Origin: Dimorphilus gyrociliatus
Taxonomy: Eukaryota; Animalia; Annelida
Length of the DNA: 64,000 bases
NCBI GenBank assembly: GCA_904063045.1
Contig: CAJFCJ010000006.1
Location: 992,001 to 1,056,000, forward strand
Reading direction: 5' to 3'
Shown in pieces: positions 1-64,000 of this stretch; within the stretch, counting starts at the first letter, position 1; each line of letters starts with the position of its first letter. A model generated the notes under the pieces. That model was given only the letters and a program-made list of their open reading frames with translations, ran no database searches and was not told where the DNA came from. The position numbers and the translations under genes are program-made.

Positions 1-1
1 A

Positions 2-1385
2 AGTGAGGATAGTATAACAGATTTTACTGCTCAGCTTCAGTGGCAACAAGTTGATACTAATCCTGATCTTATAAAAGGATTTTTCCGAGGCTATAAGGTT
101 CAATTCTGGAAAGAAGGAGAGAAAGAAAAAACAATGAGAGAACAAGATTTTATTCTCCGCGAACCTGAGAATCCCATACAGCCTAGAATACGCGGTCAGC
201 AACTTTCGCGGAAAAAGAGAGATTTAGAATCAGTAGTTAAAGCTACTCTTACTCATTTACCAGCAAATTCCAGAATTATTGCCAGAGCTCTAGTTCTTAA
301 TAGATACTTCGCTAGTGCACCAAGCCCTGAAGTATCCTTTCAAACAAAACCAGGCAAACCCGGACCTCCATCTACGTTCAATATAGTCAATCGAGGTGCT
401 ACACACTTTGAACTACGTTGGACTAAGCCCAGAGAAGTAAACGGTGAACTTGTTGGCTATGATATCAGTTACCAAATTGTTAAAGATCTCAATTTGGGTA
501 GATTGCAATTTCGTGAACAAGTATCCGATCCTGATGCTAATTATGCTAGATTAACTGGTCTGAGACCAGAGACAAACTATAGAATATATTTATACGCAGT
601 AACAAAAGCAGGAAGAGGAGAGCCTATATTCCTCGATATGACAACGATTCCGGCATCGAGACCATATCCCCCTACATTCTCTATTACCGCAGTCGGTCGA
701 ACTTTTGTAAATCTGACATTCGAACCATCTCGAATTGGAAACCCCGGAAGTGTCTTCTATCCACAATATAGAATAAGAGGTTTCTATCATTGGACTCATG
801 CTCCTGACGAAGTAATAGATTTCAACGCATATATCGGTGATCTTGAGCCAGGAACAACGTATCAGATTAGAATGATGTCAAAGAATGGTGAAACATTCGA
901 GAGTGCTAGCGAGTTCCAAGAATTAAGGACGGATGGTACTCGAGAAGGGAAAGCATCAGCTAGTCAAGGCTGGCATATTGGACTGTGGATAGGACTCATT
1001 CTGGTCATAGCAATCTTCATCGGCTTTATAGTTGGTAAGAAGAGAACCGACGAATGGTGGAAGGATAAAGAAGAAGCTATTGATGATGAAATCCGAGCCT
1101 TACAATCCAGACAAGCAGCGGAGCATTTAAATATGGGATTAACGAATCAGTATGTCGAAGGGTAAGAGAAACACGAAAAACAATATTCTAGCAGCTAATT
1201 TTCTTTCCTTTTTTCGAAACAGAGTGAGTCGGGATTACGACGATTATTCAGCAGCTGAATATCGAGGGGATCAATATCCTCCAGAAACTCCAGTTTCAGA
1301 ATATGCTCCTACTTATAATTACGGTCAAGCAGCAAAAGTTCATCAAGTCGAAGATCCTCAGGAGAAAAGCTCGACGTTTGTTTAG
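2..1385 (+). CDS. L1/neuroglian-family cell adhesion molecule, paralog 1 (5'-truncated by window edge; exons <2-1161, 1223-1385)
   Basis: Frame is open from base 2 (SEDSITDFTAQLQW). It encodes the end of FN3-3 with a basic RKKR site, two further FN3 repeats, a TM (WHIGLWIGLILVIAIFIGFIVG) and a cytoplasmic tail ending KSSTFV. A 61-nt intron (gtaag..ag, 1162-1222) joins the tail in frame. Collinear with paralog 2. Confidence 0.9.
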
Positions 1386-2314
1386 TTAATAATTATAGCT
1401 TTTTAAAGACTTTTGTTCATATGAGGTTTTCTAATGGGATTTTTTTTTTCAAAAAAATTCTTGATACATAGTTTTCCAAGATAATATTCCGATAACTATT
1501 GTTATTTTTTATTCATTTTTTTTATTATATACTTTATTAACCTATTGTATATTGATTGATTATAGTAATAAAGGTAATTATAATAATTTTATACGAAACA
1601 AGATAGAATCGTTAGTCGATTATTTAGTTCACCTTATCAGTTATAACAAATCTTTTTCAATATTACCTTTCTTATCAGGAGTAAGATAAAACTTTGTTTT
1701 TTTTGTTTGAAATATGTTTTATGAACAAAAAAAGATCTACAACAAACGCTTTCTCCATTTTCTTAATTCCCTTTCTTTTTTTTATCATTTTTGATCAAAG
1801 ATACTTGACTTGTTGATATTTTAAATGGTTAAATATTTAGAGACTTTTTTATGACTTATATTTAAATAACGTATATCAGTGTTTTTTGACTGTACCTGAC
1901 TCTTTTTATTATCAGTTCTCCTTTTTCTTTTACTTGAAAAATTCTTCAACAATACTTCTTATTACGTTGAACTTTTTCAAGAGAATTTTTATCCTTTTTT
2001 CTTAATAACTAATAGTCGTTTAATGATAGATTTCTTGATCTGCAATACAATCGCATTAATTAACGCCATCTATTTGAAATAATCACGTGATACATGCAGA
2101 TCGTTGGCGTAGAATGTGTACCTGTTAAAGGTGATAGATAAACTTTTACCTGGTCTTTCTAACGCAAGTTGTTCAATAACCGTTTTATACTTAAATAGAA
2201 ATTATTTTTAAAGGATCTTAATGGAAACTTAGTATTATTCTAATTACGTAAGTTATTCATTCAAACACATAATTCCTACGATTTCTGTTAAAGAGAAAAA
2301 CTTCTTTGTTTAGA

Positions 2315-5300
2315 ATGAAGATGAAAATTCTAATCAGTTTTTTTTCATTGCTTGTATGCTTTGTAATTATTGTACACGGAGAAGTTCAGCCACCTGCTGC
2401 CGATAATGAAAGAAAAGTAATTGTCCCTCCACTTATATATTTACAGCCTGACAAAAACTTGACTTTTGTTATTGGTGAATCTGTTGAAATGCCATGTGTT
2501 GCTTCTGGGGTTCCCGAACCGAAATATCGGTGGGAATTTAATGATAGACCATATGACCCATCCGGTGTAGGTGGAAATGTAGCCATTCAGCCAGGCAAAG
2601 GAACTTTAATCTTTGCTAAACCAGAAACTAGGGATGAAGGAATCTATCAATGTTTTGCTGAAAATGAAGGAGGGACTTCTATTTCTATAAAAGTATATAT
2701 GAGAAGAGCTATTTTACATGCTTTTGATTCTAAATTACCAAGAACACTTTATCCCCGACTTGGTGCTCCCCTAAAGTTATCATGTACACCTCCGAGATCT
2801 TATCCCAAAGCAGATATTTTTTGGGCTCTTGTATCAGAGAACGATTTTTTTGTTCCGATTGAACTAACTCAAAGAATAACGATGGATCCTGATGGAAATT
2901 TGTACATTACTGCTGTTGAGGAAGGGGATAAGCAAAATGGACTAATTTGGGCATGCATGGTTAAAAACGAACTTATGCGAGAAACTAGACAAGGCGAATA
3001 CAAGAAAGTACAGCCTTTGACTGGTCAAGTTCAACTAGGATCACCTACAGTTCTTTATCATCATCCTAGAACACAGGTTTGTCAGTTAAAATATTTTATT
3101 TTGTAAATAATTATTAAAGACATTATGAAAGATTGCTCTGAGAGGAGAAACGTGGAAGATTAAGTGTATATTTGGGGGTAATCCAACACCTCACATCAAC
3201 TGGCATAGAGCTAATGAGCCACTTCCTGATAGGCATAAATTAGAGAGTTTTGGTCAAGAATTAGTCATAAATGACATTCGAGAAAGTGATAATGGAGTTT
3301 ATCAATGCTCTGGAATCAATTCCAATAGTATAAGGCCTGAAAGATTTTCATTTGATTTAAAGGTAGAGGCTGCTCCGTATTGGGTGAATAAACCAATTTC
3401 ACAAGAGATTGCTGAAAATGAACGAGCTGAATTCCTTTGCCTGGGAAACGGTAAACCAGATGTCGAGTACTTTTGGTTTATAAACGACAAGAAATTAGTC
3501 GACGCTCCTGCTAATCCTAATAGATTTGTGTCTAAAAATAAAATGATCTTTACAAATGTTACAAAAGATGATATTCAAGTCATCGCTTGCAACGTTACAA
3601 ACACGCACGGTTATGTTTTCGCTAGTGCTTACCTCAATGTTCAAGTTGAACCTCCACATATCCGAAGGGCACCGAAAATTGGAATGAAATCTGCTGAGGG
3701 TCAAACAATCGACCTAACTTGCGAAGTTTATGGAAGTCCAAAACCTTTAGTTATTTGGTACAAAGGACAAGAACAGCTAACCGGAGGAAGATTTGAAATT
3801 CTACCAGAAGGGCATTTGAGAATAATAGATGTCAGTTTAGTTGACGCAGGATCGTATAGATGTTACGCGGAAAATAATCTTGGAAACACAACAGCTGAAG
3901 GTACTCTAATTGTACGAAGAAAGACAATGATAAGAATTGCTCCGCAAGATGTAGCTGTTTATGAAGGTACTGAAGCAAAATTTACTTGTTCAGCAAATAC
4001 AGATTCTGAAGAAGTGAAGAACCTTAGGATTAGATGGAAAAAAGATAATGCATTCATCGACTTCGAAGAAGCCCAAAGACTGTTCCAAAACACAATGGAT
4101 AACTCATTAACAATATCTGGAACGATATCCTTAGATACAAGTAAATATACCTGTGTTGCTGATAACGGTTTAGATTCTGATGAAAAAAGTGCACAATTAG
4201 TTGTACAAGGCCGTCCAGAACCTCCAACAGAGGTTTCAGTCATTTGTAGATCAAGCACGCAAGAATTAGAAGAAAATCAAGTAAAAATAAGCTGGCAAGC
4301 TCGAAAGGAAAATTACGCTCCTATTCTTAATTACATTGTCCAATATAACACAAGTTTTACACCTGATAATTGGGCTAATATTGAGACAAACATAAGCCAA
4401 ACACAGGATAATATTAAAGTTTTCCTAAGTCCTTGGAGTAATTATACATTCCGAGTATTGGCTAGAAATAAGATCGGTATATCCGAACCTTCTATGCATT
4501 CGCGTGAAATGTGTTTTATCGAAGAAGATATACCAGATAAAAACCCCGATAATGTATTAGGAGAAGGTGATGCTCCGCGGAACCTGATCATTTTTTGGAC
4601 TCCAATGCCTCAAATTGAGCACAACGCTCCCAACTTCAAATATGTTGTAGAATTCCAGCGTGCTGACATTGCAAATTCAAAAGTTTACAGATACAATGTA
4701 GAAGACTGGTGGGAAAATCACTTTCGAGCTGGCGATGAGTTACCCTCATACACACCATATAATATAACCGTCAGAGCTGTCAATCGAAAAGGCCCCTGTG
4801 AAAAACAACCTGCTATCGTTACAGGATATACGGGAGAAGAAAGACCAACAGTTCAAGTTGGAACAATAACAATTGATGAATCTTCTATAACAGATTCTAC
4901 GGCTGAACTTCAATGGAAACAAGTCGACACTAGACCTGAAGTTATCAGGGGTTTCTTTCGAGGCTATAGAATTCAGTTCTGGCAAGAAGGATCAATGGAG
5001 GACACTATAAGAGAGCAAGACTTTATTCTGCGAGAAGGTGAAAGTCGTGTACAACCCAGAATCCGCACACAATTCGTATCGCGTTCAAAGAGATCACTCA
5101 AGTCTGAAGTGAAAGCTAAACTTACTCATTTGCTTCCAAATTCCAAAATTGTCTGTAGGGTTCTTGTTCTCAATAGATATTATGCAGGTGATCCAAGCTC
5201 AGAAGTTACTTTTAATACAAAACCAGGCAAACCCGGACCTCCATCTACGTTCAATATAGCCAATCGAGGTTCTACACACATTGAACTACGTTGGACTAAG

Positions 5301-6261
5301 CCCAGAGAAGTAAACGGTGAACTTGTTGGTTATGATATCAGTTACCAAATTGTTAAAGATCTCAATTTGGGTAGATTGCAATTTCGTGAACAAGTATCCG
5401 ATCCTGAAGCTAATTTTGTCAGATTAACTGGTCTGAGACCAGAGACAAACTATAGAATATATTTATACGCAGTAACAAAAGCAGGAAGAGGAGAGCCTAT
5501 ATTCCTCGATATGACAACGATTCCGGCATCGAGACCATATCCCCCTACATTCTCTATTATGGCAGTCGGTCGAACTTTTGTAAATCTGACATTCGAACCA
5601 TCTCGAATTGGAAACCCCGGAAGTGTCTTCTATCCACAATATAGAATAAGAGGTTTCTATCATTGGACTCATGCTCCTGACGAAGTAATAGATTTCAACG
5701 CATATATCGGTGATCTTGAGCCAGGAACAACGTATCAGATTAGAATGATGTCAAAGAATGGTGAAACATTCGAGAGTGCTAGCGAATACCAAGAATTTAG
5801 GACGGATGGTACTCGAGAAGGGAAAGCATCAGTTAGTCATGGCTGGCATATTGGGCTATGGCTTGGTCTAATTGCAATAGTAGCATTGCTTGTAGCCTTT
5901 GTAATTGTTAAAAAGAAAACAGACGTTTGGTGGACGAAAAAAGAAGGAGAAATAGATGATGAAATCCGAGCTTTACAATCTAGACAAGCAGCTGAACAAT
6001 TGAACGAAGGTTTGGGGAATCAGTATAGTGAAGGGTAAGAGTTTTTTTGCATTATACAATAATATACTCAAACTATCATACTTCCATCACAGGGCAAGTA
6101 GAGATTACGATGACTATTCAATATCGGAATATAAAGGTGATCAATACGAGTATCCGCCAGAAACACCCGTATCGGGATACGCACCATCCTACGATTTCGA
6201 TCAACCACCAAACACGCAACAAAATCAAGAATCCGAAAAGAAGGGTTCAACTTTTGTCTAG
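2315..6261 (+). CDS. L1/neuroglian-family cell adhesion molecule, paralog 2, about 1277 aa (exons 2315-3076, 3132-6034, 6093-6261)
   Basis: Signal peptide, six Ig domains (e.g. DEGIYQC, DAGSYRC), five FN3 repeats with RSKR in FN3-3, TM and a tail ending KGSTFV. Introns of 55 and 58 nt restore one frame. 6 Ig + 5 FN3 is the L1-family architecture. Confidence 0.92.
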
Positions 6262-7449
6262 ACATTGTCTTTTTATATATTGTTCATAGCTCTTTTAATA
6301 CGTTATTTTGATTTGATGATTTTTAAGACTATTACTCTTTTTTTCTTTAAAAAAAAAGCCACAATGTTTTTTTGTTTTCTAATATAAATTTTATTCCTTA
6401 TTTTCTCTATATACTGTACATTTTACCTATAAAGACATGCATATTGTTCAACCAGGAGAGAGGGATGAGACAACGCCATCTAACGGAATATTAGTTTCCG
6501 TAGTTTATTTATTTAGAAGGTTTACGCTAGTTTCTGAGAAAAGTTATAGTGTTTTTTGTATATATATATATACAATATATATGCATGGAAAATATTTAAT
6601 AGATTTATACTTTAATAAGAAAAGAGGCTAGCGATTCTATTTTTAATGATTTACATCTATTTTTAATTTCCTTGCGTAATCGTATATAATTTAGCTATTT
6701 AGATATATACGAGAATGCAAGCATTGCGAAATATTGTTTGCGTTAGTGTGTGTATTATGCATTATCTACAAACTGGGATAATGCGGGAAACCTGGATATT
6801 TTCTAACCGTGAAATGGCCCACATATCGTGTTTTTGTATGATTCGGGATATAAACTCTTAGTTTTTGTGCTAAAAATATAAGAAAGTACCGTATGATGCT
6901 ATCAAAACGGGTTTTTTTTGTTGTAAAAGTAACCTTTTTATTGTTTGAAATTGAAAGGGGAAGCAGATCAAAAGTAAATTCTTCTTTCTTCTACCAACAA
7001 AAAACGACTTTCACTTTGACACTTGAACATCCATCCATTAATAAGTTTACTATAGATGGCGCAAATCCGAAATCAAGTATCTCGATATATTTATATCTGT
7101 ATAAATAGTCATTCGAAACCGTGTCACCGAGGAAAAATGAGTACAAGAGGTTTTTTCAACTATTTTGCAGTCACGTATGATATTCTCTGGTTATTGTTGA
7201 ATTAGAAAGCTATAGAGTTCAAACAAATTTTTAAATTTATTAGCCTAGTGACCTCGTCTCTTTTAACCCCTCTTCCTTCTTCTTTTTTCACTCTCCATAA
7301 ATTTTACTTAACGCATTCCACGTAGGTGAAGAGTTTTCTTTTAGACACTTAGAAGGTCGTTTATCATTTACAAAGTATTACCTCAAGCTGTTTCGGTAGC
7401 TTGACAATGAATAATTTAACGCGTATTCTTTCTTAAATCAATGATAATT

Positions 7450-7714
7450 TACCCCTTTGGTGAGCGCTTATCTAACTCTGTTTGATTGAGACCGCTTCTA
7501 ATATACACCTAATTGGTACGATCGTACTCAATAGGCCTAATAAAAAAGTAAAAGGCCCCCGTAGGGAGCAATTGCTCAACCGCAGTTGGAAAGCTGCCTG
7601 AAAGGGTACCGGTCTACTATCGACGCATGCGCCATTCAATCTTGAGCGAAATTTCGCGCCACTCGCCCGGAAGGCACGGAGAGTGAAAGGCAAAAGTCTA
7701 CGGACAAGGTTTTT
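7450..7714. ncRNA. Candidate structured RNA or cis-element, family not recognised
   Basis: GC-rich island in AT-rich intergenic DNA. It has three perfect 12-bp palindromes and several short stems closed by GGAA/GAAA loops on the plus strand, and ends in a T5 run. No convincing match by eye to U1-U12, SRP, RNase P/MRP, 7SK or U3. Confidence 0.3.
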
Positions 7715-8775
7715 AATGGAAGTTTTTAATCTAACAATAGTGGAAAAAGAATTGTTGATGAAATAATTGAGAAAAGTAAAACGTAAGTGGTCGTTGCGTG
7801 CGTTGTTAAACTGTTTATACAATGTATTAGAAAAATATAAAAGAATGAAAACAGGAAATGTTTTTTTATTTAATAAAAGCCTATATAGACTATATAGTAG
7901 AAAGTAAAGCGACAGAAACGCAACTACCAGCCCCAAATGATTTTCAAACATACAATTAAGTGACTTGTGTAAATCGGACTTATGCAAGTAAATTTGCTTT
8001 TGGCAGTTTGGCGCCGATACATTCGAAAGTTCGAATTATTTATAAACTTGAATATATATATATATATATATGCCTTGTATCTACTTAAAAAAAACTAGGA
8101 GCAACGAATTCCTAGTATCGACTTTGCATATTATTGCTATTCTAACAACTTTCGTCCAGGTAAGTTTTAAAAGCTTAAATTTGTTTGTTTCTATTTTTGG
8201 AAAAGGGAGATTTTTTTTAATTGCATTGTATTTTTCCTGTTTTTGGTATTAAAGTTATATTGTAGTACCATCAGCTGTGGCTGTAACTATATATATATAT
8301 AGTATATATATTTATACACTGTATATATTTAGAAATATCATTGTCATACAAAGGTGTGTTCACCCGCAAACTAGTGCAGTGTATTTATGAAAACGGTATA
8401 CGCTACCTAGATGTATATATATATATATATATGTACATATAGATATATATAGACTACACAGTCCCCTATCATTATTGCCGGACAAACGAAATTAACGAAT
8501 CCCTAAAAGTGAAATTTGCAATCTGACACGTGTTGCAGTCACGGAACCGTATGATTGCCATGAATTCACCACTCAAAACAAACAAGTGTCAAAGGTCTAT
8601 TTAGTTAATAGGAAAAGAAGTTAAGATATTGTGGTGAATTGAATAGTGAACATACATGAACTATATACATACTTTTGTACAGGCAAAGGAAAGTCAATCA
8701 GGATTTTATAGAGAAAGAAAGGGACACAAAGAACTTGATCAATAACGCTCAATATAAACCGTAAAAGCCGGCCTA

Positions 8776-11700
8776 ATGGCAAGTAATCAGGGATCCGTAA
8801 GACCGTCCGCTTTCCAAAGAGTGGGGGCCTTCAGGTATTCGACAGGTTTTCGATATAGAGATAGCTTGGACATAAACTGTTTAGAAAGAGAAAAACCTTT
8901 GTGCACTTCGACGCCCAATGGAACTCTTAACAATAAACCTCGAATACCCCCTCGAACATACAGAAAGAAAACTTTTCAACCAGTTGTGCTGAGCAATACT
9001 GCTCCGGAACCTCGCCTGTTCCAAGAAGTTGAGTCCAGCTATGAAAATATTAGACGAACATGCAATCAATTATTTAAAACGTCTTTCAACTCAACTTCCT
9101 CCTGCCGCACCAGCATTAGACAAACTTCGCTGTTGGGCTCTTATAGAGGAAACATATCTCATTCATCGTCAGACGGCGTGCCAAGGGATCGTTCTCCTTA
9201 CATTGATGGTATGTAGAACATTTTAAAATCTATAATTTGCTCTTCTTTCTGTCTTGTTCTCTCCTCCCCCTTACCCCTTTCCTTTTAAGGATGGCACGTG
9301 TCATCTATGCGCAGCTGGGGGTCGGAATGAAACGGCTCGTTGAATTGATGTAGTAGTAATTATTGTCCGACGTAAGCACGTGTCGTTGTTTTTTGTCGTG
9401 CAACATTTTATTTTCTGCAAATTCATTTACTGCAGCATATTTCAAAGTAATGTCTTTTTTATGTTATTTTTTTCCGCCAAAACGTTTTATTCAATTCTTT
9501 TCCACGTCACATAATGTTTTAACGTTGAGTGAATGTGAAAAGTTGTTAAAGTGATAAATCCGATAATTACACCCTGTTAATGAGGTTGTATTCAGAAGAT
9601 GGTGAATAACTATGTGAGATAATATCGTGCCATTGCGTGTGTTCAAGTGCCGGATTCAACTACGTTTTCGTACAAAAGATTACGTTTAGATTCTCTATAT
9701 TCGCCGGTGCGTAACAAAGCTCGTCGAATGTTACGTCATCGGATACAATGACACAACCCTAGCACGCGACTCTTACGAGCGCTTGATCGGAAATTTGATT
9801 GCTTAGGAACATATTTCAAACGAAAAATTATACCGTGAATAACTAATCTTCCGTTCAAGTCTCAAATAGCAAATACAACATATGCAAGATTATATAAATA
9901 ATAAAGGAAATGAAATTCAATGACCGTAAAAAAAAAAGCATAAGTCGTTGACAATTTTTTGAATAGAATGCAACAACACCAAGTTTTTGTGATGAAAATT
10001 GTTTAAATTCATTCTTTTTCTACACTTGGATTTCCTTCCTTTTGGCCTTTTTTTTCTTCTCATAAATTCTAGTAACCTTACTATTTCCGCTGATAACGAC
10101 ATTGCTATGCGCAACGACATATATTAACTAAAGAAATTAGGTAAATGTTATAAATTGTCTATCAAAGTGTCATAACAGCTGGCAAACCGACCCGAACATT
10201 GAATGTTTGCCTTCCGTGAAAGGCGATTATAATAATACGCAAGCAATTAAGACATAAAGGGAGTTATTAAGAAGATGAAAAGAAATAGGATCAAGGAGAA
10301 TCAACAATCATATTGCCGTTCAATTCAATTCGCGTATTTTTCAATCTGTCTCTAACTCTTACTCTATACATTTGTGTACATTGTTTATTACTAAACTATA
10401 GGAAGTAGCTCGATGTCAGTCATATTGAAAATCCACAATTTTTTCATATTAACAACTCCACCCAAAAGTGTAAGTGTAGGGAAAAAATATTAATTAAGTG
10501 AATTAAGGCCTGTCAGCAAACTATACTGTATTGTCCAAAAAAAAAAAAATGTACGGACAAAACATAATGTGATAGCGGTTAATCTTATGGTCTTATTGTT
10601 TTCGGAATTAATGTGTTCGTAAAAAGGCTATGGAAGAGTTTAGAAAACGATCTTATACCACTTCGTCTGCTCTTGAACGTCTCAAAGATCAGGGTCAACA
10701 GTCGAAGTGGCTTTCCGGTAAGATATAGAATCATCCTATGCGTAGAAAGCTCGCTTTTTATTGATATTCAATAAATGAACTATCTGCATCTGCGCCACAT
10801 TTCTGTGGAGCAGTTGAAATGAGAACAGTGAAAAAAAGGCACGCTCTCTCTATAAGTTGTCTGAATAAATCTTTTTCCTGTTGGAGAATTCGCCTTAGAA
10901 CCCGTTGTTCCAGACGTATTCATAATAGAACTATAGTTTGTATAACATTTTTCAAGTGCTGCTTGATTCAATCGAACCCAAGTGAATGGGGGTCGTGTGA
11001 TAGTCTCTATACTGGCAATACGGATAAAGTTGAAGAAAGGGCACGTCCTATATCTAATTTCTCTTCTTCAGAAGATGATATATTTGATGATAGAATGGAA
11101 GTCATATGGAAAAGGTGGCTAGCGTCACACGAAACGGACGCTTTTTTGCCATCTAACTGTTCATCATCAACAGCCGCTTCTTGGCCGGAAAAGATTAACA
11201 GTGTCCCGGACTTTTTAGTCCCAATCGGTGGGCCAGAATTTTCAATTAAATTAGGGTTAACTACTTGCATTGAAATATATCTTTGTACCGTGCTATTCTA
11301 AGTACAAGGGCGAAGGAAGGCAGCTGTATTTGATTTGAGATTAAGTATTTGTATTTCGTTCCTTCACAGATGAAAGACTGGATACTATACGCCCTCTCAC
11401 GTCTATCAGGAGTAGTATGACAAGCGTTCAGAGGAAAAAGGCGAAGACATATGTTGATAAATGCGCCATCTGTGGTTTTGCTGTGGGAATTGACCGAGTA
11501 ACAACGAGGGATGATTTGTACCATACTTCCTGCTTTAAATGTACCAGGTATAAATGCTAATTAACTACGAAATGTCATTGATAACGACTACCTATCCACT
11601 AAACTCTAGCGGCTGTTATATTTCTTTTCTTTTGAGGTTACTTGCTTGTTTTCAAAGAAATTTTTATGAAATAGGTTTATACGAGATTTTAATATTCCCA

Positions 11701-14700
11701 AAAACCTACTTTAGTATATAATAATGCATATTTGATAGATACATCATATTAATATTAAAGGTAGAAAATACTCTTAGTAGAATACTCAAAGAAACATACG
11801 TAAATTTATAGGCTGGAGATGACGTACACAGACTTAGCTTACATACTAAAAAGGATGTTAACTCCATAAGACGCACACACATATATATATATATTGCATA
11901 TATACACGGAAAAAAATGCAGTACAGTTGCGTACATTTACTTGTTAGCACAGAATCACACAACATGTATATCTATATATTATTGGATACAATCAAACATA
12001 TTCCGTGTCCTATTCCTTTATATAACATTATAGTATATCAAAAATATATAAAGCATATACATATACAGTATATACAGCATAATATAATTTATATAGTATA
12101 TGTGAATATATATATATATATATATACTGTATACTGTATGTAGGTCGCATTATACAGACGACGACGTCAGATGCGACGACGTCGGTGCAGTGCCGGTGCA
12201 TTTTCGTTGGCGAAGCGTTTGGCAGTGAGACGCTCTTCAAAGACAATTAATTAGACAGGGAACGAAAAAAAGATAACAAAAATTTACTGTACTTTAGTAA
12301 AGAAATCGTAACGTATGTGAAGGTTTTAAATTTGATGGATAACTTCTATTATTGCTTTCTTGTGGAAGGGGAAGATGGGGACGATGAAGAGTATATATAC
12401 ATTTATTTATATTTTATATTAATACATTTATAAATATATATATATATATATATATAAATTTATATACAGTATATATATGTATTCTAATTTGACTTGTATA
12501 GTACGCATTTATAAACTATTATATTATTTTTCTTAAGATATTGATTACCTATTGATATTATATCATATAATTTATTGTACTTTATTTTTATTATAAAGAT
12601 TATACATATTTAGTTAAATAGATATTTAATATAGAGAATTTATTATACTATCCCATATTTGTTTTTTTTGCAAAGCTCTATATTCTATATATATACATTT
12701 ATATATATATATATTTTTATATTGCCATATGCAACTTCTTTTTCCTAAAGTAACTTAATTATAGTTTTATTATGGCTGTCTCATTTTTTTCAGGTGCGAC
12801 GTTTCTTTGTCAATTCGTAATTATAGGTAAGATATTTTTTCTTAAAATTTTTTATTATGAAAAAATTATTGATAGTCTGTCTATTCGCCTGTCTCTTCGT
12901 CTGTCCCTTTCTCCATTTCTCTTTGTATGTCTTGCTGTCTTTCCCGCACGCTCATTCATTCATTCATTTCTGTATGTTTCTATCTGTCTTCTTCCTTACT
13001 TTCATTCATTATTTCCCTTATAAACCTACGTACAAACATACGCACACGTACACAGATATTTAACTATCCTACATACATAAATGGATACAATGTTTCTATT
13101 CTCTCTTTTTCTCTCTATTTCCTATTGAATGAAACAAGAGAAAGCGCGATTGAAATGAGAGAAATGAAATAAAGTTGTGAATATGTTAGTGTGAATAAGT
13201 TTACGCAACGACAAGATGATGCAACATTTGTCAGGCTTCGAAGCTCATCCATGAGAGACGTAGTTTTTGACAGCTTTCTCATGAGTAGATGATGTCCAAG
13301 TAATTCCAACGGAAAATAACATATAATAACACTTAGGCCTAAGTGTCGTGCAAAATATATTTTAACTGGAAGCGACAAGAACGTGACTATACTGTACCAT
13401 ATGGAAGTAGCTCCGATGCCAACAGTCGCGTACATATTCGTACATGTGCCTTACATAGATGTCATATAGAATTTCTTTAGTTTCGTTGAAAAAACTAATT
13501 GAGTCTATTAATCCTGAACTATGACTATCTAATTATTGCCCAATTGATATCATATATCGTGTATAGACCTCTTTTGATTTTTCTACTTTTAGTGTCACCA
13601 GTAATTAAGATCAATTTCAAAGTTACGTACAGCTCTTGCGTATTTTACCCCCTTTTGCAGTTGAAATTTGCTAGAAAAACGCTAGGTGTCGCTGACCAAA
13701 AATATACATAGTTCGATCTCTAAAAGCTTAGTCATCCCTGTAAATCATCATATAGTGTGGTATTAGAGGCATTTAGATCAATACGGCAGTCGAGCCAAGT
13801 CACACTCTATACCACAACAGAAGGGGAAAATAAATCTGAAGAATGAAATCTTTAGTTTCGCCGCCAACTGCCCTCAATTGAGCTGTGAAGCGGATTGAAG
13901 ATCAAACGGAATTTTTTATTAGGCCTACGTAGGCAAAGAGGATTATCACCAACCATATACAGTACATTTATATATATATATATATATATAGTATATATAA
14001 TAATAATAATATTATAGTATTTTTTTAAAGTTAAAAATAGCATATTCCATACATTTTTAATACAAAATTTAATTTTAAGCATAAATAGTAAGTAGATATA
14101 TTAGTATGTAAATATACATACATAGTTATACATATACGTACAACAAGTATATTTGTATATATATATATATATATATACTTTATACACGTGTGTATTTATA
14201 TTATATGTATTTATATGGAACTTCCAAGACTAGTAAAGATATTTTTATTTCTTAAGGAATTAACTAAAAGACTATATATATTGACATGAATAATCATATA
14301 TAAATATACTATATATAAATATATATATATCCAGATAAATATAAAAAAAATATATGACGACTGTATTGGGTTATGTTATTCAAGATTTGTACATTTAGTA
14401 TGATTTGTTTTTCCGCATTTCGACTATAATATTGTTAAATATTGATTGATTAACGGATGAAGTTTCTATAATGCTGTCCTGTGTACGAAAACGTAAAATA
14501 ACGGATTATGCTCCATTATGTAAACTGTCCGATAGACAGAAGTGTTCTTGCCATCCTACGCAGGCGTCACTTCAATACAGACGTTCGTTTAAGGACTGGT
14601 GGCGTTTTCACATTCGTAGGTTTGTCAATTTTTTCCTTATTGTTCTTTTGTAGTTCGTTTTGTCACTGTTATTGATTACCGCTAGTCATTTGACGGTTAG

Positions 14701-17700
14701 CGCGTATCTTTCTTACATTTAGTACAGTCATTGTTTGCTTATGCGTAATATTAGATTCAGTGACATCCTAAGCTAGGATGAGAAAGTGGATTACTGTTAC
14801 TACCTGCGCCATCTACTGTCTATGAAAGGCAGTGGAAAAAATTCAGGGTCACGTGATACACCGACCCTCGCCTCCTTCATCAGACAGGCTATTCGCTTTA
14901 AAGACAGTTATGATACCGTTGACGATTATTCAATTAAACGACTCGTATATAGAAGTAGTATATTTCTAATATCAAACATGATCTATTTCTTATTTACAAA
15001 GATTAAATCTATAAATAGATAACAATGTAAGTATATATACTACTTTTTTATCACTAAAAATTACGCGTTTGTCATTTGTCAAAGTTTCGTGCAACACTAT
15101 ATCCAAAAGTAAACATGCTTAACGCGTCGCACGTTTAAAGAGATTAATGAGCGAAGGATAGCGATATACACCTACGCTCTAACGTCGATTATCGTTCATC
15201 ATTTAACGTATTAATTACATATGAGGCAATGTCAGAAAATTTTCTTGACACTAAATCAAAAGATGATGCTTGCTTATTTACGTGATATTTTATATCTTTT
15301 CACAAACAGGAAAAACGGTATGGATGGACAGTTATACTGTGAAAAACACGCCACGTCCAACCAACCCACGACATCCGATGAGAACGAAGCAAAGGTTAGT
15401 GCTTTCATAGGCCTGTAGGGGTTAAAGTTAACACGTGACGCTTTTCTTTGAGAAAATATATTTAAAAAAAAAAGAAAAAACTAACCTCAAACACTTTTCT
15501 AAATTGTTTACTTTATTTTTTTCTTTTTTTTTTTTTAATAAAACAAAACTATTCTTTTTTTCTTCTTTTGCTTTCTTCCTTCTTTTCCTACTTTTCTTTT
15601 AATTTTTAATTTTTAATTTTTTTTTTGTCTTTTTTTTTTAAATTTGTTCAATTTTTGTGAACAGAATCAAGAACAGTTCTTTGATTCGTTGGCCAGGATA
15701 CAAGGGTGGGTTACCAAACAAATTTTTACCTATTTTTCTTACTTTCTACTTAATTATGGCTATGTATATATATGGCTTAATAATAAATAATGAGCATTGC
15801 ATGTGTTTATCTTCTCTTAAATGGAGAAAAAGACTACTTCTCTCTTTTAAATATATAAATATATACAGTATATATATATATATATATATATGTATATACA
15901 CTTACATGATATTTTTAGTTATTATATACAAAGAAAAATCTTCTCTTAAATCCTTTAATAACTTATTTATAATACAGAAAAAGATTGAATGACCAACGCT
16001 GCGCACTCCCTGCTTTCTTTCAGGTATATAAAAATCCATTTTGCTTATTACTACTTTTATTATGACTTTCTATTAAGAGATGTAAGAAAAAAAGAAAGGT
16101 AGAAACTATAATTAATACGAAATGTTAAAAAGAATACGACTATGTCTATTTCACCTATGTTAATTTTAATATCTTCTTTAATTAATATCTAATTATGAAA
16201 GAAGATCCTTAACTTTTTATACTAATATATTTATAAACAAAAACCTACTGAAACATGTTCAGAGTCCGGATTTTATTGAGGCTCTACTCCAATGGCAAAG
16301 TCGGAGGATTGACGAACAACGATGCGAATTGGTTCGTGCAGATTGTAAAACACCTTCCTTATACCTCGTCTACATCTTACCTTTTTTATTATTTATTTAT
16401 TTGTTTATCTACCTAAATACGTACATAGCTCTTCCTACCAGATCATTTATCCGAATCTTTTTTTATCTATTTATAATTTTTTTTATATGTTCCTCTATTG
16501 TTATCTTCTTCTATTACTTACGTGGAGTGGTAATCATTTTGTAACCTTATTTTTTGACCCACTTTTTATTGCTTAAAATAGATCAAAAATGTAATTATTC
16601 CTCCTTTTTACTTCCCTTTAATAGAAAGAAACGTATTCACCGAAAGAGCGAGAAGATAAACAACCCTCCGTAGTAATACTAAGTAAACGGAACGCTGATG
16701 AGACGCTATTAAAAAAGGTAAATTAAGTTCTTGGAGAATTTGAAAGGAAATTACCTTAAAAGAGGAATTTTTTTAAGATTTTGACTACGGAGGGTCCTTA
16801 TCCAATGATTGTTATGCCTGAAAAAGGTGGTTACTGGATAGAAGAGTGTGGAGAATCGTCTGGAAAATATGAGCTAAAAGTCGATGACACAACCATCCTT
16901 TATCGGAATTGCTTCTTGGGAAAGGAGCATTTTAATTACTATGGTGTAGATGATAAACTTGGCCCCCTCGTTGTGTCAGTGAAAAGAGAATCTAATAAAG
17001 ATTCTGATAAAGTACTTGTTATACTCAGGTTGGCTACTGCAAATAATAATAATAATAGTCATAGTAATAATAATAATAATAAAATACATTAAGGACGTCT
17101 ATTTAAATTATTTTGTAATCTAAACAGGATGAAACGCTCAACCGTCTACCGCCAATTTTCGGATAGCGAGTCCTTAAAAGCAAATACGAAGCAGTTAGTC
17201 ACCAAGATGTGCTCGGATATAACAACAGATAAATTTACACCAGTCCTATATCATAACGTATGTTGTTGGCTACATTCTGTGTTGTGCACATATTGTAATT
17301 AATTATCTTATCTTTTCGTAAGGCTTCTCAACGGATCGTTGAATACGATGAGCACGTAAAGATGAAAAACTACAAGATCGGTGTGATTTATCAGAAAAAG
17401 GGTCAGTGTAGCGAAGAAGAGATATTCGGGAATAGCTTACATACACCTGAATACGATCATTTCCTTAAGATAATTGGGCGTAGAATAAAATTAAAAGACT
17501 TTGAAGGTTACCGAGGAGGTTTGGATACCAATCACTGTCACACTGGAGAAGAGTCTGTGTACACGGAATATGAGGATAAACATATCATGTTCCACGTCTC
17601 CACCCTCTTACCACACGATTTCGATCCTCAACAGTTACAGAGGAAACGTCATATAGGAAATGATATTATAGCCATAGTTTTCCAAGAACCTGGTAGTGTT

Positions 17701-18495
17701 TTTGTTCCAACTCTAATAGCTTCCAATTTCCTCCATGCGTTCATTATTGTACAACCAGTGAGGACAAATGAAGGTTTAAAGTATCGCATTGCCGTAAGCG
17801 CTCGTGATGATGTTCCGCCATTCGAACCTAATTTACCAACGCCTTCACTTGTTCCCGTAAGTCATGTTTTTTCTTTATTCTTTTGTCTTTTCTCTTCGTC
17901 TTTTTACTTTCTATGACTAAAGAAAACTTGTAACAAATAGGAAAACCAACTACGAGATTTTATTATCACTAAGTTGATTAACGGAGAGAATGCGTGCTAC
18001 AAAGCTCAAATCTTTGCCAAATTGGGAGAGAGAACGAGAAGTGAATTATTGGAAACGCTATACGAAAACTTACATACCGCCAACGTACAAGCATTAGGTC
18101 CGCTCGCTGTCTCGGCCTCATCATCGTCGTCTACTTTATCGGCGCCCCCGAGCGCGGTATCAACGGAAAAAGAGAGTTTCTTCGTTTCTGTAAAAAGAGC
18201 GTTAGGAGGTAGTAAACGGAGTCAAAGCGTCGACTCGAATCTAGCGAATTCGAATAAGAAAATGAACAACAACAATGGATTTGTATCACCGCCTCTGGCT
18301 ACTGTCGGTGAGTCTGATAAACCACGAAAGAAATCAGAAAAGAAAAGCTCCAAAACAAGTGTTTCTAGCGAAACCAGGTACACAATTTTTACAATATTTC
18401 CCCATTACAACTCTTTATTTTCCAGAATGAGTTGTCGTTTGTAAAGCTAATCTTTGTATTGTCTTTATTTCAATATAAATATTTTGTGTATATTG

Positions 18496-18546
<51 letters not shown>

Positions 18547-19421
18547 ACAGTATATATATTGTAAAGATAAATTTACAATGTACAATTATGCAGTGTTGAC
18601 GTTGCAAGTTTGAGTTCGTATAGGACAGCATGTAGCAGTACATCTCCCAATTCCTTACTACCATCACCATATACGTCGTCTAGGTAGTTAATCAATTATT
18701 TTACTTTTTTTTCATTTAAATCATAATCTTGTTTATTTATTTATTTATTTATTTGTTATTATCATCTCTATTAATAATCAAAATTATTAATTATGTTTCC
18801 TTTTCTCTTTTTTCCCCCTCCCTCCTTCCTGACCGATCGTCCTCCTTTCTCTTTGCCGACAAAACAAAAACAATCAAAAAAATTTAAAAAAAAGGGTATT
18901 ATTTACGACGTCAAGTTCCAATAGCAGTTTTAACAGTAATGAAGACCTTTTGGAAACAACGAACGCCTTACAAAATCTAACAACCGAGGATAGCGATACG
19001 GGCATGGTAATTAAATATAATTAAATAATGAACAAACAAGGATTAATTACAGGAATAAACTTAATAATTTTTTTCTTTTGTCTCTTGTCCTTTTACGTAG
19101 GAGAGTATGTCATCTTCAGAAACTCCCAGAGATCTATCGAAACAGCTAGAAGAATTACAGAAAAAGTTGAAAAGGGTCAATGACGAAAATAATACGTTGC
19201 ACAAAAGATACAAGGTAATAATATAAATTACTTTATTTTATCTCTAAGATGAGGAGAGCTTATGGAGAAAACTAGCCTATTTATTTATTTATTTTGTTTA
19301 TTTACCTTAGTACGCTGTTGCTGAATTAAAAAGATATAAGGAATCAGAGAGAAAAACAATAGAAGAATTGGAACAACTCAGAAGCCAAATGGATCGCATA
19401 AGAAGTCAAAAAGAAATCTAG
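8776..19421 (+). CDS. RAP1GAP: Rap1 GTPase-activating protein with N-terminal LIM domain and two GoLoco motifs, about 918 aa (exons 8776-9208, 11370-11547, 12794-12826, 15310-15394, 15665-15705, 15978-16023, 16263-16331, 16625-16717, 16778-17028, 17128-17257, 17323-17856, 17941-18377, 18594-18683, 18895-19006, 19101-19214, 19311-19421)
   Basis: RapGAP motifs GPYPMIVMPEKGGYWIE, KIGVIYQKKGQ, RKRHIGND (catalytic Asn) and TKLINGENACYK. The spliced LIM reads CAICG..HTSCFKCTRC..LYCEKH. GoLoco-like EQFFDSLARIQGKRLNDQRC and DFIEALLQWQSRRIDEQRC. All phases are compatible and the exons sum to 2757 nt. The first exon is less certain. Confidence 0.85.
10630..10717 (+). CDS. Putative alternative first coding exon of the RapGAP gene (MEEFRKRSYTTSSALERLKDQGQQSKWLS)
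   Basis: ATG-initiated 88-nt open segment ending at a strong gtaaga donor in phase 1, matching the phase-1 acceptor at 11370. Confidence 0.5.
18502..18542. repeat. (TA)n microsatellite
   Basis: Uninterrupted TA run in a RapGAP intron; many shorter TA runs occur across the window. Confidence 0.9.
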
Positions 19422-19541
19422 TCATATCCTAGTCCTGCAGTTGTTCCTTCCTGTTCTCTCTTTCTTTTCTCGATATTTAAGTATATATATATATATAATA
19501 TGTATATTATATATTAAAAAAACCAAATTCTATATACAAAA

Positions 19542-19545
<4 letters not shown>

Positions 19546-19584
<39 letters not shown>
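19546..19584. repeat. (TA)n microsatellite
   Basis: Uninterrupted TA run downstream of the RapGAP stop. Confidence 0.9.
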
Positions 19585-19587
<3 letters not shown>

Positions 19588-19868
19588 AAACTACAAAAAA
19601 GATAATTAAGAAAAAAAAAACCATTTTAAATAATATTGATAATTATAATAATTATTTTAAATCGTGTTCCAAAAATGACTGCGTTAACTCTGTTTTATTT
19701 TCTCTCTCTGCTACAATTCTTTCAAATCACTTGAAAGCTACCTTAAGTTTATTTTTTTTTATGGTAACATTGGGAGCATTCGTGTATATATATATATTAC
19801 CTAACATATTAATAAATGTTGTGGGGTGCTAATGAATATTGTTAGAGAGATGGCAGCACAATCATAAA

Positions 19869-19911
<43 letters not shown>

Positions 19912-19912
19912 C
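19869..19912. repeat. Compound (TC)n-(TATC)n microsatellite
   Basis: Directly visible TC run followed by TATC units. Confidence 0.9.
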
Positions 19913-21224
19913 TCTATAGAAAAAAGAAACAATGTTCAGTATTTATTTATTTATTTTTTTAATTTTTGCTGAGTCAGTAATCTTTTTTTATAATTACTTA
20001 ATTGATTCACGTTTCCCCAATATTTATAAATTGTCACGAATCGAATTTAGCCAATGTCCTTGCAAACAGTTTTTTTTCTCTCTTTTTCTCTCTCTCTCTC
20101 TACTTAATCTAATAAAAAACGAAAAAAAAATCCTAAATAATCCCAATTAATTATTCAGCATATTTAAAAAAAGGTACAAAATTACTACTTAAATAACGTA
20201 TTCCATCTTTTCCTCCTCACTCACTCGCTCACTCATTATATCTTGCCTTTTTTTTTCCATTTCTTCCAGTCGTTCCCCATTCCACTCTTCTTCCTTCTTA
20301 TGATTGTCTCCTTGCTCTTCTCTAACCTCTTTTCAAGCTATCCCTTTCTTCATTTAAAGGTGAAAATTTTAGCAATTTTTTTTTATTTGACTAGATTTAT
20401 TTCTTCTTTAAGATTAAATTATAGATTTACTTCAAAGAAGAACTTTAATATAACTATAAAAAGGGATTCCATTGCGTAATAAATATGTACAATTTCTTTT
20501 CGAATGGAGGGAAAATATGCCTAAAAAGAGTAGCGTTTAGTCGCAATTTATTATCATCACTATTATTAGCACTATTAGACTCTTTTATTCGTTCTACCAT
20601 TTATTTCCAAGATTATTTATGCAACTATATTCATAAGGTAAAGGAAATATAATGGAAAACTAATGAATTCAGTTACAAAAAAAGGAAACCTCGTCTGAGT
20701 AAATAATAATTACGAATTAGGTTCGTAGATTGCTTGATCTTATGGAAAATAGCAAAGTTCATATACGATTTTCGACAAAAATCGCCATCTGGTGTGTATA
20801 ATACTTTGAAAATAGTTATGCTATTAAAGTTTATTGTAATCAATTTCCAATATTACAAGCAATTTGAAAGAGGCTTAGCTGCATTCAGTTCAGGGTTTAA
20901 CTGTATTCAATTCAGGGGCAAATGCTTTATTCATATCTACTGTAGTTATAGAAATAAGCTAGTCTTTTTAACTGTGACATTTTAGAATTACTTTTATCTC
21001 TGCGAATGAATCTCGAAATTGAATTTGTCATCATATTTACACAAAAAAGAAACTAACTATTCGTATCTCAAAGAGAAATATACTCTAACCTTTTTCTATT
21101 ATATATTCACAGGAAACGATTCGATTGATTATTTTCGATGATTAATTATCATTTTGAACAGAAATGAACAAAACTTGACTTTTGTTTCTATATTTTTTTT
21201 CTATGGCATTCGCACATTGATCTT

Positions 21225-22683
21225 TTAAAGTTCTTCTAGAATTTCATCGGCAATTTCTTTATAATAGTCCTTTGGTTTTATACATTGATCTAACGTATCC
21301 CAATGATATTCTGGTTTTGTATACACTTTCGTCCAATTTCTACTAGCATGAAGATATTCGCAGATATCGCACAAAAGGTTTTTATTATTGTGATGTACAA
21401 CTCTATAATCCTTTTTCCATTTAAAATACTCATTATAGGCCGTATCGTTTTTATCCAGGTATTCAATATACTTTGCCAATAACTTCGGTGATCTGAATGA
21501 TTTGACATTGATGAATGAATGTTCAGGTAGAATTTCTTCGTAGGCAACATTTCCTAAAACAATAGGGACAACATGATGTTTTAACACTTTATATGCCTTT
21601 TCGGTTATATAGTCAGTGCATAATGAATTCTCAAACGACAAATAGAACTTATACTTTTTGTCTAACATTTCATAACATTCATTATCAGATTTAGTTCTTT
21701 TACATTTGTATCGTTTATCCTTCCCGCAGGCTCCATACACGTGTATTGTCATATATTTAGATAACTGATTACCGTAAATTTCTCGTTTACTCTGGGTCTT
21801 ACAATGGCTCACAAACCAAGCAGCTAACTCTGTTTTACCTTCTGCATAATTTTTATTTGGTTGGTGGCCCTTTTCACCCGGAGGTTCGTAATGTCCGTAG
21901 GGTGAATAAACGTCAGAATGACGTTTAAATGTCACAGTACCGTTGAATTTATTACTCAATCTTCTTACATTCAGCAAGGCATGAACGTTTGATTCCATAG
22001 CGTGAATTAACCACTTTTGTTGGGGAGGTCGTCTGAAACTAGGAAAAAGTTTACTTTCTGGTAATGATCCAAATCCAGAATTGTGAAATAATACAGCATC
22101 TGCCGTCTTCAACTGTGACCTGTCGGCTGTTGCTGTGCATCTATCAATCCTGCATCCTCCTTTAATAAATGGTTGCCTACAAAAATTCGTTGAACCGCAA
22201 TTCAAGGAAACAATTATGAATAATAAAACAAAGCCCTTCTACTGCCCCCTCCATCCCCTCAAATATTTACCTTCCAAAACCGAATTGCCAGTCGCTTATA
22301 ACTCCATAAAAATGAATGTAATATAATATTGTCAAGACTTTTTTCTCCTCTCTTTGATCTTCAGGTATTGTTCCACTAATGTAGGATCTTCTATTTTTTC
22401 TCAGAGCATCAAAAAATTTCGGCCCTATTTTTGTGTTGAGGCTTGTGTTCTTTCCGGGTGAGTATTTCTTCCAGGGAAAAACAGGTTGTCGGTTTAGAAA
22501 GACGTAACGATTCAATTCCAGACTTTCTTCTTCTTGTTCAGACAGTTGAAACTTCTTAGATTTGATTAGACTTACCTGTTTCGTTTGACGAATTGCTATT
22601 ACAATTTTTACGAATTGACTCCGAAGTAAGACAATAACAATTAGAAAAGCGGTAATAAAAAATAAAGTGCTTTTCTTTCGCAT
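21225..22683 (-). CDS. Alpha-1,3-fucosyltransferase (GT10), about 454 aa (exons 22683-22271, 22176-21225)
   Basis: Type II N-terminal TM and the GT10 motif YKFYLSFENSLCTDYITEK, plus VPIVLG and SFINVKSF. A 94-nt intron joins FGFG-R-QPFIKGGC in frame. Confidence 0.92.
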
Positions 22684-22824
22684 TTTAGTATTTCCAAATA
22701 CACACAGTCAATAAACTGTTATACTGACGATAGTATTGAGAACATTCTCTATTGATTCATGTTTGTTTTCAGAGTGCCTAGCAATATGTAAATAACCTGG
22801 GTTTAAATTATACTTTATTTTCGA

Positions 22825-24470
22825 TATAGGCAATATGTTATAGGCCACCCTGTAGAATTTTAATTTTTGTAAATTTTAGATATGAAGATATTAGTGAATA
22901 ATTAGTTTGAATTGATAATAATAATTATTAATATGTACATTTTAATATCCTTAACAAAAAATTATCAAATAACAGTTTTTCTTTTATCAAATACGATTTT
23001 TGTAAATATACCTCGAAAAAAGGGGGCTCGTTAAAAAGGAGTCACGTTCTATTTTGTTAAATGTTTTACTTAAAAATCTATCTTATGACCTTGTTTTACA
23101 GCTGATATACATAGGTAATGATAATATATTATAAAATAATAGTAATAATAGTTTTAAATCTTTTTAATATTTTGTATGGCCACCCCTATTGAAAAGGCAT
23201 AGTCTCAGTCTCTTTGGAAAACTATTGAATAATTTTTTGATATATTCAGTTGGAATATTTTCGAATTCCTGCTCAGCTACCCTCCATAGATCATCTACAT
23301 TTGTGCACAGGTGTTTACTTACCCTACCTTTTAGAAATGACCACAAGTTTTCGATTGGGTTAAGGTCTGGACTCTGTGCTGGCCAGTCTTCCAGATACTT
23401 TACCCTCTCTTTCTTGAGGTAGTTTAGGGTACTCTTTGATGTATGGCAGGGAGCACCATCCTGCATCAAAATATGAGACCGATTATAATTCGGCAAAACG
23501 GATTTTTCAAGAATTTCCTGATATTTTTCGGAATTCAAGCTACCCTTGTACAGATGAATTCCTCTGCTGCCATCACTCTTTATAAATCCCCATATATTTA
23601 GGGAACCATTTGCCTCTTTAAAGGTTTTAATGCAATATTTGGCCTTGTACCTATCAGATGGATGCCTTCTGACAAACTGCCGTCGTTTTGGATATAAGTC
23701 TATCCTTGTTTCATCAGAAAACACAATGGCATTAATTTCATCTGTGGTCCAAGAGAGGAGTCTTTTGCAAAAATTGTGCCTATTTGATACATGCCTTTTT
23801 TTTAATAGGGGTTTTTTGGTTGCCACATAGCCTCTCAAGTTGTGCTTCCTTAAAATACTCTTGCATGTTGAAAGAGATATCACTGATGCAAAAAGAGAGG
23901 CTGATAAGATTTTTTTTGCACCCCAAAATGGATTTCTCTTTGATATCAGGCATAATTTTCTCTCATCTGCATCATTTAATTTGTGTGGTCTACCTGATTT
24001 TGATAAATTATCAATAGTTTTATGCAATTTGAACTTTTTCCAGATCCTCTGGGCACATCTGGAAATTTTTAGAACTTTCGCAGTTTTATTCAATGATAGC
24101 CCTTCTTGGTGTTTTCCAACAACCAAATGACGAAATCTATTATCAATTACCACCATTTTGAATAATAACCAAAGATACAATTATAATAAGACAATTTCCT
24201 TATTGATTAATGCACTTCAGCCCCCTAGTTTTCGATTTCTTAGAAAGTGACTCATTTTTGACGACCCCCCTTTTTTCGAGGTATATTTACAAAAATCGTA
24301 TTTGATAAAAGAAAAACTGTTATTTGATAATTTTTTGTTAAGGATATTAAAATGTACATATTAATAATTATTATTATCAATTCAAACTAATTATTCACTA
24401 ATATCTTCATATCTAAAATTTACAAAAATTAAAATTCTACAGGGTGGCCTATAACATATTGCCTATACTG
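22825..24470 (-). mobile_element. Tc1/mariner-superfamily DNA transposon with long (about 230 bp) terminal inverted repeats
   Basis: 22825-23051 is the reverse complement of 24241-24467; the outer ~200 bp appear identical. The right end is ..TATACTG followed by TA (24471-24472). A transposase ORF lies inside. Confidence 0.95.
23164..24156 (-). CDS. Tc1-like transposase, uninterrupted ORF, DD35E spacing
   Basis: SGRPHKL linker, TKKPLL, VFSDET, MQDGAPCH and WPAQSPDLNPIENLW. Probable ATG at 24156 (MVVIDNRF). Confidence 0.93.
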   Translation of the reverse strand: MVVIDNRFRHLVVGKHQEGLSLNKTAKVLKISRCAQRIWKKFKLHKTIDNLSKSGRPHKLNDADERKLCLISKRNPFWGAKKILSASLFASVISLSTCKSILRKHNLRGYVATKKPLLKKRHVSNRHNFCKRLLSWTTDEINAIVFSDETRIDLYPKRRQFVRRHPSDRYKAKYCIKTFKEANGSLNIWGFIKSDGSRGIHLYKGSLNSEKYQEILEKSVLPNYNRSHILMQDGAPCHTSKSTLNYLKKERVKYLEDWPAQSPDLNPIENLWSFLKGRVSKHLCTNVDDLWRVAEQEFENIPTEYIKKLFNSFPKRLRLCLFNRGGHTKY

Positions 24471-24825
24471 TATTACAATAAAATAAAAACTGGTTAATGT
24501 AAACTGAATATTCAAAAAACGCACAATTGGTTTTTTCCCCTTTTCCGTAAGATTTTCCAAATTACTGTAATCATACTAAAAAGTCAAAATATTCTTGTCA
24601 AATTTTTTCAGTATTTAAAAATCAAACACTTTTCCCTCGACTTTGAATATGTAAGTTTTTCCGCGGTTTTTTAAATGTCAAATTAACAACAACTGTAAAA
24701 AGTTAAGCGTTTTTCATAATTCTGTTAAATATAACTTCTTTATCCATAGTATTTTATCTAATTTTAGTTTGGCTTAAAATTCGTAAAAATGAACAGACTA
24801 GTAAATGAGAGACAAAAATAAAAGT

Positions 24826-26980
24826 TTAATCCACTTCTTCAATTGTTGGTCCACTTCCAGAGCCTGCTCCGGGGGCACCTCCAGCTCCTGGGGCACCACC
24901 AGCTCCAGGGAATCCTCCTGGCATACCACCTGGCATACCTCCTGGGGCTCCGCCAGCTTGATATAATTTGGTTATTATTGGCATGCAAACACTTTCTAGC
25001 TCTTTTTGCTGGTGTTCAAATTCATCCTTTTCGGCACTCTGATTTGCATCCAACCAGGCAATAACAGCAGTGCACTTTTCTAAGATCTTCGTCTTATCTT
25101 CTTCACTGATTTTATCTTTGATTTTTTCATCTTCAATAGTTTGTTTCATATGGAAGGCATAGCTCTCTAGCGCATTCTTGCTCGAGATTCTTTCTCTTTG
25201 TTTTTCATCCTCTTGTTTGAATTCATCAGCCTCCCTTACCATCTTTTCAATATCTTCCTTTGACAATCTACCTTTATCGTTGGATATGGTAATTTTATTT
25301 TCTTTCATTGTGCTCTTATCAACGGCTGATACGTTGAGGATACCGTTTGCATCTATGTCAAAGGTAACTTCGATTTGTGGAACGCCTCTCGGTGCAGGGG
25401 GGATTCCAGATAATTCGAATTTACCCAATAAGTTGTTGTCTTTCGTCATCGATCTTTCACCTTCGTATACCTTTAGAAAAAAAACAATATTTAGAACAGA
25501 ATAACTAAGTTAGTCATAATTGAGCTAATAATGTAATTCAGACAGCCAAGGAAGATTTAGAACATCACAGATTTCAGGGGAAACCGCGAATGGTGGGCTA
25601 GCTAGACCGGTTTTCATCATAAGAGTTCGTTGATAATCTAAGTGTTCAAAGCCGACATACCTGAATTAAGACGCCAGGCTGATTATCACTGTAGGTGGTG
25701 AATGTTTGAGTTTGCTTAGTTGGAATGGTAGTATTTCTCTTAATCAAGGCAGTCATTACACCTCCAGCAGTTTCAATACCCAACGAAAGTGGTGCTACGT
25801 CAAGAAGGAGTAAATCTTGAACTTCTTCACTCTTATCCCCCATTAATATGGCTGCTTGGACAGCTGCACCATATGCAACAGCTTCATCCGGATTAATTGA
25901 CTTGTTCAATTCCTTGCCGTTAAAGAAATCTTGTAGAATTTTCTGAATTTTAGGAATTCTAGTGGATCCTCCAACCAGGACGATGTCGTGAATATCCGAC
26001 TTGTCCATTTTTGCATCTCTCAAAGACTTTTCAACCGGCTCCAATGTACCTCTAAATAAATCAGCGTTCAATTCCTCAAATCTCGCTCTGGTGATGCTGG
26101 TGTAGAAGTCAACACCTTCAAATAATGAGTCAATTTCAATTGATGCTTGGGCAGATGATGAAAGTGTTCTTTTTGCTCTTTCGCAGGCTGTTCTTAGACG
26201 ACGTACAGACCTCTTATTACTTGATATATCTTTCTTATGCTTCCTCTTGAATTCTTGAACAAAATGATTTACCATTCGATTGTCGAAATCTTCGCCGCCC
26301 AAATGAGTGTCTCCAGCAGTGGACTTCACTTCGAAGATTCCATCCTCAATAGTAAGTACAGATACATCAAATGTTCCACCGCCCAAATCAAAGATCAACA
26401 CATTTCTTTCTCCACCAACCTTTTTGTCCAAGCCGTAAGCAATGGCAGCGGCAGTTGGTTCGTTAATTATTCTAAGAACATTTAAACCTGCAATTGTGCC
26501 AGCATCTTTAGTAGCTTGACGTTGAGAATCATTGAAGTAGGCTGGAACTGTAACAACAGCATTAGCAATAGATTTTCCTAGATAAGCTTCTGCGGTCTCC
26601 CTCATTTTCGTCAAAACCATAGAAGATATTTCTTCCGGAAAGAATGTCTTTTTTTCGCCTTTGTATTCTACTTCAATTTTTGGCTTTCCACCATCGTTAA
26701 CAACATCGAAAGACCAATGTTTTTTGTCGCTTTGTACAGCAGGCTCTTCGTATCTTCTACCAATGAGTCGCTTAGCGTCAAAAACTGTGTTGGATGGATT
26801 CATAGCTACCTGGTTCTTTGCTGCGTCTCCGATAAGTCTTTCACTGTCAGTGAAAGCGACATAACTTGGAGTTGTTCTGTTTCCTTGATCATTAGCAATA
26901 ATTTCAACTTTTCCATGTTGAAATACACCAACACAAGAGTAGGTTGTTCCCAAATCGATTCCTATTGCTACTTTGGACAT
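24826..26980 (-). CDS. HSPA8: Cytosolic HSP70/HSC70, copy A, 654 aa (exons 26980-25661, 25470-24826; 5' UTR intron 26998-27120)
   Basis: [38 protein letters not shown] repeats and GPTIEEVD end. A 190-nt phase-0 intron at VLIQ|VYEG hosts U14, and a 5' UTR intron is present; both are HSC70-like traits. Confidence 0.95.
25538..25620 (-). ncRNA. SNORD14: U14 (SNORD14) box C/D snoRNA in the HSC70 intron
   Basis: Minus strand reads ATGATGA (C) ... CCATTCGCGGTTTCCC-CTGA (18S antisense + D') ... GTGATGT (C') ... CTTCCTTGGCTGT-CTGA (18S antisense + D). Both antisense elements closely match the conserved U14 elements CATTCGCAGTTTC and CTTCCTTGGATGT. The D box is about 67 nt from the 3' splice site. 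Confidence 0.88.
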
Positions 26981-27033
26981 TGTAGTTGCCGCTTATTCTG
27001 TGATAAAATATTACATAAAATAGCCATGATGCA

Positions 27034-27376
27034 TTCGAGAAAATTCGAAAATGCAACAGTCTTTATAATGATATTTAATGACTGTTCTAAGAGTTATTCC
27101 CATAAATATAAAGTACTTACGTTTGAATATTCAAAAAAATAAACTTTTTACAAAAAGCGCTAATACAGCAAGTTCTGCTTCAGAATGTGTGCAATTGAAA
27201 TGCCTTAACGAATATATAGCCGGCGGATGTGACGCGAGAGTTCGGGAACTTTCTAGAATTCTACCTGTCCAATTCCATTAGTTTGAGTGATATTTGGAAG
27301 GGGAACGCGTAACATAATACTTTTTATGCTAATTCTCGTAGCCGTATTTCCTGTCGAGTAATTTCGAGAAAGTTCT
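27034..27376 (-). promoter_or_regulatory. Heat-shock promoter of HSC70 copy A: TATA box plus heat-shock elements
   Basis: TATATATT at 27218-27211 (minus). Alternating nTTCn/nGAAn arrays: 4 units at 27240-27259, 3 units at 27362-27376, and 3 units at 27033-27047 inside the 5' UTR intron. Confidence 0.85.
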
Positions 27377-27736
27377 TTGTTTTTTTTATCAGTTCGAAAG
27401 TTCCTTCTATTTTTAGTTTTAGTTTCGAAATATTTAAATTGAATTTAACTTTAAGATCAAAATGTATTAAGAAAACACTAAATTTCTGATGGCCAAAGAA
27501 CTACAATAATATAAAAACTCCCAATTACTTTAACTTAATTTTAAATACTTCTTGTATTAAATTTATTAAAAACAAATATAAAGTTGGAATCTTTGAACTT
27601 TTATTCATATTATTTGAATTTTCATCAGAAAGAAAACGTGGTTCGTTTGAACAAAACTGGGTTATTGATTCACCTGGTTAAATAATAGATCGTATGACGC
27701 AACGCAGCTGACTACGTCCTACCGAAATTATTACCT

Positions 27737-27765
27737 TTTCTAGAATATTCTATAGTAATATATAT
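27737..27765 (+). promoter_or_regulatory. Distal HSE (TTCtaGAAtaTTC) followed by a TATA-like element facing away from HSC70
   Basis: TTC 27738, GAA 27743, TTC 27748, then TAATATATAT at 27756-27765. Confidence 0.55.
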
Positions 27766-27899
27766 CACTGCTTTTTTAATTTTCAAAAGAGTTTTTATAA
27801 AATTTATCATTCTAATGTGTAAATTGAAGATACTGAACGACCAGAATACATAATTCTCAAACAGTACCGTGCCTATGATATTCCTTAAACATAAAAAGC

Positions 27900-28060
27900 A
27901 ATGTAATTTCTTTAAGCAAGTTTCATTTAATTTTAATCTTTTACATAAATGTTTAGTTAGTTCTCAGCTCATTTCGGGAAAATTTGCATTTGAAAATCAC
28001 ACTATTCAGGTTGATTATTCGGAAAAGACTAATGTAAAATTATATAGGGATCTGTGAAAG
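27900..28060 (+). pseudogene. Degenerate 5' remnant of the receptor guanylyl cyclase-like gene
   Basis: FENHTIQVDYSEKTNVKLYRDL* aligns with FEHHTVHMDCSKNASAKLIRELNR (32810-32880). 27900-27958 aligns with the start region at 32480 but reads ATG-TAA. Confidence 0.65.
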
Positions 28061-28099
28061 CGTGCTTAAGTATTTCTTTCTCTTTACTTTTTGTGGTCT

Positions 28100-28500
28100 T
28101 CTCCGAATTCCTTAGAATCTTGGGGCTCCACCAGCTTTATAAAATTTGGTTATTATTAGCATACAAACGCTTTTTAGCTGTTTTTGCAGGGCGTACAATT
28201 TGTCCTTTTCGGCACTCTGATTGCAATCCAACCAACAATTAAATCAGTCTACTTTTCTAAGATCATTGTCTTATCTTCTTTACTAATTTTACATTTTAAT
28301 TTTTTCATGTTCGACAGTATGTTTCATTTGGAGAATATAGCTCCCCAGCGCATTCTTCCCTTTCCTTTTTGTTTAAAAACTCATCAGCCTCCTTCACCTT
28401 CCGCTCAATCTCTGCCTTTGACAATCTACCTCTAACGGTTGATACGCCAATGTTGATGTTTTCAATTTCTTCGCAGAAAGCAATATTCCAAACTTGGACT
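28100..28500 (-). pseudogene. Degenerate HSP70 C-terminal fragment with large internal deletion
   Basis: RGRLSKAEIERKVKEADEF and ITKFYKAGGAP are recognisable, with frameshifts and stops. It is fused directly to sequence homologous to the copy B 5' flank, so the NBD and most of the SBD are missing. Confidence 0.85.
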
Positions 28501-29027
28501 TGAAAAATGTACAATAAAAAATTTATGAAAGACGGTGAACAATACAATGGGGGTTTGTGTGTAAAACTTTACCCGTCCCAATCAATTGAATTAGACGATA
28601 TTATAAGAAGGGGAACTCGTACCGTAATCATAAAAACTTTAATGAGCGTTTTTGTAGCCACATTTCTTGTCGATCAATGTGTATTAAGAAAAAATAGACT
28701 TCTTTTGGCCTATATATTACATTATAAATAAATTCATATTTATTTAACTTAATTTTTAATAGTAATTATATTAAATTTTTTAAAAACAAATAGAAAATTG
28801 AAAGCTGTCAACGTTTATTCACAATGTTTGAATTTTGATTAGAAAGAGAATGTTGATGTTTTCAATAAAACATTTCTATTGATACTTTCCGTTAAATAAT
28901 AGATAGTACACGCAATGCAGTTGATTGTTTTTTATATAAATTGTTAGCTTTTGTATGAATATCTATTGAAATATAATCATTTTCTTTAGTACTCCAAATG
29001 ATATTTAATAAAATTTATAATTATGCT
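28470..29027. repeat. Duplicated HSP70 upstream module (also 31948-32392; more diverged at about 27265-27830)
   Basis: Near-identical to the copy B upstream region apart from an ~118 bp segment absent in B. Shared anchors such as gaaggggaac.cgta, taaataatagat and acgcaa.gcag also occur upstream of copy A. Confidence 0.85.
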
Positions 29028-29620
29028 TTGGATCATTTCTAGTACCAACTGGCCTCCTTACATATTCCCTTCGACGAGGATGGAGTTCAACTTTGCTCTC
29101 GTCACTGAATATTACTTTTCTCCACATATTTGAGCTCCATTTCAGTTTATGATTGCAAAACTGTATCTGTTTTTTAACTTGCTTCCTATTTAAAGCTGGC
29201 TTTTTAGCTGCAATTCTCCCATTTAATTTGTATTTGCAGAGAATTTTTTTTACACTAGAGAGTGAAATCTTAATTGGAACAGGTAAATTTTCTAGAACTT
29301 CTCTAGCTGTCCATTTTGGATTTGCTCTGCATGTTTTTGTGAGTTGTAACTCCATCCTCCTAGTGATTTTGCGTGGTCTACCAGATCTGTGTAAATCTTT
29401 TATTGTTCTAAATTCTTTAAATTTATTCTTGATATTCTGCACTGTCGCAGGGCTGCAATTAAATTTTGCTGCTATGCCTCGAATGGTCATTTTTGGCATT
29501 CCTAGGTAATTCAGGATACTTTTGCGAATTTCTAGTGATAGGCGACGCATTTTTTAATTATTTAAAAATAAATTGTATATTCCGAATTCTTTGTAGAACA
29601 GGGGTACAATATTTGTATGC
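29028..29620 (-). mobile_element. 3'-truncated Tc1-like element of a second family (transposase N-terminal half, ATG 29550)
   Basis: HTH region, SGRPRKIT, AAKKPAL and VIFSDESK; the frame runs into the HSP70 upstream module after DPK. The second D and the E are absent and no TIR pair was found. Outer boundary approximate. Confidence 0.85.
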
Positions 29621-29871
29621 AACTTTTTTTTTCAATGACACTACTCATAATTACGAGGTCATAATGATGATGTTATAATTATTTAATAGTAGTCTAAATT
29701 CATAGTATTGTAAAAGAGAGTGAAAAACTGATTCTTATAATATAGATATTTATTAGAAATTTTGTATCATGTTTCACAAGTCATCTATCCTACAGAAAAA
29801 AATATCCACAACAATACTCTATTTTTAAATCAAAATATTTCGATTTTTAGACATTTTTACTCTTCTTATAG

Positions 29872-31909
29872 TTACTTAGTACCGCGACTGTATAATTTGG
29901 TTATTATTGGCATGCAAACACTTTCTAGATCTTTTTGCTGGTGTTCAAATTCATCCTTTTCGGCATTCTGATTTGCATCCAACCAGGCAATAACTTCAGT
30001 GCACTTTTCTATGATGCTCGTCTTATCTTCTACACTGATTTTATCTTTGATTTTTTCATCTTCAACAGTTTGCTTCATACCGAAGGAATAGCTCTCTAGC
30101 GCATTCTTGCTCGAGATTCTTGCTTTATGCTCTTCATCCTCTTGTTTGAATTCATCAGCCTTTCTTACCATCTTTTCAATATCTTCCTTTGACAATCTAC
30201 CTTTATCGTTGGATATGGTAATTTTATTCTCTTTCGTTGTGCTCTTATCAACGGCTGATACGTTGAGGATACCGTTTACATCAATGTCAAAGGTAACTTC
30301 GATTTGTGGAACGCCTCTCGGTGCAGGGTGGATTCCAGATAATTCGAATTTACCCAATAAGTTGTTGTTTTTCGTCATCGATCTTTCACCTTCGTATACC
30401 TTCAGAAAAAAAACAATATTTAGAACAGAATAACTAAGTTAGTCATAATTGAGCTAATAATGTAATTCAGACAGCCAAGGCAGATTAAGAACATCACAGA
30501 TTTCAGGGGAAACCGCGAATGGTAGGCTAGTCAGAACGCCTTTTATCATGAGAGTTCGTTGATAATCTAAGTGTTCAAAGCCGACATACCTGAATTAAGA
30601 CGCCAGGCTGATTATCACTGTAGGTGGTGAATATATGAGTTTGCTTAGTTGAAATAGTAGAATTTCTCTTAATTAGTACACTCATTACACCTCCAGCAGT
30701 TTCAATACCTAACGAAAGTGGTACCACGTCAAGAAGGAGTAAATCTTGAATTTCTTTACTGCTATTCCCTATTAATATGGCTGCTTGGACAGCTGCACCA
30801 TATGCAACAGCTTCATCCGGATTAATTGACTTGTTCAATTCCTTGCCGTTAAAGAAATCTTGTAGAATTTTCTGAATTTTAGGAATTCTAGTGGATCCTC
30901 CAACCAGGACGATGTCGTGAATATCCGACTTGTCCATTTTTGCATCTCTCAAAGACTTTTCAACCGGCTCCAATGTACCTCTAAATAAATCAGCGTTCAA
31001 TTCCTCAAATCTCGCTCTGGTGATGCTGGTGTAGAAGTCAACACCTTCAAATAATGAGTCAATTTCAATTGATGCTTGGGCAGATGATGAAAGTGTTCTT
31101 TTTGCTCTTTCGCAGGCTGTTCTTAGACGACGTACAGACCTCTTATTACTTGATATATCTTTCTTATGCTTCCTCTTGAATTCTTGAACAAAATGATTTA
31201 CCATTCGATTGTCGAAATCTTCGCCGCCCAAATGAGTGTCTCCAGCAGTGGACTTCACTTCGAAGATTCCATCCTCAATAGTAAGTACAGATACATCAAA
31301 TGTTCCACCGCCCAAATCAAAGATCAACACATTTCTTTCTCCACCAACCTTTTTGTCCAAGCCGTAAGCAATGGCAGCGGCAGTTGGTTCGTTAATTATT
31401 CTAAGAACATTTAAACCTGCAATTGTGCCAGCATCTTTAGTAGCTTGACGTTGAGAATCATTGAAGTAGGCTGGAACTGTAACAACAGCATTAGCAATAG
31501 ATTTTCCTAGATAAGCTTCTGCGGTCTCCCTCATTTTCGTCAAAACCATAGAAGATATTTCTTCCGGAAAGAATGTCTTTTTTTCGCCTTTGTATTCTAC
31601 TTCAATTTTTGGCTTTCCACCATAGCCAACAACGTCGAAAGACCATTGTTTTTTGTCGCTTTGTACTATTGGATCTTCGTATCTTCTACCAATGAGTCGC
31701 TTAGCGTCAAAAACTGTGTTGGATGGATTCATAGCTACCTGGTTCTTTGCTGCGTCTCCGATAAGTCTTTCACTGTCAGTGAAAGCGACATAACTTGGAG
31801 TTGTTCTGTTTCCTTTATCATTAGCAATAATTTCAACTTTTCCTTTTTGGAATACACCAACACATGACTTGGATGTTCCCAAATCGATTCCAATTGCTAT
31901 GCCAGACAT
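29872..31909 (-). CDS. HSP70 copy B, 615 aa, lacking the GGMP/EEVD tail (exons 31909-30590, 30399-29872)
   Basis: Intact ORF with the same 190-nt intron as copy A. The core looks identical to A, the termini are diverged, and it ends [10 protein letters not shown]. Functional status unknown. Confidence 0.85.
30467..30549 (-). ncRNA. Second U14 copy with mutated C box (probably impaired)
   Basis: Same layout as 25538-25620, but the C box reads ATGATAA and the methylation guide reads CTGCCTTGGCTGT. Confidence 0.65.
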
Positions 31910-32479
31910 TATAGTTGTCGTTTTATCTGATAAATACGAAATATCTACGCAGAATGCAATATTTCAAGCTTGGACTTGAAAAATGTACAATAAAAAATTT
32001 ATGAAAGACGGTGAACAATACAATGGGGGTTTGTGTGTAAAACTTTACCCGTCCCAATCAATTGAATTAGACGATATTATAAGAAGGGGAACTCGTACCG
32101 TAATCATAAAAACTCTAATGAGCGTTCTTGTAGCCATATTTCTTGTCGATCAATGTGTACTAAGAAAAAAATAAACTATTCACAATATTTGAATTTTGAT
32201 TAAAAAGAGATTGTTGATGTTTTTCATAAGACATGCATATCGATCCATTCGATTAAATAATAGATCGGACACGCAATGCAAGTAGTTGATTGTTAGTTAT
32301 AAAAATTGTTAGCTTTTGTACGAATATCTATTGAAATGTAATCATTTTCTTTAGCACTCCAAATGATTTTTAATAAAATTTATCATTATGCTATGTAAAT
32401 TCTAGGTACTGAACGATTAGGAAACATCATTCTTAAATTCTACAACGTTGCGTTTAATCAATTTGAAACTTTTAATGTA

Positions 32480-35400
32480 ATGGTTTTTTTTTCAGCAGGT
32501 TTTTTTATTTTAACCTTGTATCCAAATATTTTGGGTCTGAGCAGTTTTAAATTTTTCACGGAAAATGCTAAAATATTAAAGTCTCCAAAGATTATTAGAT
32601 TACCGGCAAATAAGTCACATATTGTAGTGGACGTCATAGTTTTACATCATCAAACTTATCCAGTAGGTTACGAATGACAGTATATATATTTGTTTTGGTT
32701 TTTATAGCTAAAATTCTGATGTGATTTTTAGGAAAATCTCTTAGACTATTTAAAAGTGATTATGGAAGACCTTCAGAGTAAATTAAATAATGGATCTGTT
32801 ACCTACGTTTTTGAACATCATACTGTTCATATGGATTGTTCCAAAAACGCTAGTGCGAAATTAATTAGAGAGCTGAACAGGTATACTTACAATCTTTCAC
32901 TGCTTGGTTTTTTTTGAAATAATCTCTTTAATTGGAAGTTATTTCTTTTTGCAAGTATTATGATAAGGGATAGGGGAAGATGCCGAATGATCTTAGCAGG
33001 CTCTTGCACTGAATTTTGTCGAATTATTGAACAATTTAGAAAGAGCTTTGGCTCATTTTCCGTCCCTCTTGGTTGTCCCTATATAGATGAAGAAGGTAGA
33101 ATTTATATATCTCAAACAAGGGAAGAATTTGACATGGTTATACTGAAATTAATGGAGGTAAGTATAAGATATAATAACAGATAGATATATTATTTTATGC
33201 TTTCTAAACATTTAGTATATGAGATGGGAGAAATTGTCAGTTGTATACAGTACGTCAGAGATTTGGCACGAATTAGCTGTTAGACTAAAGCAAAAACTTT
33301 CTGGAAAAATCGAGATTTTTCTCAAAGAGGGTGCATCTAGAAAAAATGATAAAGAGATTATTAAGAATATATTTGATTCTTGCCATAGAGGTAGCAAGTT
33401 TTTATTAAAGCCTATAAATTTATGAACGTATTCAAAACACTAGTCTTTCTCATGCTCGTCGATCCATACGAAGTACAGTATTATCTTGAATACGCTGAAA
33501 AAGCAGGATATCTTAAACGAGGATATCAGCTTATCCTTGTGAATGTCTATTGTAAGAGCTTTCATGTTTGATCAAGCATAAGAATAATTTATAATAGCTT
33601 TTTACTTTTCAAAAGCTATGTATGACTTTGCCTGGGATTTAGACGATAAAAATCTATATAATGCATTTACTGGCCAAATGAGTATTGTCGATAGTATACC
33701 AAACTCTAAGGAATATCATGATTTTGTAAATAAATTCAAGCTATCAGATGATAGGATGGGATCTGGTCCATATAGAGTATAGCGCAATATCATATTTTTA
33801 AATACTTAATATTTAGTGTCTCATCCACTCTACCCTTTTATTTTAATATAAATATAGACTTGGAATAGTCTTTTGACTCTATACTTTTATAAAACATTCG
33901 AGTATTATGCAAATTACTTGGCATCAATAAATTCAAGTTCATTAAATGAAGAATTTAAATGGAGCATGAATGTTATTAATCAAAAGCCTAGCTTATCAAT
34001 TTTGTTGGGAGCTGGAAAGTACGTAATAGAATACGCTAGATTCGACAACGGAAATCTTACAAAGGTTTACGAACCTCTGACTGAAAGGGAATGTTTTTCC
34101 GGAAATAAAACTTATCCAACTATGGATTGGTGCTCCAGAAAAGTAGTAATGCTCACCGAACAGAAAATAAATATTGGAACTTTAATTGGAATATGGAAAG
34201 TTACAATAAAGTTTACTAAAATGTCTAATATAGTAATATTAATACTTGTTAAATATAGGATTGCATCAATTCTTCCAATAATTCCACTATTTGCCTTTTA
34301 CGTTATGTACTTGATAAAAGATAGAAGACTAAGAACCAATCGCGATTGGTTAGTTAACTTAGAAGATTTAGAATTGACGCAAGCTGATCTGTTCAGTGAG
34401 AGTGCGAAATTATCACCCAGAATAGAAACTTATAGTCGGGAACGAATTGACAATACAAGTAGATTTCACTGTAATGTCGCCCTTTATAATGGTAAAATGA
34501 TCAGCATAAGAAGAATTTACACTTTCATTAATCTTACGGATCGTAGTATTTTATCAGAATTTGTTCAGGTTTATTATAATAATTTAAAGATTTTCCCAAC
34601 TTATGATAAAATCGGAAAATAGATGAAAGAAATGACGCATGTAAATATAAATCCCTTCTATGGGGTTATAGTAGATCCTCAATTTACTTGCATAATCTCA
34701 GGATATTGTCAAAAAGGTTCTCTTCAGGAAGTATTAGCGTCTAGAATTTTCCAGCTGGATGATGCTTTTAAATTATCCTTCGCTACTGATATAACTGCGG
34801 GCTTAGATTATATTCATAATAGTTTTCTCCTTTCTCATGGAAGATTGCGTAGCAGTAATTGCTTAATTGATGAAAGATGGACTGTAAGAATATCGGATTT
34901 CGGATTGAATGCTCTTCGTTCAAAAGTTTTACATTAACTAACAAATTAGGAAATAAATATTAAACAGACACGTCTTTGTAGGAAAATGATCCTCTAAGGA
35001 CTGAAGAGGATGAGACTTTGAAACAACTTTGGACGGCTCCAGAGCTCCTAAGATTAAAAGTACCCCCGATTAATGGAACAGCCGCTGGTGATGTATATTC
35101 TTTTGGTATCATATTACAGGAAATACTTCTTGAAGCTCCTCCCTTTGTTATGGAGCTCTGGGATCATGATCCTAAGAACGTGTTGTCAAAAATCAAAGAG
35201 ATAAGATTTCCGCCATTTAGACCATCTTTGCCAAAAGATCAGCAGGAAAGCGTATTAACTGATTTGATGAAAGCTTGTTGGGAAGAAGAATCTACTTTAA
35301 GACCTCGTTTTCAAGAAATAAAAAATACATTGCGCCAGGCGAATAAAGGGAAACAATTTTGCATAGTTGACCACGTTATGGCAGCCATGGAAATCAAAGC

Positions 35401-37192
35401 AGAAAAGCTTAATGCAAACGTCTCAAAGCAGAGACGCTATTTGAAGGCTGAAAATGCAAAGGTCAACCACTATCAACTGAGACTTCTTCCTGTTCATACA
35501 AATGAACTAGATATATTAAATGTGTCTGGTTGCCGATATTTAAGACACAATAGAGTTGCTGTTTGTCTATTCTCTTTCACAAAATTACATAAGTGCGCTA
35601 ATGAGATGAAAGTGGGAGACTTTGCCCATTTTGTCACCAATTTACACAGAACAATTGACATCGTTCTGGAATCTAAGAAAGTATGTCTAGCGGGGCAAAT
35701 TGGACAATCTCAATTAGCATTATGTGGATTGTCTGCTTTTACCAATCAACCAGTTCGTAATATGATTGAGGTGATGTTTTTATTACGATCAGCTGTGGAG
35801 CGCGAATCTTCAAAAGTAGAGATATCAACTCAAAATGCAGTAAAATCAACAATTGATGTTGACGTTGGACTACAGTTAGGTATTCATGTTGGCCCAATCT
35901 CTACACTAAGCTTTCAGATAGTTCTAAATCATATCTGTTTTGTTGGAAATGCTATTACAATTGCATCAGTTGTTAAATCGCTCTCTGTTCCCAATAAGAT
36001 AATAGTAACAAATTCTGTCAGGGAAGCTTTATCATTCGAAAATGAATATGACTGGCAACCTGCTTTTAAATTGATAATTAACTATTCCATGTCGCAATTT
36101 GTAAGTGTCAGTTTTATATGAACTTGTTTTAAAAAGTCCTTAGTTACCAACTTCATTAGACTAGGTCCGAATATGTGTGCTATTCTGTTAATTATAAAAA
36201 GACGAAAATAACGACCCCTAAGCAAATTGTTGAGATTGTTAAAGCCTCCCACGATCCTCCTGTAATAATTCTGGAAGAAGAAGATGAAATTAGCTGTGAT
36301 GAGACCCTGAGCGGGTTTGTCCAACTTGAACCTGTTGCCGTACCAACACCCGAACAAACTAAAAATTTATATTCGAAATTAGGTTTTTAATGTTATAATA
36401 TGATAAAAATAAGCGGATTTCTTACAATAATGCGTTTTTACAGAAAAAATGCCATCTGAAGAAGTCAGCGAGAAGCAAACTCCTAATGGTTCTGTTGTGG
36501 AGGAAACTATTTCTTCTATAAATGATAGGAATGAACGGGAAAGCTATAAAACAACCTTAACGTCCAGAAAGTCGTCGTCTGAAAAAATGTACAACTTGAA
36601 AGAAGCAATTGCGGTATATTTAATCAACACATTAAGACTATTAACAGTTTAACAGCTTTATCGGTTGAATACTTCAATCTAACACACTTAATGGCCTTGA
36701 GAAGTTTTTTAATATTCCTCTTCTATAAATACAGTAAATAATTAAAAAAACTGCTCTTAGGGTCCCAGCGGATTGTCCGAAAAATCAGATAGACGACCAG
36801 ACACTGCAATTGCTGCAGAGGAAGAATGGAAAAGTTTACAAATGAATTTACAAACGGAAATTTTATTAACTCCCAAGCTCCCTTCGAAGATAACAGGAAG
36901 GATAGGAACGCCTTCATTAAAAGCTGATTATTCTGACGAGCCCGATTTAAAGACATTAGCTGAATCAAGTAAAAGTACAATATCTACTTCAGCAAAAAGA
37001 TCTATTACAGTACAAACACAACAATCAACATTAAAGGAGCTAAAGGATGTAGAGACTTTAATTGAAAACCCACAGGTTTTTCAAAGAGATGATGTAATAT
37101 CAAAAAATTATTGTATTATATCAACTCAAACGAAGAGAAGTGTATTGTATAGATTAAAGACATCACACGAACGATTTAAGCCGTTCTATTAA
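32480..37192 (+). CDS. Receptor guanylyl cyclase-like protein (signal peptide, ANF-receptor-like ectodomain, TM, kinase-homology domain, degenerate cyclase domain, long tail); multi-exon
   Basis: In-frame exons 32480-32662, 32732-32880, 32956-33157, 33216 onward. Also LMEYMRWEKLSVVYS, TM IASILPIIPLFAFYVMYLI, kinase-homology motifs YCQKGSL, HGRLRSSNC, ISDFGL, LWTAPELL, GDVYSFGIIL, and cyclase-like LQLGIHVGP. Exact start and 3' exons are less certain. Confidence 0.8.
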
Positions 37193-39273
37193 AATAATAG
37201 AAAAGAGGGGAATAGAAAGAAAGGAATAGAGATGTAAACGGAAAAGAAGACGAAGAAAAAAGATATATATATATATACATAAATTTATATATTTAAAAAA
37301 TCTTAAAATAAATAATATAAAGAAAAAAAAAAGGAAATTTGGCAAGTATAGAGCATGCCTGAAAGAAGATTTAGTTCTGTTGTTTTAAAGTAAACAGACA
37401 ACTTCTATTTACGAAAGAAATTTAAAGTAAAGTTTGTTCTCTAAAGTCACGTAAGACGACGAATTAGAGAAAACTCATTCAAATTTTAGTATAATATATG
37501 AAAATTCAATTAAGTAAAAATAGAATTTCTTTTTTTTTTTACATTGTTATATATGAAAGAAAAACTGCTTGTAAATGATTAATACAGTATAATTACCTTA
37601 AATATACCAAATGTACAAGTTTGTTATCTAGGTCATATGTTGATAGGTATGTTTATAAATTAGGAGGTTATATATATACTGCATACAATGAATAGATAAT
37701 GAATAGGTTATACAGCAGGTAGAACAATTAAATAATATCTTATCTATAATTTACATTTCAGTACTTTTAAATAGAGTAAAACATGAAAGTAATGATAGCA
37801 ACTTATTTCTATAGCTGGAAAATTTTTCTAGGTGTGACAGTAATTATCCATACGCTTCTAACGAACACAATTTACAAAAGAAAAATAACATTATATGAAA
37901 TATATTAATCATCCTCCCTTTCATTTTTATTCTATTGTGTACTATGTATTAATATAGTATATACAGGTATATTAATTGTGTTATACTCTATTTATTTGCA
38001 GTTTGTTCAGTCTATATAAATGTACAGTATATCTTCAATATATTTTAAATAATATCGTATGATATTAACATAAAAGTTTGTTTCTTTTTCATCTTTCTCC
38101 CTCTCCCTCTCTCTCTTTCTCCCTATCTCTTTTCCTAAACTCTATTTTCTATTTTTTATTAAATATAAGATAATTTATTCAGATTGTCTTAAATGCAATA
38201 TTACTCTTTACATAAAAACTCTCCCCCTACACGCCATCTAATAAAAAAAACTACTAGAAACAAAATCTCAGCAGTAATAGATTTCCTTTTACTTGTTTGT
38301 TTTCCTTGTCTTACCTGAGTTCGCATTATTTATGGAAATAGCTTGTCGTATGGTTAGGAGTAGGAATTACTCTAAGAGAAGGATAAAAGAAACATGTATT
38401 TTATCCTTCTAAAGATGATTAGTACGGTAAGAATTCGTTTAGTTTGTAAAATGCATAGATTGTAAAATGGAATTCTTACATTTAAATGATATAACTCTAC
38501 AGAGCCTGTATTTTCAGGAATTAAATAAAAAGAAGGTCTAATATTGAATTATTTGGAAATTTATGTTGAAACTTCCTTTATTAATATTAATGATGCCATG
38601 AAACTTTATTGAAGTAGAAGAACTATCATTTCTTTTTAGCATACCGCCAATATTTGTGTTCAAAACATACCAAACATAGATATTTTAATTCGTGTAGTTG
38701 TATAATAGACTTTATTGAAAATATTATATACCTGTCTCATTTATGTCATATTTACGAATAAAAATCTGTTTCTTTTTGCAACAGCACGTCTTGAGGCTTG
38801 AAAAATAATTATTTGCAGCTTTTTCTGCTAATATATCTATAATGAAGCGTTTATTAAAGTATCACGTATGTCTAATTTATTTATGTGCAGATAATAAAGA
38901 AAATGGCTATTTATAATTTTGAATAAACTTAATTTAGAAAAATCTATAAAGGTTTTTAATTGGTAAACTTCACTTTGTTGTTTCTTTGGAAAATTAATGA
39001 ATTCATTAGAAGATGTTGACGAGAGTTTTAGATTTGTGTTACTCTTAGCATGACTGGTTTCTGTCAACAATCGAAAAAATACTTTGATTTTGAGCTGAGG
39101 GAAGCGGTACCTTATTTCCCGAATCGGTGTTTAGATCGATTTATTTAAGAACTCGTGGTTTGATATTTTTATTAACTACAGGCAGAAAACGATGAAATAA
39201 CAATGAAAATTTTAAATTACGACGATTCTTATTAATAATAATAGACACTTTGCGCTTAGTAAATATTTAAAAT

Positions 39274-41734
39274 ATGGCGTGCAATGCCTTGTTTAAATTT
39301 AGATTTTCATACTACCGGTATTTTCGTTCGATGAGGTATACCTCAACTAAAGCTAGAAAGTTAAATGTAACTGTACCAAATAAAGAATCACCAGAAAAGT
39401 TTGAACCATCTACCGCGGCTGAACTTTTTATATCAAACGAACGCGAACGGATTTTAAATGAAACTGCTGTGGATTTCAACAGACTCGAAAAACTCTTTGA
39501 ACAATTTGACATTATAGATGAAACAAAAAAAATTGAAGAAAGTAATACTACGAAGCCAAAAAATTTACCATCTCAGCCATCAAAAATTATTGAGGCAATT
39601 GAAAATATTGAATTTGATAGTGAAAACTTTGCAGAATCCATAACGTTGGCTTCTACCAGAGATGTTCAAGGTATTTTAAATGAAAAGAAAAAGCCACTTT
39701 TACGCGGTAGTCCAGATCCTACAACTCCCATTAGCAAAACTCCCTGTGGAGGATGCGGAGCTTTCCTTCATTGCCAGAATCCAGGAATTCCGGGCTATAT
39801 GCCATCGGAGCAGTTCAAAATTATTCCTTCTTATGAACTAAGGAGCCATATATGTCAGAGATGTTTTATGATGAAAGAACTGAATGTCGTAACCGATTTA
39901 GCTTTGCCACCAGAAGAATATGAAAATGTAATCAAAGAGATAGAGAATAAAAATCATTTATCTATAATAGTAGTAGACCTCTTGGACATGCCAAATTCAT
40001 TATATGCAGGTTTCAAACAGCTAATAAATAAAAAACAACCAGTTTATGTGCTAGGAAACAAAGTAGATTTAATCCCGAAAGATGCTCCCGGTAGGTAAAT
40101 AAACATCAATATAAAACAGATAATGACCCTTAGCATCCTCATCCAGGTTATTTGAAGAGGATCAATAATACGCTCAGACATTATTGCCAGAAACTGAACA
40201 TTGCTCCTCAAAATAAAATTCACTATCTTGGATTAATAAGTGCTAAAACTGGTTACGGTATTGAAGACTTAGTAACCAAATTACTAAAGGATTGGAAGAG
40301 AAAGGGTAAATACTTAGAATGAGTGCCAAACGGGCTAATCGCCTTCTACAATTTGTTTTTTAAGGTGATATCTACATCTATGGCTGTACAAACTCTGGAA
40401 AATCAACGCTTTTTAACATTCTTCTAAAGTCAGACTATTGCGATAACTGGTCAAAAAATTTTGTATTACCTGCAAGCACTTCAAATTGGCCAGGTTTTTA
40501 AAAAACTTGTACTTATTTTTTACTTATACATATTATATATAATAGTTTTTATATAGGAACAACTCTAAATCTCTTAAAATTTCCTATTATGGAACCGGCT
40601 GATTGGAAGATAGCAAAACGGGAAAAGCGCCTCAAAAGATTATATAACGAAGAGAGAGAGGAGAAGAGAATAGAGAATAAAAGACAAAAGGATTTAAGAA
40701 CTTCTCCGTTATACGGAGAAATCGAGTCAACTTTACTACCTCATCAGCTACTTATAGAAAACGAAAACGATATGAGTTTTCTTATATCGGATAGTACATA
40801 TGAATATAATTCTGAAAGTAATTCAGTTCAAGCTAAAATTGATGATCCAAATTCATTTAAAGCTGCAAAATATGATGACGACAAGTTTAAGAAACAGAAA
40901 TTTTGGTGCTACGATACACCTGGATTAGTAAATCCAGATCAAGTAAATACAGCAATTTCTTTTGTTTATATTATGTATGAAAAAATACTAAATTGACTCT
41001 AAATAGATCATCAACAATCTAACTCAAGAGGAATTAGCGGCCATTATGCCGGTTAAATTAATAAAGCCAAGAACTTTTCTTATCAAGCCAAAACAAGTTC
41101 TTTTTGCTTCTGGGTTAGGAAGAGTAGATGTTGTAGAGGTATAAACTGTATTTATTTTTCTTTAATAAGAAATTAAAGTCTTTTTATTAACTTGAAGGCA
41201 AATACTTCTATCTACTTAACATTGTTTGCCCAAAATAACCTTCCGGTTTTTATTAAAAAATATGGAAGGGAAGCTGATGATTTTTACGAAGAGCATATTG
41301 GTTCAGAGACTCTAACAGTCTGTATTATATAACTTACATGTTATTTTTTGATAATTTAACATAATCTATTGATATAGGCTCCATTAGGCGATTCTGATCG
41401 TCTAAATACACTGTCAAGTTTGATAGGTAAAGAATTCGTTATCACTGGGATTGGTTGGACAGAGAGTGTTGTTGATATAACTTTATCTTCTTTAGGTATG
41501 AAAAATAAAATGATTTGCTGTTTTTCCTCAAAAATATTTAATAATCAACGTAAAATTTTAGGATGGTTTAGCATAACTGCAGGAACAGGAATGACCGTTA
41601 AATTAAGAGTTTACACCCCTGGGGGTGTTGGTATTCACCAAAGAGAATCGCCCATATTACCATTTGCAATTAACAATAAAGGAAAAAGATTAAAGCAAAG
41701 TCAAGAATATTCTCAACTTTCCCAACAGTTATAA
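39274..41734 (+). CDS. NOA1: Nitric oxide-associated protein 1, mitochondrial circularly permuted GTPase (multi-exon)
   Basis: Zn finger CGGCG..CQRC followed by G4 NKVDL, G5 ISAKTGYG, G1 GCTNSGKST, G2 WPGTTL and G3 DTPG in the permuted YqeH/NOA1 order, with short GT-AG introns. Confidence 0.9.
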
Positions 41735-41911
41735 TATATTGACTTCAAAAAAGACTTTTTAAGGTTTATCAGTTACCATCATTGATATTTACTTTGTATT
41801 CACATAGATTTTGAAAATTTGCATTATTCAATATATATATATATATATATAATTGACAACATAAAGCATATAAACATTTTTATAAAATTGTTAATTTGAT
41901 TAAACTGGTCC

Positions 41912-42943
41912 CTAACTTTTAAACAGAGAAAATTTGGATTTCTTTGCCATACGCTTGCATTGCGCTTGATTTATACTTAACTTTTCAACAGCGTAAGATT
42001 CATCTACCACAGCGAGTTTGTCACCAAGATCATCATAATCAGTTGTCTTATAGTCAGAATTGTAAGCTGCAAGACTACTGACTTCCGAAAGAGCTTGACA
42101 ATGCCTAGGAGCCTGATAATTCTGACCGCCCCACCTGCATTGAGCAGTTGTAGCATGACCAAGGGCTTCTTCTATCTTACCAGCAAGGATATCGTCAGAA
42201 ATTTCTTTTTTACCATTGTCAGTCGCCTGCTTAACAACGTCGTCTACTTTCCCCTGTAATTTCTCCAGACTAATTTGTTCTTGAGCTGAACCGATTATTA
42301 CTTTTGCCAGAAGCCTTGCGTTTGCCAAGGGTATAAATTGTCCTCCAGTTATGTGAGCTATTGTCATAAAAAAATCTCTACACTTTACAGCCAGTGACCC
42401 ACATCCGACTGTATATAAAGTTATTCCTTTTTGGGCAAGTTCTCTTGTAATGTTGATGGGATCTAATCCATCTGGACAACCTCCAGGGAAACCATCTCCA
42501 TGACTTCCTAAGCCATGCGGAGGAGCATCGGATATCATAATGCATATTTTAGTTGATTTTTCTCTCCAATTTAGCTTAAGAAGTTGATGCAATGCATCAG
42601 TTACAGCTTCAGGAGCATCGCCTCCTCCAGATGCAGCGCTTTGGGACAACCATTTTTTCATTTCACCAATAGATGAAACAAAATCATGAGTCCTAGTAAC
42701 AAACGACTTATCCTGTGGAGGATGGTCTCTGTACTCAACAAGACTCAATTTAATATCACTCTTTTCTGAAGCTACAATTTCTTCACAAATATTCCAAATG
42801 CTATCTTTGGCTGCCGCAATATATGAACCCATACTGCCAGTACAATCCATAGCGAAAGCCAAATCTAAAACAGAACTGTCATGTTCAGCCAACGACGGCT
42901 GACCAACAGATTCAACATTAATCGAGTTATCACTCTGAGCCAT
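41912..42943 (-). CDS. Stand-alone von Willebrand factor A domain protein (VwkA-like vWA), intronless
   Basis: LDLAFAMDCTGSMGSYI MIDAS-like motif, GGGDAPEAV and SDAPPHG; 343-aa single ORF. Confidence 0.85.
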   Translation of the reverse strand: MAQSDNSINVESVGQPSLAEHDSSVLDLAFAMDCTGSMGSYIAAAKDSIWNICEEIVASEKSDIKLSLVEYRDHPPQDKSFVTRTHDFVSSIGEMKKWLSQSAASGGGDAPEAVTDALHQLLKLNWREKSTKICIMISDAPPHGLGSHGDGFPGGCPDGLDPINITRELAQKGITLYTVGCGSLAVKCRDFFMTIAHITGGQFIPLANARLLAKVIIGSAQEQISLEKLQGKVDDVVKQATDNGKKEISDDILAGKIEEALGHATTAQCRWGGQNYQAPRHCQALSEVSSLAAYNSDYKTTDYDDLGDKLAVVDESYAVEKLSINQAQCKRMAKKSKFSLFKS

Positions 42944-43722
42944 GTTTCTTTTCTATTGCTTAGAAAGTAAAATTTGCAGCAAATCTGACTTGAATCAAGC
43001 TTTGATCTGATATGAAAACTAAGAAGCAGTGAGCCGCTTTATACAATTTATCTAAACTTGCGAAACGTTTATACTATATTGCAAATTATGACTAACGATC
43101 ATTCATACACATCAAACCTGCTGCCAAACACTATTATGAGAGGAAACTACCTAGATGAGTCATAAGCAAATATGTTCAACGCAAGCAATTTCTTTCGATT
43201 GCGCAATATCTACGTAACATAATTTAAATATTTAGGCTTCATTAATGATGTTTATATGTAATGTGTCATATCAATTTTATTTCCCAACGTAAAACTCTTT
43301 CATTTGTATTTTATCTTTTTTTGAATCATAAACAACAATAATTCATACAGATTTGTTTTCATTGTTACTTTCCTTTCGTAATCTTCTCAGAAGAATTAAT
43401 ATAGTTAATATTAAATTCTAGTAAAAAGAAAAACAAGGAAAAAAGAAAATAAAATCGAAAGTAGAGCTTATATTTTTTAATATCTTTTAGATTTGAAAAA
43501 AAAACAGGATATATATTAAGATGTAAAAGGTATACATATCTAGTTTATATTCTTTGGGATAGGGGATTTGAATTTTTTATAATAAATCTTTACAAAGTAG
43601 ACTCTGCTTAAGATTTTGTTTTTATTTTGGTTTAATCTTAAAAAAGAAAGGAAAGGAAGAAAGTATATTCTCTCTATCTTCTCTTTTTTTTATCTTCTGA
43701 AAGATGTGTACTCCTTTTATTG

Positions 43723-45403
43723 TTATTCCCTTTTGTAGATTGGTATGACGTATTTATGACCGAAAGGTGATTGATACGATATCCCAACCTGCCTGAAAAC
43801 TTGCTTGGGAATAGCTACATCGGATAGGTACATTTTGCCACTGAATTCCGACAATTTTAGAGGAAGTCCTAAACTTAGTGAGCACTTGGGATTCAAAGCT
43901 GGCTTGTGAGGTTCCTGCGGTGGATCCAAAGCTATGATAGGTGTCCTTAATTTCTCTGCCCAAATCTTTGCTTCAATACACCAACTATGTCGTTGATTCG
44001 CGTCAGTACTACGGTGGGAATCAACGCCGCTAATTACCATATCAACCGTGTCCTTCGGTAGGTCTGCAACGCTCCTGATAAAATTTGATCCGGTTGACAT
44101 GTATATCCTAATTTCATTCTCGAGGATTGAACAATATCCGGCCGAAACAGATTTCGGAACAAAAAGCGTTACTTTAATACCGTGGCAGGATAGCTGTCTA
44201 GCGCAATTAATGGCCAATGCCCCCTCAGGATGCGGTCCGGCCAGGACAACAACAAAAGGAGTTTGATGAGCGTTTGCGGGATTTAGTCGATTCGCACCTC
44301 CTAATAAGTTCATTACCATTTCAGCTGCAGATCTACCACACATTTCAAGACGTTTTTCAACAGTAACCCCAAGTTCGGCGGCCTTTTCAAATAAATCAAT
44401 CCTCTTAGCCAAACTTATTGCGGGTATAACAATTCCAGAATCTGATGAATTTTGTGAAGGTATAATATAAAACATAAACATAGTAAGACTCTATTGTCGT
44501 TACCTGTTAAATAAGAAGAATTGATACTAGAATCACCAATTCGAATCTGTTTCAACTCGGAATCTGCCGAAGCTATCACATTTTCATCACATCTGTAGGA
44601 TTTTTTAGGAGTTTCTTTCATTATATCTTTACCCTCAATTTTTTCAAATTCTGCTTTCTTATCAAATAATTTATGATTCTTCTCGAAATCAAATTCTTCG
44701 TGATAAGATTTAACATTATCATTAAATGTTTCAGACCAAGGTGTTCGCCTATGGGAGTCTTTTCTATTATTACCGCCTTTTCTTCCCTGTCCTTGGCACA
44801 TAGGACTCAAACGTTTCGAAGGGGATTGATGCGATTTCCCTTGAACACAGTTGGCTGGAGATTTTAATTGTTCTTTTCTCTTCTCCTTGAGTTCTTTATC
44901 GCTATTATATTTTTCGGATTTTGTAGGTTTTTGAAAGTTAAAAACAGTGTTCTTAAGCATTTCTTTAGCTTCTTTTGCGCTTTTCAGTAATCTTAGATTT
45001 ACAATATCTGGAGCTCTGTAAAGGAACAACACTCGTTTGGAATATTTTTTTTATCTTAACAGAAACACTATTTAAATGTAACAGGAGCCTTTTTTTGTTA
45101 TTTGTCAAATTCTGAATTGTATAGATAAGATGTCTACTGCAACTTCAAAATAGTAATAATAACAGCAATAAAGCTTCAATAGCATCTATGCATAAACTAG
45201 AGAATATATTAATAATGTTTGTATAAAAAGAATGCTTACAGAATGGTTACTTTCGGCATATCGCATTGTACACCGTTGTGAAACGCGTGAGATATCGTGA
45301 GAGCCTGATGAACCGGATCAATACTATCAATTATCCCTTGATATGTTCCCAGTTGTTCAACGCATTCTATAGATACCATGCATCCAATATATTCTGTAGA
45401 CAT
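43723..45403 (-). CDS. EDC3: Enhancer of mRNA-decapping protein 3, about 464 aa (exons 45403-45240, 45015-44504, 44441-43723)
   Basis: LSm N-terminus MSTEYIGCMVSIEC..GTYQGII..HAFHNGV, FDF motif EEFDFEKNHKLFDK and a YjeF_N-like C-terminus. Exons sum to 1395 nt in frame. Confidence 0.92.
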
Positions 45404-45928
45404 TTTCTTGGCTTATATTTGATTATAGTACGATTAAAACACAGAAATTATTGATCAATCTGTTTACAAGCGGTCAGTAAAATATACTTGATTCCTGATA
45501 CCAGTTTTTATAAACACATATTTTTTTGGCGCCAAATGTTTCACACTTACCTTATATTTTCAATTTGTTCGTAAATGTGCGAACAACTCTTAACTGAATG
45601 GTCAGAAACCGTTCTAAAATTCTCAACTTACGTAAGACAAATGAAGATCTCTTGTAATATATTATCTTTGAAAAAAAAACAATTGGTTAAACATGATCGT
45701 TTTATTCTTGCAGACATTTAAGAGGCTTAATGTAAAGCAATAAATTGATAGGGTAACAATAGCTAACGAAGACGGTGACATTAAAAGTTTCTTTCAAGTA
45801 AAAATGACAAGATAATATAGAAGACTTACAACATCCTGGAAATTATTTTATACCGTGCTTTATCTTCTAAGTGGAAGAGTAAATTATTTTATTGATCATG
45901 AAACGTAAAGATTCTAATATACAAAATC

Positions 45929-46439
45929 ATGGCGGATACATGTCTACTCAATATTGCTTTGGAAAATTATAAAGAAGAAAAACTATTTGCAGATGTACAA
46001 TCGGTAAATTCTAACGTTTCAACAGAGAATAAAATCAATTTGGATGATACAAATGAAGTTTGGAAGACATCAGAATCAAATCATTTACAATTGTCATTAA
46101 AGGACGTATATCCATATAAATTCGAGGACAATCTACCAGTAAGAATGAATCCTTTATTCGATAACGAAGCTGCTTTTGGATCTGAAGATGTATAAACTTT
46201 TCACATGTTGTTAAAAATATGATTAATTTTTTTAAAATTAACAGCAACTTTCAAACGTCAGCTTCAATTCAGATATAACAGTTCTACAAGTTAAGAAAAA
46301 TTTAGCTATTAAAGTCTTGATTGATAAAATCAAGCGAAAAAGAAGGAAAAAGAAAATTAAGTTAATGATTTTATCGTTGATAATTTTCTTGAGCATTTTA
46401 ACAATTATAATTATAACTTTAGGCATTCTTTTAAAATAA
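45929..46439 (+). CDS. Uncharacterised tail-anchored membrane protein, about 151 aa (exons 45929-46189, 46245-46439)
   Basis: A 55-nt phase-0 GT-AG intron joins an acidic N-terminus to KRKRRKKKIK followed by a hydrophobic C-terminal segment LMILSLIIFLSILTIIIITLGILLK*. Confidence 0.6.
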
Positions 46440-47261
46440 ATGTCTTATTTTATCGCTTATCTTATTATCAATATTCATTATATATCTTAGTTCAATTAAC
46501 AATTTTTTAGCATTTTTCAGTTCTCTTTTTTCAAAAGCGTCTTTCAAAGAAGAAATGATTGACTCGATTCTTAATTTATTTTCTTTATCCAATTCCATAA
46601 GGGATACCTCATCATTGGAACTTTCAATTTCCTCATTTATTTCCATCATACTTAACAAAAATTCTGGTTCGGCAATAGTTTCATCTTCTTCAAGGTAGAC
46701 TTTGTTTTGCTCAAGTAGGTAAACTCCTCTGTCGAGAGGTTTTTGCAAAGTTGTATAGGCTTTATTTATCAGAGAACTTTGCTGTTCAGAATATTCTTTT
46801 TCCACCTATAAAAAGTTGAAACTTGATATTGTATACTCATTTTTTTTCGTTTCACTAATTAATAATTAATTTACCGGTGATTTATTCGCAAATTTATCGG
46901 GATGTAGTCGCCTCTGTAAGTCCTTAAATTTTGTAGATAGGTCTTCGTTATCAACTTGAAAAGTTTCTTCAATATCCATTACTTTAAAAAAATTCTCGTT
47001 TATAGGGGGTTGTATCACTCCACATTCACAAAAAAATTGCTCAGCTTGTTTGTGAATGATTCTTTGACATTTCCAGCAAGATCTCGTGCAATAAGATTTT
47101 TTTGAAAGTTGCATCAGTTTCTGATTACCTGGAGTCTCAGAATTGTTATCTTTTTTAAAAGTAGAGAAATCATTCCTTCTCACCACCTTCGATAATTCAT
47201 TTATAGTTGAATTATCATATTTTCTCAACAAACTAAAACAACGCGATACACGATTATACAT
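46431..47261 (-). CDS. HSCB: Mitochondrial Fe-S cluster co-chaperone HscB, about 253 aa (exons 47261-46875, 46805-46431)
   Basis: Targeting-like N-terminus, CWKC..CECG Zn motif, J domain with HPD (QRRLHPDKF) and HscB C-domain (INKAYTTLQKPLDRGVYLL, EFLLSMME). Confidence 0.92.
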
Positions 47262-47597
47262 TTGATAAAATTTTTCACAACATGCAACCTTGACTTTTGA
47301 CAAAATACTCGTTCTTTTGTACCAGTTTACAGCCAAATGTACGATTTTTTACGATCACGATATTTTAATCGAGCTCGCAGTAATTATTAATTTGGCCCTA
47401 TATATATATAATCGATTTTTAAAAAAAGCCGATATATCTATATAATCCCATAGATCAGTTGGTTGACTTCCGGATATTGAGAAAGCATAGGCTACGATTA
47501 CTTAGTTTAAAACGTTTAGCTTACTCAGTAAGTCTCATTATATCTATATATATCTATATATATATATGATTGTCTTGCAAAGACAATTGTGCTCAAA
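47262..47597. promoter_or_regulatory. Bidirectional promoter region HSCB / GPANK1-PDRG1, with a non-coding exon ending at 47527
   Basis: About 340 bp between divergent starts. ETS-like ACTTCCGG at 47466-47473, gtaagt donor at 47528 and ag acceptor at 47581-47582. Confidence 0.6.
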
Positions 47598-48608
47598 ATG
47601 TATCGGCACCAATCTATATGTTTTGTACCCGCTTCAAATAACCATGATCAAGCTAAAGAGAAAAGTTTAGTAAAAGAGTCTAACGAAATTCGGATCGGAG
47701 AAGCAGCTAAAGAGTTCTACAATGAAATAATAGCGGAACCTTCCGAGCAGGAAGTTACTGTTAAAAGCTGTCTGGAGCCTACAGATAATTCCAACGTAGA
47801 AACAAATTGTACAAAAACTGAAGTGCTAAAGAGTAAAAAAATTCTACCATCGGACTCGTATAAATATTGTAATATATTTTTGAAACATGCAACTGATGGA
47901 AACATTGAAAAACTGAAAGAATTGCTTTCTAAGGATTTAAATATTAACATACAGGATGACTACCAATGGACAGCGCTAATGTGTGCAGCAAAAGCGAATA
48001 ATTATGAAGTTGTAGATTTTTTAATTAAGAATGGAGCTGATGTTACATGTACTGATATGAATGGTTTATCAGCGTATGATCTCACGAATTCAACAGCAAT
48101 AAAAAATTTATTTCATGATATGGAAGACGAAGATACTAATGCAGAAGATTATAATGACTCTGAAGAGGCTAATGAAGTTTATTGCAGTGTTTGTGATGTA
48201 ACTGTCAAAGATATTGATGAACATGACAAGAGTATACCTCACATAATGAATAAGCCGAAGCTGGCAACAGGAAGTTGCTATTATATTCCATGCACAAATA
48301 AAGGATATCAGCTTATGATGAAACAAGGATGGGACGGGGAGAAAGCTCTCGGGAGGGAAGCCGAGGGTACGAAGTATCCAGTGAAAACCATTTTAAAACG
48401 TGATAGAATTGGTCTTGGTGGTAATAAAAAGAAACAGATCCCAAGGGTATCTCATTTTGATCCTTTCGATACTACAGCTATAAAGCGACGATCCGAACTT
48501 TATATTAATAAATCACCAAGAATATTTAAAAAGAAGCATTTCAAAGAACAATTAAATAAAGAAAAAAAAATTGAGAGATTTTTTAGAAGAGAGTTTGATG
48601 CCTACTGA
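47598..48608 (+). CDS. GPANK1: G-patch domain and ankyrin repeat-containing protein 1, intronless CDS
   Basis: N-terminal MYRHQSICFVPAS, ankyrin repeats (WTALMCAAKANNYEVVDFLIKNGAD), CSVC..H..H-like finger and G-patch NKGYQLMMKQGWDGEKALG. Confidence 0.9.
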   Translation: MYRHQSICFVPASNNHDQAKEKSLVKESNEIRIGEAAKEFYNEIIAEPSEQEVTVKSCLEPTDNSNVETNCTKTEVLKSKKILPSDSYKYCNIFLKHATDGNIEKLKELLSKDLNINIQDDYQWTALMCAAKANNYEVVDFLIKNGADVTCTDMNGLSAYDLTNSTAIKNLFHDMEDEDTNAEDYNDSEEANEVYCSVCDVTVKDIDEHDKSIPHIMNKPKLATGSCYYIPCTNKGYQLMMKQGWDGEKALGREAEGTKYPVKTILKRDRIGLGGNKKKQIPRVSHFDPFDTTAIKRRSELYINKSPRIFKKKHFKEQLNKEKKIERFFRREFDAY

Positions 48609-48685
48609 TTTAATTTTAGCATATCTTATCTGTTTACAATTCGATCGTCAAAGACTGACATAACATTTGTTTTCTATCAGGGATA

Positions 48686-49470
48686 ATGGATCAAGATTCA
48701 AAGTTTATTTTAGAACACTTAGAGAATGTTGAAGGTATTGCTGACGATATACTCTCTCAGAAGCAGGACATTATAGAGTTGGATAAAAGGAGAAATAAAA
48801 CAAGGGAAGCTATAAGGTTGTTGTTCTAATTTTAGCTTTTAAACTTTACCATCGATTTTTTCGCTGTGTGATGATAGGTGTTTAATGAAAGCCGAATCAT
48901 CGGCGAAATCTTGGGTTAATTTTGGTTCAAATTTTATAAAAATGGAGAATAAAAAAGCAAGAAATATGTTAGAAAATGGTGTGTATACTCTATATTCTAT
49001 ATAAACATGTTTAAATTATAGATTAAATCAGAATATCAATTTGCCAAGTCATTAATTGTCATTTAGTAATAATACAAAATATTTATCAATCTTGTATAAT
49101 TAAAAACTGACATCAATAATGCGAGAATGTAATTTTTTTCAAATAATTAAGGAAGCGTCAGAGTTTACTGATGTCCCTATTTGTTTAACAATTATGGCGT
49201 ATCGACTGATATCTAATGCACCGTTCTAAGTGGTTTTTTTTTAGTAATCACGTTTTAGACTTAAATTTAATAAAAGCGAAGTAATTATTTACCTCTGGTT
49301 TTTTTTTTGCAGATTTTGAAGTAATAGAAAAAGAAGTCTCGGAAAAGCGGCGACAATTAAAAGTAGGCGTAAATAAATTAAGAGACGCTGAAAATAAAGA
49401 ACCTGTGAAAGGATTCAATTTAAAACCACTTTCCGAAGCAGAATTAAAAGAGTTACGAGCAGAATTCTGA
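48686..49470 (+). CDS. PDRG1: p53 and DNA damage-regulated protein 1 (prefoldin-like) (exons 48686-48816, 48878-48978, 49313-49470); absent from the ORF track
   Basis: Spliced product includes LENVEGIADDILSQKQDIIELDKRRNKTREAIR, WVNFGSNFIKM and LKVGVNKLRDAENKEPVKGFNLKPLSEAEL, matching PDRG1 motifs. Phases are consistent. Confidence 0.9.
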
Positions 49471-49876
49471 TGAAATTTATTGTTTTCAGTATAAATCTTT
49501 TAGAAAATACAAAGATTTTTATTTTAAACCTTTTCAAATATATATTGTATAATTATGACTATAAAAAAATCTAGTACTCCTATCCTAAGCCAAATATAAA
49601 AGTCAGACGATTGTCTTTTTGAAAACGTCTACAGCTTTGATCAAGTATTAATATATATAATTTATTATATAAAAACGTTTAATAATTCTGAGCCTAGACT
49701 AAAACTCAAAAAATGAATGTCTATATAAGCCAGATGTGCCTCATTTTAAATTCCATGTTAAAATTGATTGTTTAAACCCAGAATGTTTGCTGCTATTTAT
49801 TTTTGTAGAAAGCTGAATATACACTCTCTAGTTTAAAAGAAAAATAATAATTTTTACATACAGATTACAGTTGGGC

Positions 49877-49907
<31 letters not shown>

Positions 49908-50284
49908 GTATATACATATGTATAAAAGAGCCCCATAAATCCCAAGTCGCGGTGTGTATATTTACAAAAAAAAAATACCATAATTTAGGAATCCTTTTTT
50001 TTTTCTTCTTTTTTTTGCATAGAAAAATTTGGCGGAGATGTTGAAAGAGACTAGTAATTTTTTTTAACTGTAATACAAATAAGTTAACAAAACAACGACT
50101 AAAAACAAAAACTACATGTTTTGATAGACATTCCCGTGTATAACCAATTTTTCTTTGTTTTGTAATGAATGATTTAAAAAAAATAGTAAATGGAAATAAG
50201 ATGAGAATTACTATCAAACATATGCGATCTTATAAATGTTTAAAATCCCTGTCGTTTTAAGAACGAACGTCAGTAGGAAACCAT

Positions 50285-50536
50285 CTAAGGATCGAAAACT
50301 GGGAGGCTGGCGATACGTTTCTTTTCTTCCTCCTCTTCGTCCCTTGCCAGAAATAATGAATGACTAAATCCACAAGCGACTTTCTTGATATAAATGTTTT
50401 CCAGAGGTCTCGATTCGCTTGGAGTGGTACAAGACTTTGGCTCTCCAGATGCCAATTCGCCGAAAGTTGGACTTGGTCCCCAGCTGACTACGCTTTCGTC
50501 GGCAGCGACAACTATACTTTTATAGCTGCGACGAAA

Positions 50537-50578
<42 letters not shown>

Positions 50579-51986
50579 TATACGGTATACTAATATACTA
50601 ATATATTCGTCATTCTCTTATAATTAAAATAATAAATAAATAATATTTACCAGCAACCAATGCTCCGTATGTTCCATCCACTTAGATCCTGAACAGGTTT
50701 AGGATACATTGTGGCTTCCCCCGTAGGCTTTTGCTGACCCCACATATAGAGCTGTGAGGCACATCCAACTGCAAGTGAAAATTGAGAACCACACTGAATT
50801 TGGGTTACCCCTTGATTTGGACCTTGAAATGCTTTGACGAGACGTGGAACGAGCTCATTTTTAGGTTCGGCATGGCCTAGTCGACCATAACCGCCAAAAC
50901 CCCATGTATATAATCTTTTATTTGAATCGCATGCTAATGTATGATTTACACCACAGGCTATTTGTTCTATTTCAACATCCAAAACTGGTGTAACTGTACC
51001 GTCTCTTGATTTTTCGATAAATACAGCTACCTTTCTCGGCTTAAGTTCGCAGTTATAAGCTAGCTTGTTGCTGGTAATGAAGTATTTTCCATCCGTATTA
51101 TGTCCTAACTGGCCATATTCTGGATGACCAAAGGAATATAAATTTCCTCTGATATCGACTGCCATAGAAAATTCACCACCGCAAGCTACTTTTTTTATTG
51201 GTGGACCTGAATGCGCCACCAGAGTTGGACTGGGTACATGATTACTCTGATGGCCCAGACCCAATTGTCCCATTTTATTATCCCCACACGAAAGCAATCT
51301 TCCTTTATCGGTTAAAAATATTGTGTGATTCTTTCCAACGGCTCCGTCAACGACATTCATAGTAAAAAGGCTTTCAACAGGCGATGGTTTATCTTTTCGT
51401 TCAGTATCTCCGTGACCTAATTGACCTTTTTCATTTCTTCCCCATGAGTAGACTTTTCCTTCAGTTGAAATTACAAAGAGGTGTGCGGCGGAACACCCAG
51501 CAACAACCATCCTTATTCTAATACCTTGTAAAGAAGCAATTCTATGTGGAGTGTATAAATTTTTCCCACCATTGTTTTTCACAGCATTTGGTACTCTATT
51601 TCTTCCTACCATATCCCAATTTGCGCAACCGCTAAAAAGCAATTCACCACTTTCGTCGGGTGCTTCCAATTTCTACAAAACGGATTAAAACTTAGTTATA
51701 AACATCAATGCACAGTCACGTGACAACAAAGGAGCAATTAGCCACTAGGTATAAAAATTGCCAGAAAATTATTTCACACGAATCGAAACTAGGAATACGA
51801 TAGGCCTAGAGCGGCGCATCGTCGTAATAAGAAAAAATCTCTTACAAAGTCTGCGTAAAGCCCATCTTCTGTTATATCACTTTCTATTGGGGCAGCGTGA
51901 GAACCATTGGAGTTCTCCAGCTTCTTTCTACCTTTTTTGTGGGCAGGATCATTTTCAGTTTCGTTCTTTCGCTTTTTCGGCGGCAT
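50285..51986 (-). CDS. RCC2: RCC2 / TD-60, about 467 aa (exons 51986-51846, 51672-50651, 50525-50285)
   Basis: Basic NLS-like N-terminus, GELLFSGCANWDMVGR, RCC1 repeats (SWGRNEKGQLGHGD, SFGHPEYGQLGHN) and SWGPSPTFGEL. Confidence 0.93.
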
Positions 51987-52678
51987 TCTGCTAAAACGCT
52001 TTTCTGATTAAAAGCTTATTTTTCTGCTTTTGTGTAAACAATGAATGACGCGCTAACGATCTCTTTCTCGCAGAGTCTCGTATTCTACTGATGTACGCCA
52101 GGAGTAATGTTCGAAGATGTAGCGTGGAACTCGAGCCAGGCGATTTTCGGAACGAATATTAGAACGACCATGATTGGTTACATTTTTATACTTCCTCCAA
52201 TAAGCTCTTGCATAGCATGAAAAATAGATATTGCTGATACACCTTAAATCATATCTAGAGATTTGATTCGCTGTCATCTAAAAAGATTACCTAATCTATT
52301 CTGTTATCTGGAGTGTAAGTTAGTTAAACATTATCGCTAAATTAGTGTTATTTCTATCCTTATACCTCCTTATAGATTACCAAATGTAACATTTTATGCT
52401 TATATTAAACCCTAAACATTTTCTGTGCTGTCCCTAACACACACGCCCATCCCAGTGTATCATCGTAAATTTTAAAAATAAAAAAACTTAAATTTATAGT
52501 TAAAAGTGTTTCTCTTTGCACTTAGTTTTAAGTGTTGATTTTTTTTTAAAAGAGTTGTTGTCACAGCAAATATTAACAGCGCCTGATCGATTTTATTGTT
52601 AATTCGTCTATCGTATCGTCATAACATTCGTGTACTTTAAGAGACTACTCATTTTATACAGAATAAGGCAATATCATA

Positions 52679-53989
52679 ATGCAAGAGCAACAAAATCCAT
52701 CCTATACCACTGAAGGACAGCAACAGTCTCAGCCTCCGCCATACGGTACGTTTTTAATAAATTTTCTGTTCTTTTATTCGGAATGCTTTTAGAGTATTTG
52801 AATAATTAAATAGAATTGAAAGCGCTCTCTAAACGGTCGTCATTGCTTGTTAAAATGACGGAGAGAACGCTTGATATTGAGGATAATATTGAATTGCCTC
52901 ATAATTCTAACAATTCAACAGGCATCCAACAGCAACCCCAGCAATACGGCCAACCTCAGCAGTACGGTCAACCACAGGGCCAGCCACCAAATCAACCTCA
53001 GTATGGGGTAGGTCAACCCCAGTATGGTCAGCCTCAATACGGACAACCTCAATACGGACAACCAGGACCTCAGGGATACGCAGGGGGTCCACCTCCTCAA
53101 CAAATGCAGCCCTACGCTGGAGGGCCAGGACAACCTCAACAAGCAACTTGGATGACTAAGCCAGTGTTTAGTGGCTGTCCACCAGGCTTGGAATATCTAA
53201 CTCAAATAGATCAGATCCTAGTCCATCAGCAAATTGAGTTATTGGAAGTTGTCACCAGTTTCGAAACCCAGAATAGATATGTTATCAAGAATTCCATGGG
53301 CCAACAAGTGTACTTTGCTTCTGAAGAGTCTGATGTTTGCATGAGACAATGTTGTGGTCCGCAAAGAGGCTTTGCAATGCATATTTCTGATAATGCTGGA
53401 CAAGAAGTTATCCGCGTACAAAGGCCTTTTAAATGCTGTGCAGGAACAGCTTGTTGCGCTTGTTGCGATCCCTGTGCACAGGAATGCGAAATTCAAGCAC
53501 CGCCTGGCCAAACAATCGGCTATGTGAAACAGTCGTGGAGTTGTTTGGCGCCAAAATTTGAAGTTTTGAACGAAAATCAGGAAACGATATTTACCCTTAG
53601 TGGGCCGATATGCTTTTGTCAAGGTAACGTTAAATTGATTCTTATTTTTAAAGTGTATTTAAATACTGTGTTTTCTTAACCTATTCATGTAGGACCTTGT
53701 TGTATGTGGGATATCGAATTTATTTTGGCCTCACCTGATGGAGCAGAACAAGGTAAAATTTCAAAACAATGGAGTGGATTAGTAAAAGAATACTTTACAA
53801 ACGCGGATAACTTTGGCATTAATTGTAAGTGCTACAATTTTAAAGTAAACAATGTCTATATATGATTTTTTATTTTTGAAAACAATAGTTCCAATGGATT
53901 TAGATGTTAAAATGAAAGCAGTTCTCTTAGGATCCGTTTTCCTAATTGACTTTATGTTCTTCGAACAACAACAACAAAACAAGCAGTAA
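52679..53989 (+). CDS. PLSCR: Phospholipid scramblase with Q/P/G/Y-rich N-terminus (exons 52679-52745, 52814-53623, 53693-53824, 53889-53989)
   Basis: [30 protein letters not shown], palmitoylation-type Cys cluster [32 protein letters not shown] and [26 protein letters not shown]. Confidence 0.93.
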
Positions 53990-54481
53990 CTTTGGTGACT
54001 TGAAAATTTATTTTGGATATTTATCATTTATGTTTTTCCTTCTTTTTTCCATTCTTTTTTTTAACTTTTAACTAATACTTATCAATCTCTTTTATGCAAA
54101 CTTTACAAATGTTTTGATGAGATCTGTATTTTTTTTTTCTTATATCTTTTTTAAATATGTATTATCAGCCTTACAGATTAAGAAGGGGCTTTACTGCATG
54201 TATTCTATATGACGAAGAGGGATTATTAATAAGAAGTGAATTTCTCACATTTTTTTTTTCTGTGCTGAAATCTCACTAAAAGAAAAACTTTCAACGCGCC
54301 ATTTCATATATATATATATATATATCGATTTCTTCTAAGTTAAAATAAAAAATTGAGTAAAAACAATACAATTTAAATAATATCAAAAACTTATTATCTA
54401 ATTGTACATTATATACAATTTTCTATTATACTATTTATTTTAAGTTTAATAAAATAAAAATATTTGGATAATTCAATTTTT

Positions 54482-57400
54482 TCAAGTTTTATTCTCTCTT
54501 ATTATTTTTTTACAGATGACCTTCTTTCGTAATTTTGTTTGAGTTTCCATATTATTTATTTTATTATGTTGATTATCCCTACTTAAATTACTCTTTGTCC
54601 AACGATCACGAGCTGATGACTCAGTGGCTGTCTTACCATTCATATTTTCCTTTAATGTATCTATTCTATTGATATCACTATTCAATTTTGGCAGCGAAGT
54701 GTTTGCTAAATGTTTCAAAGGATTAAAATTGGATCTATTCTCTGAAATTGAACCCAAGTGACTGGTTACTGCGTCAAGAATAGATGACTTCTTATCATTT
54801 TGTATCGTATCTTTATCTTGGTGAAATGAGTGAGGACTATTGATCAAAGTAATTTTTGTCGTCGGGGCCTTTCTCGCAACAGATCTTAAATCTGACTCTT
54901 CTTTGATCCCTCTAAGACTATCGCATAATTTTTGGCACATTTCCACAGCGTCCTGATCAATATCGGTCTTGGCAGAATTAAAAGACATAGTCGCTAGCTC
55001 AGTGTCATATCTATCATGATTGTTATGATAATCCAGTGTTGAATTGAATGGTGGATTCATATCACCAATAGCCGTCGACGTTGAAAATCTTCGTGATACA
55101 AATTGATTTTGGCCTTTTAGCATAAAATTTCTCCTAAACTTTTTGGGTTGCCTTTCGATCATTTGATTTCCAATATTGTTTGGCTCGTGTCTGTAAACTG
55201 GGATTCTATTTGCTTTAGAAAAGGTGGATTGTTCGTGTTGCTTAGTTGCAAGGTTTACATAATTTTTTAACGCTAATTCTGGCGAAGAAGCTATTGTTTT
55301 AAATTGACCGGGACAAGGAGAGAAATCTTGAATTGTATTCCCCGTTTTAATCTTATTAAATCGATTATTCCTATTATTATCGTATTCCCATATATGGGTA
55401 GGCTTGGGTAAATTATTAAATGAACCATCTTGGTCATTGTTAGGCATTTGCTTGACTTGTTTTAATAATTCATTATCTTTGTATTCAAATTGATTTCCCT
55501 GAGAGTTGGGTTGCTCATAGTACCGTAAATATTTGCAATATTCTTCTCCTACGACATTCGTATTAAAAGGATGGATTAACAACATAATTAAAGGGGAAAC
55601 GGAATAAAAGAGTAGACAGACCTTCTTGAAAAGCTTCCTCAATAATTTTTGCCCTATATCTGTAAAATGTTCTGACAATAATCCATAAAATAAATAGAGA
55701 AAAAACAAAAAGACAGATGAATAATAACGAAAAACCCCAACCCCATACTTCTGTAAATGTTAAAGAAAGATCATTTTAATGCTATTATAATAGGCTAATT
55801 GATTGTTTGTCATTTTTTTTTGCTATTAATAATAATTATTATCCTATCCTTAACCTCTTTCGCAAAACGTTCCCTTAAAATATTTAGTACATTTACAAAC
55901 GTTTTTATCGTTTTCAATGACGCAAACACCTTCATTGCGACAAATGTTAGGCGCTAAATGGCAAATTGTTGAACGTGTATTTATAGAGACAGTTTGTATA
56001 GCTGAAAAGAAGAAAAAAGAAATAGGTCTATTGAATATGCATGAGGTGATTTAATAAGTTTGAAAAGAAATAGAAAGTGGGCCGTAACTTACAAGAATCC
56101 GCTGTATCGATGATGCCATTACGCCTAATAATAATACAATGGTATAGGCCTTCATCAGATTTTGCAACTTTGAATACAGTTAAATTCAAACCAATCAGCT
56201 TATACTTATTGCTGTTAATATCATTAAATTATTGAAATATCTCTATAATAAAACAATTAATAAATTTTAATTATTCACTAACCGATATTCGTATGATGTA
56301 GACTTTATCAATCTTCTTGTAGGCGTAATCCAAGAGAGTTGTCGGTCATCTGACTTTCTTATTTGTTTACAAGATAATGTTACGTTATTACCTATTCTAG
56401 TTGATATTAGCGTTTGAATATTGTCTAATGAAAGCGTTTTTTGTTGTATTATTTAGTTAGATACGTAATAGTTTTTTGTTTTATTTTACTTTGATAACAA
56501 GCCGGTTCGACGCACAATTTCGTTTGAGATTCTTCTCCTTCGCAATGGATTTTATTTGTTTCCCTATTTGAATTTCTATTTGAACATTTCCTATAACGTT
56601 TTCGTTCACCAGCTCCACATTTTACGTTACAAGACATCCATTCTAACCAATAACTCCATTCTCCAGTTAGCAAATGTCTCCTAAGATTTACTGATCTACC
56701 TATCCTCTTTGAAAAAACAATTTTTGGTATTTCAATTTCAGTTGGTAACGAAGGATCATCTCCAATATTAGGAATGCTATTAAACTCCAAATTTGCTCTT
56801 TGGATATCAATCTTGTTATGTTTAAATAAGACAAAAAGAGAAGCAACAAAACCGCCACCTCCTCCAATCGATAATCTATATTTTCCATAAAATATAATAT
56901 TACCAATTTTCTTTTTGCATTTACGTTGCAGATATCTGAGATTTTGAGTTTCTCGACTGCAATTTGGGCCAAAATTAAAGTTCAAACTGCTTCCATAGAA
57001 AATTCGAATTTCTGACGCTGTATTATTACCAGTCACGATTATTCGACAACCGGAACGATTGGCGAATTTTGATGTATAAACCTCTTTTAAATAGCCCCAG
57101 GGTGTTACCAACACAACCGTGATTGACTTATTTGCCCATAAAATAGTTATAGTATGATGATAATTAGAATCAATGGAGTGACTAGTTGCTAATGAATCGT
57201 TACTATTTAAAGGAAAAAGTAAGATTGGTTTTAAGTATGATCCTATCTTATCTCTTTTCTCTTTAGTATCCATTTTTATCATTTTACTTTTAAGAGAATT
57301 AATCAGTAGTTTGATAGGCTTAAATCTCTTTTTATCTGCCAATTGCAACAGTCTCCATTCGGAATCTATAGATTTTATGATAGAAGATAGATTCTTTTGA

Positions 57401-58990
57401 TCAAAGTTTTGTCCCTTTAGCCTGTTGCTGGCATTTAATTTTGAAATGACATTTAAGAGAGTCTCTTCAATTCTTCCAATATCATAGGATTCTCTAGTAG
57501 TTCGTTCATTCTTATAATATGATGGGAAAAGCGAACGAATCCAAGTGAAAAAGGATTTTGTCCATCTTGCTAAGTAAGACATTTTTAACGGTGTCTTCTC
57601 TATGGCGGATGATGAATTGCAAATCCGATTTCTAGTTTGTTTACAATCACTCAAGTTCCCATTCATCACAATATTTGGACGAAATGATGATAGTTTAACA
57701 GTTCTGTTAATTTTCGCTTCAATCGTTCTTTCTACAACCTTAACATCTTTAACATTTCTAACCGATAATGTTCGATTAGCCTTATCTTTTGGTTTTTCTA
57801 AAAGGTGCGAGATTTTATCATTTTTCTCTAATCTACTGATGATCTTTCTTCTCTTCTCCATCCAATCTAATGCAATTCTATCTGTTCGTCGACTCTTTGT
57901 CTCTAATTGGGAAATTTTCAGGGGAAAATTACTGATTCTACTCAGCTGGGAAAGCAAATTTTCCAATTGACTTTTAATTGTTTCCAAAGAAACATAGTTA
58001 ATTAAAAATCTTTTTGTTTCTAATCCATAAAAATATTTATCGACCGGAAGTAATTTAAATATTTTATAAAATTCATTATGTAATTCCAGAAGGTCGTCTA
58101 AAATTGTTGTTTTCGCATAGAAAACATAAAATACTCTTAATGTATCCTCGAATTTGAACAATAACGTAGAAATATCCTTTATCTCTTTAACAGGTTTCCA
58201 TAACTGCTTTTCAGAAATCAAAAATCTATTTATATCCTTATTCTCTCTAAACTTAGTGCAAATTTCTATTAATAACTCGGTGAAGTTAAGCATTTGGTCG
58301 GATAGATTCGTTTTAGATTGTTCAGTCGTTAAAAAGCTTAGATAGTCATGACAGACTGAACCTATTAGATCTAGTTTTAAACGTATTTTGTGGAGAAGAT
58401 TGAGACTCGATGAGTTAAAGTATTGACGTTTAAAAAGCTTTAGTTCTTTGTTTATAGATGAATTCTTTATATGCGACATATTTGATAGGTTGTCTGCATA
58501 ATCATTCAACCATTCTGAAGCGTTTGCTTCGTTTACCGGATAACTGAGGCGTGCGAACGATGTGCTTGAGTTTGCATGATCCTGCTTATAAATAGGGCAA
58601 ATATAAGTTTGGGTCAGTTAGTTTGCACTCTTTTCAAGATAATAATACTAAAAATAATAACATTTTTGCGGTGCAGATGTTCTACTGTAGCTTGAACATC
58701 TGTCTTGCACGGAGTAACGTAGCAATCAATGTGAACTTCTATAAAAATTAAAGTCTTATTGGTATCTGTATTTATTTTAATGCTATATCTTACGGCGTAA
58801 GATTTCAGAATATCTTCTTTGCCTAATGTTATTGTTCAGTCCTCTTTGAAGTTTTGAAGTACTCTCCGCCGGACGTAATAGAACGGTCCATTTTCCTGAA
58901 TTAGCAATAACCTAATGATTCACAAATTGAGTTGCAATTTATTGGAAACTTGCCGTCTTTAATTTTCTGCTTTAAACCAGTTGTTTGTTG
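54482..58990 (-). CDS. Large single-pass membrane protein: long N-terminal region - TSP1 - Ig - EGF - TM - cytoplasmic tail (exons ..-56465, 56396-56283, 56211-56093, 56001-55855, 55750-55622, 55548-..); 5' and 3' ends approximate
   Basis: TSP1 WSYWLEWMSCNVKCGAGERKRYRKC; Ig GNNVTLSC..LSW..DEGLYHC; EGF CHLAPNICRNEGVCVIENDKNVCKCTKYFKGTFC; TM WGWGFSLLFICLFVFSLFILWIIV. Splice phases are consistent across these exons. Confidence 0.75.
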
Positions 58991-59337
58991 AACAAACACA
59001 TATAAACTTAGAAAAAAGACATGGATTTGCATTTTAAATGACAATAAATTTTTTCGAATTTTTAAACCAGAAATTTATTATTTGGTAAATTCTCGGAAAA
59101 AAAGATATTCAACAATTTTTGTATTCGATATCAAAACAATTCTCAAAAATACGATAACAAGATATATCGTAAGGGCAAACAAATTTGTCCGTCAAACTGA
59201 CCATGTATCACAGACACTGGGAAAATTGTTTGTCTCAACAAAGTCTCAAAGGAGTAAAACGTTAAATAAATCGTCAATTTGAACACAAATGTTGTGTAGA
59301 AGCGATGGAGAAAGCAGGGATCAGCAGAGAATTATGT

Positions 59338-62300
59338 TTACCGATGAAGAGATTCAATTTCTCCAACATTCCTTCTATCAGGGTCACCCGTGCATATAAA
59401 CCCTAAAAGATTCTTATCCACTTTTTGCATTCTCTTTCTTCCTCTTTTAACCTTCTTACTAGCTTCATCAGAACTTTGCTATAAGACAACAATGAACAAT
59501 AAAAAAAAAAGTTATAAAAAAGTTAAGCTATTACTTGAGACACATTTAATTGACTGGCAGCACTAGTATGATAAGAATCACCTAAGCCTGCTGATGATCT
59601 GCGTGCCACGTATTCTCTACAGAAACGCTCAACAGCATCAGTGGGGCCAAAATGACTTGTGCATATTTCGCGGACATCTTCTAAAGTCTGCAATTCCTTT
59701 AACAGTGATATAAAGGTGCGAGCTACGAACAAAAAGCATTCGTTAAATTCGTCGGTTAGTTTGTGAAAGGGGACACTGGTATTCTAATTTCTAATTAAGA
59801 TGGTCGAAGGTTGTCCGAGCAACGTCTTTAAATACCAGTGCCCCAGATCTATCCTTTGCAGCAAGCCGATACTTACTGTCTACCGAGGAATCGATGCTCG
59901 TTAAAGCCTGCTCGCACCACCCGTTAAAATCTACATTCTCTTTCATTACTGGCTCAAAAATTCTGTCAATATTAGCCATTTTATCCATTCTTGACATTTG
60001 TTGCATCGGTTCAAAAACAGGAGTGTTTGGAGCTTTGGCCCAGGCACCTGTCCTGGCCCATTGAGTTGATGTACCCCACACGGCATTCTGCGGAACTGAT
60101 ACTGGAGGTACTTGACTTGGTAATGTTTTTGAGGCTAGCTCATTCTCTTGCTCTTGTTGTATTTGAAGAAATTTCTGAGGTTGTGCATTAGAAGGAGCAC
60201 TCCATGTTTTTGCGCTTTGATTTGCAGAAGCCTCTAATTGGCGATAATTCTCGGCAATTTGCTGAGCCTCCATTTGTTGAGCTTCCAATTGTTGTATTTG
60301 AGATAAAGGCATTGGACCATTTGACGTTGTTGGTTGGGTAACTCCCCATGTTGCATTTGCTGGCAAGTGATGTCTTCGTCTAGCTTCGGCTTGTTGTCTT
60401 TCTTGTCTTTTTCTTATTTCTTCGTTTCTTTGGATTTCTAATTCAATTTCTCTTTGTCTTTTCTGTTCTTCTAATTGTTGTCGTCGTCTTAATTCTTCTG
60501 TTTCAATCATTCGCTGTTTTAAATCTTGCTCTTCACGTAGTTTTTCTATTCGTCTTCTCTCACCTTCTTCTCTCTATCAAAGTTATAAAAAAAATTGTTT
60601 ACTACTTAGGAGCTACTTTTTATTAAGTGAATATATACCCTTAGATCTTCCAATAAACGAGACGCTTCTTTACGTTTTCTCATTTCTTCTTCCTCTCTCT
60701 AGTAGAAGATATAATTTATTGATTGCTTAACAGGCTAAAAAATGAGTATTACCCGATAATGCTCCATTAAGACATCTTTTTGTTGCTTCATCATCTCTTC
60801 TGCTTCCCTAATCTCTCTAATCGTGGCCTCTTGCCGCTTTCTTTCAACTTCTTGTTCCTAAAAATAATAAGTTTCAATTTGGAGCCTAAGCAAAAAAGAG
60901 GAAAAAATTGTCCTTACCATGCGCTGTCTTTGGTATTCTTTTTGGAAAAGAGCTTGTATGGGATCTCTAGTTTCCATTTCTGGCTCCCAAATACCTGGTT
61001 GTCGCATTGGACCATCAGCAGTCCAGGATCTCATGGTGGATGGAATGGGTCCTGAAGCATGAATAATTGAAGGATCGGAAACAGTTGAAATTTGTTGCTG
61101 AGCGGCGAGTTGCTGTTGTTTTTGAACTGTTTGAGCAGCAACGTGTTGCAAATCAACAGCAGACATAGACTTGTAATTTTCCTGCTGAGCAAGATTGAAC
61201 ATTACTTGACATATTTGAGCCTTTTGATGAATTTGTTGTTGATGCAGTAAGTATAATTTATATTGCTCTGTTGGATACGATCCCATTTGATCGGGTGTTG
61301 GTGGAGGGCGAGCTGTGTCTTGTGGTCCGAAAGGAACGTATGTGTTCATAGCCTTCATAACTTGTCCCAAAGTGCGAAACGCACCGAGACGACCCTTACG
61401 TAACTGAAGGTCCATGGTAAAGTAACCTGCTAAATACCATTCCCACATCTCGTTGTCATTAAATGGTCCCTGAATTTTTCCTTGAGGATCACGATAAAAC
61501 CACTTATCAGCATCCACATCTACTTCTTCTTTTTCATCTACATTTAAACTAGCAATCAAGTTTTCAGCTGCTCTCGCATGATCTTCCAATATGTCCTCAG
61601 TTTTTACTTGAGCAGTTTCTACCGCTGGTTGAATTTCGCTATGTTCAACCAACGGTGCTTTGGCACTTTGGTTTACATTATCTACAGTTCTATGTGCAGT
61701 ATGTACAGTAGTAACAGGTGGTAGCTGTGAAGGTCTGACTTCAGGCTGTTTAGAGAAGTGTTTTATTGTAGATACAACACTGTTACAGATTAATATGTAT
61801 AAAATCCTACCGAGCTACTTTGAGCACCATTATTATTCTGTAATTCAAGTTTCTTAGTGTCATCAGTATTAGCATTAGAATTATCTGTGGATTTCTTTTG
61901 AGCATCTACTGAAGAATTTTTCGATTCTACATTCTCTTCTTTGGGTTTATCTACATTATTTAACTCCTAAAAAAGATATAAAATTTTTAAAATATTAAAA
62001 ATTAGTTACTGTGTAATAATTACTTTAACTGATCTGAAGGCACCACTGGCATCGAAAGTTCCTTGTCCATCAGATCCATCGGCATCATCGTTCATCCATT
62101 CTGGTGTTTCTTCCTCGTCATATCTTCCTTCGGGTCTGCTACGAGATCGCTGGTAACCATCATGCTCTGAGTTTCGTGAACGCGATTCTCTTGGTTCTCG
62201 CCAGGCTCTTGAACTGGAATTCCATCTACCACCTTTACGCCAATCGTCATTGTCATTTGTATCATCTTTTCTCCTCCAATCGCTTGCTTCACTTGACATG

Positions 62301-63123
62301 GAACGATATAAACTTTTGCTTGGAGAACCACTTCCACTGCTACCACCACCACTACCGCCACCACCCGCAGCTGGACTTGTGCCTGTCTCTTCGTATCCTC
62401 TTCCAGGAAAGGGGCGTTCATTTCTGCTTTCAGCTGTAAATGATAAGATTCAATGTAAATGAATGTTTTATTAGGCTTTGTAATAATTGAAAAGTACCTC
62501 TCTCTCCTTCACTCTCCCAGTCTCCTCGTCTTGGTCTCGGAAAACCAGGAATATTGTCATCATCTCGATTATATGAACTATCACCTCGGCCTCTGCCTCT
62601 CCCTCGACCCCTTTCAGCTCCTCTACCTCGGCTAGGAGGCGCTGTCGGTCGACCCATCAGTCTCAAAGCCAAATTACTGTTTACTGATGGCGACATTAAA
62701 CGCTGTTAACAAAAAAAAGAATTAGTAAGAAAATCAATGACATTTAACTGTCTGACACGTACTTGTTCCTCTTCCGTAATACTAATATAGTTGAGCGGCT
62801 CCTGAGGCTGCTCTTTAAGAATGGATGAAAACTCGCTTAAATCTTCTGGAAGTTCATTCGACGATATACTACACGCATATAAATCGAGCATCTCTTCTTT
62901 GCCATAACGACGATCAACACGCTTGTATTGAACTGGAAATGCTGGAGGTGACGTTGACCTTACAGGAGGCCCTCCCCCAGTATTAGTTGTCGTATTTGGA
63001 CAATCCGTCATCTTTCTCATCCTGTTCGTTAGAATATGAACAATTAACAAATACACGACGAAGGATTTGTGCACATTACCATTCAGGACCAAACTTTTGC
63101 GTAGTCTTGCTATTATCGGACAT
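59338..63123 (-). CDS. GIGYF2: GRB10-interacting GYF protein (GIGYF1/2 family), multi-exon
   Basis: N-terminal KFGPEW (exon 63123-63080), RYGKEEMLDL 4EHP-binding-like motif, GYF domain WFYRDPQGKIQGPF..WYLAGYF, coiled coil, and C-terminal KNLLGF..RRNVGEIESL. Confidence 0.92.
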
Positions 63124-63434
63124 TTCTGTAACTATGATTTTCTGAAAAAATTGAAAATTATTAAAAAACTGAATATATATCTATAGTTGTTTTATATGAC
63201 TTAAAACAAAAACTAAGGACACATACGCAAACATTTGCAACATACGCATGGACACATTAATCGGCAATCGAGGGTTTTTAAGTGCAAAAGTTCAAGGAGC
63301 AATCACGTCATTCATTAGATAAAACGAAAGAACGTTACAAAAACTAGTCTATTAAGTGTTCAACTTACATGAAATATGTTTAATAAACGAATTTAGTTCG
63401 ATTTTTTTGAGAATTCTGGAAAAATGCACACGCG

Positions 63435-63663
63435 AAAATGGCCGCAATATGTATTTGGGTCACGTGATGTAGCTGCCATACGCTGATTGGTTAAAATTGG
63501 CCAACGATCAGCAGCTATCAGTAGTCCCACAGCAAATGAAATGTTTTTCTGTAATTATTTAGAATTATCATAAAACTCTAGTAGATCGTAATTTTCCGAT
63601 CCCTTACAATGTAAATATAATGTTTTAAGTTCTTGCAATTAAGCACTGACAAGGTCACGTGAT
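63435..63663. promoter_or_regulatory. Housekeeping-type promoter motifs upstream of GIGYF
   Basis: YY1-like AAAATGGCCGC at 63435-63445, GTCACGTGAT E-boxes at 63459 and 63654, and ATTGG (CCAAT) at 63486. Confidence 0.5.
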
Positions 63664-64000
63664 TGAGAAATTATCTTTCAAGCATATTATTGAACTCGTA
63701 TTTTCTCCTTTACAATACGCACTTTGAAAGTTCCCTTAACTTTTTATATTCTCCCTTTGGGAAAATTTTGAAAAAGTTTTATTTATACTCTTTTAACATT
63801 TCATGCTTAGGTATTTATGGACATTGCCTTCCAAATGAAATCTGAAAAGATTTCGATCGAATTTTCCACACGAGATTTTTAAAGTACGAAAGAAATTTGT
63901 ATATTTAAAAATCCAGGAGACAAAGCTGTTGATTTTACCATATATCTCAACAAAGTAATATATAAAGTAAATTATTTATTTATTTAATTAATTTTAGTTC

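What the first reader, a model, noticed from the sequence alone, without database searches (positions are those of the whole stretch)
25471..25660. U14 snoRNA in the only coding-region intron of HSC70
Seen: full C/D'/C'/D layout with both U14 antisense elements, in a 190-nt intron (about three times the local norm) at VLIQ|VYEG. Known: vertebrate U14 is hosted in hsc70/HSPA8 introns, and U14 supports 18S processing and one 2'-O-methylation. From recall, this intron position also exists in vertebrate HSPA8. Inference: the host relationship predates the protostome-deuterostome split, and the snoRNA explains why this intron survived genome compaction. With HSEs upstream, U14 output would be heat-inducible.
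Basis: partly seen in the sequence, partly recalled or inferred. Interest (0 to 1): 0.75.

Follow-up and report, generated by a model that had tools for sequence, protein, structure and literature searches.

The report
U14 snoRNA inside annelid HSC70 intron
The one intron left in the coding part of this worm's HSC70 chaperone gene carries a real but unusually compact U14 small nucleolar RNA, at exactly the intron position where a snail and an unidentified environmental animal also keep U14 and where vertebrate HSC70 genes also have an intron, so a textbook vertebrate arrangement extends to protostomes.

Summary
Observation confirmed. A 190-nt GT..AG phase-0 intron (25471-25660, minus strand) splits HSC70 at VLIQ|VYEG. 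RNA contigs from four runs in three studies skip exactly these 190 nt. Inside lies an 89-nt box C/D RNA (25534-25622). It has C, D', C' and D boxes. Its domain A is a perfect 14-nt complement of the organism's own 18S (nt 77-90). Its domain B pairs with 18S 415-428 and puts C419, the conserved U14 methylation site, five nt upstream of box D.

Rfam SNORD14 matches over the whole model but below the gathering score (34.8 bits against 64; genome-wide E 6.5e-4). The shortfall comes from a lost internal hairpin.

The genome has only three U14 loci, all in this intron of three HSC70 paralogs. One of them, also in this window, is decaying.

The same intron of Biomphalaria HSC70, and of one environmental HSC70 gene, holds a U14. 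The Biomphalaria copy scores 74 bits. A bivalve carries five copies in the intron after aa 373. Four non-mammalian vertebrate HSC70 genes share the exact intron position but carry no U14.

An ancient host link is therefore supported but not proven at the level of this single intron. Heat inducibility is inferred from the HSEs only. Verdict: new member of a known kind, of moderate interest.

The parts
25534..25622 (-). U14 (SNORD14-like) box C/D snoRNA, 89 nt, copy A
   Evidence: RF00016 match over model positions 1-111, 34.8 bits, E 1.5e-5; genome-wide E 6.5e-4
25614..25620 (-). Box C, AUGAUGA
25580..25593 (-). Domain A, CCAUUCGCGGUUUC: perfect 14-nt Watson-Crick complement of own 18S nt 77-90
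25574..25577 (-). Box D', CUGA
   Evidence: degenerate in the C17 paralog (CCGA)
25562..25567 (-). Box C', UGAUGU
25542..25555 (-). Domain B, UCUUCCUUGGCUGU: pairs with own 18S nt 415-428 and places C419 opposite the 5th nt upstream of box D. One C.U mismatch at position 4 and one G.U at the far end
   Evidence: the C variant is absent from 121 environmental U14 cores
25538..25541 (-). Box D, CUGA
25471..25660 (-). Host intron, 190 nt, GT..AG, phase 0, at VLIQ|VYEG. The snoRNA starts 38 nt from the 5' splice site and ends 63 nt from the 3' splice site
   Evidence: Spliced out exactly in RNA contigs of 4 runs
25661..26980 (-). HSC70 copy A, coding exon 1 (440 aa)
24826..25470 (-). HSC70 copy A, coding exon 2 (214 aa, ends EEVD, plus stop)
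27246..27261 (-). Proximal heat-shock element GAATTCtaGAAagTTC (perfect TTCnnGAAnnTTC trimer), 28 nt upstream of TATATAT at 27212-27218
   Evidence: sequence only
27363..27375 (-). Distal heat-shock element GAActTTCtcGAA (perfect trimer)
   Evidence: sequence only
26998..27120 (-). Putative 5'UTR intron (GTAAGT...CACAG, 123 nt), ending 17 nt before the ATG
   Evidence: Sequence only; not verified with reads
30463..30557 (-). Decaying U14 copy B in the tandem HSC70 paralog: C box UGAUAA, domain B CUGCCUUGG
   Evidence: RF00016 28 bits. 10 of 11 intron differences from copy A fall inside the snoRNA
29872..31909 (-). HSC70 copy B: exon 1 30590-31909, intron 30400-30589, exon 2 cut short at about aa 173 with no EEVD. 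DLGTTYS motif changed to DLGTSKS

Best explanation
The element is a genuine, compact orthologue of U14/SNORD14 carried in the only coding-region intron of a highly expressed HSC70 gene.

Proposed mechanism:
1. The host pre-mRNA is transcribed from a TATA promoter that carries HSEs.
2. The 190-nt intron is spliced out. This step is shown.
3. Box C/D core proteins assemble on the C/D kink-turn during splicing. The snoRNA ends 63 nt from the 3' splice site, close to the position reported as preferred for C/D snoRNAs in human introns. This step is inferred.
4. Exonucleases trim the debranched lariat to an RNA of roughly 85-90 nt. This step is inferred.
5. In the nucleolus, domain A pairs with 18S nt 77-90 to chaperone early pre-18S processing. 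Domain B with box D directs fibrillarin to 2'-O-methylate C419, the equivalent of human Cm462 and yeast Cm414. This step is inferred from complementarity. The C.U mismatch next to the target may weaken the methylation.

The three HSC70 paralog introns hold the genome's only U14 genes. The need for U14 therefore plausibly explains two things: why this intron was kept while the other ancestral HSC70 introns were lost, and why it cannot shrink to the roughly 66-nt norm (38 + 89 + 63 nt).

The U14-HSC70 host link is shared with molluscs and, according to the literature, with mammals. It most likely dates at least to the bilaterian ancestor.
For: Identity:
- RF00016 matches over the whole model, E 1.5e-5 locally and 6.5e-4 genome-wide.
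- Domain A is a perfect 14-nt complement of own 18S nt 77-90. Its G, where the Rfam consensus has A, pairs with a C in the local 18S.
- Domain B places C419 at the fifth position upstream of box D. This matches the conserved target listed in PMC3511168.

Selection:
- Between copy A and the C17 paralog the intron flanks no longer align, yet domain A and the block CUAAAUCUUCCUUGGCUGUCUGA are invariant.

Expression and splicing:
- RNA contigs of 4 runs in 3 studies skip exactly 25471-25660.

Dependence on this intron:
- The genome has only 3 U14 loci, all in this intron.
- The HSP70 paralogs on C20 and C14 read through the site without an intron.

Homology of the arrangement:
- Biomphalaria has SNORD14 at 74.2 bits in the same Q|V phase-0 intron. 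Potamilus has five copies at 70-73 bits in the intron after aa 373.
- The environmental locus L097 has a U14 in the same intron, which is 214 nt long by exact junctions.
- Four vertebrate genes share the exact intron position.
- Only 1 of 80 environmental U14 loci lies in an HSP70 gene, so co-occurrence by chance is unlikely.

Intron placement:
- Human C/D snoRNAs lie preferentially about 50 nt upstream of the branch point (PMC5519232).
Against: - The score is below Rfam's gathering threshold (34.8 against 64; one search found nothing).
- No read-level evidence shows a processed small RNA. Only assembled contigs were available, and they cover the exons but not the intron.
- The terminal stem is weak and the fold is not distinguishable from shuffles.
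- Domain B has a C.U mismatch next to the methylation site, which was not seen in any of 121 other U14 cores.
- U14 is absent from the HSC70 genes of Helobdella, Oedothorax and Hetaerina, and from the four vertebrate loci sampled.
- U14 sits in different HSC70 introns in different taxa, so movement within the gene is an alternative to strict orthology of this intron's occupancy.
- CAG|GT is a proto-splice site, so parallel intron gain cannot formally be excluded.
Confidence: 0.85

Rival explanations
1. It is a real U14, but its presence in this particular intron is not orthologous to the mammalian copy. U14 copies move or duplicate among HSC70 introns, or into HSC70, independently in different lineages. 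The match of position with molluscs and mammals would then reflect repeated colonisation of a large, highly expressed intron.
For: U14 lies after aa 137 and 441 in Biomphalaria, after aa 373 (five copies) in Potamilus, after aa 231 and 441 in L097, and in the 5'UTR intron in Daphnia. Leech, spider, damselfly and four vertebrate HSC70 genes have none. snoRNA mobility is well documented (PMC3511168; PMC2655684).
Against: The 441|442 intron is the recurrent site: Dimorphilus (three paralogs), Biomphalaria, L097 and, from memory, mammalian intron 6. Only 1 of 80 environmental U14 loci lies in any HSP70 gene, so HSC70 is not a generic landing site.
Confidence: 0.25
2. It is a decayed U14 relic that is no longer processed or functional. 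The intron persists for other reasons, such as splicing-dependent expression.
For: Sub-threshold Rfam score, lost internal hairpin, weak terminal stem, C.U mismatch in domain B. The neighbouring copy B is clearly decaying. No small-RNA evidence.
Against: Boxes C and D are canonical. Domains A and B are invariant between copy A and the diverged C17 intron. These are the only U14 candidates in the genome, and U14 is essential for 18S production in the organisms where it was tested (PMC7277114). Copy B shows what decay looks like: it has hits in box C and in domain B, and copy A has none.
Confidence: 0.05
3. It is a chance resemblance of AT-rich intron sequence to C/D box motifs.
For: Short C and D boxes are common. 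There was no hit at the gathering threshold.
Against: Genome-wide E 6.5e-4 and 2.5e-5 for two paralogous copies. The 14-nt and 14-bp complementarities fall exactly at the two canonical U14 target sites in own 18S. The pattern has 0 hits in the reversed control. A homologous element lies in the same intron of a snail.
Confidence: 0.01

Closest known systems
Vertebrate U14 / SNORD14C-E in introns of HSPA8 (hsc70) (Liu & Maxwell 1990; Leverette et al. 1992, as cited in PMC7277114; mouse Snord14c/d in Hspa8, PMC5454292)
   Same: Box C/D snoRNA with domain A (18S processing) and domain B plus box D (18S Cm462 equivalent). Encoded in an intron of the constitutive HSP70 gene. The host intron position Q441|V442, phase 0, is identical to a vertebrate HSC70 intron.
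   Different: 89 nt, with the internal hairpin between the domains deleted (spacer 26-27 nt, against 30 nt or more in 121 other U14 cores). G instead of A in domain A, matching a C in the local 18S. C instead of A in domain B, giving a C.U mismatch. One copy per gene rather than three. The host gene has lost all other CDS introns. Scores below the Rfam gathering threshold.
Mollusc HSC70-hosted SNORD14 (Biomphalaria glabrata L013, Potamilus streckersoni L014; found here)
   Same: Same host gene. In Biomphalaria the same intron and the same domain A G variant. The snoRNA ends about 80 nt before the 3' splice site in the snail and 63 nt here.
   Different: Mollusc copies are about 100 nt, keep the internal hairpin and a 6-bp terminal stem, have the canonical GGAUGU in domain B, and pass the Rfam threshold (66-74 bits). 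There are several copies per gene.
Yeast U14 (snR128)
   Same: Domains A and B and the methylation target (Cm414) are conserved (PMC3511168; PMC7277114).
   Different: The yeast RNA is not hosted in an HSP70 intron and carries the essential Y domain between the two rRNA-pairing regions (PMC7277114). Nothing like it is present here.

Membership tests
U14 / SNORD14 (Rfam RF00016) | Score at or above the curated gathering threshold (64 bits) | tested here: not met
   34.8 bits for copy A, 39.9 for C17, 28 for copy B. The match covers the whole model (1-111). The shortfall comes from the deleted internal hairpin and divergent spacers.
U14 / SNORD14 (Rfam RF00016) | Canonical box C (RUGAUGA) near the 5' end and box D (CUGA) near the 3' end | tested here: met
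   AUGAUGA at 25620-25614 and CUGA at 25541-25538
U14 / SNORD14 (Rfam RF00016) | Domain A: about 13-14 nt complementary to the 5' region of 18S rRNA | tested here: met
   14/14 Watson-Crick pairs with own 18S nt 77-90, identical in 3 rDNA copies
U14 / SNORD14 (Rfam RF00016) | Domain B next to box D, complementary to 18S so that the conserved C (human 462, yeast 414) lies opposite the 5th nt upstream of box D | tested here: met
   Pairs with 18S 415-428 with C419 at position 5. There is one C.U mismatch at position 4 and one G.U pair. Target homology per PMC3511168.
U14 / SNORD14 (Rfam RF00016) | Accumulates as a stable nucleolar RNA of roughly 85-100 nt bound by fibrillarin/Nop56/Nop58/Snu13 | not testable with these tools
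   Only assembled contigs were available. They show splicing but cannot show small RNAs.
U14 / SNORD14 (Rfam RF00016) | Required for 18S rRNA production and for methylation of the target C | not testable with these tools
   Needs depletion experiments or RiboMeth-seq
HSPA8/HSC70-hosted intronic U14 arrangement | The snoRNA lies on the sense strand inside a spliced intron of a cytosolic HSC70 gene | tested here: met
   The host protein is 90-95% identical to animal HSC70s and ends in EEVD. The intron is removed exactly in RNA contigs.
HSPA8/HSC70-hosted intronic U14 arrangement | The host intron is positionally homologous to a U14-bearing intron of vertebrate HSPA8 | tested here: inconclusive
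   The position is identical to a vertebrate HSC70 intron in 4 species, but none of those loci carried U14. That mammalian intron 6 both lies at this position and hosts U14 rests on memory of Liu & Maxwell 1990, which was not readable.

The most novel reading that the evidence does not exclude
The pairing of U14 with the Q441|V442 intron of HSC70 is a single-intron snoRNA-host association inherited from the bilaterian ancestor, more than 550 Myr ago. In this miniaturised annelid it has become the sole source of an essential snoRNA, and that is what stopped this intron from being lost or shrunk. The lineage-specific C.U mismatch next to the target C, conserved in both intact copies, would mean that Dimorphilus has weakened or lost Cm419 while keeping domain B for a pairing role without methylation.
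Probability: 0.35. Interest if true: 0.5.

Novelty: new member of a known kind. Interest (0 to 1): 0.4.

Why it matters
U14 in hsc70 was the founding example of an intron-encoded snoRNA. Finding it in the same intron position in an annelid, a snail and an unidentified environmental animal suggests that this snoRNA-host pairing is among the oldest traceable at the resolution of a single intron. That contrasts with the prevailing picture of snoRNA mobility.

It also gives a concrete, testable case of a non-coding RNA constraining both intron loss and intron size in a compacted animal genome: 190 nt = 38 + 89 + 63, against a median of 66 nt.

On the practical side, the curated Rfam threshold misses the only U14 genes of this genome. 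Automated annotation would therefore wrongly report that an essential snoRNA is missing.

Tried and rejected
- Rfam at the gathering threshold on the whole window found nothing. The hit appears only in E-value mode.
- The RF01960 search of the own genome failed for technical reasons. I located 18S with a primer-like pattern instead.
- L004-L007, the weaker RF00016 candidates, are not U14. L004 lacks domain A.
- A vertebrate positive control by sequence failed five times. Xenopus tropicalis, Bombina, Lerista and Sceloporus HSC70-type genes have the intron but no U14. The Pangasius protein was a misannotated hsp70 of the intron-poor type.
- Liu & Maxwell 1990 is not held.
- Nine paper searches found no report of U14 in an invertebrate hsc70. 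That is not proof that none exists, because older subscription papers on mollusc or insect hsc70 genes are not in the library.
- RPS13, the second vertebrate U14 host (from memory), is a single uninterrupted 148-aa open frame in this genome. None of the genome's three U14 loci lies on its contig (C192), and none of the 80 environmental U14 loci has RPS13 exons.
- The damselfly domain-A-like match is not a snoRNA.
- The organism of L097 could not be identified because HSC70 is too conserved.
- Folding gave no informative structure.
I left out the step of searching the joined protein.
Full report
WHAT IS THERE

The gene lies on the minus strand. An uninterrupted 440-codon frame (26980..25661) ends in ...NQPGVLIQ and is followed by gtatgt. 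After 190 nt the intron ends in ...ttctaaag. The frame then resumes with [10 protein letters not shown]... and runs 214 codons to GPTIEEVD and the stop at 24826. Exon 1 aligns over 100% of its length to animal HSC70 proteins at 90-95% identity.

Contigs assembled from four RNA runs in three studies cover both exon flanks and skip exactly 190 nt. The ends are CT..AC on the + strand, which is GT..AG on the gene strand. The intron at 25471-25660 is therefore real, is spliced precisely, and is the only intron in the coding region. A second, 123-nt intron in the 5'UTR (27120..26998) is predicted from sequence only.

THE snoRNA

Rfam at gathering thresholds reports nothing in the window. In E-value mode on the 431-nt region, RF00016 (SNORD14) matches 25534-25622 on the minus strand across the whole model (positions 1-111). 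The score is 34.8 bits with E 1.5e-5. Against the whole 77.9-Mb genome the same hit has E 6.5e-4.

The elements, verified by extraction:
- Box C, AUGAUGA: 25620-25614
- Domain A, CCAUUCGCGGUUUC: 25593-25580
- Box D', CUGA: 25577-25574
- Box C', UGAUGU: 25567-25562
- Domain B, UCUUCCUUGGCUGU: 25555-25542
- Box D, CUGA: 25541-25538

FUNCTIONAL TEST AGAINST THE ORGANISM'S OWN rRNA

I located the rDNA with an 18S 5'-end pattern. It forms repeats of about 9.1 kb on C5, C164 and C223.

Domain A is a perfect 14-nt Watson-Crick complement of 18S nt 77-90, GAAACCGCGAAUGG. It carries G where the Rfam consensus, and 113 of 121 environmental U14 cores, carry A. The local 18S has C at the paired position, so the pair is G-C. 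I did not fetch other 18S sequences, so I do not claim a compensatory change.

Domain B pairs with 18S nt 415-428 and puts C419 opposite the fifth nucleotide upstream of box D. This is the conserved U14 target, listed as human Cm462, yeast Cm414 and Arabidopsis Cm416 (PMC3511168).

One oddity: position 4 upstream of box D is C, opposite U418, which is a mismatch directly next to the target. All three genomic copies share it. None of 121 environmental U14 cores has C there (120 have A, 1 has G). From memory, mismatches beside the target reduce guided methylation. Whether C419 is still methylated is open.

WHY THE RFAM SCORE IS LOW

The spacer between the two domains is 26-27 nt here. It is 30-50 nt in all 121 environmental cores and about 42 nt in the molluscs. 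The alignment shows 27 model positions, which include the consensus internal hairpin drawn, replaced by 6 nt. The terminal stem is also minimal, and the fold is no better than shuffled sequence. This is a stripped-down U14, not a doubtful one.

OTHER COPIES AND SELECTION

The genome holds exactly three loci with domain A followed by domain B and box D (0 in the reversed control). These are the same three found with RF00016. All three lie in the VLIQ|VYEG intron of an HSC70 paralog:
- Copy A: this finding.
- Copy B: 30463-30557, in a tandem paralog at 29872-31909.
- A copy on contig C17: L001, intron of 188 nt, 39.9 bits.

Between copy A and C17 the intron flanks have diverged beyond alignment. 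Domain A and the 23-nt block CUAAAUCUUCCUUGGCUGUCUGA are invariant. That is the signature of purifying selection.

Copy B shows what decay looks like. Its host gene lost its C-terminus: exon 2 matches only to aa 173 and there is no EEVD. Its DLGTTYS motif reads DLGTSKS. In the snoRNA, box C is UGAUAA and domain B is CUGCCUUGG. Ten of the 11 intron differences from copy A fall within the 89-nt snoRNA (Fisher p = 0.003). I cannot explain that concentration.

The more distant HSP70 paralogs on C20 (78% identity) and C14 (68%) read straight through the site in open frames of 633-634 aa. The intron exists only where U14 does.

COMPARATIVE EVIDENCE

I fetched HSC70 gene loci of other animals through the proteins found, then mapped their exons.

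- Vertebrates. Xenopus tropicalis, Bombina, Lerista and Sceloporus genes all have CDS introns after aa 68, 137, 188, 373, 441, 507 and 585. The 441|442 intron lies after the Gln codon in phase 0, identical to the nucleotide with the annelid intron.
- Gastropod. Biomphalaria glabrata shares six of these positions. It carries SNORD14 above the Rfam threshold in two introns: 66.3 bits after aa 137, and 74.2 bits after aa 441, which is the same intron as here.
- Bivalve. Potamilus has five copies at 70-73 bits in its 4.1-kb intron after aa 373.
- Crustacean. Daphnia magna has a C/D element with a U14-type domain A, but no recognisable domain B, in its 5'UTR intron (28 bits).
- No U14. The Helobdella gene (introns after aa 373 and 585), the Oedothorax gene (intronless) and the Hetaerina gene have none.
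- Environmental sample. An unbiased scan of metagenome contigs for the U14 signature matched 108 stretches, of which 80 were returned as loci. Only one (L097) has HSP70 exons. There, U14 sits after aa 231 and again in the 441|442 intron, which is 214 nt long by exact junctions. Half of the 80 loci had at least 700 nt on both sides of a U14 core. HSC70 is therefore not a generic U14 host, and that makes the recurrence of this one intron meaningful.

LIMITS OF THE ANCIENT-HOST CLAIM

None of the four vertebrate loci I could fetch carries U14. They may be U14-free paralogs.

The vertebrate case rests on the literature. Three U14 copies lie in hsc70 introns of human, mouse and rat (PMC7277114, citing Liu & Maxwell 1990). 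Mouse Snord14c and Snord14d lie in Hspa8 (PMC5454292). That the mammalian copies lie in introns 5, 6 and 8 is from my memory. Counting the 5'UTR intron as intron 1, those correspond to aa 373, 441 and 585. The original paper was not readable.

U14 clearly moves or duplicates among HSC70 introns, and CAG|GT is a proto-splice site. My reading is that the gene-level host association is very probably ancestral to bilaterians. Orthology at the level of this particular intron is likely but unproven.

WHY THE INTRON IS LONG, AND WHY IT SURVIVED

The assembly size (77.9 Mb, against the published 73.8 Mb) and the short introns fit that. I did not verify the species independently.

The genome paper gives a median intron of 66 bp and attributes compaction to intron loss (PMC7854359). 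Here 190 nt is made up of 38 nt from the 5' splice site to the snoRNA, 89 nt of snoRNA, and 63 nt to the 3' splice site. The C17 copy has 61 nt after the snoRNA, and Biomphalaria has about 80.

Human C/D snoRNAs lie preferentially about 50 nt upstream of the branch point, and their assembly is coupled to splicing (PMC5519232). The candidate branch sites are UGACUAAC (A at 25510) and UUCUAAA (about 25491). The length is therefore close to the minimum for this architecture.

Copy A has lost every other ancestral CDS intron. The three HSC70 introns are the only U14 sources in the genome. It is not a general rule: the C17 paralog also keeps a short intron after ...WLDANQ, the vertebrate aa-585 position, and that intron holds no snoRNA.

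PROMOTER

Two perfect trimeric heat-shock elements are present. TTCtaGAAagTTC lies at 27258-27246, 28 nt upstream of TATATAT. GAActTTCtcGAA lies at 27375-27363. Heat-inducible U14 output is a reasonable inference, but I did not test it.

VERDICT

The element is a new, unusually compact member of a known kind. The protostome extension of the classic U14/hsc70 arrangement was not found in the held literature. It is an extension of a known arrangement, not a surprise.

PROCEDURAL NOTES

Noticed in passing
window 30400-30589 compared with 25471-25660: The introns of tandem paralogs A and B are both 190 nt and differ at 11 sites. Ten of these fall inside the 89-nt snoRNA, and eight cluster in intron positions 40-66 (Fisher p = 0.003). 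The 101 nt of flank differ at 1 site, while the exons differ by 3.3-6.9%. Neutral decay alone should not spare the flanks, so patchy gene conversion or a local mutation cluster is possible.
   Followed up: partly
window 28121-28451 (-), 23164-24180 (-), 29005-29550 (-): A degenerate HSP70 C-terminal fragment (about 50% identity, frameshifted) lies between copies A and B. Two open frames that look like Tc1/mariner-type transposases by eye (not scanned against any family library) flank the HSC70 copies. The one at 29005-29550 lies just downstream of copy B's truncated 3' end and may have caused the truncation.
   Followed up: partly
L014 6433-9324 (Potamilus streckersoni HSC70): Five SNORD14 copies above the Rfam threshold, spaced 590-820 nt apart, lie inside one annotated 4.1-kb intron after aa 373. 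Several snoRNAs in one intron is unusual for animals. Unannotated non-coding exons between them are possible.
   Followed up: no
L015 331-422 (Daphnia magna Hsc70-4, 5'UTR intron): A C/D-type element with box C GUGAUGU, a U14-like domain A (ACCAUUCGCGGUU) and box D, but with UUAACCCACGU upstream of box D in place of domain B. It may be a U14 that kept only the processing function.
   Followed up: partly
L011, L017, L018, L020 (Xenopus tropicalis, Bombina, Lerista, Sceloporus HSC70-type genes): All four keep the classic seven HSC70 CDS intron positions, but none contains U14. In three of the four the introns after aa 373 and 441 are long (529-943 nt), and in Bombina they run to several kb. They are either U14-free paralogs or cases of U14 loss from hsc70 outside mammals.
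   Followed up: partly
window 27033-27050 (-), inside the putative 5'UTR intron: A further HSE-like cluster, TTCGAAttTTCtcGAA, lies inside the predicted 5'UTR intron of HSC70 copy A.
   Followed up: no
L004 (G000:C2:1371368-1371460, minus strand): A different box C/D snoRNA candidate with GUGAUGAU and CUGA but no U14 domain A. It was picked up weakly by the SNORD14 model (25.4 bits). Its target was not examined.
   Followed up: no
L022-L101 (metagenome contigs): Many environmental contigs carry 2-5 tandem U14 copies spaced 240-1600 nt apart, with no HSP70 or RPS13 exons. Their hosts are unidentified genes or non-coding arrays.
   Followed up: partly
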